Part shown: positions 1-64,000 of the stretch, in pieces
Position numbering within the stretch: the first letter of the stretch is position 1
Layout: the number at the start of each line of letters is the position of its first letter
The notes under the pieces: model-generated
What the model saw: the letters and a program-made list of their open reading frames with translations, nothing else
The model's database searches: none
What the model was told of the DNA's origin: nothing
Assembly: GCA_907165135.1 (NCBI GenBank)
Contig: OU015567.1
Span: 6,014,001 to 6,078,000, forward strand
Reading direction: 5' to 3'
DNA from: Oikopleura dioica
Lineage: Eukaryota; Animalia; Chordata
Length of the DNA stretch: 64,000 nucleotides
Program-made: the position numbers and the translations under genes

Positions 1-3000
1 GAATAATGAAGACGCGCCTTATCCAAGTTGTCAAAACGGACATCGTAATTATTATAAAAATACCAAAAGGCCGAAAATCGAAACAAAAAATAGAAAACGA
101 GAAACTAATTTTTCTAAAAATCGGCAAAATTCAAAACCCGGTTTCGAAAGAAAGAATTTTAAAAATAGAAAATTAAATCTGATAAGGCCGTTTGATCAAA
201 AACTAGAAATCCTGCTAAGAAAACCTGAGTCAGGAATTGAAGGAGCTTCTTTTCAAATCCTGACTCAGGTTTTCTACACGGCATGGTGTCTGGAACCGAC
301 AAAAAATTTCGACAGATTTTGCGTGGGCGGCTACTCGGCTGCTGATTGGCCGGTTTGCCGAATCCAGGCTTCTGATTGGCTGAAAATTTCCACGCAAAAT
401 TTGTCGACATTTTTTGTCGGTTCCAGACACTATACAGTTTAGTCTATACTGTGTAGAAAACCTGAGTCAGGATTTCAAAAAGCTGTTTCGAATTCTGACT
501 CAGGTTTTCTAAACAGGTTGCCAAGCCTTGATCAAAAACACTTTTTTTAAAGGACGGCAATTTTGACACACTCGAGAGTTGAAAAACTCAGTTTCAATTT
601 GAAAAAGCTCAATATTTTGATTCTGTTGGAGCATTTCGATAAAAATCAAAACTTTTGGCACTTGAATCCGGAGATCGCTTCGAGTGTTGCCCCGTCATTT
701 ACCGACCAATACCGGCCAATTTGGCTAAACACTAGAACAGGCCTGTAATTGCTCAGAATAACAGAAACATCAGCAAATAGTAGTATTTCAAATTGAGGTT
801 GATTTTCCCGCAAATTTTTGCCATTTTTAATCATTTTTTTAATTTTCATTTTTTTATATTAAATTTTTGCGAATATATTAAATTTTTGCGTTTTTGCGGT
901 AAATTATCATGTTGGGACTGGTTCCAATGATTATTGCGACTTTGGATATTTTTTATGCAGTTTTGGAGGCAATTTACAATTTTCCGCCTCATTATTGTCC
1001 CTGAGCCGACAACTCTGGCAGATATCGAGATATCTATTTTCTACCCGCAATCGCCGGTGATTATTTGTCCCACTGATTAGCGGACTATTAGCTAAGATAG
1101 AAGTTAGCTAAAATGACTTTCCAACGAGTCCCAAGGTCGATAACTTTGCGGCTTCGTTTCAAAAAAAAAGCCGCAGCGCGGCTTCTCATTCAAGCTCCTT
1201 CAGGCCCTGACTCAGGTTTTCTGCACAGGTTTTTAATTCCAGGCCGGTTTTGTTGGCAAGTTTTTCAATTCCGAAATTCCAAAACTGCAAAATTTTCCAA
1301 TAAGTTTTGATATTTGTTATTCGCTTCACTTTGTGCCGGGATTCAGCTGCGTCCAAATATGCGCCCGTTAGAGCAGCCGCTTCACCTCCACCGCCGATTG
1401 CTTGCTGCGCGCAATCAAAAATTAATCACACTGACACCACCAAAATTACGCCACCTGCAAACTCAAAATCATGCAAAAAGAAGCAACCATACAAATTTTC
1501 AGCTAACACAAAAAAAAAATTAATCTATTTTGAAATTTCCGATTTTAGCAAAGTGATACCCTTATTTTTTTGAATCAATAAAATGTTCGGTTTTTAGTAA
1601 AAAAAATGCCAAAAGCAATGTTCGTTCTAAAACGCATATAAAATAGTAGTAAGTAACTTAGCATCTAAAATAAATGACTCGGGCTGACCTCAATCAAATA
1701 ACCAAATAACTTTTCTTCAAAGTGATTTTGTTTAGTTTTTCGGTTTTGAGTAAAAACGTGTTTTGGAAGAAAGATAAGCCGGTTACATACACAATCACTT
1801 CTACCTAAATGCAGTTCTAGCGCCCGAATCGAGCTTCTTTCTTTTAAAAATGCGGAATTGGCAGATTTGCCGATTCATTATTTTTCATTTTGCGGTGAAT
1901 TTTTAATTGATTTTGATTGACAATCAAATTTGAAGGTAAATCTGGATATTGACAAGAAGCCACGCCTCATATCAAAAAAGCCACCTGTAAAGCATAACTA
2001 CTCTTAATTTTTAATTGTTAGCAGTTTCCATTTGACATAAAATATTATTGAATGCTTTGCTTTATTCGATCAAAAAGGAGATAATTTCTTCAATGGAGTT
2101 TTTAGCTGAAAAAGAACAAGCTCGAATATGACTGAAAAGCGGCCTTTTAGCATAATGACACCCTTATTTTGAAGCCTTCTCTGGGCTCGGCAACCTGTGT
2201 GGAAAACCTGAGTCAGGCTTCGCGGCTTTTCAATTTTGCATTTTTGGACCTGACTCAGGTTTTCCACACAGGTTGCCTACCCCAGAGCAAGCTTCAAAAT
2301 AAGGGTGTCACAATGTTAGAAGGCCACTTTCAGTCGCATTTAACGACCCTCTCATTGAGCTTTACAATTGGGTTTATGACAGTAACACCTTTTCTAGCGC
2401 TTGAAAAGAGGTTTAGATTTGTCTTTTTGGCGAATAGTTGTCTTGATTGTGGAATTCAAAGCTCAAGTGAGTTTATCTCGGGCGCATTCGCGCAGATTTC
2501 GCGTCTATTTTTCCAAAATTCCAAATAATAGTACGAATTCCAAAGAACTTCAGCTCTTTTTCAACCCTTTTTCGGCGAGTTCTAGGGCGAAGAAATTAAT
2601 GTTGGCGCGACTTTTGGCGCATTCTATCGCCACTTTTGTGTTGTAGTTATTTCACGAATTTCAGATGTTTTACGAAATTTATTGAAAGAAAAAAAGAAAT
2701 TTTGTATCAAGAGGATTTGGGTTGTGATCCTGGTGCGACTGAAAAATGGCGCTGCGGTCGTCAGATTTTCGAGAAAAATATTTTCGCGGATTTTGGCGCG
2801 CCAGCGAGGTGTGTTGCGGAAGCCGCAGAACACACTTGTTCTTCAAACATCATCCAAAATTATTATCAAGCCAGCTTGGCGATTTTAGAATCGCGAAAAT
2901 CTTGTTTTCGCCATTTTAACCCATTTTCATCTGTTAACCAATTATTTGGCAGGGCTAAAATGAGCACTTTTGTTGGATGAGTTTCTTTCGATCGAGATTC

Positions 3001-3746
3001 TAGCCGCTTTTCAGCCGTTTTTCGACATTTTTGAGCGTGCCAATTTATTGGTAATTGAGAATGAATGGGTTAAAGTCGTAAAATCGTCGATTTCGCATTG
3101 AAAATCGCGCTAGAATTGCGTTTTTTTGCTTGAAAATGGAGTCTTTACTCGCTCAGCAATTCTAGAACGAACTGTATTCAGCGGATACAGTATTGCTTAC
3201 AGAAGTTGATTATGCTATTTTGCCGCTTTTTAAATATTAATTTGTGTGCCCAAAAAGCAAAATCTTTTTTGTTGGCGCAGCTAATTGGCGGCCCTTATCG
3301 CTTTCCCAAACAGGAATTGTTTTTCTTGTTGGGAGTGGAGGCACACCTGCCCCCGGGGCGTGCCCATCAATATTAAATCAAAGTACCTAAGAAGCTAGGC
3401 CACAATACAATACAATAAAAAGAAGGAAAATCAATGGCGATTATTTTTTCTAATTGTGGGCACTCGAGACACCGACCGGTCCCCGGCGGCTCGCCCCTTT
3501 GTAGCAGGTGCTCAGAGCATTTGGAGAAAAGGAGGGCTGCGGGGGCCAGTGGCACCGATTTCAAACAAATTTCCAAATTCTGTCAAAGACACTTTGAAAT
3601 GAAGATAATCGATTTTTAGCGAGGCCACGCTTCCGAAAGCTTTTTAAATAACACTTGTTAGTTTGGAAATCAAATTGACGAGTTCTTGACAGCCCAGGCT
3701 CTCAGCTGTCTGACAGACTGTCTGACAGACGAATCATTAATTAGAG

Positions 3747-4893
3747 GGGAGTTTCCTTACATGGTACAAATCCTTACATGGTACATTTCCTTACAAGGTA
3801 CAAAATCCTTACATGGTACAAAAATCAAATTGTACCATGTAAGGAATTGTACCAGGTAAGGAAATCTACCATGTAAGGATTTTTGTACCAGCTAAGGAAA
3901 TTCAAAATAAAAAAATTTTAAATAATAAAAATCGACACATTCAGCCAAAACAGAATTCTACCTTACCCCCCTATTGAGCATATTTTTTACTTCAAAAAAA
4001 TTTTTTTTTATTATAGTTTCGTATTTGTTCTCAATTTTTAGAGACACTTATAAGTGGTCGGGTCAAGTGTCGGTGCCGATTACCAGGGATCTAATTTTTT
4101 TCGCGAAAATCCCAATTTTCGGTGTTTTTTGCGTCGCAATAGCAATTCGTTTTCGGCAAAAATTTTGATCCCTGCCGATTACCCTTTTTCAAGGTCGGGT
4201 CGGGTCAGGTTATTTTAAAATGGCCAGAATCATGGTCGGGTTGGGTCGGGACGGGTCGGCCTTTTGGATACTTTTTTTTAAATATGGATGATTTTAACCC
4301 CCATCGGCCAAAATGTCTATTTTGTCTATATGGACATGTCGATTTAGAAACAATTTTTTCGAAGTTTTCGATAAATAATTTATTAATCAAGAAGTGGCGT
4401 GCAAATTTATCGTTCTAACGCACATGCCATGTATGAAACTCTATAATTCTAACGCGAAGTCACTATTTTGATTGTAATATTTTCAGAATTGCGCAATCAA
4501 AAACCGACCGAAAATCGGACCCGACCGACCCAACCGACCACGGATTTTGCCATTTTTTGTAAGGGCTACACTTTAAAACATCGACTTACCATCGACCAAC
4601 CGACTAAAACGAGTGTCGGAGAGTTCAATTTTGAGTAAATACGAAAATAATGAAAATAAAATTTTGAAAATGAAAATTTATGCTCGATTGGGGGTCGAGT
4701 AGAATAATGTTTTGAGTAAATGTGTCAATTTTTGTTTTTGAAAATTTCTATTTCGAATTTCCTTACATGGTACAAAAATCCTTACATAGTACAAAATCCT
4801 TACATGGTACAATTTTATTTTTGTACCATGTAAGGAAATGTACCATGTAAGGAAATGTACCATGTAAGGATCTGTACCATGTAAGGAAACCCC
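3747..4893. mobile_element. 1.15-kb non-autonomous TIR element with 8-bp TSD and subterminal CCTTACATGGTACA repeat arrays
   Basis: Ends GGGAGTTTCCTTACATGGTACA / TGTACCATGTAAGGAAACCCC; TSD AATTAGAG at 3739-46 and 4894-4901. Confidence 0.85.
4084..4174. mobile_element. 91-bp hAT-type MITE nested in the 3747-4893 element
   Basis: CAGGGATC...GATCCCTG ends; perfect 8-bp TSD CCGATTAC (4076-83, 4175-82). Confidence 0.88.
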
Positions 4894-5666
4894 AATTAGA
4901 GGCTACTGCTGAAGTTAACTGAAATTGGTAATGCAAGTTCAGGCTAGTGTAGAAAACCTGAGTCAGGGTCTGAAATCTCTCAAATGAAAAGCCGCACAGC
5001 GGCTTTTTCAAAAAACGAAGCCGCGAATCGGCTTCACCAGATTACTTTTTCATAAATTCTAGAAGTTCTGGCGAAGCCGCTTCGCGGCTTCGTTTTCAAA
5101 AAAGCCGCTACGCGGCTTTTCATTTGAGATATTTCAGACCCTGACTCAGGTTTTCTACTCAGCGAGCTTTAACCCATCGCCGTGAGAGCTACAGTGGTTG
5201 GCTCCCAATCAAAGGGTAATTATCAACAAGCTACAAGACGTTTTGCGGTGGTCGAAAATGAAGCTCTTCAAAATTGCTCGCCGCGCCGCGATAAAGCAAA
5301 TTTTCAAATTTGGGAAAAAATTTTCATTTCGAATCGGTTTTGATAAACGACCGCAGAGCGGGAGAGCGTTTCCGATTTTCACACACCGCTAATTATTTGT
5401 AACAAAAATGATAACGGCCCGGTCGAACATTCTTTTTTTTTCGTATGTAGAAGTGGAGTTCCATCCGCTCTCAGAAGCGCCTTATCAATTTGAGGCTTCT
5501 TTTTTCGAAAAAAATGATTCAGAAGTTTTGACTTAAATTCATAAATTGTCTACCAGACAGTCTGATAGACACCTGAACGAGTAAGAGTTGATTTTTATCG
5601 CCCTTGTTCCTCAGGGGGTTAAAAAAGTAGGAACATCTGTATATTGTCAAAAATTGGCATTTTTAA

Positions 5667-5799
5667 CCTATTCCCGTCTAAAAACCAATCTGTTGGCTTT
5701 TTGAAGCAGAGAAGTTTGTTATCTCTTCATGATCGTTACAAAAATAACACTCTTTTATGCTTCAAAAAGCCAACAAATTGACATTTTCACCGCGATAGG
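5667..5799. mobile_element. piggyBac-like MITE
   Basis: TTAA flanks on both sides, CCTAT...ATAGG ends, internal inverted TGTTGGCTTTTTGAAGCA. Confidence 0.7.
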
Positions 5800-8700
5800 T
5801 TAAAAATGGCCACTTCCGCGTCAGGGGGTTAAAATTAAAGTAAGCAAAAGTAGCATCTGTATATTGTTAAAAAAGAGGAAGGGAGACCACTAAGTGTTGT
5901 AAATTGTTGCACCTCGGCGGGTGCTTATCGCCCTTTGCACCGCGGGACAGCTTCGAGCTCAAAACAACAATTAGCGAATTGATAACCCGAAAAGCGAAAA
6001 AAACTAACTTCCAAAAACGCAACAAAGATAGCAAAAAAAGGCTGTGAGAAGGTAATGAGACGCTTTCGGCGTTTTCGCGGCGGAGTTAATAATCAAGCCG
6101 CCGAGATTTTGGATTTGAAGGCGAGTCAATTTTTAATCAGTAAGTGAGATGATCTGTTGTTGTGTTGTGTTCGTTCGGGAGCTTCTTCTTGCTCCGTGCT
6201 TCATGAATTCGCAATTTCGACAATTTATGTATTTCGCTGTTTGTAAATAATACAGCACTGAATACACTCAAATCACCCCCTTTAGAATCACAATCTCAAT
6301 CAGACCTTCCACCATTCAAGAAAAAAGAGACGCATATTTTCTTGAGAAATTTCAATTTTAGGAAAACTGTTGAAATCTTACTGTAAGTAGATATTTCAAA
6401 CCAATGCCCAACATGGAAAATTTAACCCTTTCGGACAAATCGACCAATATTTTGGCAGAAAATCGGGAACTGGGCTCGGCAACCTGTGTAGAAAACCTGA
6501 CTCAGGGACCCTGAGTCAGGGTGTGAATGGGTAAATGAAAAGCCGCGTCGCGGCTTTTTTATTATATTCGAAGCCGCGCGCGGCTTTTTTAATTATTTTT
6601 TAAAACGCTAAATTAGCGAAAAGTTCGCAACTAGAACGAATGGTGTTTCTATTTTTCGCCTTTCCAAGCCGACCAAACTCCGAAATCGTAATTTTCCTTC
6701 AGAGTCAGTTTCCGTCCATTTTTGTTGGTTAATTTTGACATAATTTGAGATGATCCGAGGCGAACCGAATTTCGCAGCGTGAAATCTGCGCTAGAACGTT
6801 TTTGCAAAAAACTGCGGTCGAGTGGAAATAAACTGCGGCATTCGGCGGTCAAAATGAAATCCCAAATTCCACAATTAGCGCCCGGCCAAGCGCCGCCATT
6901 GTTTTTAATTTCAGCGCAACAATTCCTCTAGAACTAGGAACAACCGCCGCCACCGACCGTTTTACATCCATCCATCAACTGGTCATTTTTAGGATTTTCG
7001 GATTATAAAAGGGCCTTCTTCAAGCTGGGCTTGTCACCCTGTGTTGAAAACCTGAATCAGGATCTAAAAGATCATAAATGAATTGATTGGGTGCAAAATT
7101 TGAAAACCAAAATTTTCAGCGAATCTGAAAAATTGATTTTGGGTTAAGAATTTTTATTTATTAGAATTATTTACAATTTTTAAAATAAATTGAATTATAA
7201 AAACTTAGCTCAAGAGACTGTTCTGAATAAGCCAGAAAAAGGCGGAAATATTTGGAAAAATATTTGAGTGTGGCTTTTAAATTTGTGTTGTGCTGCTGAA
7301 TTCATTACCGGTTGGAGGTCGTTTGACCCCGGACAACTCAAACGGCGCAAAACATGCAAAGACGGGGCGGGCAAAGAATTTGGGGAAAATATTTCGCCTC
7401 GTCCTTTTGTATTCCAGCGCTGGCGCATTTTCTATTTTTCAAATAATAATTTATGGATACCTCCCTCTTTTTGATGCTAAGCGCAAAATAGTAGCTAATG
7501 GGCATTTTTAATTACATTTGTATTTAAAAGTTTTATCTTCTTTGATATCTTGGCGTCGGTTAACCGCGGTAACATCCGACCGGACGGCAGGGAAAAAGAC
7601 ATAATTATAAATACTTTGGTGGAGATGCACAAAGTGATAAAACAACCAGCCTTCTGTACCATCTAAAAACATCAATTTTTCTTATCACCCCATTTTCTCC
7701 ATTTTCTGCTCGAATCGGACTTGCGAAATGAATTCGCGAATTCTTGCTCTTGCGCAGGTAAATGTATGCATCTTTTCTTTTGAAGACGCGAGATTTCGAG
7801 GAGGGCTTTGGGGAATTGTGCGTTTTGTATAAAAATTTACAAAATGGCCGATCAAACGTCCGGATCTCCGCCGCCGCCGCGCTCCGGCTCTTATCAGCAC
7901 AAAGTGCCTTTTTTGAGCCAGGCACACAATTCCAGAGAACAAAAGCAAAATCGCAATACGTGTGTATATTATCGTCTCGCGACAGTTCCGTCAGTTCGAT
8001 CTTTTTTTAACTTTGGGACCCAAAGTTTGGGTGATGAATTTCAATAACATTCTTTACTATTTATGCTAGTATGATGGGCTCGGCAACCTGTGTTGCAACC
8101 CTGAGTCAGGGTCTGAAAGATTTCATAGCGGCTTCGCAAAAATCACCCTCCCGGCTAATTATCAATTAGTTTGCGGCTTTATTTAAATTTTATTCAATTT
8201 TAAGATTTTTTATTGGCTTAAATATCATCCTACTAATAGAATTGGCTGTTTGATTATTTTGACCAATAAGAATTCAAAATCTGAGGCGCCAAATTTGAAA
8301 ACCAAAATTTCCCGCGAAAGCCAAAAAATGTTTTTGGGCTAGATTTTTTATTTGTTTGTTCGTTCTGTTTGAAATGTACAGTAACAAAAACAGTAACTGA
8401 GGGAAAAAGAGAAGTGTGACATATTTGTTGATCGTCTATTCTGTCGACCTTTGTGGCAGACTAATCAGCTTTTTCCCGGCTTATTGTCGGCTCTGGCACT
8501 TTTTGATTTTATTTAGTGGCTATTGATAAGTGCCAGTGGTGATCAGCGCGAGGTCACCTGCCGAGCCGGGGCTTATCCGCCGCTGAGCAACTATGGCCAA
8601 ATATGCGCCGCAAATCATTATATATTTTTCCAGGCGGCGCTATTTTTGAGAAAATACCCCGCCACGATCATTTTTCCATTTATATACAAGTTGACATATA

Positions 8701-11700
8701 AATAGGCGTATTGACGTAGCGAGATTGACCCACCGGTCAGCCAAAAATAATTTCCAAACAAAAATTTTATTTTCATTAAAGACAATCTTCGCAAAGCAAA
8801 AGTTGTCCTCCGCTCGGCGGGAGACGCTTCTTTCGAAATTGCTCTCTTATCACTTCCTGCTGCGTGAGAGGCAATAATTTATTTAAATACTCGACCAGTC
8901 ATGTGATAAGACGGAGATCCTAACATGTATTTGGTATTTGCCGACCGCACTGATTCCCATTTACCATTCCTCTGGTGGCATGCCGAGCCTTATCGGTAAA
9001 AAGAAATGCGCTGCTTTTTTCTTATCAATTCATTTTTTATGACTACCACGTAGTTGCACTCAATTTGGTTCAGTTACAGTCGTTTTTTGAGGCAAAAATG
9101 ACCTGTTATCAGTTTGATAAGAGCTGATAAGCTATTGATAAGAAATATAAGCTACAGTCATTATAAGTTATAATTTATAACTGTTATCGAAATACAGTAA
9201 TTGAAAGATTGAAGTGTATATTTTTTGATAAAAGAAAGAGCTTTTGCTGATAAGACTTGGTAGAAATCAGACTGGCGATTTGAAGCTGGCCGAGCTGATT
9301 GGTTGTTTGTTTGTTGCTTGGTGGTGGCGCCCTTTCAAGATGCACTTTGTTTGTGCGCCAAGCGCGCCCCCTACTTTATCGTGTTGTTTCGCCAAATTAG
9401 ACAAATTGATCGATTTTTCGCGCTTTCTGTAATTGACTGTGGTCAAGTGGCGGCCGGCCACCTTGAGCGGATTAGGTACCAACAGCTCTGGAATCCTGCA
9501 AAAACAGAAACACGGGCATACAATTTCGTATTTTTTGCTTCATCCATCAAAAAGGGGGCGGAGAGAGGGTTTTGTAATTTTACGAAATCGACACCAACAA
9601 TTCAAGCACAACAAGAATAATGACAAATGCGCCGGCGACCACTTAAGGGTTTACCCCCAAATGGATTCAGTTACGTTTTGACGCTAACACTCGAAAAGTT
9701 GATTGATGGCAAAACTAGTGGCGGACGACTTATACGCTACCCAGAGTAGATTTGTCTGGAGATAAATGAAGTTGTTTAATTTTGAGATGCCATCTCATAT
9801 CGAAAAGTATAATTTCCATTTATCTTGGGACGGATGATAAAAATCAAATTCTTCTACGTAAACAATAATTAAATACGAAACAAAGAATCTTATGTCGATC
9901 AAAAGTAGTCTGATCGAACGACTACTCAGATGAAACAGAAAAGCCGCCTGCGGCTTTGAGCCGAAAAAGACAAAATCGCGGGAAGCGCGGCTTTTCTTCT
10001 TTAAAAGCCGCAAGTGGCTTCTCAATCCTTACAATACAAAAGAGACGAGAAGCCGCTTGCGGCTACGAGAAAATGTGTGGAAAAAAGCCGCGCTTTGTGC
10101 GACTTTGTCTTTTTTTGACTCAAAGCTGCAAGCGGCTTTTTCATTTTCTTTCATAGTAAAAAGGAATCTCAAATTTTAGTAGGAGAAAATTTATTTTCAA
10201 AAAGGGGTTTTCTTGAGCGTCCCTTTCTTTATCGGCGAAAACGTCGGAGAAAGAAGGTTGTGTAATTAGCGGCGGTGCGCGGGACCTGCGCGGCGGCGAT
10301 GAGCGCTCGGCTTGGGAGGAGGTGGCGCTCGAGTGCGCGTTCCTCCGCCAAAGGAGGGAGCTGCTCCCCAGCGCAGCACACACAGAGCCTGATTAGACAC
10401 AAATTAACAAGCACAATTACCGCAAATAAAGAACCAAAACCAGACATATATACACACAGCACCTGTTTTTTCGAGAGCTAAGAAAGAAGAGGAGTTATCG
10501 ATAAGAACAAAAAGTATGTATAGAAAAAACGATAAACAGGGGGAGCTTCTTATCGTTTATCAGCACAAGCATTTGTCCAGGCTCTTGTTTTTTGGCAACA
10601 GTAGGAAAAAGAAAGCTTTACTGAAATTTTTAAGGAGAAAAAGCGAAAAGGAAATCGAGAAGAGAGAAGAGAATTACTATTATGCCCTGACGCCTTGTTT
10701 ATGGACCAGGTGAGCAGCAACTTGGATTATTTTTGGTTCACGTTCGCAGCAGATTTTGAACAATTATTGTTATGGAGGGATTGTATTCAAGTGCATAATT
10801 TTATTATACCCGCGCCGCTTTTGGGCTAAACACGCTCTGAACAACTCGGTTTTGCAATTTTGACCGGTCTTACTCTAGAGCCAAAAATGAAATAAGAGGG
10901 TGACACCCTTAATTTTTGCCTCGAAGAAAATTTCGGGACGTTTTTCTTCAAATTTTTAATAAAATTATTTTTCAAATTAATAAATTTCGACTCGAAAAAC
11001 GACAGAAAAAGGCTCAAACTTTTTCTTCGAAAATAAAATAAGGGTGTCACCATGAAAACAAAAAATTAACTTGCCTCGAAAACAGAGTCCGAGCTGCTTA
11101 AAATGAACCGAAATAGTCTCGGCTCTAGAATCATTCGATTTTTCTAAAACTCAAAATTGAAATAGAATTATATTGATTACAATTTTGTAAATCATAATTA
11201 TTGTCGAACAAGTTCGTCTTCTTTTATTTTCCCGCAAGCAGACTAAAACGCTTTTTCCAAGCGCAATTACAATATTTTCGACATAACTTCGTATCAAAAT
11301 ATAATTTGTTTATATACAATGCTGCTTTTTTCTAGTTTGTAGCTGCGTAAATAACACGACTCCCATCAGAAATCATGTAAAAACAATATTGTCGATACAA
11401 GGCGAGAAAACAGCATTTTTCTAGCAAAAAGGGCGCTCTTGAAACTTGAAAATTAAAAGAGCGCGAAATTTGTTGTTTCCTTGCGCATTTTTATTTTTAA
11501 AGAAAAAAGGCGCAAAATTGAAAATTTAAATTTATCAAATTTGTTGGCAGCGGTGGCTATTTGCGCTAGAAAACCTCAAAACTGAGTCCCATATGTCGGT
11601 CCCGACCGCGCATAAACTAGCGATACGAATCGCGTAGCCAAAGTTTTTTCATAAAGAAAAACAAAAACTCCGTAATCCAAAAACACGGCCGATTTTCCAG

Positions 11701-12930
11701 CTCCGTATTTAGTACTCTTCCCAAGTCACAAATAATCGCCCAGTAAAATCCCCCAGAAGCGGAAACCAAACTGGTTAAGCGAAAACTTCCGGGATTTCAA
11801 ACCTCAAAAAGGAAGAAAGAAGGAAAAAAGTTTCATCGCGAAAATCAAAAAATAAAAAGTAACAGTATTTTTTCGGAAAAAACACTACATTGTATTTGTA
11901 TCGGTAGGGCTATTTGGCATATAGAATTTCGACTAAGCGCCTTTTACGTATCAGATTGTTTGTTGCGCCGGGTTTAAATTGGTTAATTCGATAATTCGAA
12001 GCTTCAACACTGTATTTTTCCGCGCTTGAGCTCGGAAGCCTGTGTCAAAAACCTGAGTCAGGAGCTGAAATCTGCGCTTCAAAACCTGTATAGAAAACCT
12101 GAGTCAGGGTCAGAAGCTAGGCGGCTTTTCATTGAATCTTCTAGCTCCTGAGGAGTCCTGACTCAGGTTTTCTACACAGATGCGGAGCGCAGATTTCAGG
12201 CCCTGACTCAGGCTTTTGACACAGGTTGCCGTGTCGAAAACTTGCTTTCTCGCTCTTTTTCCTGGAAAACGGTGTTAATACCCCGCGGAAGATATTTTGG
12301 CGAAAATAAAAATATTTTATTTATTTGAAGATTTATTTTCGTATACCGCTTGGAAAATATACAACACAAGAGTTCTCCCTTCGAGAAGTCGCGGTTTGAT
12401 CCCTCCTGCGCACTTGTAGCCAAAATAAATTACAGTTTTTTCGAAAACAATTTTAAGTACTTTTCCAAATAAAAATTCCTCTCCCGTGTTTTTTTTTCGC
12501 AAAATTCTGAAATTATTTTTTTGAAATTTGAAAATTTGATTTTAAATATTCGATTTTGAAAATTTGATTTTTAATTTTCGAATTTCGAGTTTTCGAGCTG
12601 AGATTTTTTATTTTCATAATAATATTTATTTTTTACGATGATGTTGTTTGATGTTTGTCGTCGGCGCTTTTGCTTTGATCATATTTTGTCGGATAAAACC
12701 GCGATTAAGCCTGGCGCTACTAATCTGATTCGAAACCTAAAATATCAGTTTGTCCCCTCCAGTTTTTGTTGACATTGTCTGACCTTCAGTAACTTTGCTG
12801 TGTTTTTATCGAGCTGCTATTTAGGCCACATTTGGGCGATTTTACGCCGCCGAGTTAAAATTAAATCAACTTGGATTATTTTAGTCCGAGCCTGTTTCAT
12901 CAGACAAGTAAAAAGTATTAAAAATTTTAA

Positions 12931-13112
12931 CCTTATCACGCGCATTGACCAATAATTTGGCAAACAATAAAGGTTGAAAAGCCGCTTGCGGCTTCGAGTA
13001 AAATACAACATGAGCCGCGCAAAGCGCGGCTTTTTCAATTTTTACTCGAAGCCGCAAGCGACTTTTCGATCTTTATTGTTTGCCAAATAATTGGTCAATG
13101 CGCGAGAACGGG
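12931..13112. mobile_element. piggyBac-like MITE carrying the AAGCCGC/GCGGCTT palindrome core
   Basis: TTAA|CC...GG|TTAA; arms CGCGCATTGACCAATAATTTGGCAAACAATAAAG. Confidence 0.8.
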
Positions 13113-13783
13113 TTAAAAATAATTTTCAATGAAGGTTCTTGGATCTTCTTTGTTTGACACTTTTGAGTCAAAAAGTTTTTGACCATCATCGAGGATCAAA
13201 GGTATTTATCGACACTTGGGCCAAGTATGTGACCTCAAGTGACCCCGCACAACCTTGGCATGGGCAGTGATAAGGGGAGCCACTCAAGATGAAACAGGGG
13301 CACAAAGGAGGCACGTGACTACTGCTGTGTGTTTATCTGGCGGCGATTGCGTCGGCTGAGAGTTAAACAGGTTGTCATTTTTATTAATATTTTGCGCCCG
13401 TCCAAATAATTTGTGTCCCGCGCTAAAACTCAGCCGACAGCTCGAAAATATGCGCCTATGCTCCGAAGAAAATATCAAATTAAAAACATTGCTAAAAATG
13501 AAAATTGCGGCTGTTAAGGATTTCGCGTCGGGTCCTCGCAAATATCCGGAGATTAACCTTTTCACAAGTGCATTTCACGCGGCCAAAGAAATAAGTAAAT
13601 AATGCGCCGTTCGCAGTGAAAAGTATGTTGCGCTAGAAAATGCAACAAATCCCCTCCGCGAGTTTCTAAAGCCCGATTACCGTAACCATTCAAAATCTTT
13701 ATTCTCGACGATAATATCAACCAATCAATATCATTTTGAACGGCCTTTTATCGGGCAAGTGATCAGTATCAAAAAAATTTTAA

Positions 13784-13965
13784 CCCATTTTCGCGCATTG
13801 ACCAAAAATTTGGCAAACAATAAAGATCGAGAAGCGGCTTGCGGCTTCGAGTAAAATTATGAAAAGCCGCGCTATGCGCGGCTCATGTTATATTTTAATC
13901 AAAGCTGCAAGCGGCTTCTCGATCTTTATTGTTTGCCAAATTTTTGGTCGAAGCGCGAAAATAGG
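13784..13965. mobile_element. piggyBac-like MITE, same family as 12931-13112
   Basis: TTAA at 13780-83 and 13966-69; same arms and core. Confidence 0.8.
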
Positions 13966-15065
13966 TTAAAATTTAAAATACATGTTTTATTGAGAAAAAA
14001 TGTATGCTTTCGGAGTTGTGGTTTTGCGAGTTTTCAAGTTTTCAGCCGCGGTATTTTGCTTTGATTGATTTCGCCGCAAATTAGAATGCGGCTTTTGGTT
14101 TTATGATAAATACGAAAACCGCATCCATCAGACCCAGAAGTGCCAGAAAATGGATCTGAAAAGACGCGACCCTCGACGTCGTGATTTTCAATTTTGCACC
14201 GTTTCCGCAAAACAAAACTGAAACCGCGAACGTCCGAGGGTCCCGCCGGACAAAAACGATGCATAAAAAGTAAATAGCGACCTCAGAATGCTTATTTTAC
14301 AAGTGCCAGGGAATAAAATCAGGAAACAAGGCAGCTTTTATCCTTAATTCCGCATTTTTTTATGAAAAATGTGAGAATTAAGATTTCAGAGCTTCACTAT
14401 TGTTTTACCAAATAATTGGCAATTTGGCGGAGATGAGTTAAAATTTTAACCTATTTTCGGAAAATTGCCAAATATTTGGTAAAGCAACGGGAAAGCCCTG
14501 AAAAATTTATTTTTATGAAATAATTATTATCATTATTTATTATATTAATTATTAACAATAATAATTAATTATTATTTTTGAGTAAAATAGCTTGATTTTC
14601 AACTATTGAGCTCAATAAACCATAAAACTCAATTTTTATGATAAATTTGACACTAAAAATAAATTACGAATTAATTGAATAGAAGAACTGACGCGTGAAT
14701 TTCTGAATACCGAATACTTGGGCTCACAAAGGTTCAATCTTTTACAATAATTTCTTATCAAAATTTGGAGCCTGGTGGTTTTAGATTTATGTTTTTATTG
14801 GTGGCGTTTGGAGTGGGAAGTGTGGCGCCTGTCAGCGTTTCCAAATGCGTTTTTTGATCGTCCCAAAATAAATACGAAATTGACACAAACACAAATATGT
14901 TTTCGCGGCTCAGGGACATTATCGGCAACACTCTTGTCCAAACACGCCTGAAACAAGACATGCTCTTTCACATGCTCTTTCCCAAATAAAATATTGTTTT
15001 CAGTTTTTCGCCGCAAACATCAGTAATCTTGCGGCGAAGATCCCTCCCTTTCTTCTTTCTCTTTT

Positions 15066-15301
15066 CTGGGCTCGGCAATATGTGTATAAAACCTGAAAGA
15101 TCCCTAATGAAAAGACGCGTAGCGGCTTTTTCGAATAGAAAGCCGCAAAATGGCTTCGCTAGAATTTAAAATAGACATGAATGAAAATTCTGGCGAAGCC
15201 GCTTGCGGCTCCGAATTTGAAAAGCCGCTACGCGGCTTTTCATTAAGGATCTGTCAGAACTTAACCTGACTCGGGTTTTCTTCACTTGTTGCCGAGCCCA
15301 G
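15066..15301. mobile_element. Representative of the abundant CTGGGCTCGGCAACC / CCTGA(C/G)TCAGG MITE family
   Basis: Full or partial copies also at about 210-290, 449-515, 1200-1235, 2180-2287, 4946-5160, 6471-6580, 7025-7065, 8075-8115, 12041-12230, 19243-19420, 23442-23556, 24170, 28110-28286, 42334-42578, 42870-42915, 44481-44718, 61921 and 63988. Confidence 0.85.
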
Positions 15302-15647
15302 TCGCAGAATTAGTAAAGAAGACACTAGAACTGTCTATTTTGATAGCGCTGCCGTAAATCTGTTGATCCCGCTTGCCTGGCCTAAGTCCAGGTGAGGATC
15401 AAACAACAGCCACGGGATTGGATAAATAACCCATTTTTTTGATTATTCCACTTCGGAATTATTTTCCTCCGCAAATTCGATCGCATGCACGCTCGCGGGC
15501 TAAAACAATATACTAAATAATCGTACCCAACCAAACGCAACAAAACGAGATAATAATAATATAGACTACGGTTGAAGAAAAGAGGATCAAATTTTGATTC
15601 AGAATTTAGCAAAACTGTAATTTTCGAAATAAAAATTTGGGCGACAC

Positions 15648-15852
15648 TGGCCATGTCGTCAAATGTCGTCAAATGTCACCATATGTCGCCAAATGTCGCT
15701 GAATGTCGCTGAATGTTGCTATATGTCGCTGAATGTCGCTGAATTCGGTGATATATGGCGACATTTGGTGACATCTGACGACTTTAAGTGACATCTTGCG
15801 ACATTCGGCGACATTTGGTGACATTCGGCGACATTTGGCGACATAACCAGGG
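15648..15852. repeat. Foldback of 10-bp tandem repeats (AAATGTCGCC / GGCGACATTT)
   Basis: About 9 units in one orientation followed by about 9 in the opposite orientation. Confidence 0.8.
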
Positions 15853-16237
15853 CGCCCTGATAAAAGGGGTACCCCATGTTTCATTCTGAAGCCGCGCGCG
15901 GCTTTTGACTTCGAAAAGAGCTTCGATTTTTCCCGGAAACGGGTAGAAATCGAGTGAAAGCGGAAATTTCCATTTTCCATTTGGATAGGAATTCTTTATG
16001 TTTTTTATGTACGTTTGGCTCTTTTACGATGGCTATTAGCCTGTTACGCGGGCCGGAGGCTAGTGCCCAATTTTCCATCTCTCAAAATGTCACTATTTAT
16101 TTTGCTCCTCGGTAAAATTTGCACGGGCAATTCAATGTCATGGAGATGCGAAATAAAAATAAAAATTCAATAAATAAAGCGCCTTGCATTGTTGACTGCT
16201 TCCTCTCTCTTTCTCCCAGTCTAGTGGTACTACACTG

Positions 16238-17582
16238 GAGAGAGGCGATTTTCTGGCAGTTAGATTTTCTGGCAGTTAGACTTTCTGGCAAAGGCGATTT
16301 TCTGGCACTGCCAGAAAATCTAACTTCCAGAAAATCGCCTTTGCCAGAAAGTCTAACTGCCAGAAAGTCTAACTGCCAGAAAATCGCCTCTTTTGATTTT
16401 GAATCTACAGTTAATGATCCTGGAAGGTAAAAACGGAGAGGGTTTTCGACAGTACCACCAATTTTTCTTACACGTTTTTTTAAAATTCATTGACAAAAGC
16501 CACTTTTGACCCATTTATTCAAGATTATTGGCTGTAGCAAACATAAATCAGCTTCTTCCGGGAATTTTTGTGTTAAACACCAGGTGTTATTTGCATCTGA
16601 TTTCGAGTACTTGGTCACAGTGGGCACCCACTGAGATAATGGCGCACGCTAATGCTTTTGAAACTGAACTTGTTATAAAGCTCTCCAGAAAATTCTTCCT
16701 TAGGTGGTGAAATCGCCTTTATAGGATGGATATTATTTGAAATTCTGCAAGAAACTCTTAATAATAATCATTATATAAATTCGAAAAACTGGTGATTATC
16801 ACACAAATTTCATTTCGGAGCAGTTTCAGCAGGAGTTTGCACCTTTCGACGCGAGCGTTTGATCTAAAAGCCGACTATTCAGGGCGCTAAAAAGACTACG
16901 AATTGGGAATTGAAATTTCTGCGCTAAAAATAGAATGAGGGTAGCATCCGCAGTTCGTTCTAGCTGTTTTCGGAGTGACAAACGGGTTCACAGGCAGCTG
17001 AAAAGTTAGATTTTGATTTTTTGAGAAAATGGAGAAGAAAAAGGAAGAAAAATCGTATAGAAAAATATTGAAAATGACAGCGATTCCACCACCTTCTGAG
17101 AAAGAATTTTCAGGAGAGTTTTATAAAAGTTCAGTTTTAAAAGCATGAGCGTGCGCCATTATCTCAGTGGGTGCTGTCTCACGGCCACGCGTGGAAATGA
17201 GTAGCCAATCATATGCCCGGATCCATGATTTCACTCAATCACAGACAGGCAAAAGCGTAGGCAAAATCGACCACCCTGTTAACGGGTTAACACAAAAATT
17301 CCCGGAAGAAGCTGATTTATGTTTGCTACAGCCAATTATCTTGAATAAATGGGTCAAAAATGGCTTTTGTCAATGAATTTTTATAAAACATGTAAGAAAA
17401 ATTGGTGGTACTGTCGTACTTTTTACCTTCCAGGATCACTAACTGTAGATTCAAAATCAAAAGAGGCGATTTTCTGAAATTAGATTTTCTGGCATATTAT
17501 ATTTTCTGGCAGTGCCAGAAAATCGCCTTTGCCAGAAAGTCTAACTGCCAGAAAGTCTAACTGCCAGAAAATCGCCTCTCTC
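16238..17582. mobile_element. 1.35-kb Mutator-like non-autonomous element with about 340-bp TIRs
   Basis: Ends GAGAGAGGCG...CGCCTCTCTC; 9-bp TSD ACTACACTG (16229-37, 17583-91); TIRs contain TTTCTGGCA/TGCCAGAAA repeats. Confidence 0.85.
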
Positions 17583-18693
17583 ACTACACTGCTGTTTCTC
17601 AAATCTACTGTTTAAGATATAGAAAGGTAGAAGTCGAAATAGAGTGGAACCGTTTTCCTTCGTTCAAAATACGCGCTTGGTAGCACTTGGTATAGAAACA
17701 CGGGGTTATCCTACGCTATTGGGTCCAAGAAACACTTTTCTTGGATCGAATCATCATAAATATGATTTTCAAAAGACGTAACAATTAACAACGAAGAACA
17801 GAGAGAGAACAAATTTTACAGATCATTCACGGTTTATTTCCAAAAGTATGGATCGTAAATTTTTTCAAGAAGAGGAAGAACATCAGGTTTTCTTTCCCTA
17901 GTTAAAAGGCGTCCATTTTAACGGATTCGATCTTCAAAATTTTTTGATGAAATCCGTTAAAATGGGGACGAGAAATGTTTTTAGTAAAATTGGGATAAAG
18001 AGATTAAGGGTATACCTTCCCAAAAAACTCTAAAAACAAAGATATCTCTTTATATTATCCTATAAAATAATAGAACGGAAATATAAAGGGAAATCCTTCT
18101 TTTTGATTTTTTCATTGGGCAGGTATACCCTTAATCTCTTTTATTAAAAATCAGCGAAGATAGAATCCAAGTGAATTATTGATTGAAAAAGTAACTTTTG
18201 AGTTTTTATTTTCTAGTTTTTACAGAAAATTTTTTTCTGAAATGTTACCTTCTAGAAAATTAACTGTGGCTGAGGCTTCAAAGTGATCAAATAGAGGGGT
18301 TTTAATGAATTGTTCGAATTTGCGCCCGGTTTTTATTTAGAGATCGACAAAGGCATTCTTTGTGAATAGTGATTTTTATTTACCAATTTCTAATATTGTA
18401 TTGTGTTGTGGCCTCCGGCGAGTTCCTGTTCAGGTCTTTTTCTGGCGGCCGTTTGTGTCTGTTTGAACTGCGGCCGGTTGAATAGGGGACGGTCTAGTCT
18501 TTGTATTTACACACAAAAATACATTTCTAAAATACATGCCAGTTTGTGTTTATTCGTATAAATGAACTGAGCTCCATCGCTCACAGCTCTTCAACACAGC
18601 AAGGCACACACGCCAGCGGCAAAAGCCCCAACCGACAGATCTTGACTTTTTTGACACAGAGCATCCGGCAACTAAACAACAACAGAAATCAAA

Positions 18694-21600
18694 ATGCTGA
18701 GCCCTCCCTCGAACTTGAACCAGGTGGAATCGAGAACAGTTCCCAACGCGCTTGGGGCAAGAGAGCAGAACTCCCCCAGGGCGGAACAGGATCCACTACA
18801 GGTTTCTTTGAATACAGCAATAATTCTTACAAGCCTAAAAAGCATCGCAAGTACTGTATTGAAAATGCTTATCACTATATTTTATCATTAGAAAAGCAAC
18901 TTCTAACTTAGTTCTAACATCCAAAGTTGACAAAAACAAAAACTGAGCCTTGAAAATACTAACTAAACTATTGTTTTTGTATAAACTCATTTATATTCTG
19001 ACACTTCAGCGCGGAAAAACTACTATTTATAAGTTGTTCCAATCCCTCCTTGACAAACTAAGACCAACACTTCTTGAATTTTAAAATTTTACTTATTGCA
19101 CTTTTCAGGCACTGCAACTTGCTCTACTGCAGCAATCACAAGCCAACTCTTTCAACAACAAAGAAAACCATCAGAAGCCGCCAGCTGCTGCTCAGGATCC
19201 AATCACTTCCACGGTATAATACTTTTTTAACTGAAAGAGCTAAAAGCCGCGTAGCGGCTTTTAAATAACGAAGCCGCGAAGCGGCTTCGCAAATATTTCA
19301 ACTGAAATATCGTTGAAAAATTTGGCGAAGCCGCTTCGCGGCTTCGATCTTAAAAGCCGCTACGCGGCTTTTCGGTCAAACACAAAGAACCTGACTCAGG
19401 TTTTCTTCACAGGTTTTCGAGCCTAGCTTCCGGTGGCTTGGGAAAACAGCCACTTTGGGCGTTGCTCCTTCTCTTGATTCATTCCACTGTTTTTTAGATG
19501 CAGGCGATGATGAACGGGCTCCAATCGGGCTCCCAATTCGGCAACTTTATGCAACAACAGCAGCAACAAGCCGCCAGTCTCCTTGCCGCACAACAGGTAA
19601 AACACAAATTTTTTGAAATGTTACTGTTTGTAAATGTTGTCGTATTTGTATTTTGAGAGTTTGAGTTGTAAAAAGATTTGAGATAAGCGACGGGCAAATT
19701 TGAAAATTTGGGAAAGATCAACAATTTGAGACTTGTTGGAAGTCGAAATCAAAAGTACTCAGTACTCAATGCAAATAGCTTGAAACAACAAATCACAAGT
19801 GCAAAATGCAAACTTCCGACAAGTGCGCCAAGCAAATGGATCGATTAGCGACATTTTTCAGCGAAATTAAGGGGTAGACATCAATAAAGCCGATTTCCAA
19901 GAAGAACATTATAGAAACCAGGACATCGTTTGTGTAGCCGCGCGCGGCTTCGGGCAAAATAAGAAAAAGCCGCGAAAAGCTGCGGCTTTTTCTTCTTTTT
20001 CTCGAAGCGCGCGCGGCTACTTAATTTTGTCCTGGTTTCGTTAGTGTTCTACTTGGAAATCGGCTTTATTGATGTCTACCCCTAAAATTCGCGAAATTCC
20101 AGCTTTTTCTGGAATTTCTGGTTGACGTAAAACCTGACTGAACTAAAAATAATTCGAAAGCAGTCAGCATAATTTTCCTAATCGCTCTCAAAACACCTTA
20201 TTATCCAGTCAACAACAACTTGTGTGTATAGTCGATATAGCTCCCTGCGCATTTTCTAAAACTTCCGAGGGAGGATTATTATTTACTTCCGGAATTTCGC
20301 CAGTAGAGGAGCTGGGCCCACGTGCTCAAGCGAATTTATTTATTCCGAAATCGGATTTCCGGATTTTCGCTTTTTGAAAAAGAAAGTTCTTGAAATTTGG
20401 AAGAAACGCGGCTTACGTAAAAATCGCGAAATTGTTTGTTGTCCAGCTCGGTCGGGCTCGGCTCAGATGAGCCGCCTGTTTACTGCCACCGAGCTGGGTG
20501 CACAAATACACAAATTTTGACGTTTTTGACATTTTTAGCGCAACAAATAGACAACTAAAGAGCATCTCCTCCAGAATTCGAGGGAATCTCAACGGTCAAA
20601 ATGCTCGTTTTTGATTGGCTCAAAAATGATTTACAGAATCTGATTGGTTCAAGAAGACAATTGAAGCTTCTGATCGGCTGATTTGATTTTCAAGCCAATT
20701 GGACCGTCAATTTTTTTGGACCAATCAGATTTCATGAATCATCGTTTTAGCCAATCAAAAGCGAGTATTACGAATGCTGAGCTTTGCATTGGCTTTTCAT
20801 CCTCCTTAACGGGCATAATACTCGTTTTGATTGGCTCAAAAGATGATTTATGGAATTTTATTGGTTCAAAAGGAAAATTGAAGTTTCTGATTGGCTGATT
20901 TGGCTTTAGAGCCAATTGGACCGTCAGTTTTGCTTTTTGACCAATCAGATTTCGCAAATTCTCGTTTGAGCCAATCAAAAAGGAGTATTTCGATCATTGA
21001 GCTTTTCATTGGAATAACAATTTTGAGCGCTAGAATACCAAATAATTTGGCATGCGGAGTGCCAGTTGTACATGGCGAAGGTTATCAGTTATCTTCTCAA
21101 CCTTTCAGAGTGATAAGAATGAAATAAAGTTCTTTTGATAACAAACAGAGGCGCGAGTGTAGTTTTCGATTGTACTAACAAATATTTTAATGCGCGTGTT
21201 TTAGTAAACAGAATTGTGGAAGTGATCGGGGCTGATATTATCTCTGGATAAGCGGAATCAGTGTAGTCAAAATGCGCCTAAACATGCCCCAATCGACAAT
21301 ATAAAACAACTATTAATGTTTGGGCGGTGCATCTTGTACCCGGATGTTGCCACAAAATCCGCCAAACTACAATTAATTCCACCCGAGTACCAAAATCAAA
21401 ACAATGCGCTTTTTTGCTCCTTTATTCTGACGATTAGAGCGGCTTTCCGGTGGAAAACCACGTGACTCACGCGCTCAAGTACAGAGTTAAGGGAGTCAAA
21501 AACTTTGAAATGCTCTGAAAACTGAATAAAAATGAGCCGCGCGCGGCTTTTTCACTCATTTTCGAATAAAAATATGTCCAAAAATCATAATCCAAAACGT

Positions 21601-24600
21601 TGGTCAAATGTCCTTGGGGAGTTAATATTTTTAACCCCTTTTTTCATCTTTATAAAAGTCGCAATAGAAAGCCGCGTGCGGCTTTTTGACTCATTTTCAA
21701 TGAAAATTAGGCGTTTTTGGCGATTTCCATTAAATTGGTCAAATGTCCTCAGGGAGTTAATATTTTTAACCCCTTTTTTGCTTTCCATAAAAGTCGCAAT
21801 AAAAAGCCGCGCGCGGCTTTTCGGATGATTTTTCGGTAATTTTTGAACGTAATATGGCCAAAAAAAACTTGCCATAAAATTGGTCAAATGACTTTAAGAG
21901 TTAATATTTTTTAACCCGTTTTTGATCTCGTCTCATTTCGGGCCTCACATGAGTATTGCGGAATGAGACAGTCTTCTGTAAGTAGATTTTAAGTGGTTGT
22001 CTGTTTGGGCTCTGTTTGAAAATGTGTCTATTGTGGATTAGTATTTAGCTTTTTGTCAGTAGAGGCGCACGTGTTTGTCATTTGCTCCAAGTGGAATGGC
22101 GGCGGAATTCGCAGTCGGGCTTTCAATTATTCCTCTCTCCAGAATACACCACCAAGATCAGGCGGCGGTGGTGTTTGTCTCCTTTGATGAGAACTCGAGC
22201 CCGGAAAAACCCCTTTCCGGGCGGCTGGCAGCTGCCCATTTCCGAAACTCTTTATTTTCCTTCTCAAAAAAATGGAAAATGGAGTTGACAGGGCTACAAG
22301 CATTCCGCCTTTCAGAAAATAATTATTTGTAAGGAGAAACTATTTCCGCCACAAAGTGGATACTCGTCCGGTCTGATCATAAAGAACAGCTTCAAAAAAT
22401 TGAAAATCATGAAAACTCATGATTTTCGATTTGGCGCCGCTTAGCGGTTTTTGATGCAATTTTGACAGAGTCTCAACGGTCAAAATACTCACCTATGATT
22501 GGCTGAAAAGATGATTTACGCGATCTGATTGGTCCAAAAGAAAATGTAGATTCTGATTGGCTGATTTGATTTTCAAGCCAATTGGGCCGTCAATATTCTT
22601 TTAGACCAATCAGATTTCATAAACCGTCGTTTTAGCCAATCAAAAACGAGTATTTCGATCTTTGATATGATGATTGGCTTTTCATGAGAACTCATGATTT
22701 TCGATTTGGCGCCGCTTAGCGGTTTTTTATGCAATTTTTCGGGATTCCGCTTTAATTGAACTGACCTCCTTAAATGACCCTGAAAACTTCAGAAACACCA
22801 ACACCAGGTGCCAGAAAAGAAAAACATAGTTGTTGATGCTTTTCGGAGTTTTAAGACGCTTTTTGTTTAGTATTTTTATTTTGCATTGCGCTAGAAGTGT
22901 GACCCACGCGCGCTCCATTGAAAAGTATATTTACCAAATCTTTCATTTTCTTCTTTAGTTCGGCCTGCAGAAGGAGAAAGAGTCGCAAATGATGCAACAC
23001 AATCTCGCGGTCCACCAGCTCCTCCAGCAACACCTCCTCCAGCAGCAACAACAGCAGCTGCTCAAATCACCTGCGACCAGCTCCGTTTCCTCCCTGGCCA
23101 TTTCCGAGCCAAAGAAAGAAGGCCTTGGAGGAGCTCTTGGAAGTCTAGCCTCGCTGCCGAAACTACCTGGGCTGGGACAGTTTCAGCAAAAGACGGAAGA
23201 AACTGACAATAAAAAGCAGAACTGTCTACTCTTTCCAGCTTGATAGACGAGCGAGAAAGAAAAAGTCCAAAAAGGTAAGAAAAACGAGAAAATGAATTAA
23301 AAACTGAATCGAGAAGCCGCTTGCGACTTCGAGATACAAGAGATAAAAAGCCGCGCTTTTCGCGGCTAAAATTATTTATTAAAAATATTTTTATTTAATT
23401 AATTATTTTTAATAATAATAGAGCCATTCTTCTTTAAAAACTGGGCTTGAAAACCTGTGTAGAAAACCTGAGTCAGGGCTGAAAAATCCAAGCTTTTCGT
23501 CAAAGATCTTTCAGAAACCCTGACTCAGGCTTTCTACACAGGTTTCCCAACCCAGTTCATTGAAAAACCATCAAATTTTGCTCAAAAAAGTCACGATTCT
23601 TGATGGCACGATTCTTGTTGATAAATTGGTCTATAAATTCATTCTTGTCCGTCTTAATTTCCCGACTATTAATGACTTGCGACGGTGTTTTTGGCGCCAT
23701 GGAAAAAATAATAATCAATTTGTTTTGATCATAAATACTTGTCATAAATAGTCACTGATTATTTTTTCCTAAAGACACAATAATTTTTTATTGACTGATC
23801 TCTTTCGCTTTTGAAGAAAAAAGATTGACAGTTGTTTACACTTGGCAGCAGCAAATAAACAATATCAAAACAACTGTAACTGTAACTGTCTGAATAATTT
23901 TTTGAAGACTTTTTCTTTCGGCTGGCTTTGGACAAAAAGAGGTCGGGTTTAGGAGCGCCCGTCCCGTCTCAAAGCCGTCTAAAGACAAAGACTTTTTCAC
24001 AAGTTTTTCTTGATTTTTGTTGTCTTGTTTGTTTATCTCAAAAGACGTATTTATGTCGCTAGTCACAACAGACTAATTTCGCCAAAATTGTCAAGCTCAG
24101 AAACACGCTCCTGCTGCACAAGATAAAAAGACGAAAACTTTTGCTTTTCATTAGAGATACCCTTAAGGACCCTGACTCAGGTTTTTAACTCAGTTTTCCG
24201 AGTTTTTCTGCCCCAAAATAATATATTTTTGACGTTTGAAAAACCAAAATTTCATCTTTTTTCATTTTTCGATGCATTTTTGAAAGTCACGTGTTTGTCA
24301 AAAATTTCTTTGAAGGTGCGTGAATTTATTTTGTTACTGGTACTCGAAGATACTTGAGCATTTCCTGCCCCCTTCTGCGTAAATGAAAATAAACTCGTAT
24401 ATCATAAATATTTTCGCGAAAACAACAATTTTCAAAAATCCGCCCTTCTGAGAAAAATGAGGGGAGAAGAAGAAAAAGGAGAGCGTAAATTAATTTTGAT
24501 ATTTGAAAAAGTCATCCCCTTGGGGAGATACGATCGATCCGGTGTAATAAACAAACAAACAACAAATAAACAAAAATAACTTTTTTCCTTTTCTGGCGGT

Positions 24601-27600
24601 GTTGGCACCAACAGCAGCAAGGGCTGAGCACTCCACCGCCACCAGGAAAAACACAAAACCAAAAAAAGAGAAAATTGAACACTTTTTAATTCACTTTTTG
24701 ATGCGCCAGAAAATGATCAGAGAATTAAGGGAGTCGCCGCCAATGTCCATAGAGCCAAACCACCCGCTCTTCAGCCACAACACCTGCAAATGGCCGGGTT
24801 GCGACCAGCACACCGAGGATTTTGGACGATTTCTCAAGTAAGTACTCAAAAAATTAAATTTCAAAAAAAAAAGCCGCGCGCTCAGGAAATTAAAAATTCT
24901 AGCGCGCGCGGCTTTTTAAAAAAATAAAAAAAATGCGGCTTTTTCGGAAGCGGCTAATTTTCAAAATTTTTGATTGATTTTTTTATTTTAGTTAATTTTT
25001 ATATAATTATCAATTTTTCTTATTATTTTATTGATTATTTTTTAATAAATATATAAAATCAAAACAAAATTTCATAAAATTAGCCGCTGATGCAATTTTA
25101 AGCCGCAATTTTATCCCAAAAAGAAATTTTTAAAATTATCAAAGAGAAGCCCTTAATTCTCCACCCAAAACTCACAACACCCATTCGCACCTATTTCTCC
25201 TGCGCTTATACCAAAACAAAACAGCCCTTCTCCTAAATAAGTTACTTTCGAATTGTGTACCTTCGTTTACGGTTTTGAAAATGCGCTACAAATCCGGCTT
25301 ATCGTCGCCTTTTGTGATTTTTTGGCGGTGTGCGTAATTTCGCGCCAATTTAAGAAAACCTCCCTTTCTTGACAAAGAGGGAGAGTAGCAATTTAGTATT
25401 ACGAGCCGTGGCCCGTAAACAACGAAAACAATTTAAACGGACGTAAATGCGTGCTTCTACAAAACCGTAACATTCGAATTAGTTTGTAAACAAGAGGCGC
25501 GCTTTTTTATTTTTAGTCGCCAAAAGACAGATTACATTATTTATGGAAGACTAGCAGCATCTTGTTCGATGTACGAATTTGTTGATAAAGCCAATTATTT
25601 ATTTTTCCCTAGCGCTACTTTTCTCGAGTTTTGCTTTTCAGCTATTTTTAGGAAGAGCTAGGAATTTTAGTGCTAATTGAGGCCACGTGACCGTCAAGCT
25701 GATTGAAATTGTTCTGAAAATCGAGAAGCCGCTTGTGGCTTTGAGTCAAAAAAAAAGTTGAGCCGCGCGAAGCGCGGCTTTTTCTTCCTTTTCGCTCGAA
25801 GCCGCAAGCGGCTTCTCGATTTCCAGAACAATTTCAACCAGCTTGATGGTCACGTGAATATTTTTTGTTTCGAAAAAATGGAAAAAAAGAACACTGGAGA
25901 TAGTTTATCCTTCGGTATTATGAGATAGTGTTGTGTTAGGCGGAACAACAATCGGATCTCCGGTGTCACATCAAATGTCCTTTACGGAATAAACTGTCAG
26001 AATGCGCGTGACTCCAACTGTTGTCGAACGTCAGAAATAATAGCCACTGCCGAGGGTAAAAAATAATAACATTACGGGATTTGCGTCTTTGCGTCAATTG
26101 CTGTTTGTTGATTCAATCTTGCGAGCAAGGTTAATTCAATTTCCGTTTATGATTTTTGAATTAATGAAAATGAGAGAAAAGGTCAAACAAACAAAACGTA
26201 AACAGGCATAATTTATGGCCAAATGGGCCTGTTTGTCCTCTCCTTCCGTTGTCACATTACGCGCTATTTGTCAATTTTTACGTTTGACATTTGCAAGAAC
26301 GACAACATATGTTTGTTCTCGCCTCGTAACAGGCCAGATGCCGACTTTTCTATTTCCTAACGAATGATGCTAGGATGGGACAAACGAACAAGCAAATAAC
26401 AAATCCAAAAAATTAAGGGTGTCAACCACTAAATTTGAAGTCACCTGACCGCCAAGCTGATTGAAATTTCTGAAAAATCGAGGAGCCGCTTGCGGCTTCG
26501 AACGAAAACGAAGAAAAAGCCGCGCTTCGCGCGGCTCAATTTTTTTTAAAACTCGAAGCCGCAAGCGGCTTCTCGAATTTTCAGAACAATTTCAATGAGT
26601 CCTGCCGAGTGAATGACGAGTAAATATGCATTCTTATTCAGGGTGCAGCAGAAAAGCGCTCGTGGCGGCGAGATCAAAGGAGAAAGCGCGAAATGTTCGT
26701 TTTTTTCTTTTGCAAGAAAGTATTTATAAGGACAAGTGTGTGGCCCGGGCTAGACTTGTGCCGACGCTTGTTGTGTGAAATTCCAACGGCCATTCCAAAC
26801 AAAGCCGTTGCTTTGGAACATTCCGAAATCTCAGCTGCCAAATCTAATTTCGAGCCCCCCACGTGATCATCGCGCTCAACATATATTTTAATATACAAAT
26901 GCTGGCTGATTAAATTTCCTCCAAAAATAAATTTTCCCTCCGAAAAAATTTTTTCCCGATCGCCAAAAACTAATTTTCCTCTTTTTTAGGCACCTGAATC
27001 AAGAACATGGCTTGGACGACAAATCGACTGCACAATGCCGCGTCCAAATGCATACTGTTCAGCAGCTAGAACGACAGGTACAGTAATGCATTGTTGCTCG
27101 AATGCGGCCACATCCCTTTCCGGCTCATCCCCTTTTCGTACGTTTTCTTATTTGCGTTTTTTCTGGCGTAAATTCACCGCCAGGCTGCGGCGGCCAACGG
27201 CGAAAACAAACCACAACCGCAGTGGGAAAATACAAACGCTCCCCCCATCCCTCCAGTAATTTGTAATTCCACCGAGCGACTAAATAAACTTACAGATAAA
27301 CCACTCCAGTACTCGAGCTGCTAAACAAAAATTGAATTAATTAAAAATGAAAATTTTAATTAACAAAAAATTTCAGGTTCGAGTTGAGAAGGAACGGCTA
27401 AATGCGATGATGACTCATCTTCAAATGGACTCTGATAAGGCCAGAGCAAGGTCGATTTCTCCCCCGAAACGGGCTCAATCCCCAGTTCTACCCCAGGGAT
27501 CCCCACAGGTAGGCTTAACATGAGACTGGCTTAAACTGTTGATAATTTAATGTTTTGTGTCTTAAATTGTCGATTTTCGAACGTGCTTATCCTAAAATCA

Positions 27601-30306
27601 ACAATCATGGACCTTATTCGCAAAGTTTTGTCGACAATCTTCGGCTCAAAATTTGAGTCAAATATTTGCCTTCAAAGACTAAATTTCTCCCTTTCAGAAT
27701 GGTTTGGGAAGCATGCCCCGTCTGCCCACCAATCCCATCCCATCCCTCCCGACCTCCACTCCCAGCTGGGCGGGCGCAGGCCTCGGCGGCTCACCCTACT
27801 CCACCGCCGCCGCCGCTGGTGGAGGAGGAGCTTCACAGCGAGAAAGCTCCTTTCACCGAAAACGCCCTACTCTTGGCATTTCGGAAGGTAAGAACAGACA
27901 CTTATTCAGCCATTCACTTGATTCAGGCGGAATACTTTTCGAGTATTATTTTGTCAAATTAAAAATACAAACTGGGGCGATTGTTGTTTCAAATTGGTCG
28001 CGGTGGCTGAATAATGCACTCGCCCGCGGCCAAGTGAAAGAAAAACACACCGCCCTGAAAACTGTATCCAAGTATCCGACTCGTGCTCGAGTTACAGTTA
28101 CAGTTCGAGCTTAGCAACCTGAGTACAAAACCTGAGTCAGGGTCTGAATGCTTTTCAGTAAGATTATTCAGACCCTAACCTAGGCTCGGCAGCCTGAGTG
28201 CAAAACCTGAGTCAGGGTCTGAATAATCTTACTGAAAAGCATTCTGACCCTGACTCAGGTTTTGTACTCAGGCTGCCGAGCCTAGGTTACAGTTTTCCCC
28301 AATTCTAGAGCTAAAAATGATAAACAAGCTCTTTTCTCTTGATGTGGAAAAGAAAACTTTTGCGCGGTACTCACGCAGCGGTCGCCAACACCTGGCCCGT
28401 CGGTGGGTTAAAATTTCTTTTCGCAAAACAAATAATCAGGGAGTGTGGTCCGATAAAATGGCGAAGAGTTCCAAAACCGATGCTAAATCACCGCGATAAG
28501 GGCAATTATGTTTTTCCTAAATAGAAAATAATAATATCGCCAGTGCGGCGATAAGGAAGTCTTATCACCTCTCTACTGGAGGCTAGACCGAAATCTTACT
28601 CCAGCAAAACTCGTAATTAGCAGCGGCGGAGAAAACGATAGATAAAGCGAGAAAAAAATATGTTTTGCAAAATAAAATCTCGCAAAATGAAAATATAAAT
28701 ATCGCCAGATTGGGCCGTTATCACAAGAGCTGCTTGTCAATTAGAACTTCAAAGCTCCAACGCCGCTGCTCCTCAGAGAGCCACGCCGATAAAACTCGAA
28801 AAGGCAAAACAAATGCTAAACATTTTCGTTTATATGTTATACTCAAAACTCGGAAAATCACAGAAATCGCCAAAAATAGGCGCAAAGGCCCAAAACAATC
28901 ACAAACGCGGAAAAATAATCCACCTTTTCCTAAAAACTTTCTAAAACGCTCTTTTTAGAACTGCACCAGAACTCGGACTTCTACAAGAACGCGGATGTTC
29001 GACCCCCATTCACATACGCTTCTCTCATTCGCCAGGCGATCGTCGAGTCTGAAGATCGCCAGTTGACCCTCAACGAGATCTACAACTACTTCATGAAGAC
29101 TTTCGCCTATTTCAGGTTCGTGAAATCCCAATTTTCATCCCCTAAATTCCCCTTTAGAAAAAACGCGGCGACATGGAAAAACGCGGTTCGACACAATCTA
29201 TCCCTCCACAAATGCTTCGTCCGCGTCGAAAACGTCAAGGGAGCAGTCTGGACCGTCGACGAAGTTGAATACCAAAAACGACGACCACAGAAACTATCTG
29301 GGTAAGCCCCCCTTCGTCTTATCATTTCCCTAACACCATTTCCAGCCCTGTTCTGCGTCCTCGAATGGACATGGACTCGCATTCTTCATCCCCTTTTCCC
29401 AACCCGATGATGCCTCAAGCCGCCACTTCTGATTCAAACAACTATTTATCCGCGGCCGCGCGGCTCTTCCAGAATCCCGCCCTCCTCGGGTAAGATCCTC
29501 CTCGTTCTCTTCCTTGATTTCAATTTCCAATTTTAGCGGCCTCAATCCCGCCCTCGCAGCACAACTTCAAGCGCAACTCAGTGGCAATGCCACTGCTGCC
29601 ATTTCAGCACCACCAACACCACCTCAAATCACTAATCCGACAGCTGCTTTTGACATTTCCGAAATGATCAGAAAACAATCTGAACTGTAAGTACCTACGA
29701 ATGAAAATAGGCATCTCGATTTCCAGACAATATTTTTTTTGAAGAAATAACGGAGTGATACCCTTATTTTTTGAAATGAAAATAAAGCTTCGAGCTATAT
29801 TGATGATTTTTGGCTCAAAAATAAGGGTGTCACTGTGTTAAATCTTGAAGAAATGCGTCGTTTGTTCAAGAAATAACAAAGTGATACCCTTATCTTATTT
29901 AGCTGAGAAAATAAGGGGGTCACTTTGTTAAATCATGAAGAAAATTGTCCAAAAAGTCGGATTTTCGCCGTTTTTTCGAGCCGAAAATCTTGTTTGGAAC
30001 TCAAATTATCGCTTTCATTTCAGTCTTGCGCAAGCAAACGGTGCCCTCGCCAGCCAGGAAGCCAGTGTAATGGAAGTCGAAGAAGCAGCGGAAGAAGCCC
30101 CCGCAGAAGAACCTATCAAAAGCGAACCACAAGTCCAAGAGCCGATCAGCGCTCCGATGGAAGTTCCAACCGTGGCGCCGGAAAGCCCACCAGCAGCAGC
30201 GGCTCAGGAAAATTCCGAGGAGCGGCCTGTCGAGATTCCAGAGCAAGAAGCAGCCCTAAACTCAAGTTCAGCCCAAATCAATTTAAACGAAAGTAATCCA
30301 CTGTAA
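18694..30306 (+). CDS. FoxP: Forkhead box P transcription factor (Q-rich region, C2H2 zinc finger/leucine zipper, forkhead domain)
   Basis: Hand-spliced exons with GT-AG junctions: 18694-18801, 19109-19213, 19498-19596, 22959-23179, 23239-23274, 24730-24837, 26990-27077, 27377-27508, 27698-27887, 28959-29115, 29158-29301, 29346-29489, 29537-29686, 30024-30306. They give [56 protein letters not shown] (FoxP ZF/zipper) and [56 protein letters not shown] (FoxP forkhead). The true 5' end and the 23180-23238 intron donor are uncertain. Confidence 0.96.
19871..20082. mobile_element. PIF/Harbinger (Tourist)-like MITE carrying the palindrome core
   Basis: GGGGTAGACATCAATAAAGCCGATTTCCAAG TIRs with TAA on both sides (19868-70, 20083-85). 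Confidence 0.8.
20590..21010. repeat. Two tandem copies of a palindromic CCAAT-box-rich element; a third copy at about 22470-22680
   Basis: Each copy has several GATTGG followed by several CCAATC in inverted arrangement. Confidence 0.75.
25684..25857. mobile_element. MITE with CACGTGACCGTCAAGCTG arms and the palindrome core
   Basis: Inverted arms around TCGAGAAGCCGC..GCGGCTTCTCGA; a related partial copy lies at 26440-26595; no TSD seen. Confidence 0.7.
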
Positions 30307-30638
30307 ATATTTATTTTATTCTCTTCTTTTTTCAAAACTGAAATTGTCTGTTTCTCGTGTTTGAAGATTAATTATCAAAAAAACTGCGCACACAAAAAAT
30401 ATTGTTCTAAAAATACGAAATCACTGAAATAAACAACAAAAATTCAACAAAAAAAGCCCCTTTTCTTTCAAGCAGGGTTTGAATAGGTTCGAAGAAGAAC
30501 CCACTGAGATTATCTCAGATTGCGCAACGAATCAGTCAATAGGCTAATTGTGGGGAGAACAAGAGAACAATTCCCACCGGAAACCAGGACAGTTTATAAA
30601 GGGACCTGCCCGGATTCGAAAAAGAGAAAGAGACGAAA

Positions 30639-31487
30639 ATGAAGGTTTTTATTGCAATTTTAGCAGTTGTCGCCGCGCAGAAAAAGGACTGGTTTTCCAG
30701 GTAAATTCGGGAAAAAAAACCATAAGAGGGTTTTTTAACAGAAGGACAAATAATTTTATGCGATTGTAGATGTTGAATAATTCTTTCTTATCGTAAAAAA
30801 AATAAATCGTTTACCCGGGAATCTAATTTATTAACTTCTCATCCTCAGATGTGTGAAACCAACTAACTTCGACCTCGACCTCTCGCGCTACGACGGAACA
30901 TGGTTCGAGCAACATCGCTACCCAGTCTCCTTTGAACCAGAAGCTGCCACATGCGTCCGCGCTCAATATACTCTCGAAGGTCTCTCCCCCTTTTCAACCC
31001 CCTTTTTTCACCTCCATCTTCAGGCAACGCTGTCCGAGTCAACAACTCGATGATCAACGAAGACCCGAAGAGCGGGCAAAAGGTGCTTTCTTGGGCTCTC
31101 GGTCGCGCGACTGTTCCGAATGAAGAGAAGAACAACAAGCTGATTGTCGTCTTCGACAAGATTCCCTCCATCGGCCAGTGGTTCATCAACAAGCTCGGCC
31201 CCAACTACTGGGTCATGGATACCGACTACGACAATTACGCCATTGGTAAAGATTCAAAGATCAACGCCGATTTTCGTCATTCAATTTTTTAAGTGATGAG
31301 CTGCAGCAATTACGGTTTATTTACCTCCACGTACTTCTGGCTCCTCGCACGTGACCCGAACTTCCGATCAACTTCGGCCTACATCGACATCATGGACAAC
31401 GTGACCACCAACTTCAAGGTCAAGAACTCGGCGCTCATCACCATCGACGCCAATAGCTGCGATTACGATGCCATCGTCGAGTTTTAA
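30639..31487 (+). CDS. Secreted lipocalin, apolipoprotein D-like
   Basis: Exons 30639-30700, 30849-30979, 31024-31245, 31294-31487. Signal peptide MKVFIAILAVVAAQ; lipocalin motifs DLSRYDGTWFE (GxW), YWVMDTDYDNYA and WLLAR. Confidence 0.9.
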
Positions 31488-31985
31488 CAACCTTTTCTGC
31501 TAATAAAAATAAAAAAAAACATAGTTTCTTCTTTGCATCTCTGAGTCGCGAAAATTGGCGCTAATCTGATAGCTTTATTGTCTGACCGTCTCGATTTCAA
31601 CTTGCCAGATTTCTTCATCAGAAAAATATGTCTAAAAATGGCCGTAATAAAATTTACTATTAATTGATTGACGATTTCGAACAAAAAAAGTGCGAGCCAT
31701 GAAGATTTGCTCCATGAATACGCCGGGCCATCAATCACAAAGGAAGAGCGTGATTCGGAAAGAGGACCTCGCACAGTTGGAAAATTCCTCACTCGCTCCT
31801 GGTTGCTATCGAGCTCGTAGCGTCGCCATTTGGCGATATTTTCATTTTTTTCTTTATTGAGAGAGCGAAAAAATCACCAGTCAAATAGAAACCAGTCGAG
31901 CATTATTAATCGGACGATATTTTTTTTGTTTAAAAACGGCAGCAAGAGACGCATCGTAAATTAAAAAAAACGAGAAATACGAATT

Positions 31986-33078
31986 ATGAACGAATTTCCA
32001 ACAAAGGTGAATGCTTATTCCTTATTAGAGAAAAATTGGCAAAGAAAAAAATCATGAAAAATGATTCAGGTTGGTTCGAAATGGCCGATTGTCCTGTCTT
32101 TCGTCTTCTTTTACCTGCTTTCCCGATATCTTTCCACTAGAGCCAAGCCTAAAAGGTAGTCTGACCGACAGTCAACCCTTCTTTCCCTTTTTTCCTCCTC
32201 TAGAATCGACCCAAAACGATACGGCCTCTACGAAAACCTCCAAGTCTCGATGATCCACTCTCTTCTCTCCGGCGTTGGCGCGTGCCTTGCCCTCTCTGAT
32301 CCGCAAATTTGGGATGATCTGATTCATTATTACAGTCCCTTTGGATCCAAGATTGTGAAGATGAGCACGGGCTACTTTCTCTACGACTTTTACCATGTTC
32401 TTTCAATCAACGACTTCAAATTTGCGGAATGTTGGGAACTCGTTGCGCATCATATTGCTGTTCTCAGGTAAAATAAAAAAAAATTATTAAATAATATAAA
32501 TTAGTAATAAAATTAGCTTTTTCGACCAAAAAGCGTCTAAAAATCGACTTTGAAAAAATTCTAGTTGCATTGGAACATCAGGTTTCTTCGACTACTACCA
32601 CGGCTTCTCCTGCATCGCTCTAGTCATGGAGGTCAATACGGTTTTCCTCCATGTTCGCAGCCTCCTCAAAATGGGCCGCAAGTGCGAATCAAACTTCTAC
32701 AAAATCAACTCCTGGATCAATCTGGTCACGATCGTGCTTTTTCGAATCATCGTAAGTCATTCGATTTCCGTCGTTATTTCCGAAAGTTCAAGCGTTATTT
32801 GATCGTCAAATACCTGACGTTTTCAAGCGACGGTCAAGCGGTCGAGCTATTTTCTCAAATATTACCCAAACAGTGCTTATTTGAAAATGCTTCTTTACAT
32901 TCATTTTCAGGTTGCCTTCGCAATGCTGTACCTATTCCAGACGCATTACGAACGACAAGCCTACTGGGAGTACTGCATCTGCAACATCGGCGTTTCTGTT
33001 GTTCAAATCATGAATTTCTTCTTGCTCTACAGAAGTTTCTCATTCGACCGCCAGTTCATCCTTCGAAAAGCAAGCTAG
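31986..33078 (+). CDS. TLC (TRAM/LAG1/CLN8) domain multipass membrane protein, TLCD1/2-like
   Basis: Exons 31986-32006, 32070-32155, 32204-32467, 32565-32751, 32911-33078. Motifs SMIHS, STGYFLYD, LVAHHI, MEVNTVFLHVRSLL and FRI are typical of TLC domains. Confidence 0.85.
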
Positions 33079-33286
33079 AGGGCTGTGATTTGAGGAGACA
33101 TGTAAACAACTGTACAATTTTTATACGAAAATAAAAAAATAAAAGAATGCGTCATTCCGAGAAAAGTCAAACTTATTGTTGTTTATGCCGGCTTCGAAAC
33201 AGGAAATGTTTTCTGAAGGAAGTTGGTCATTCTGTTTAGCAGATCAGAATCGGAGAATTCAGAAATTGAGTCTTTCAAAAGAAGAG

Positions 33287-36200
33287 ATGATATTTTTACT
33301 CTTCTTTTGGTCGCGATTTTCATCTGGAAAAGAGATATTCACCGGCTTCCTGGAAACAGCAAGCGCGCCTCTTGGATCGAAATGCGAGTTTCCCTTTGTT
33401 TTTGAGAACAGAACTCACGATGACTGTCACTTTTCAACTCGGGACGGACTTGATGCTCCTGCTTCTTGGTGCATTACTAATTCGACGACCGGCGAATGGG
33501 GCATTTGCCTGCCTGCTGAGGTGAGATCAAGAAAGAGAGAGGGTAAGATCTGCATTTTGTAGTATTCGTGTATCGATAACGACTTCGGAGAAGGGAGGAT
33601 CTGCAGGACTTCGATCCAGGAAGACGCGACCTTTTCCGACGCTCGAGAAAGGTGCTCTTCCTTTGACGGAATTATCTACGACCCATTCGTCTCTCTAGCT
33701 GCTTTCACGGACCTGCTGGAAGTAGACATCTCAAACCCAGCTTCAATGAATCTCACCTCTTTCTGGACCTCTTCTTTGAGCTATATTACTCAGCATAAGG
33801 CGTCTTGCCTTGCTGACACTTATTTTGCGATTTTCCCGGTAAGTTACCTTTCCCCCTTTTCAACCTTTTTCTAAAGCTCGTTTTCATAAGGCCAACAATA
33901 TGAACTCGACGCTGATAAATAGCTACGAAGACAGTGAAGTGAAAGCATACGACCATGTTCCATTTTTTGTAAATGGCGGTACAAACGACAGTAAGTAAAA
34001 AACTATCATATTCGCACTAATTTTTATTTAAGCTTGCTCGGAGAAAGCCCTCTATCTTAATCCGACTCTTGGAACACTTTTCGAAGCGGACATTAGCGAG
34101 AAGCTCCCCTTTTATTGCAGATACAAGGGACGCCAGGGCTCAAACTTCGAGCTGAACAAATATTCAGCAAAGGACTATCAGAATATGACCTGTCCTAAGA
34201 TGTTCACTTTCATTCCCAACTCGCCGGAGCCTTGTGTCAAAATTATAGAAAACGCAAATGACAAAGGATTCTGCACTGCTCTGGGAGGAAAACTTTTGGA
34301 TGCATCCACACCGATTTCTGTTTGGAAAAGGAAGGCGTTTATTTATCAACTTGAAATATTTTTAGGAACACTAAATAAAACGCTTGAAGGATTTCGATGA
34401 AAGCGTCAACAACAGCGTTTTATCTCGGAAAAATTAATTTCGAGGTAGTGAATAGAGGCCACGTTTATCAGGTGTTCTCTGAAAACGAATGGGATAAATA
34501 TATTATCTGGGACCGTCCAATGCATAATTTCAATAACGAAGATTTTCAAATGTTCTTTCCTTGGAAGATGTTTAACTTTCTCTTTACTAAAGACGTTTTT
34601 GTCTACGACGACGGAGAGTCGGAGCTCTCATCGTTATGTGCTGCGAGACCAGTTTTTGGGAAGCAGGACTCTTACTGGCAAGACTGCAGAACCGACTCAT
34701 TTCCTAACGGAGAGCCACTCGACTTTGAGCGCAAAAATTGCTACGGAATAGCTCCAGAGAAGACAACAAGGACTGCCGCGATGGAATATTGCAAGTCTCG
34801 AAATGCGACTTTTGATAACTTCAAATCTTCTCCAGAAGCAAACGAAACAGTGAAAGAGCTAGAATTGTGGACCGGTTTAACAAATAATGACACGATCATT
34901 TGGAAATTACTAAACATCAATGCTTCATCTTCAGAAGAATTCTGTGTAGGTCGCAACATTGTTCATGGCAAAAGAGAAACCTTTGAAAAAGTGTCATGCG
35001 AGGACCTGAGACATCCGATCTGCAAATGGCCCAGAAAAGAAGAGGAAAAAACTCCGGCAAAGAGACAATTGAGCTGTCCAAAAGGTTGGAATTTGGCTAA
35101 CCACACAATCAGCGCTGGGACGAAATGGATCAACGAAACCTCTCCAGCCGAAGAATTTACTTGTAAAGCGATTTTGGGAAGATGCACTGTTCCTGCTTGC
35201 ACATACGATTTGGCATTTCCGCGAAATGAAATTGGGCCAGGTTTTAATATCAAAAGACTTGTCATGCAAGAAGCTTTTTTCGGGTGGATTTGCAGAGATG
35301 TTGGTGCAGCCATGATTGGTGATCAGTTGGGAATGTCCCTGATGCAGCATAATTACAAATGCGTTCTCCAGCCATTTGCGAATGAAACGCAAAGTTCTCA
35401 GTTCAACTTCAACATGACACAGATCCTCGCCGATTCATTCGAATTGAAAGCGTGCGACAAAGAAAATTCCGAAGGCTTTGCGAAATTTGGCAACGAAACG
35501 ACCTGTTTTTTCCTTTCGAAAGAGGCAAAAACTTGGGCTGAAGCTCGTTCTTTTTGTAGAAAACAGAACGCTCAAGCGACTCTAGCATATCTTCCAAAGA
35601 AGAAATCGTTAAATTATGCAATGCACTATCTCGTCGAAACGAATTCTTCAGATGATGTCTGGATTGGCTTGACCAGCTATCACGATTTGCACATGTTCGG
35701 CGACTGGTCCAGCGATTTCAAATGGAGCGCAAGTGGAGAAATCATCGACGAAAATCTTTTCAACTATTTGGCAAATCATCCAGCGTCCAAATTCGACAGA
35801 TGCGTTAGTTATGGAAACGATATTTTTTTCAATTTCAATCATTGCTCTGATACGAAACGATTCATGTGCACTTTGAGTGACATAAAACCGCGAAATAATC
35901 AGGACGATCGAAACAAGCGCGGCTCCTGGTGCCCGGCAAATACGTACAAGCAGGGCTACTCTTGCTTCACCTTCTTCAACGAGACGAAAGACACTTTCAA
36001 TTTGACATATGATGCTGCAAGTGAACTGTGTGAGGAAGAAGACGGTCGAATGCTCGCGTCGTTTTACAGAAGGGATCAAAACTTGGCTCTAGCGGCTTCG
36101 CTGTGTAACAGTACTTTCTCCGCGAATTTGAAGGGATTTTGGCTGGGGCTGAAAGGAAAGTACAGTTGGGAGGGGGACAAACTAGAGTTCAAGTGGCTGG

Positions 36201-38050
36201 ATCAATCGCCATTTACGTTCAGCAACTGGTTGAGTAGTAATGATCTGCTGCAGTTTCGAGGGTACGCTGGTGTCCAAGCCGAGAGACACAAATGTGTTTA
36301 CTTCAACGCGGACCCCAGCGAGGGCGAAATCGGCCAATGGGGGCTCAAAGACTGCAACGACATGGATGGCATGGGCGCTCTCTGCTCTCACCCAAAGTGG
36401 GCAACGAAAGACTACGTCGACCAGTGTCGAGACATTGCTCCTCCAAGCACTTGCCAGAGAGGAACTAATACTCCTCTTGGCTGCAAAGCTTTGTCCCGAC
36501 CTCAGCGAAAACAATGCATGAAAACTTGCGGCTTCTGTGGAAAGAGGAGAACTCAGAAGAGAATGCGAAAGCCAAATGGAGACTTTTTCGACGCTTGCCC
36601 GGATGTCAAGTGGGAAGGGAAGACAATGAACAGAAAAGCTGCCGGAAATGGCGGATGCATGTTTTTCAACCGATGGACCTACCTGAACTTTAGATCAAGA
36701 AGGGCGAAAAGAAATCGAATCGAGGACGCAACTTGGGACGATGCTCAGGGAATTTGCATGACCGCGAAGGAGGCAGGCGAGAAGGGAAGACGAGCGAACC
36801 TTGTTCATGGCGATTCTTGTGCCTACACAACGATGGAAGCATATCTCTGGAAAGAAGCGATTCTAGGCAGGGGTATTCGGCAAGGAAATGACGAGACAGA
36901 AGACGATGATGATAGCGATGATGACGGTGATGAAAACTCCAACGACGATGAAGAGAGCGAGGACGACAACGACTCGATGAGCGATGAAAATGTCGACGAA
37001 GATGTTTTCACGGACAAAGACAAGCTTGCATGGCTCGGACTTCGCTTCAACTTTGAATCCGGTTCTTTCGAGCAAATCTCTGGGCGACTTGGCGCTGGAA
37101 ATCACTGGGCAGCTGGGGAGCCAAATTTGACAAGAAGAGGGGATGAAAAGTATCTTTGCGCGGCGGCGGACTACGAAAGTGCGAACAGAACGGAGTGGAG
37201 AATGGTTCCTTGCAATCTCACTTTACCGGTAAAAATTTAATCATTGTTGGAAAGAGAGTGGGATTTTTAGTTTTTCTGCACTTGGGACGAGCATGAAAAC
37301 TTCGCCTCGCTGAACCAAGGCTTTTGCGAACGAGTCCAGGGAGCTGATTACTGGATGCATCTCGACAACACTTGCTTCTATGGAAAGAAAGAGCGCATTT
37401 CTTTTGACGATGCTCACGGCTTCTGCAAAAATATGACCGGCGAGATTTTGAAGATTAACGATTTGGAGAAAATCCGATTTATAAGGAATGAGTTTAGTCA
37501 GTCGAGAATCATGAATAATTTCAACTGGGAGAGTAACTTCTTCTGGCTTTCTTCAGGAAAAAGTCAGATAAGAATCACGTGATTTTCAATATATTTGATT
37601 TATTGGCGACTTGATTCAGTAAATTACTCGAAAAACGGTCTATTTTGGAATGGAACGGACCAAAAACTCGAAGAAAATACATTCGCTAATATTCCTGATG
37701 ATCGACCAGATGATAACTATGTTTTATCTTGGCAACTGTCTCACGAGCACGATAAAGTGGGCTTGTTCTACAAAGAAAAGGAGAGCAAAAGCATGGTTAT
37801 TTGCGAACGACCGGCGATGGTGATGAAACGAGTTCCAAAACGAGGACATGGATTTTTAGTCTTTCTAGGAGAGGGTTGTAGAAAGAGCTTGATCGATTTT
37901 ATCGTTTATCTTCAACTTTGGCAAGTGATTGCAACTGTGATCTGCGTCGGAATTTTCTTGTGGAAACGGCAACAAGGCGAAAACTACCGATACCTGCCGA
38001 CCGAGAGGATCATCCAAAACGATACGATGACACAACGTCTCAAATTTTGA
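33287..38050 (+). CDS. Type I membrane receptor: signal peptide, fibronectin type II, about 7 C-type lectin-like domains, ShK domain, TM (mannose-receptor-like architecture)
   Basis: Exon 33287-33520 encodes CEFPFVFENRTHDDC..WC..WGIC (FnII). The long ORF 34397-37240 has repeated CTLD motifs (TWAEARSFC, VWIGL, FKWS, FWLGL, WAAGEPN). ShK is at 36425-36538. The hydrophobic segment VIATVICVGIFLW is followed by KRQQ near 37930. Several small introns were inferred. Confidence 0.85.
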
Positions 38051-38387
38051 CCGTGATTTAACGGTTCTGTGCACTTACTTGCTCGACAACTTCATTAATG
38101 ACGACTTTTGGTCCGAAATACAGTTAATATTCAATCGACATTCTACTAGTTGGCTACTGGTCATTCAATTATTACATTCATCAAGAATTTTCTCAATAAG
38201 TTTTTGAACAAAACCCCATTTCAAATTTACTCGTTCATTCTGAGCTGAGTTCCATCGACCCAGTTAATTTGCAACTCTCATCCAGACAATTGTGGAACGC
38301 TTGTCAATTCAAATAAAAAGGGTCTTAAATGAAAAAAACCAGGCTCATTTAACCGCGTTTGCTTAAAGAAGATATTTGAAAAGAAAA

Positions 38388-40880
38388 ATGGCGAAAAGAA
38401 TAAAGCCTGAGAATGTCGAAAAAATTGACCATCCGTCTGAACTTGATAGAGAGAAAGTTGACTCTTGGCTAGAAGGATCTCTTCGGAAACTGAAGAGTAC
38501 GACTTCACGGACTCAGAAATGCCGACTTTTGGAATCGGTTGAGCGACTTGATTTTGAATATGATAGAAATGCTGCTTTTTGGGAATTCATAAAATTTGAT
38601 AAAGAAGGCCGTGGGACAATTTACGACAGATATAAAAGAAAACTTGAGGAGTTTGAGCAGACAGAATTTCAAAAAGTAATTCTTGAACATAAGCCGTCTC
38701 TTATTGATGAGAAGATTGGACGATGGGAGATCAAGGAAGAGTCTGGTGATTGGCAATTAGATGACGATTTGGAAAAGAAGCTGCTATCGCAAGGGGGAGA
38801 AGCGATCGTGCTTGCTGAGAATTTCGACGGTTTTGAGGCAGTTGTGCGAGTGCAGGTCTTTGATCCTTTTCTTTTCACGGAGGAATTTGAAGAGGAGGGA
38901 TTTACTTGCGAAATTCATCTTTCGAGAGGTAAAAATAGATTTGAAAAATATTTTTTAGGTATTGTTAAGACTTTCAACGAGCAAAAGAAAAAGAAGGATC
39001 ATCAGAGGGCGAGGATCAAGTGCCATTTCATGAGAATGTGATCCGTCACTTTGTGAATATTGAGCTGTTTTACGCGAAAGACGAGAAAAAAGAGGATTGC
39101 TTGGGGTGGATTACGATCATGGAGAGAGGAGAGGCGAATTTTAGAACGTTATTGAAAGCAGAGAAAATTGGTCTGGAAACGAGAAAGAAGATTGCGAGTG
39201 GAATTTTGGATGGGAATGAATATTTGTGGAGTCGCGGAATTTGGCATCTCGATCAGGGCTGTTGATTCCGGGTCCTTTCGGATTACCCGCGAGAAAAAAG
39301 TCATTTAGGTGTCTATTAATCTCACAAAAATATTTTCACCTATTATAAGGCAGCCCGAGTAATTATTCTAAAGCGTAAAAACGCGTAAAAACTTGCGGGT
39401 TACCCGGAAAAAAGTCGCGGGTAATTTGAAAGGACTCGAAATCGACAGCCGTGATCTGGATTTTAAATTTGAAAACATTTTGCTTGTTGGTGGAACTCCG
39501 AAGTTTATTGACTTTGGGCTCGTTACGGAGAAAACCGGTCGAGAAGGCTACCGAAAAATGGGGTACGCCAGAAAAGGATCAAAATACAAAAATTCTAGCT
39601 CTCTTGGTATGTTTTCGGAAAATTTCAATTTTTATAAATTTTGAAGCCGCTGGGACGTCGGGATTCACTCTTCATGCTCAAATCGCGAATGGCCATAGTT
39701 ATTATGATTTTAATCTTTACTATTTTCTTTTTGTCGACTGGAAAACCGCGTGGACACTTCTGTACCAACCACTCGATAGTGGTGAAAGAAAAGAAATAGA
39801 TGAAATTGTTGAAGTAAGAACTTGATTTGTCGATTTTGTAATTTTGTTTTTATGGATTGTGGAGCAACCTCAATCAAAAATTTGAATGCGCTCGATGAGA
39901 ATTATTTTTCATCACTTCGCAATTTCTTCTCCGAAGTCACGAAAATAATCTCGCTGAAAAACGCTTCAACCATCTTCTGCTTAGATGATCCAAACTTGAC
40001 CCAGTCTTGCAAGATGTCCAGTTTAAAACAAAACGCGACAAAGTTCCTCAACCAAAACATGCAAAATTTGACGAAAAATGTCTTCGACCAAAAAACTAGT
40101 CAACTTTGCGTCCCGATTTCAGTCACCACTCTTCTCCGTTATGCCATCATAAATGACCTTCCTGCTTTCGATGATCAATTGGGTCGCTTCAGCTTTGAAA
40201 GAATTCTCGCAACTTTAACGATGATTGTTTTTCCGCGAAGTTTGGCCGGACTCAATTTGAATCCCAACAAGAAAGAAAAAGAAAAGCAAGAAAATGAAAT
40301 CGAGATTCTTTTGAACCGACTTTGCAAAGAAAGTTATCTTATGGAAAGTGGATGGCAAATCATCAGAGGAGTACAAGAAGGTGAAGAAGATGACGATTTT
40401 TATAAAAAAAATTTTCCAGTTAAATCAAGCTGTCAGTTCAATTCAGGTAATTCATCATAAAACAACTAGAATTAAACCTTTTCAGTGTTTCTCAGCGAAA
40501 ACTTCACCTTCACCCGTCCCGCAACAGTCACTGGCGCGTATTTACCTTCATCTGGCGATATCTTCTTCCACCAAATGACGCTCGACCGGGTCGAAAACGG
40601 CGAGTACGTTCTCCAAAACAGCGATTTCAAGGATCATTCTCCAGGTTTTAAACTTCTTACCTCTCAAAATTAGCCTCCTTTAGTTCTTAGCATTCCGTTG
40701 AAAAATCCATACTACACCGATTACGGACACATTTGGCATATTATCAACAAAACTTCAATCAGCGTTTTCGAAGAGGACGGAATAAAATGCAAATTAGTGA
40801 ACGAAGAGTTCGGAAACATGGAGGAAAACAAGTGGTATCTTCATCCTACTGCTTACACCATTCAGCTCATTCCAGAATAA
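38388..40880 (+). CDS. Protein kinase-like domain fused to a C-terminal papain-like cysteine protease domain; this copy is interrupted by a MITE (possibly a non-functional allele or pseudogene)
   Basis: Exons approx. 38388-38928, 38970-39253, [MITE], 39462-39606, 39647-39813, 39855-40446, 40486-40645, 40684-40880. Kinase motifs: SQGGEAIV, HENVIR, ITIMERG, HLD/FKFEN, IDFG, GTSGF. Protease motifs: DQKTSQLC, FHQMTL, YVLQNS. Confidence 0.75.
39254..39453. mobile_element. 200-bp hAT-type MITE inside the kinase catalytic loop
   Basis: About 40-bp imperfect TIRs (CAGGGCTGTTGATTCCGGGTCCTTTCGGATTACCCGCGA / TCGCGGGTAATTTGAAAGGACTCGAAATCGACAGCCGTG). The 8-bp TSD is ATCTCGAT (39246-53) / ATCTGGAT (39454-61), one mismatch. 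Confidence 0.9.
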
Positions 40881-40942
40881 ATCTTAAAATCAAGCAATTG
40901 AAGACATTTTAATTCATAAGATATTATGCAGTCAGTTTTTTT

Positions 40943-42144
40943 TTATGCCAGGGAGAGATTCTTCCAGCTATTCTGCCTTGAAAACTGCTTCTGAATAACA
41001 TATTTTATCCCTCATTCAATCTGTTAGGAAAACGAACCTTTCTGTGAAGATCTTCTTTGCTGGCTATTCTGTGGAGCTCTCGAACTGACTGGCTGGAATC
41101 ATTTCCATCTTCAATCTCATTTTGAATCATCGCCCAGCGCTTTTTCGCCATCTAAACAGCTTCAACCGCGGCTGTTTTTTTTTATTCTTACCGGTGGCGA
41201 AGCAGTGATAGGATGTCCATTTTTGTCCGTAATTTGCCCTCTTACAATCCTCGCAATCCGATCTTGCATCAAATTTCGCTTCGTGATCGTCCATGGCGTC
41301 ATTTTCTTCACTTCATCCCACGTCATTTCCAGCGCTGAAGGGCTGATTTTTGATGTTTTTGAGGGGGACTTACATTCTGCGTATTCATACGCGCTGCCGG
41401 TCAAAAGCATGATGATGAAGGTATATCCACAAAGAATCGCTTCCAAAACATGCAAAACCACAAACGGCACGCATTTCCGTTTGATTTCCTTCACGAGGTC
41501 TTCTTGCATGTCCAAGTCGTCGAGAAACCAGTTTTCGTAATGACGCGCGTCTTTCAGAATCCCTTGAAAAACGACATAAAAACAACAATTCGTTAAAAAT
41601 TCGCTTCAAACCCAAGTAGACATGCGTGCAAAAGAAGTCCCAACAAGTGCACAAAAGAAGAAAAACGATCGAAACAAATTTCACCATCGGCCTGAGATTC
41701 TCACTGCGCAGGTAATACAAATTCATTCCACCGTGGATCAGAGCGACAAGGATTCCCTGCCCAAGCGCGGTTGGGAAGCGATAAGAGCAGAAAATTGTGT
41801 TTTCTTTCGACTCTTTCTTTCGTTCCCGCAGCTCGCAAATCGGGAAAAGTGCTAAAAGAAAAGGGTGAAGAACCCCTTAAATTAGAGAATACTGTATCAC
41901 CTGGACAACTAAGAGGCCTGGAAAACGCTTGATGATCCGACTTTGGATTCGTTTCCAGAAGAAAACTCGTCTTTTTCTCCAATTTCAAGCAAAAAGTAAA
42001 TTGTTTCTGCCAATTCTCATCATGAAACTTCGGCAATTTCCCCCCAGAAGCCGAATGTCTCATCAACATAATTTGAACAACAAAGATTCCAGCGCTGAGT
42101 ATAACTTGGTAGGCGATCAGAAACTTGCCAAAATGCAGTGCCAT
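40943..42144 (-). CDS. Uncharacterised four-pass membrane protein
   Basis: Hand-spliced minus-strand exons join ORFs 41701-42144, 41385-41726 and 41162-41515. Four hydrophobic segments: FLIAYQVILSAGIFVVQIML, GQGILVALIHGGM, FVSIVFLLLCTCWDFF, FVVLHVLEAILCGYTFIIMLL. The last exon KQFSRQNSWKNLSLA stop is inferred. Confidence 0.65.
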
Positions 42145-42635
42145 CCTTTTCCTTTATCTTTCTCTGTGTGTCTTTCCCTGTTTTATGGTTAAGGAAAAGT
42201 ACTTGTGGGGCTACAGACGTGTGTATCTTGTATTTAAAATTAATCCCCGCAAAAAGGAAGCTACAGTTAGCGCCACTCAATAATTCACCCTTTTTTCCAG
42301 ACACACTTGTATCAATCACTGGGCCAGCACCATGATCTGGCTTGCAAAGCTGTGTAGAAAACCTAAGTCAGGAGATCTCAGATGAAAAGCCGCGCAGCGG
42401 CTTTTTTAAGTAACGAAGCCGCGAAGCGGTTTCGCGAAAACTATTATTTTACTCAATTTTTAAATTTTGGCGAAGCCGCTTTGCGGCTTCGTTTCTTAAA
42501 AAAGCCGCTACGCGGCTTTCCATTAAAGATCTTTCCGATCCTGACTCAGGTTTTCTACACAGGTTCTTGAACCCAGACAATGAAGAATGTATTTTAGATA
42601 TCAAATTTATTGTAAAAATGAAAAAGGAAAAAGAG

Positions 42636-43758
42636 CTAATATTCGACGTTGAGGCATTCTTCCGTGCTTTTTTCAGTCTCTTCGTGGTTGAAAGGCGCCG
42701 CGCTGTATTCTGGCTGGGTTCTACAGTGCTGCCAGTTTTTTCCCAAGATTTCGATGTCCTCCGCGTTTGCTAGATAGCACCACGGCTGGTCTTCGAACTT
42801 CCAGACGTCGTGGGTTCCGTTGTTGAAGTTTTGAGGAACATTTCTTTAGAGAAAAAATTATAGCTCTTCAGAACCTGACTCAGGCTCTTTTCTACACAGG
42901 TTGCCGAACCCAGAGGTCAACTAACCTGCAATAATTATGATAGTCGTTGAAGTTTCTTTCCAGCCCGCATCGTTCCTTCAAAAGCTTTTTCGTATTTTCA
43001 TCGCTGGGTCTGATAGACAGGCCAACATCAGACCAGCAGCGGCATTTGTAGCCCGAAATTGTCCTGTCCACAGTTCCGGAATAGCTGCCAGGGCAAATTT
43101 CAGAGTTTTTGCAAGGCGATTTTTTCATCTCTTCTACTTCTTCTTCCGTGAAGCAATATTCCTGAAAAAATGAGAAGAGCGTGATTTAATGATAATCAAA
43201 CCCAAAATTTCCGTTTTAGATTTCTAGTGCGTTTGAATTGGTCAATAAGACTGTCGATTTCGCTGTCCAAGGTGATGTTTTTGAAGCACCAGGGGCCGCG
43301 GGGATCTCTTTTTTCCGCCAATTTCCGGATTTCTGAAATTCAAAACAAGCTCGATCGGGATTATTACCTGCAGTAGTTGTGAGGTTCTTGCAAATAGTCG
43401 ACTTTTCGAAGAGGGGGTTTGATGTCGTTCCAATTTCGGCAAGGAGTTCCGTTCATGCCATTCAACTTCATGGTTTCAGCTTTTTTGCCATAGTAGTCGA
43501 GTTCTTTTTCCCGGTTTTTCGAAAATTTCAAAAAAAAAAAATTTTGTGAAAAAAAATAGAATTTTCTTTAAAACCTTTCCCTTTTGTCAAACACTCGCCG
43601 TTCTCAAATGTAGTAGTAGTAGTAGTTGTCGTTGTTGTTGTTGCTGTTTTCAAAGTACTGGTTTCAATAGGAGCAACATCCGAGGCCGAATAATCATCTG
43701 GATCATCCGCCTTCGTTAGCGCAATTTGAAGAACCGCGAAATTTCGAAAAACTCTCAT
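42636..43758 (-). CDS. Secreted protein with Thr-rich N-terminus and two kringle domains, no protease domain; apparent +1 frameshift in kringle 1
   Basis: Signal peptide MRVFRNFAVLQIALTKA and poly-Thr. Kringle motifs CRNW..HNYCRNP..GPWCF..WEYC and YSGTVDRTISGYKCRCW..HNYCRN..QPWCY..WQHC. Confidence 0.8.
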
Positions 43759-45425
43759 TGAAAATATCTTTCCGAGGAGAAAGGGTTGGCGAAAGTGCTA
43801 GTGCTAGTAGCTCGACCCAAATATTTAAACAAGGTTGTAATCAATCACCATCCGCGAGTTACTGTAATTAGATAGCTTGTAATTAGATGAACAATCTTTT
43901 ACCAAAGTTGAGAGCCTTAATTTTCTTTTGTGGTCTTAAAATGAGCACTTTCTGTAGGTATTTTTCATAATAATTGGCCGCAGGAAATTTTTCACAAGAA
44001 AAAAACTTAATTTTTATTACAAAAAAAGAGGAGAAAAAAAGACGCGCGGGAAATGCAGGTGGGGCGCGAATGAGTTAAATAGGTTAACATATCGACTCTG
44101 GACGCGTCACACTTTTGCAGTAGCCGGCTTGACGCGTATACGTTAGAGAGTTAATTACAGAATTTCGGAAGGACAATTTTCGAATTTCCGAATTTTCAAA
44201 TTTTCACGAAAAATTTTAAAATTTTAAATCGTAATTTTTTTTTATTTCTAACAATTTTTTTCTTGAAGCAGCGGATTTTTCGCAGCAATCAAAGGATCAA
44301 AAAATGACAAGATCTGAGTTTAACAATTTTAGAAAAAAGCTCTTCTGCGAATAATTATCGAATAATCCCGCGTCCGAGAAGAGTTCACGTGTGACTTAAA
44401 AGCTTTGAAAGCTTGCGTCCGGCGGAGAAAACGGGTTCTTCCGCCGAGGAGCGTTTTAATCTCGATTTTAATCTGCATTTCGAAAGAAAACTTGCAATAC
44501 GTCTTGACCGGTTAGACTGGAAATCTAAATCCTGCGCTCGGCAACCTGTGTGGAAAACCTGAGTCAGGGTCTGAAAGTAAACAAATGAAAAGCCACCTGC
44601 GGCTTTTTTTCAAGGGAACCGCAAAGCGGCTACGTTGGTAAAAAGAAGCCGCTGCGCGGCTTTTCGTTAAAAATCTTTCAGACCCTGACTCAGGTTTTCT
44701 ACACAGGTTGGCGAGCTCTGATTTTGATAATTGCCTGTTTCTTCTTTTTCTTCCCGTTGATAGTCGCTTAGAACCGCTAGAATACGCGCCGACCCTTGTT
44801 TTATCAGATGCTCAAAGTGCTAAAATGCCCCCCTTTCCAGGGGGAAATTAACGGTACTACCTCGACTGCGAAAATCATGGTCGACATTCTCCGCTAAGTG
44901 TTGCCACTGGAACACGGCCTTATCAAGTCTACAAATGTGAAGGAAAAAAGACAATTTGAACTTTGAGAAATATTCACTTCTAAGTCCAAAATCCTGGTCC
45001 TTAGTCTACAATGACGAGAAGCCGCTTGCGGTTTCGAGCGAAAAAGACAAAAAAGCCGCGCTTCGCGCGGCTTCTTTTTCTTGGGCTCGAAACCGCAAGC
45101 GGCTTATCGTTTTTTAAAAAGAAGAAAAAAATAAAACTTGATTTAATTTAGTCGATTTGATAAAAATGGATTTGATTTCCTAGAATAAGTTGAAAAACTA
45201 GAGCTTATTTGATATGATTGTGATATTATGCTTATAATGAATAATTTTGCAGACGAAGTCTTATTTCTATCAATCTTCTTTTCCGGCCTATGTCTTCTAG
45301 ATAAGCTGAGAAAAGCTTTGAATCGCGCGAGCTCATCTTTTTCGAAACAGCGCCACCCTTGCTCCCAACGCGGTCAGTTTCGTTCTCCCTCATTCATTCC
45401 GTTTTCCACTTCTCGAAAGTGATTG

Positions 45426-46921
45426 ATGCTTCTTTTTTCTTCGTGAGTTCCAAAATAGAGAGAGAAAAGAGGATGATTTAAAATCTAACTTTTCAATTCT
45501 AGTTTTCTGCTGCTATCATCAGCCCAGCTATTCCAGGAGAATGCTATTTTTGAGAGAAAAGTGCCGCCAAGAACTCCTGATCAGGTTTGACCAGCTTTTT
45601 TAAAATTTTTTTTTTGAGACTTTTTAGCGCTTGGGAACCCTTCAAATATTCCTAAACGATTGGATCCGTCATCACATCGGTTCAAAGCGAATAAATCGGT
45701 CAGCAAACTGGATTCAAAGAGAGTTTTTTGGGGGCAGCGAAGGATTTGATGAACACAAGCTGTTGATGCTCTACTTCAAGCAAGACGAAGAAGGAACAGA
45801 GCTTAATAAAAAAATTTAAAATTCAAACCCGACTAAAAACTGACTAAAAAAACGACTAAAAAATCGACTTAAGAAATGACAAAAAATCGACTAAAAACTG
45901 ACTTAAAAAGTCGACTATAAATCGACTAAAAACGACTAAAAAACTGACTAAAAACATAGAATAAAAAATCGGCTAAAAAATCGACAAAATATCGCCGTGT
46001 ATCCAGCTCTGAAAAGGCTTCCCGAGCTGCTCTTACTACAACCCAACGAACATGAACCACGCTGGACCCCGACTGCCATCAGAACCGCGACATTACGAGC
46101 GTCAAGCAAATGCCGATTTAGGCCTCTATGATCATATAAAAATCAAAAAGCGCAAAAGGCGAAATGCTTCTCAGTTTTCACAGCCGGAAATCGTGCTCGA
46201 TCAGTTGAAACTTGTTGCGAGGCTGCCTCCGAATGGCACGGAAAAGAGCATTGAACATGGCTTTGGAAGAAGAAACAACGATTTGATTCAACTCATCAGA
46301 AACAGGCAGGAATTGCTTCAAGAAAAAAATGATAAAGGGCATTTTCAGGGAGGACTTTTTCGACATCTACGACCTCGCGCTAGAATTGGACCGCTCGATG
46401 GCTGCTTTGAGAAAACTCTCTTCAGATCCAAGAAGAAGCTGGAGCCAGATCAGAATGGGCTTTCTCAAGTGGATAGCTAGATACACAGCTGATTGCAAGG
46501 TCGAACGCGAGTCGCAAAAACATACAGGCAACTGGTTTCGACGCACTTTTCTTAATAAAAAGAGAATGATAAAGAAACCGGTCGAGTTTTGATAATGGAG
46601 TTCTTTGAAAAACTGATGATGCTGTACGAGTGCCTGTATGAAGGAAAAACACCCCCAGAAGAAGGAAGAGTTGCAACTGCAAGGGTCAAGGTACAGATTC
46701 ACTTTCCCGAAAAGAGCCCATTTCAAACCATATTTTTTTAGTTTATCTACGGAGCAGGGACCGTTGAAGAAGCCAAGTACGACGAAAAGCTCAGTTTTCT
46801 GATCGAGCCACCACGCTGCTCGGGTAGTCAAAAAAAGCGAACTTGATTTTAATCATTTTTAACTTCAGTAAACGACCACATGCGACGTGTCCTGGAAACC
46901 CTTCGCCGAAGAAGAAAGTAA
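45426..46921 (+). CDS. Hypothetical, probably secreted, multi-exon protein
   Basis: MLLFSS|FLLLSSAQLFQENAIFERKVPPRTPDQ|RLGTLQIF... then ...MIKGIFREDFFDIYDLALELDRSM...KHT|ENDKETGRVLIMEFFEKLMMLYECL...RVK|FIYGAG...PRCS|VNDHMRRVLETLRRRRK stop. Middle junctions at 45780-46330 are unresolved; one GC donor is needed at 46528. Confidence 0.55.
45830..45990 (+). repeat. Degenerate 10-11 bp tandem repeat (AAAAATCGACT) in an intron
   Basis: Visible directly in the sequence. Confidence 0.75.
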
Positions 46922-47272
46922 TGCAAAATTTTGAGGTCTTCCTTGATTTCAAAGCGCGTTTCAGAGAAAAAAAATTTCAAAAAGTCAACTTGATTTTTCT
47001 CATCGGCCGAGAGCGAAATCATTTGAACTTTTTGTAGCTTAAATTTACTTGTATAAATGTTCTTGTATAATAAACACTTTTCAATAAATAAATGCAACTT
47101 TTTCTGCAAAAAAAATTGTTGACAAATATCCTAATCCGAATCTTTATTTTTAAGAAGCCAAAAGAGAAACAGGGGGAAAGCAAATTCGATAAAATTTGTT
47201 TACCGAATCGGCAATGACAATTTGAAAGAAGATAATGAAATTTAGAAAGTACGTTCAGTTTTTAGCGAGAAC

Positions 47273-49079
47273 TTAAGAGCTAGTGGCAACATCAGCAGAC
47301 GTTGTGAAGGCAAAGTTTTTGACAGAGAAAGCAGTGCCAGCGTCGTAAGTGTTGCCGGCAACCCAAACCTCGAGGTCTCCAGAGAAGAGATCGGCCAAGG
47401 GATACCTGCCAGTGTGGATGTAAGCGCCATCGATGGAGACGGTGAATATGATGTCTTCGGTGAATTCAATTTGTCTATATTCGACGGCGAAGTTGGTCCA
47501 TTCTCCGACGGTGCATGGTTCATCGAAGCTTCGCTCGTATTGGGAGCCAGTGGGATCGTTGACGCCAAAGTAGTACTTGTTCTCATTGGGGTAACGGAAG
47601 AGAGCAAAGGTTCGGTCGCCCTTTCCTCCTTTATTGGGACCCGAGGTTACGTGGAAGATGTTGAGCCAGCTGGATGAGGTTTGGCTTCCGCACTGAACAT
47701 CAGCGGAGAACCTGTAGTTTTTGGGTGCTGTAACTGTTGTTATTTGATTGTTTCGGAAGGGGTTGATGCCGCAGTTGTTGATGATTCTGGTGCAGTCAGC
47801 TTCGCCGTCGCAGGGATCGTTGGCAAGGCATGGGTCTTCGGTGGTGGTTGTAGTTGTTGTGGTTGTCGTAGTCGTAGTGGTGGTAGTTGTTGTTGTTGTA
47901 GTCATCGCGACTTCAGCGAATGTTTGGTAGGAGAAGTTTCGGACAGCGAAGGCAGTACCAGCGTCGTAAGTGTTGCCAGCGGCCCAAACTTCGAGGTCGC
48001 CAGAGTTGTAGAGATTGGCCAGGGGATAGGTGCCGGTGTAGATGTCAGTGCCATCGATGGTGACGGTGTATTCAATGTTTTCGGTGAACTCGATTTGTCT
48101 GTATTCGACGGCGAAGTTGGTCCATTCTCCGACGACGCATGGGAAATCGAAGCTTCGCTCGTATGAGGAGCCAGTGGGATCGTTGACGCCGAGATAGTAC
48201 TTGTTCTCATTGGGGTATCGGAAGAGGGCAAAAGTTCGGTCGCCCTTTCCTCCTTTATTGGGACCCGAGGTTACGTGGAAGATGTTGAGCCAGCTGGATG
48301 AAGATTGACTACCGCATTGAACGTCGGCGGAGAACCTGTAGTTCTTTGCAGCTGGAACTGTTGTCACTTGGTTGTTACGGAAGGCGGTGAAGCCACAGCC
48401 GCTGATGATGCTGGTGCACTCGGCGAGGCCGTCGCAGGGATCGTAGACAGAGCAAGCGGTTTTTCCGGCGCACGAATTCGTCCAGTCGTCTTTGTTCCAG
48501 AAAGGCGGTCTGAACGCGCCCTCGACGCAGCGAACGTTTCCGTTGACACTGGCATCGTCGCATGTGACGGAGTAGGTGGATCGCTTCTTGTTGATTGTTT
48601 CGACCAACTGCAGGGAACCGTCTTGGATGCTAGCGTTGGCGGCCGCGGCGATGCATGGATGAGCTGGTTTTGGGCTGCAACTCAAGGTTGTTCCTGCTGG
48701 GAGATTCCTAGTAGTATGAAAAGAAGAATGGGGAGAAAGAATTTGAAACTTACTTTCTTGCTACAGTGGCTGGGTCACCACATCGAGCGAGGAATCGGAC
48801 GCCGTCCTTTTTTGGCTTGGAGATGGAGTGCTCAGTCCAGTCGGGGAGGAATCCGCTGTCGCAAATTGGGTGGCACTTGACCTTGGATCGCAGCTTTCCG
48901 TAGCCGGGGCAGACCCAGGATCCGTTCTCGACGGGAAACTCGGTCTGGGTCTCGTCAACTTTGGCGTCGCAGAGAACTCGTCGAGCTTCTCTTCCGGCGT
49001 TGTCGAGCTGCTGGTACTGCTGAAAGTAGCCGGCGTCGACTCCTTCGAAGGCGACAAGAAATTGAGCGAGCAGCTTCAT
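47273..49079 (-). CDS. Secreted protein: Cys-rich N-terminal modules plus two near-identical beta-rich (LamG/concanavalin-like, inferred) domains separated by poly-Thr; candidate house protein (oikosin-like)
   Basis: Exon 48754-49079 (MKLLAQFLVAFEGVDAG..., minus strand although the ORF track labels it +), GT-AG intron 48708-48753, exon 47273-48707. Two repeats of about 165 aa (NYRFSADVQCGSQ.SSSWLNIFHVTSG...GDLEVW.AGNTYDAG). Confidence 0.85.
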
Positions 49080-50925
49080 TTTTCTCAAGTTTCTCAAGCA
49101 AATCTATTTTTTAAAAAGAAAGCTTGATTTTATCACTTTTAACGAAGTTTATATAGGGCTTTGGCATGCTCGTTTTTCGCAATACCGTTTGGTGGCGAGC
49201 GCGCGCTGTTTTCTTGAAAAATACACCGCTCCATTTCATCAAGAGTACCAGCCGGGAAACGCACAAAAGAAACCTAAAGTAGAGAAATAAAAAATCTTCT
49301 CTGGAAGTGTCAAAATTATATATGGTACAAGGCAACTTGACAAATAGCATATTTAGGCTCTGGTTAGGAAATATACGATGAATGCCCGGTCGAACCAGAA
49401 GATTTTGACTTGGACTGATCAATGTTATATTATATTATATTATATTATATTATATGGGGAACGCATCCCGTTAAAATTACTATGGTAAAATGGAGCGCTT
49501 GATTGCTGCACTCAGCAATTGTTAGGGATAAAGAAAGCAAGCAGTCACGCGTTCGAATCTCTTGTTGATACATGAAATAATGGTGTCCCGTAATTAATTC
49601 GAAACCGATTAACGCTCCTGTTTTACGAAGTAGGAGCAATTATTTTTAGCAAGAATGATATAGCAATATTGCTTTGAATGCAGAACGCAAGAGTACTCTT
49701 GCTTCAGAATTAATTTTTTCATAGAAATGAAATGGTTATGATTTTCTCCCTTCGTAATTCTTTATAAATAAAAGTAAATAAAGTTAAATCTTTATTCGTA
49801 AATTATTAGATTCAATAGTACTTGAGTATGCAGGGCTATCTACAAAATGTCTATCTTTAATAAAAAACCAGACATTCGATCAAAATATATAATATAGGTA
49901 GGGTGAACGTACAAAAAATCAAATCTTGTTTTAGTGGGAGTGAAAGGCTGAAATTTGCAGGATATGTTCTTCATATCCTATAAAAATCATTTTTCAAAAG
50001 AAAAATTATTTTAAAAAGCCCAAGGCGATTCTAGAGGCAGTCAAAAAGTCCCAAAAATCTATCTTTTGAGCGAAGCAAGCACTAGAGTCGTGAATTGGCT
50101 TATTAAACGCGCCTTGAAGAGAGGATCATTTTCCAGCAAAAAAATTTAGTAACGAGTCACCGGTTGGCTCACAATCATCATTTGAAGTCATTTTTTTTTG
50201 TTTTTCAAAAAAGAGTCCTCCGGAGGACTTTTTGCTGGAAGAATGAATAATCTTGAAGATAGATTTTTCTTGTTAATGAAATCTTCTTTAATTTTACCAA
50301 CTGTAATATTTTTGATCAAAATTTTCAGTCCAAATTTTCTGGAGGACCTCGGAGGACCTAATGATGGAAGACAAGTCTTTGGTGGAAGAAAAATAGTTTA
50401 GAAAAATAGAAGAAATAGTGCTCGGCCAGTATATGGCCACCTATGGTCAACTTTGGTCAAGTTCGGCCGGAGGACCCCCGGAGGACCTTCCTGCTGGAAG
50501 ACCAGACGCTGGAAGACCAATATTTAAAATTTTCTATTATGGCTGTGCTCGGCCAATATATGGCCACCTATGGTCAACAATGGTCAAGTTCGGCCGGAGG
50601 ACCCCCGGAGGACCTCCCTGGTGGAAGAGCATCAGCTGGAAGACAAAAATTAAAAAATGAAATGAAATGCCTTGCTCGGCTAAAAATTGAAAATATTGGC
50701 AAATTTAAGTCACTTTATGCCGAAGAACTCCCGGTAGACCCCTTTTGTCGGAAGACAATCAACTGAAAGACCAACATTTAAAATAACCAAAAATAAGTCA
50801 AGTCAATTCAGTGATGAAGGAAGCCACGCCGACCCAGAGATATGTGGCCACTAGATGCAGTGAAAGGCAGGGCAAAACCTTCCAAAAGAGAACAAACGTC
50901 CGTTTGTTCGGCTCGGAAAAGAGCA

Positions 50926-52017
50926 GATCAGAGTCAAGGCGGAGCCGACCCGAAGGGGAGGCCACGCCCGTTCATTTTATTCAATCAGAGTCAGGGCAAA
51001 GCCGACCCGAAGAGGAGGCCACGCACGCTCATTTTATTCGATCAGAGTCAGGGCGAAGCCGACCCGAAGGGGAGGCCACGCACGCTCATTTTATTCAATC
51101 AGAGTCAGGGCGAAGCCGACCCGAAGGGGAGGCCACGCCCGTTCATTTTATTCAATCAGAGTGAGGGCGAAGCCGACCCGAAGGGGAGGCCTCGCCCGTT
51201 CATTTTATTCAATCAGAGTCAGGGCAAAGCCGACCCGAAGGGGAGGCCACGCACGCTCATTCTTTTCAATCAGAGTCAGGGCGAAGCCGACCCGAAGGGG
51301 AGGCCACGCCCATTCATTTTATTCAATCAGAGTCAGGGCGAAGCCGACCCGAAGGGGAGGCCACGCCCGTTCATTTTATTCGATCAGAGTCAGGGCAAAG
51401 CCGACCCGAAGGGGAGGCCACGCACGCTCATTCTTTTCAATCAGAGTCAGGGCGAAGCCGACCCGAAGGGGAGGCCTCGCCCGTTCATTTTATTCAATCA
51501 GAGTCAGGGCAAAGCCGACCCGAAGGGGAGGCCTCGCACGCTCATTCTTTTCAATCAGAGTCAGGGCGAAGCCGACCCGAAGGGGAGGCCACGCCCATTC
51601 ATTTTATTCAATCAGAGTCGTGGCGAAGCCGACCCGAAGGGGAGGCCACGCCCGTTCATTTTATTCAATCAGAGTCAGGGCGAAGCCGACCCGAAGGGAA
51701 GGCAACGCAAGCTCATTCTTTTCAATCAGAGTCAGGGCGAAGCCGACCCGAAGGGGAGGCCACGCAAGCTCATTCTTTTCAATCAGAGTCAGGGCGAAGC
51801 CGACCCGAAGGGGAGGCCACGCACGCTCATTCTTTTCAATCAGAGTCAGGGCGAAGCCGACCCGAAGGGGAGGCCACGCGCGTTAATTTTATTCAATCAG
51901 AGTGAGGGCGAAGCCGACCCGAAGGGGAGGCCATGCCCGTTCATTATATTCAAACAGAGTCAGGGCGAAGCCGGCCCGAAGGGGATCCCTTGGCCGTTTA
52001 TTCTTTTTGATTAGAGT
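50926..52017 (+). repeat. 57-bp minisatellite, about 19 units (left arm)
   Basis: Unit AATCAGAGTCAGGGCGAAGCCGACCCGAAGGGGAGGCCACGCCCGTTCATTTTATTC with variants; translates as a 19-aa repeat. Confidence 0.95.
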
Positions 52018-52261
52018 AAGGGGGAAAATGATTAAATAAATCTTTTCTGGTTCGCTTTCGTATTGTTTAATAATAGATTTTTTCGATATCCCGAATGCTG
52101 AATCTGTAATAACACCTCTCAGATGATTCAAGAGATTGGAGGGTGCAGTTAATCTCAAAGAATGCGGGATCTTGAAATGTTTAAACGGAATGTTGTTGAA
52201 ATGTTTTAAATGTTCAAACCTTGCCTGAACTCAGACCTAATCAAATGATTGGACGATGATT

Positions 52262-53352
52262 TGATTGATTGAAAAAAAATGAACGGGCATGGCCTCCCCT
52301 TCGGGTCGGCTTCGCCCTGACTCTGATTGAATAAAATGAACGGGCGTGGCCTCCCCTTCGGGTCGGCTTCGCCCTGACTCTGATCGAATAAAATGAACGG
52401 GCGTGGCCTCCCCTTCGGGTCGGCTTTGCCCTGACTCTGATTGAATAAAATGAACGGGCGTGGCCTCCCCTTCGGGTCGGCTTCGCCCTCACTCTGATCG
52501 AAAAGAATGAGCGTGCGTGGCCTCCCCTTCGGGTCGGCTTCGCCCTGACTCTGATTGAATAAAATGAGCGTGCGTGGCCTCCCCTTCGGGTCGGCTTCGC
52601 CCTGACTCTGATTGAATAAAATGAACGGGCGTGGCCTCCCCTTCGGGTCGGCTTCGCCCTGACTCTGATTGAATAAAATGAACGGGCGTGGCCTCCCCTT
52701 CGGGTCGGCTTCGCCCTGACTCTGATTGAATAAAATGAACGGGCGTGGCCTCCCCTTCGGGTCGGCTTCGCCCTGACTCTGATTAAAAAGAATGAGCGTG
52801 CGTGGCATCCCCTTCGGGTCGGCTTCGCCCTGACTCTGATCGAATAAAATGAACGGGCGTGGCCTCCCCTTCGGGTCGGCTTTGCCCTGACTCTGATTGA
52901 ATAAAATGAACGGGCGTGGCCTCCCCTTCGGGTCGGCTTCGCCCTCACTCTGATCGAAAGAATGAGCGTGCGTGGCCTCCCCTTCGGGTCGGCTTCGCCC
53001 TGACTCTGATTGAATAAAATGAGCGTGCGTGGCCTCCCCTTCGGGTCGGCTTCGCCCTGACTCTGATTGAATAAAATGAGCGTGCGTGGCCTCCCCTTCG
53101 GGTCGGCTTCGCCCTGACTCTGATTGAATAAAATGAGCGTGCGTGGCCTCCCCTTCAGGTCGGCTTCGCCCTGACTCTGATTGAATAAAATGAACGGGCG
53201 TGGCCTCCCCTTCGGGTCGGCTTCGCCCTGACTCTGATCGAATAAAATGAACGGGCGTGGCCTTCCCTTCGGGTCGGCTTTGCCCTGACTCTGATTGAAT
53301 AAAATGAACGGGCGTGGCCTCCCCTTCGGGTCGGCTCCGCCTTGACTCTGAT
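52262..53352 (-). repeat. 57-bp minisatellite, about 19 units (right arm, inverted)
   Basis: Reverse complement of the left-arm unit; a 1-bp deletion near 52955 shifts the repeat reading frame. Confidence 0.95.
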
Positions 53353-55202
53353 CTGCTCTTTTCCGAGCCGAACAAACGGACGTTTGTTCTCTTTTGGAAG
53401 GTTTTGCCCTGCCTTTCACTGCATCTAGTGGCCACATATCTATGGGTCGGCGTGGCTCCCTTCATCACTGAATTTACTTGACTTATTTTTGGTTATTTTT
53501 AATGTTGGTCTTTCAGTTGATTGTCTTCCGGCAAAAGGGATCTACCGGGAGTTCTTCGGCATAAAGTGACTTAAATTCGCCAATTTTTTCAATTTTTAGC
53601 CGAGCAAGGCATTTCATTTCATTTTTTAATTTTTGTCTTCCAGCTGATGCTCTTCCACCAGGGAGGTCCTCCGGGGGTCCCCGGCCGAACTTGACCAATG
53701 TTGACCCTAGGTGGCCATATATTGGCCGAGCACAGCCATCATAGAAAATTTTAAATATTGGTCTTCCAGCGTCTGGTCTTCCATCAGGAAGGTCCTCCGG
53801 GGGTCCTCCGGCCGAACTTGACCATAGTTGGCCATAATATATTATACTGGCCGAGCACTATTTCTTCTATTTTTCTAAACTATTTTTCTTCCACCAAAGA
53901 CTTGTCTTCCATCATTAGGTCCTCCGAGGTCTTCCAGAAAATTTGGACCAAAAATTTTGATCAAAAATATTACAGTTGGTAAAATTAAAGAAGATTTCAT
54001 TAACAAGAATAATTATTATAATAATATTAATAAATTTTGAGTTCTTCCAGCAGGGCAGCTCTTCCAGCATTGAAAGTCCTCCTTTAGTCCTCCAAGAGGT
54101 CACGTGACTAGATATGATATTAATAATCTAAAAAATTAAGAAAAAATTTTAACAAGTCTTCCTCCAGAAGGAAGTCTTCCAGCAGTTAGTCCTCCGGAGG
54201 ACTTTCACATTGATAATAAGAAAGAAATTTTAAGTTAAAAATGAAAATTTCTAGTGTCAGGGACTGATCTGGAATTTCGTTACTAAATTTTATTAAAGAA
54301 AAATGGCTAAGGAATTCGCCAAAATAAGTTTTTTTTCTTCAACCCTTTTTGCTTGGCTTCGCTTGTCAATTATATACTTTGACAGCCTAAAAAAGGTTGA
54401 AAAACTTGAGAACGCCCTCCGAGAAAAAAATTTAATTAAGAACTTTGGCATGATGTATCACCATGCCAAGTTTCAGTTCAAACGGTCCAGTAGGGAAAAA
54501 GTTGATTTTTTTGTACGTTCACCCTAAATATAGGACGTTCTGTTTAGTTTCAATAAAATCATGAATTGTGCTGCATTCAGCAGTTCAACCGCTGAAGTTG
54601 TTATGAGTAAATCTAACACGGAATCGTGTTGTCTCGCCGTTTCAAAACATGCGTGGTTTTTTCGGACTAATTCATAATTGGTTTCAGCCAGAATAACCAT
54701 CCCTTCTGCCGATTTCGAAATCACAAAAATTGAGCAATCGGCTCTGTTCTACGTAGCAAGGCATTCTTCTCAAATGGTTGAAAACGGAACATGTCGTAAC
54801 AACCGTACAGCTCCCCGCAATAAAGTCACTTTGCTAAGGTACGCGTCAGCCTGGCGCCGATCCCTTCGTTCCAATTTGTCCTTAGTAAGAAATACTAGTG
54901 GTAAAATAAGGTTTATTTTTGACTTTGACCTTCAATTCAATACCCAAATTGAGCAATGGTCCATGGTCCATGGAATTGCTCTCAGAAAAAAGGGACCTCG
55001 AGAAAGTGGCAATTGTGCTACTTTTTACGGTCCATTGAAAGCGCGAATCTGAATGGTGGGTCAGTTTTTTGAATGGAGAGAGTGAATAATCAGTTTTATG
55101 AAGTCTTAGGACAAAAAGATTTCCTCCATTTTACAACTTTGCGTAACCACGGGGATCGAGCAAAGACGGATTAGAGAAAAGTGACAAAATTAATTAATTA
55201 TT

Positions 55203-55641
55203 ATGGCGAGTTGGTATTACGCCATTCCGATAACAATTTTTGTCCTGATCGCCATTTCTTCCTGCTTGTACAGAAGACGAATGTACCAACTGTGGCAACA
55301 GAGACAGCAGACCATAGCCGTTACTCGAGTTCCTAGAGGCCAGTGTCAACGTGTCATAATAACGACTGCTAATTATCCGCATCAACAAGGACAAATTCCT
55401 CCACAACAAATTTCGACGGTCAATACAGTCTCATCAGGTACGAAATCCATCATAAAACCTTTTCTAGCGCCCCTTTCTAGCCTTCGAACCGCCACCGTCT
55501 TATGACGACGCTGCCAGAAACTACCCAAAATACAACGATGGTAGTCAGTTCCCATCCCATCCACCTGGTTATGGAGCTCCTCAAGCTGGCGTTCCTGTAG
55601 CTGGACAGACCTCCGGATTTACAAACAATGCTTTCCGCTAA
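55203..55641 (+). CDS. Small single-pass membrane protein with Q/P-rich cytoplasmic tail and PPxY motif (VOPP1/WBP1/Shisa-tail-like)
   Basis: Exons 55203-55437 and 55481-55641 (GT-AG). TM WYYAIPITIFVLIAISSCLY followed by RRR; tail contains EPPPSYDDA and PPGY. Confidence 0.75.
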
Positions 55642-55731
55642 TCCTTATTTATGACTGAAAGAAAAACGACTGAAAATAAAGAAAACGACAACATGTGATA
55701 TTTTTGAATAGAAATTCTTTTATTGGAGAAC

Positions 55732-56601
55732 TCAGACGGAGGAGCTTCTTTTCTTAGGCGAGCTCGGGAGATGCTGGACCCAAGCTGACTGGATGACATC
55801 CTGAAGTGATATTCTCGAGTACTCGTGGATGCAAAGAACGCGGTTGATCAGCTGCTGGGCTTCTTCGCTCAATCGCTGTTCTTTCAAAAAGTTGCGCATG
55901 AATCCATTTTCTTCCGAGTACTTCCATTCGCCAGCGAGAAGCAGGTACAAAATCGACCCAAGGGACCAAACAGTCACTGGTCCGGGCTTGAAGCTTCCGT
56001 GGCTCTTGAATTCTGGCGGCCAGTAGGCAGCTGTTCCCGAAGGTTTTTCGTAGCGATCTTGGACCTTTTTCGCGCAGCCGAAGTCGATGATTTTGATTTG
56101 AAGGGTGTCGGGGTTGATGAGTACGTTTTCGTCCTTGATGTCAGAATGCATCACTCCGCCCAGATGCATTTTGTAACAAGCGATGACGATTTGGGTCCAA
56201 ATGATTCTCGCGTTTTTCTCGCTCTGGACGCCGTACTTATTGCAGAAGTCGAACAGGTCCATCGTTCCTTCGGGCTTTTCCATAGCGACCGCGAAGTCGT
56301 CTTCTCGCTCGATCCAATCGAGTGGCTTGACGATGAAGGGACGGGCAAGGGAAAAGGCTTTGACGTGAAAGTAGATCTCTGAAGGACATCGAATGCCCTT
56401 GACATCGGCATAGGTTCGGACGGAGGATTTTGGGAAGAACTTGACCACGACGTCGCGGACTTTCTCTCGGGTCAAAAGATCGATTTCGATTCCGTTGTAG
56501 AGGGTTCCGTTTGCTGACTGCATCAGGAGGGAGGTTATTTGGAATCTCGTGAAGAAAGTTGGATGCTTTCGGGATTCGAGCTTCTTGCTGTTTGTACTCA
56601 T
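55732..56601 (-). CDS. PIM-like serine/threonine kinase, intronless
   Basis: 289-aa ORF with VVVKFF, PSEI, MEKPEGTMDLFDF, HSDIKDENVLI, IKIIDFG, GTAAYWPPE and TVWSLG. The DLFDF, DENxL and TVWSLG signatures are those of PIM kinases. Confidence 0.9.
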   Translation of the reverse strand: MSTNSKKLESRKHPTFFTRFQITSLLMQSANGTLYNGIEIDLLTREKVRDVVVKFFPKSSVRTYADVKGIRCPSEIYFHVKAFSLARPFIVKPLDWIEREDDFAVAMEKPEGTMDLFDFCNKYGVQSEKNARIIWTQIVIACYKMHLGGVMHSDIKDENVLINPDTLQIKIIDFGCAKKVQDRYEKPSGTAAYWPPEFKSHGSFKPGPVTVWSLGSILYLLLAGEWKYSEENGFMRNFLKEQRLSEEAQQLINRVLCIHEYSRISLQDVIQSAWVQHLPSSPKKRSSSV

Positions 56602-57033
56602 TTTTTCGTTGCTTGCTTGTTGTTTGTAATTTTATGATTGGAACATCGAAATTTGCTTGTTTATAAACTCCTGCTCTGGCGCTAGAATTGCTGTGGCACC
56701 TGAATGATTCTGAAAAGCTGTCTTCCTGGAAGAAGCAATCAAGGAGCAGTGACGCAGCTGATTGACAGCAGGTGTATTACGGAAGGTTACAATTTCCTAG
56801 TACTGAGAATGATGAACGAACTGTACCCAGCATAGTTTCTGAAAATTCTCCCTCCAAAATAGTAGAATCCTCAAAAACTGATCAAAGCTACCAGCTGAGC
56901 GCTAACCGCAAACCACCTCTTCCCACATATTTAACCCCGTGAAACTTTCTACTTTCTCATATTTGTAAAAAGTTTTAAACTGAAAGAAGTGCTAAAATCT
57001 TTTTTTTTATAAATCGCAGCGGAAGTCGCAGCG

Positions 57034-59149
57034 ATGAGAGGCATCTCTTTTGCTCTGTGTTTGGCTGCTTGGGCTGACGCTGGTCCGAGGCCGCCCGGTT
57101 GGGCGAAGAATTTATTTCAACAGGGGGAAGTGCCGAGGTTGAAGACGATTTCAATCACTTCGTACAACAATCCAAGGAGATTATCGCAAATTTCAAGGAG
57201 CAATTCTTCTCGTCGACCACCCGCACAGGCTCAGAAAAGCACCTGCATCCAGCAGTATGGCGTTGAAGGCGCGATTTCAAACCCCCGCGAACCCTGCTCT
57301 TTCGCGGACGGCTGCTATCCTGCAAACGCCGACCTCTGCTGGGAAGTCAAAGCTGATTGCTCGATGATCGAAGCTCGTTTTACCAAATTTACTGTCGAGG
57401 AAAAAGCAGAAGCGCTCATCGGCTGCCCTTACGATTTTGTCCAGCTCTCTTACGGGCGCGAGGAAGCGACTTTCTGCGATCATTCAGCTGCAAAGATCTC
57501 AAAATCAATGGCTGCTTCGGGGAGAACGAATGATCCGAGGTTCACCGGCTGGTTCGAGTGGACCAATGTTTTCTCGGATGAGCTGAAAGTGAAGCTGAAA
57601 TCGGACTCGTCTGTGCAATTCTACGGGTTTGATCTTGAATGGCGTTGTGTGCCAGAGCCGACTGCTCAAACAACGACTCAGGGAATGATTCCTTTTGCCA
57701 GGGCGCTAGAATTGGCTCCAAGGAACTTTTGCAAAGAAATAGAAGGCGGAAAAAGTGGAGAATTGGCGAATGAACGAGCGCAGTGTGCAGAAAAAGAAGG
57801 CCTTTGCTACTCCAAGGGCTTGTCAGAATGCTGGAAAGTGCAGACTCAATGCAAGAGCATCAGACTTCGATTTAATCAATTTGAAGTTGAGGAGCCTCAG
57901 ACGGCTGTAAAAGGAAGAAACAAATGCTCAAAGGATCGAGTTTTGATGATTTTTGGCGGCAGAGAAGTTGAGTTTTGCGATGAAAGTCTGAACAATGAGA
58001 AAATGAAGAGGAAAAATCAAAGATCGGATCCGTTTGTCGCCGGCTGGTTTGGCTGGAAAGTGATTGAAGAGAGCGAGTTTCAAGTGAAGCTCGAATCGAA
58101 TGAGGAAAATGAATTCTATGGATTTGATCTTGAGTGGGAATGCGAAGAAGAAATGGAAGAACAGGCAAGGGTGCAAGAAACAACAACAGAATTGCCAACA
58201 ACAACCGAGTTTTTCACAACAACCGAGTTTTTGCCGACATCAACAACGGTTGTCTCAACTACTGAATTCCTGACAACAACAACGACAGTCATCTCAACCA
58301 CGGAATACGCAACTACATCAACCACAGTTGTCGAAACAACCACACTTCCAGAAGAAACAACAACTTTTGTGACAACAACGACGATGGGTCCTACATCGAC
58401 AAATATTCTTACTACGACCTGGCCTGCATCAATCACCACAACTTCCTCCTCGACTACCACTACGACAACAACTACGACGACGACAACTCCAACATCCAAG
58501 ACTTCCAAGAGCATGACTCGGACTTGGACAGCTTCAGCTCCCAACCCAACCGCTTCTGATTTCGATCTCAGAAACGTCGAGGACTTGATCGTCTTCCTGA
58601 CTCAGAAATCAACCTTCCTGGTCGAAATGATCACCAGCTACGATTGCAAGTTCTCCAAGCTCTTTCATATCAAAGCAAAAGTCCCAATGTACCAGAAGCG
58701 ATTTGCAAGGCTCTTCCGAACCGTCATTTTTCGGGAGTCCTTTCCTGAAAAATACGCTGCCGACGCTGCGAAACTTGTCAATCGACCCTGCCAATTCCTC
58801 AAAGGTGGAATCAGAATCCCTGTCAGCGAAGATTTGATGCAAAAAGTCACGAGTCATTTTCAATACAGTAAGATTCTAGATGCTTTTGTTTAACTTCATT
58901 GATATCATAGATGAGAACGATCGAGAAAACAACGATTTCACCGCCTACGAGGAGTTGCGAGGGATGAAAGTCATTTACGACCAACTGCTGGCTGAGCAAT
59001 TTCCTGTCAAGGGATTAGCAGTCAAAGTACTTCCCGGCTCGTGCTCAAATGCGCAGGTGACTACCATGTACAGCAAGATGAATACTTTCGCACGATTGAT
59101 CGATTCCATTGGCAAGTTTGTCGGAGGAAAAGAAGCGTTGTACTGCTAG
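57034..59149 (+). CDS. Secreted protein with two CUB-like domains, Thr-rich mucin stalk and a C-terminal helical domain; candidate house protein
   Basis: Exons 57034-58867 and 58911-59149 (GT-AG). Signal peptide; two C-W..F..F.VEE..C.YD/KD.V..FC..SD.S..FYGFDLEW.C units; T-rich region at about 58180-58500. Confidence 0.85.
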
Positions 59150-59574
59150 AAGATTTAATACTGTAATGAACTGATGAAGGGAAGAATCGAGCTTGAGAGC
59201 AAAAATAGTACTTTATGAAGGAACAAAATTTCTTATCATTTATCAGTTAGGCGATAAAAAAATTTGCTTTTTATCTTTATCCTTTTAAAGCATAAAATTA
59301 AAAATTATCATTTTTCTTAGTGCGTGAAGATTGATAACGGATTAATTTTTGGCTAAAGTCAAAAGATGATTAAGCAAATAATAAAAAATAATATTCCTGA
59401 GAGTACTTGTATAAAAATAATTTGCTTTATGAAGGCTCTAATTTGTTTGAAAGAGATCAATATCTTTTTTATCAGCCTGAGGTTCAAAGTCTGTACATAA
59501 AAATAATTTTATAAAAAAAACTGTACCGGTACTTTTAATAAAAATTAAGAGAAATGACGGCCATTGATTCAGAA

Positions 59575-62500
59575 TCAGTGATTTCGCCCGATCTCAAATA
59601 AAATTAAGTTGGAAATGAAAAATAATTGCTGCATATTTTCCCGCGTTTTTCCGGATGAGAACGTCCCTCCGTCTCTGACGAATTCTATGACGTTTTGAAT
59701 GTATCGGACTTCATTTCCTCCTGTCACTAAATCACAATCCTCATCACCGGGTTGATAACTAAGCAAGCTCAGCAGGATATTTACTTTTAGTCTCCAGCCG
59801 AGAATTTCGGAGCACCTGGCGCCTTCGTTCGGACAAATCACTGCATAAAAACGATCAAAACTGATTTTATTCAACAAAAATTGGCGAAAGAAAAAATTCA
59901 AAAAAAAAATCGTTTCAAGCTTTTTTTGAAAAAATGATGTTCGAGATCGTCTGCTTCCTGACCATGACTCTTGTTTCTGCCGCTGTAATTCTGATAATAA
60001 TAAAGTACCTACTTAAAGCAAATCGAGAATCCGCTCGCGGCTTCGAGTCAAACAAAAATTAAGCCGCGCACTCAATCGCGCGGCTTTTTTCTCGTGTTTC
60101 GCTCGAAACCGCGAGCGGCTGCTCGGTTTTCTTCTTTGAAATCTTGTTTTGGATATATTTGGATTTAGATTTCAACCCTTTTTTCGAAGGTGATTGATGG
60201 CCCGAATGCCGGAAGCAATAAGGAAGGAGAGAATTGACTAGCGCTTTTCGCCGTTTTTCCGAAATTAATTTTTACGAGTCGCCTCTGAATCATGAAATTC
60301 GCTTCTCTTCGCTTTCTCTCTTCTATTCTTGGTTTTTTTATGGTCGCCGCTCGTAAAATCCCTTCCCCGAGAATCGAATGAGAAGTCGTCATTCCATTGA
60401 AACTCTACCGACACTATCGCAGAGAGGTGAGACCTGACTTCGACCCAGTTTTTTGGAACGCGCCGGGGAAAAAGAAGAAAGAGAGGATTTATCATTCCGG
60501 ATTTATTCAGAAAAAGAGACGCTTCTTTGATCCGCTGGAGAGAAAGTTATTGAATAAGGTGAGTAGCAGCTTAATTTTCATAATAATTTTTATGATAAAA
60601 AATGGCTAAATTTTCTACTTTTCGAGTTAAAAAAGGGGCCAAAAGTTTTCCGAAATCTATGTTGACACCCTTAATACTCAAACTTTGATTATCGAGAATA
60701 GACTGAGTTTTCTAGAGACGTTTTGGACGCTTCAAAGCTTCAAAACTTCATGATCGTAAAATCGAAAAAAACTTATTTCCCTATTTTAGCCTCTGCCTTC
60801 TTTCCCTTCTTTATTTTTTCCCTCAGCTGCCAGTGAATCAGAAGACGAGAGAGAAGCATCAGCGTCAGTCGAAGATTGTTCTCTTTCGATCGGGATTTGT
60901 GCGAATTCACCTCAAAGTCATCACGAAGTGATAAGAACGAATTGAGCCAGCGCCTGGCCCAGTGGAACGTCCCAGCGAGCAGAAATCCAAAGTCCAAAAT
61001 TAGAACAGCCTTCCTGCCACATTTTGGTTCAAAAAGCTGAAATAAAAAGAGATCTTCCTCTTCGAGCCGAAATCATCAGACAAAAAAGGTAGGAGTCGAT
61101 AAATAAGGACTAAAATTTTTCGACCAAAATTCTGTTCATTTTCTTAGATGATTTTTTACTGTATCTGGTACCAGTTATTCTAGCGCCCGAAAGAAGATTT
61201 TCCTGTAAAAAAATTTTCATTTCATTATTTTGATTATTCAAAAAAACGAACCCAGGAGCGGAATAAGTTCTCCAATTCACTTTTCATCAAGCGGAAATAG
61301 TTCCTAACTTCCATCATAATTAGATATTTTTTCGAGCCATTGGCGCGCTCCTTTTTTGAGAGTATTTTTGAGAGGCGAGGAAAACCTGGGCCTGGGGCGA
61401 GTGAATTGGCGAGGGCCTTCTGCCGCCGCGCCTGGGGTACTGATAAGCATTTCTATTTGAGAGGTGAGAGATGGATCATTCGCAGCCACGCAGATTTGAA
61501 CTTGACGAGTTCTAGTGGCGCGCTCGAGCGAAATTACAGTAATCGCCCTTGAGGTGATGCCAAGATAAATTCTTGTTTCAAAAATCTGAAAATCCAGACT
61601 GAAGATTTGGAAAAGAAATCTGCGGCGGGATTGACAAAAGATACAATTTTTTTGATGAAAAAGGCGGATCAAGGGCGGCTCATCCGACTCATATTTTTTT
61701 GCTTCTTCTTCCTGGGCGAAATCATTCATTCGCCCCGAGAACTGGAAACGACAGAATCGTAAAAATCACCTTTGAAGTGAAGCCACTGGAACAACCGCCC
61801 CAACAAATCACCTAAACATTCGATTTACTAGAGAGCTACTTCTTGAGGCTAGGATTTACGATTGCTGTTTGATAAAGGAAAAATATTGATAAAAACAGGT
61901 ACTGAGCAAATAGCCCCGTGGAGAAAACCTGACTCAGGTTTTTGGCAAACTCAGGTTTATCTTGAAAACTCAGGCTTTTCGTGAAAACTCATGTTTTTCG
62001 TGAAAACTCATGTTTTTCGTGAAAACTCAGCTTTTTCGCGAACACTCAGGATTTCGTGAAAACTCAGGTTTTTCGCGAAAACTCACGTTTTTCGTGAAAA
62101 CTCGGGTTTCTCGCGAAAACTCAGGATTTCGTGAAAACTCAGGTTTTTCGTGAAAACGTTGTCGTTTTTTCTCGAAGTTGAGTATTTTCAAGGTCGTAAT
62201 CTTTCACTTCACTTCCTTCAAAACATATTTTTAACCATCATAAAAAATGCGAATTATGAGCAAATAAATAGAACGTCTGAAATTCTCGCGCCGCGTCATA
62301 AATGCTCCACTGTCTAAGACTTTCTTTGTAGCTGGTCGAGGATTCTCAGACAGGGCGGTCCTCTCCTTCTTTCTTTGTTGTTGATTCCAAAAAAGAGAGT
62401 AATTTTTTAATTGGCGAATTAGCGAATTTCCGGCTTTGGAAGGCTTCGAAGCCGCCTTTGCAGAATTATGAATGTTAAGTCTGTCCCGATTCGTAATTAG

Positions 62501-63870
62501 CAGCGGCGGCGGCTTTGATGATTCCGAATTTCCGTTCAGCCCGACTGAATGCGAAAAATCCCCTCACCCGTTTTACGATATGGCGCTCACAAGGAAGTCA
62601 TTCTCACTTTTTCCTTCCTTTTCCGAAAAACACGCTAGAAACAAAAAATTATCAGAGAAATTATCAGACCAGCCTTTTTTTAACCAAGCGATTTTGTCAA
62701 TTTTGGACACTAAAAAAAAGGTAAATATCAAATTAAAAAATGAGGAAAGCACCTGTTTTTATGATGAGTCAGCATTTTAATGATCATTATCGTAGTTTTC
62801 ATCATATGATTAAAAAAGAAAAATAATCGTTTGAAAAAAACCACCTTGTGAGAAAAATCTCCTTTGTTACGACCCAGGAACAGACCGAACCCCGGAAAAA
62901 TAGAATTTAATTTTAACGACTGAACTCGCTCTTTTTCCCACCGCCAATCCATCATCAATTCTTTTCCTGATGATTTATCGGCCGTAAAAAAGTTTAACAC
63001 TCCAGCCACTTCCATTTTACCTTATTTGGATTCTTTTTTTTCTTCCATGATTTCAAACCTCAAAATTTTAAGCTCGAAAAATCGAGAAGCCGCTTGCGGC
63101 TTCGAGTCAAAAAATAGCGCGGCTAAAATGCTTTCTTGACTCGAAGCCACGCGTAGCGCGGCTAAAATCTATTTTTGACTCGAAGCCGCAAGCGGCTTCT
63201 CGATTTTCAATTCACCAAATCATTTTTTTCAACGATCAAAGAACCAGTTTTTGGCTTCTTTTTCGAACCAAAACAGGCCCTTTTTTCATTTGAAAAAGGA
63301 AAAGAAAACATGCAAGTGCGATGACAATGTGTCGAAAGCGTTCAACCCCGATCTGCCGTTTCCATTTGAAAAGGACCAAATTCGGCAGTTTGAGAGACAC
63401 TTAGGGACATCTGATTTTCGCGTTATCGGGGGGCTGCTGTCCGATTGCGATTTTCGCCCCGGGGCGCAGAATTCGCACTTCAAAGAGGTGTTGGGCACGC
63501 GGTGGCGTCGCAGATTGTCGCATTAAACCCTCTAGTTGGCGAAGTGGAAGCGTCACATTCTACTCAAACGTTCTATCGAAATCAGAATCAGACAGAAAGA
63601 GTCTGTCCATAGAGATAAGGAGACACTGCCAGCAGACACCGTAGCGCACATCCCATTCAAGCCAAAAAAAGAGAGAATCCAAAACAGGTAGAAATTTTCA
63701 TTTTTTTCAAGAAAGAATTCTTTGAACTTGTAAAATCCAAAATTGCGGCTCTTTTGATTACGAGAGTTTTTACGGTGTGCGAATGGCGAAAAAGAGAAAA
63801 AGTAGAAGCGGCTATTCCGCTTTGAATCGCCGGCATTTACAATTCTGGCTCGCAGCTTTATAACCATAAT
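59575..63870. other. Probable further multi-exon coding sequence, structure and strand unresolved
   Basis: Several coding-like segments with plausible splice sites, e.g. minus 59575-59845 and 60188-60245 (SILSFLIASGIRAINHLRKK), and plus 63300-63690 (KTCKCDDNVSKAFNPDLPFPFEKDQ...). No recognisable domain. Confidence 0.3.
61955..62158 (+). repeat. 19-bp minisatellite GTGAAAACTCAGGTTTTTC, about 11 units
   Basis: Visible directly; begins just downstream of a GAAAACCTGACTCAGGTTTT MITE terminus at 61923. Confidence 0.85.
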
Positions 63871-64000
63871 TAACGCACTAACCTTGGTTCAACAGCGAAT
63901 TTCAATTTTCTACCAGAGTTATTATGGGCTGCTCAAGTTTCAAAGGCGAACATTTAATGGTCAATCTTTCCACTGTGTTCTCTAAACCTGGGCTCGGGAT

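What the first reader, a model, noticed from the sequence alone, without database searches (positions are those of the whole stretch)
38388..40880. Atypical kinase fused to an apparently intact papain-fold cysteine protease
Seen: after the kinase-like domain, the spliced frame gives DQKTSQLC (Gln 40089, Cys 40107), FFHQMTL (His 40569) and YVLQNS (Asn 40617). The Q-C spacing of 6 and H-N spacing of 16 match papain Q19/C25 and H159/N175. There is no signal peptide or cathepsin propeptide, so it would be cytosolic. The kinase has Arg at the usual VAIK lysine position (AVVRVQ), HLD for HRD, and an intact DFG. Inference: a single-chain (pseudo)kinase-regulated protease, e.g. a lineage-specific signalling, immune or cell-death switch. 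I do not know this architecture from established animal families.
Basis: partly seen in the sequence, partly recalled or inferred. Interest (0 to 1): 0.85.

Follow-up and report, generated by a model that had tools for sequence, protein, structure and literature searches.

The report
Kinase fused to papain-fold protease
This Oikopleura gene belongs to an undescribed family of 34 or more paralogues that join an unusual protein kinase to a cysteine protease of the papain fold in one chain, although this copy has a transposon in its kinase active-site loop and may not be fully functional.

Summary
All the motifs sit at the stated coordinates, and a seven-exon + strand model (38388-40880) gives a protein of about 680 aa.

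- The gene belongs to a family of at least 34 O. dioica paralogues. The best one is only 53% identical. They are labelled only "protein kinase domain-containing".
- Across the family the protease residues are conserved: Gln 36/36, Cys 34/36, His 22/22, Asn 19/22.
- An AlphaFold model of the closest paralogue's C-terminal domain puts the Cys at the N-terminus of a helix and the His and Asn on a beta-hairpin.
- A structure search of 48,161 PDB chains that does not rely on Foldseek returned only papain-fold enzymes in its top 50. The best hits were family C1 (Z 9.6) and C39 (Z 8.9).
- No Pfam model matches the domain, so it is an unclassified clan CA family.
- The kinase is DAPK-like. Its beta3 Lys is always Arg, but the catalytic Asp, Lys, Asn and the DFG motif are invariant.
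- Uninterrupted ORFs in metagenome contigs span kinase and protease, so the fusion does not depend on my splicing model.

Two caveats apply to this copy. A 200-bp hAT-type MITE sits inside the kinase catalytic loop, and the family's intron-4 acceptor reads TG instead of AG. No RNA reads from this copy were found.

First readers of this scan also flagged three paralogues elsewhere in this genome. None has been followed up.

The parts
38388..38928 (+). Exon 1: start ATG, the conserved N-terminal region, and the kinase N-lobe with the SQGGEA loop and AVVRVQ (Arg at the beta3 Lys position).
   Evidence: Translation. Aligns with paralogues. Arg is present in 23/23 family members.
38929..38969 (+). 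Intron 1, 41 nt, GT-AG.
   Evidence: The join gives HLSR|DFQRAKEK, which matches the paralogues' ...ISDFEKAED.
38970..39253 (+). Exon 2: kinase hinge and alphaE region, ending in the H-L-D of the catalytic loop.
   Evidence: Pfam Pkinase match to profile positions 70-123, E 0.017. Alignment.
39254..39453 (.). hAT-like MITE of 200 bp with imperfect terminal inverted repeats of about 39 bp that start CAGGGCTGT.
   Evidence: Inverted repeat found. Self-BLAST of the ends. The homologous position in paralogue P0088 lies within a single exon.
39454..39461 (.). Second copy of the 8-bp target-site duplication (ATCTGGAT). The first copy, ATCTCGAT, is at 39246-39253.
   Evidence: Read directly from the sequence. 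Removing 39254-39461 restores H-L-D-F-K-F-E-N, which matches the family pattern HxDxKxxN.
39462..39606 (+). Exon 3: the rest of the catalytic loop (FKFEN), DFG, and the activation segment. The real 5' boundary is unknown. AG acceptors at 39415, 39433 and 39449 also give open frames.
   Evidence: Pfam Pkinase match to profile positions 123-153, E 0.006.
39607..39646 (+). Intron 3, 40 nt, GT-AG.
   Evidence: P0088 has an intron at the same position, after residue 341.
39647..39813 (+). Exon 4: kinase C-lobe (TSGF, DWKTAW).
39814..39899 (+). Intron 4 as modelled (86 nt, GT-AG, in frame). Bases 39852-39899 still encode DCGATSIKNLNALDE, which is homologous to exon sequence in the paralogues, but the acceptor expected at 39850-39851 reads TG.
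   Evidence: P0088 has a 45-nt phase-0 GT-AG intron between IVE and KCNATS. The window's frame is shown and the alignment.
39900..40446 (+). Exon 5: the conserved linker (FCLDDPNLT.S) and the helical half of the papain-fold domain, with Gln at 40089 and Cys at 40107.
   Evidence: The Cys sits at the N-terminus of helix 78-93 in the paralogue model.
40447..40485 (+). Intron 5, 39 nt, GT-AG.
40486..40644 (+). Exon 6: beta-hairpin carrying His (40569) and Asn (40617).
40645..40683 (+). Intron 6, 39 nt, GT-AG.
40684..40880 (+). Exon 7: the C-terminal beta-sheet of the papain-fold domain (WYLHPTAYT), with the stop codon at 40878-40880.

Best explanation
The locus encodes one member of a large appendicularian gene family, strongly expanded in Oikopleura dioica. 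A member is about 700 aa long. It has a conserved N-terminal region, then a DAPK/CAMK-like protein kinase domain, then a conserved linker, and finally a C-terminal cysteine peptidase domain of the papain fold (clan CA).

Shown:
- The peptidase domain belongs to no Pfam family.
- It has the papain arrangement: Gln six residues before a Cys that caps a helix, a His on a beta-strand, and an Asn after the next strand.
- These residues are conserved across the family, and close paralogues evolve under purifying selection (dN/dS about 0.3).
- The kinase always has Arg in place of the ATP-anchoring beta3 Lys, but always keeps the catalytic-loop Asp, Lys and Asn and the DFG Asp.

Inferred:
- The C-terminal domain is an active thiol peptidase or isopeptidase. 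In this copy, which has no signal peptide, it would work inside the cell.
- The kinase-like module binds nucleotide and controls, targets or is processed by the protease. This would resemble the way the kinase or pseudokinase domains of IRE1 and RNase L gate their C-terminal nuclease.
- The family's size and fast divergence fit a role in conflict or recognition, such as immunity, but nothing here tests that.

This copy keeps all seven exons open. It carries a hAT-type MITE inside the kinase catalytic loop and lacks the family's intron-4 AG acceptor. Whether it makes a full-length working protein depends on splicing that I could not observe.
For: Family and fusion:
- 66 clusters at 50% identity match exon 5.
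- 34 O. dioica or metagenome proteins match kinase plus protease.
- The window model aligns end to end with paralogues of about 700 aa.
- Uninterrupted ORFs span the kinase and protease parts in genomic metagenome contigs L002 (398 aa in 1336 nt) and L003 (449 aa in 1543 nt).
- The full-length AF2 model has pLDDT 81 and pTM 0.83.

Fold:
- The domain model core has pLDDT about 85-95. Cys78 starts helix 78-93, His211 lies in strand 208-219, and Asn227 follows strand 222-226.
- VIA-align gives Z 9.7 to ervatamin, mexicain, Der p 1, cathepsins and papain, with 41 chains at Z of 8 or more.
- In the search that does not rely on Foldseek, all top 50 hits are papain-fold enzymes.
- AFDB and Atlas neighbours are C39-like, C58 and C1.

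Conservation: Gln 36/36, Cys 34/36, His 22/22, Asn 19/22. In the kinase, Arg 23/23, Asp 31/31, Lys 31/31, Asn 31/31 and DFG Asp 32/32.

Selection: dN/dS is 0.32-0.34 in the protease part between close paralogues.

Kinase affinity: DAPK1-3 are the best PDB matches, E 3.5e-7, with HFDLKPEN.

Expression of the family: oligo-dT RNA reads from related transcripts overlap the Q/C and H/N motif blocks.
Against: - No biochemical data exist.
- The structure model is of a paralogue that is 59-63% identical in this domain, not of the window's own protein.
- Foldseek E-values against PDB are weak (0.06), and the VIA-align Z values of about 9-10 are only moderately above that tool's stated background of 7-8.
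- No sequence-level match to any peptidase family reaches significance.
- Asn is replaced in three divergent members, and Cys is Ser in two.
- No read of 95% identity or more from this copy was found in four RNA runs. The strain match of those runs is unknown, so this is not a real test.
- The MITE and the TG acceptor may make this copy defective.
- Regulation of the protease by the kinase is pure analogy.
Confidence: 0.75

Rival explanations
1. This copy is a young pseudogene or a non-functional allele of an otherwise functional family. The MITE insertion in the kinase catalytic loop and the loss of the intron-4 acceptor would prevent production of the normal protein.
For: - The MITE with its 8-bp target-site duplication lies between HLD and FKFEN, and read-through hits a stop (HLDQGC*).
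- The acceptor homologous to the one in P0088 reads TG.
- Only 84% of the family's highly conserved positions are kept, against 93-99% in most paralogues.
- The gene sits on a long branch in the tree.
- No reads from this copy were found, and no annotated protein for it was found.
Against: - All seven exons, about 680 codons, are free of stops and frameshifts.
- All catalytic residues of both domains are kept.
- Several in-frame splice options remove most of the MITE, including GT-AG 39261-39414 and GG-AG 39256-39448. The duplicated target site supplies a second L-D directly before FKFEN.
- An in-frame AG acceptor exists at 39898-39899.
- 11-12% of O. dioica introns are non-canonical (PMC8008620).
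- Most substitutions at conserved positions are conservative.
Confidence: 0.3
2. The C-terminal domain has the papain fold but is not a general protease. It could be a deubiquitinase or ubiquitin-like-protein isopeptidase, or another thiol amidase or acyltransferase. In some members it could be a catalytically dead binding module.
For: - The papain fold is shared by DUBs, ATG4, UfSP, ZUFSP, phytochelatin synthase and others, and these appear in the hit lists at Z 5.8-7.6.
- There is no signal peptide or propeptide, as is typical of cytosolic isopeptidases.
- Two members have Ser in place of Cys.
Against: - The best structural matches are C1 and C39 endopeptidases (Z 8.9-9.7), ahead of the DUB-like folds.
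- The Gln-x5-Cys and His-x15-Asn spacing matches papain (the papain numbering is from established knowledge).
- The distant homologue P0066 aligns, below threshold, with falcipain-2 exactly at the Cys and His/Asn motifs.
Confidence: 0.25
3. The kinase and the protease are two neighbouring genes, and the fusion is an artefact of the splicing model.
For: No transcript of this copy was observed. The two parts are separated by an intron whose acceptor is uncertain.
Against: - Continuous ORFs run from the kinase domain into (L002) or through (L003) the protease domain in metagenome contigs.
- In P0088 the kinase C-lobe, the linker and the protease Q/C half lie in one stretch of DNA interrupted only by a 45-nt intron.
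- At least 10 independent full-length annotations exist.
- The full-length model has pTM 0.83.
Confidence: 0.03

Closest known systems
Papain-family cysteine peptidases (MEROPS C1; papain, cathepsins B/K/L/S, Der p 1, ervatamin)
   Same: - Two-lobe fold, with the catalytic Cys at the N-terminus of the central helix.
- Gln six residues upstream of the Cys, and His then Asn 16 residues apart on a beta-hairpin.
- Best structural matches: Z 9.6-9.7 over about 155 aligned residues.
   Different: - No significant match to Pfam Peptidase_C1 or to any PDB sequence.
- No signal peptide and no I29-type propeptide.
- LCVPIS replaces CGSCWAFS around the Cys.
- The domain is fused behind a kinase.
C39 / C39-like peptidase domains (ComA, PCAT1 bacteriocin-processing domains)
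   Same: - A compact papain-fold domain used as a module inside a larger multidomain protein.
- Z 8.7-8.9 with the lowest rmsd, about 3.0-3.2 A.
- One O. dioica paralogue (E4XPZ6) carries the automatic name 'Peptidase C39-like'.
   Different: - No Pfam C39 or C39_2 match in any of 29 members scanned.
- The domain is about 230 aa, against about 130-150 aa for C39.
- It sits in a eukaryotic protein with a kinase, not in an ABC transporter.
Death-associated protein kinases (DAPK1-3, CAMK group)
   Same: - Best sequence matches of the kinase part.
- The non-RD catalytic loop HFDxKxEN and the following DFG block are shared.
   Different: - Only about 90 residues align, at E about 1e-7.
- The beta3 Lys is Arg in every family member, and the Gly-rich loop is reduced to S-E/Q-G-G-E-A.
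- There is no calmodulin-binding, ankyrin or death domain.
IRE1 / RNase L (kinase or pseudokinase domain fused to a C-terminal effector nuclease)
   Same: The logic of the architecture: a kinase-fold module directly followed, in one chain, by an effector enzyme. IRE1 structures are the top Foldseek matches of the full-length model, over about 450 columns.
   Different: - The effector here is a papain-fold peptidase, not a KEN/HEPN RNase.
- TM-scores are low (0.2-0.36), so the match is essentially to the kinase domain.
- No evidence of back-to-back dimerisation or nucleotide gating was obtained. This is an analogy only.

Membership tests
Clan CA (papain fold) cysteine peptidases | Helical lobe plus beta-sheet lobe, with the nucleophilic Cys at the N-terminus of the central helix. 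| tested here: met
   In the AF2 model of paralogue P0088:398-697, Cys78 starts helix 78-93 and a beta-sheet lobe spans 176-299. All top 50 hits of the unbiased PDB structure search are papain-fold, with Z up to 9.6.
Clan CA (papain fold) cysteine peptidases | Catalytic residues in the order Gln, Cys, His, Asn/Asp, and conserved. | tested here: met
   The window has Gln 40089, Cys 40107, His 40569 and Asn 40617. In the family: Gln 36/36, Cys 34/36, His 22/22, Asn 19/22.
Clan CA (papain fold) cysteine peptidases | Thiol-dependent peptide or isopeptide bond hydrolysis. | not testable with these tools
   Needs recombinant protein, activity-based probes and a Cys-to-Ala control.
MEROPS C1 / Pfam PF00112 Peptidase_C1 | Significant match to the family profile. 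| tested here: not met
   No PF00112 hit for the window's exons or for 29 family members, even at E up to 1-10. The only trace is P0066, with sub-threshold matches to Peptidase_C1_2 (E 0.032) and falcipain-2 (E 0.37) at the catalytic motifs.
MEROPS C1 / Pfam PF00112 Peptidase_C1 | Synthesis as a secreted or lysosomal zymogen with a signal peptide and an inhibitory propeptide. | tested here: not met
   The window's N-terminus is hydrophilic (maximum Kyte-Doolittle value -0.54). The protease domain is preceded by a kinase and a family-specific linker, with no I29 match.
MEROPS C39 / Pfam PF03412, PF13529 | Significant match to the family profiles. | tested here: not met
   No hit. There is only structural similarity (Z 8.9) and an automatic UniProt name on one paralogue.
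Eukaryotic protein kinase superfamily (Pfam PF00069) | Kinase fold and a profile match. | tested here: met
   The window's exons give piecewise Pkinase hits (E 0.006-0.017, below the gathering score because the domain is split). The paralogues carry precomputed PF00069 annotations. DAPK matches at E 3.5e-7. The full-length model matches kinases with Foldseek probability 1.0.
Eukaryotic protein kinase superfamily (Pfam PF00069) | The catalytic residue set of active kinases: beta3 Lys, catalytic-loop Asp and Asn, DFG Asp. | tested here: inconclusive
   Asp, Asn and the DFG Asp are invariant, but the beta3 Lys is Arg in 23/23 members. In this copy the catalytic loop is also interrupted by the MITE. 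Phosphotransfer activity cannot be judged from sequence.

The most novel reading that the evidence does not exclude
The family is a previously unrecognised class of intracellular switch proteins. A nucleotide-binding, probably non-phosphorylating, kinase module would gate a covalently attached papain-fold protease through oligomerisation or release of the linker. The family would have diversified into dozens of paralogues in larvaceans as an innate-immune, self/non-self or cell-death system, a protease counterpart of RNase L/IRE1.
Probability: 0.15. Interest if true: 0.85.

Novelty: new variant of a known kind. Interest (0 to 1): 0.55.

Why it matters
Protein kinases and papain-like proteases are two of the best-studied enzyme folds. 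Even so, I found no description of a single chain that joins them, and this one exists as dozens of paralogues under purifying selection in a chordate with one of the most compact animal genomes.

If the kinase-like module controls the protease, the family would be a new way to couple nucleotide sensing or phosphorylation to irreversible proteolysis. The invariant Lys-to-Arg change alongside an otherwise intact active site also makes it a natural test case for what such 'pseudokinases' do.

On the practical side:
- The protease domain is missing from Pfam, and the proteins are annotated only as kinases, so current annotation hides the architecture.
- The MITE in the catalytic loop is a ready-made case for asking whether O. 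dioica can splice out a transposon as an intron.

Tried and rejected
- Pfam scans of every exon and of 29 family members found nothing for the C-terminal domain.
- A profile search of family alignment A2 against all PDB sequences gave only one spurious hit.
- A feature search of exon 5 in the ESM Atlas was uninformative, with scores of 0.68. For the paralogue domain it gave only leads, many of them Peptidase_C1 clusters at 0.88-0.89.
- The Atlas shape search with the full-length model found kinases only and no second protein with both domains.
- RNA evidence: no listed run is shown to hold the stretch. Laying four runs gave 0-20 reads, all 90-95% identical and confined to the two conserved motif blocks, so they come from paralogues or another lineage. 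No splice joints were recovered, so the MITE and intron-4 questions stay open.
- tBLASTn of family proteins against the window found no second copy.
- I tested whether N-glycosylation sequons are enriched, as a hint of secretion. The total count is not above shuffled expectation, and only two NLT sites are conserved.
- Literature searches for this architecture or for O. dioica kinase/protease families found nothing relevant.
- I could not fold the window's own spliced protein, because a spliced sequence has no single reference. The closest paralogue was used instead.
- Rejected ideas: a chance motif (ruled out by conservation and fold), two separate genes (ruled out by continuous ORFs in relatives), and HLD as a kinase defect (DAPK has HFD).
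Full report
**Observation.** The region was read directly.
- On the + strand an ATG at 38388 opens exon 1.
- With short GT-AG introns (38929-38969, 39607-39646, 40447-40485, 40645-40683) and an 86-nt intron (39814-39899), seven exons give a stop-free protein of about 680 aa ending at 40880.
- The tiny introns and all database relatives point to Oikopleura dioica.

**A family, not a one-off.**
- An exhaustive HMMER search with exon 5 found 66 clusters at 50% identity.
- A word-indexed search found 34 proteins. Nearly all are O. dioica entries named only 'protein kinase domain-containing protein', and ten are about 690-720 aa long.
- The window's model aligns with these from residue 21 to the end, but at no more than 53% identity. 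It is therefore a distinct paralogue.
- In a tree it is sister, on a long branch, to the P0088/P0082/P0089 clade.
- Cluster look-ups show members from the Norwegian and Okinawan O. dioica assemblies and from marine metagenomes.
- There is no second copy in this window.
- First readers of this scan flagged three more paralogues elsewhere in this genome. None has been followed up.

**Is it really one chain?**
- I could not get transcripts of this copy. No listed run holds the stretch. The few reads that laid were 90-95% identical and confined to the two catalytic motif blocks, so they come from related transcripts.
- The fusion does not depend on splicing, however. Two metagenome contigs carry uninterrupted ORFs. 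L002 (398 aa in 1336 nt) runs from the kinase domain into the N-terminal half of the protease domain. L003 (449 aa in 1543 nt) runs from the kinase DFG region through the whole protease domain.
- In the closest paralogue, P0088 (locus L001), the kinase C-lobe, the linker and the Q/C half of the protease lie in one stretch broken only by a 45-nt intron.
- A full-length AlphaFold model of P0088 has pLDDT 81 and pTM 0.83.
- The linker is disordered when the C-terminal part is modelled alone but becomes confident in the full-length model. This suggests it packs on the rest of the protein. That is an inference, because I could not inspect coordinates.

**The C-terminal domain.** No Pfam family matches it in the window or in 29 relatives, and a family profile finds nothing in PDB sequences. 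Structure is clear, though.
- The model of P0088:398-697 has a well-predicted core (residues 75-300, pLDDT mostly 85-95).
- The Cys is exactly at the start of helix 78-93, the His lies in strand 208-219, and the Asn comes just after the next strand.
- Foldseek E-values against PDB are weak (0.06), but the top hits are AvrPphB, staphopain, ComA and cathepsins.
- VIA-align gives Z 9.7 to ervatamin, mexicain, Der p 1, cathepsins and papain, with 41 chains at Z of 8 or more.
- A search of 48,161 PDB representatives that does not lean on Foldseek returns only papain-fold enzymes in its top 50. C1 leads at Z 9.6, C39 reaches 8.9, and ATG4, UfSP and ZUFSP score lower.
- AFDB and Atlas neighbours are C39-like, C58 and C1.
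- A distant kinase-less homologue from a metagenome, P0066, reads DQKNSSLCWAF ... GHAMVLIG ... YLFKNSY. It aligns, below threshold, with falcipain-2 at exactly these motifs.

**Conservation and selection.**
- Across the family, Gln is 36/36, Cys 34/36 (two Ser), His 22/22 and Asn 19/22.
- Between close paralogues, dN/dS in the protease part is 0.32-0.34.
- I conclude that this is a papain-fold, clan CA domain with an intact catalytic set. It is not a member of C1 or C39 by their profile definitions.

**The kinase.**
- The best solved relatives are DAPK1-3 (E 3.5e-7). Their catalytic loop is HFDLKPEN, so a non-Arg residue in 'HRD' is normal for this type.
- Family-wide, the catalytic-loop Asp, Lys and Asn and the DFG Asp are invariant.
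- The beta3 Lys is Arg in 23/23 members, and the Gly-rich loop is S-E/Q-G-G-E-A.
- This pattern suggests a constrained nucleotide-binding site with doubtful phosphotransfer. It cannot be settled by sequence alone.

**Defects specific to this copy.**
- A 200-bp element with terminal inverted repeats of about 39 bp (starting CAGGGCTGT) and an 8-bp target-site duplication (ATCTCGAT / ATCTGGAT) sits at 39254-39461, between H-L-D and F-K-F-E-N. These are the hallmarks of a hAT-type MITE.
  - Read-through stops after HLDQGC.
  - Removing the element plus one copy of the duplication restores the family's HxDxKxxN loop.
  - Several in-frame splice options exist, including a canonical GT-AG (39261-39414) and a GG-AG (39256-39448). 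The duplicated target site supplies an L-D directly before FKFEN.
- Where P0088 has a phase-0 GT-AG intron between IVE and KCNATS, the window has GT...TG. The homologous codons (DCGATSIKNLNALDE) are still open, but the next in-frame AG, at 39898-39899, would skip them.
- O. dioica has 11-12% non-canonical introns (PMC8008620). Which sites are used here is unknown.
- The copy keeps 84% of the family's most conserved positions, against 93-99% for most paralogues, and its changes are mostly conservative.
- I put the chance that it is a young pseudogene or defective allele at about 0.3.

**Mechanism.**
- Shown: the architecture, the fold, the conserved catalytic residues, purifying selection among close paralogues, and the absence of a signal peptide or propeptide in this copy.
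- Inferred: an active thiol peptidase or isopeptidase working inside the cell, coupled to a nucleotide-binding kinase-like module. The nearest architectural analogy is IRE1/RNase L. IRE1 also tops the Foldseek list for the full-length model, but with low TM-scores that reflect only the kinase domain.
- An immune or cell-death role is speculation. It rests only on family size and divergence.
- Paralogues of the nearest clade begin with a strongly hydrophobic helix, so localisation may differ within the family.

**Novelty.** Both folds are known. I found no description of their fusion or of this peptidase family in the searched literature. Automatic annotation sees only the kinase, apart from one 'C39-like' label. 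I rate this a new variant of a known kind, of moderate interest.

Noticed in passing
window 39246-39461: A hAT-like MITE of 200 bp (terminal inverted repeats CAGGGCTGT..., 8-bp target-site duplication ATCTCGAT/ATCTGGAT) is inserted exactly in the kinase catalytic-loop codons. The duplication recreates an L-D codon pair in front of FKFEN. This could serve as a test case for a transposon acting as an intron in O. dioica. No other copy of the element is in this window.
   Followed up: partly
window 39814-39899: The family's intron-4 acceptor reads TG instead of AG. Even so, the 16 codons behind it (DCGATSIKNLNALDE) remain open and homologous to the paralogues' exon sequence. Either a non-AG acceptor is used or the splice site was lost recently.
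   Followed up: partly
window 34397-38050, + strand: The upstream neighbour is a large gene with C-type lectin domains (Pfam Lectin_C, E 1e-19). It has further CTLD-like pieces at 37355-37582 and a hydrophobic C-terminal segment. It ends about 340 bp before the kinase-protease ATG, on the same strand.
   Followed up: partly
P0088, P0082, P0083 (paralogues; L001 4102-): The clade nearest to the window's gene starts with a strongly hydrophobic helix (MLEFSILAILATCIAGM..., Kyte-Doolittle 2.4 over 15 residues). This may be a signal peptide or a membrane anchor. Other clades have a weaker version, and the window's copy has none.
   Followed up: partly
family linker, window 39900-40085: The linker before the protease (FCLDDPNLT.S ... 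NLTKNV) is among the most conserved stretches of the family. It includes two NLT sequons kept in 25 of 26-27 members. It is predicted disordered when the domain is modelled alone and ordered in the full-length model. It could be an autoinhibitory or processing segment.
   Followed up: no
L005 (GCA_000209555.1 FN654303) 1-4702: The divergent family member P0042 lies directly downstream of another 665-aa kinase gene on the same strand. If that neighbour is also a family member, which I did not check, this would be a tandem array.
   Followed up: no
L004 (metagenome contig, P0066/P0099): There are stand-alone 305-311-aa homologues of the protease domain without a kinase. Their motifs are more papain-like (CWAF, GHAMVLIG, KNSY). 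The source organism is unknown. They may represent the pre-fusion form of the domain.
   Followed up: partly
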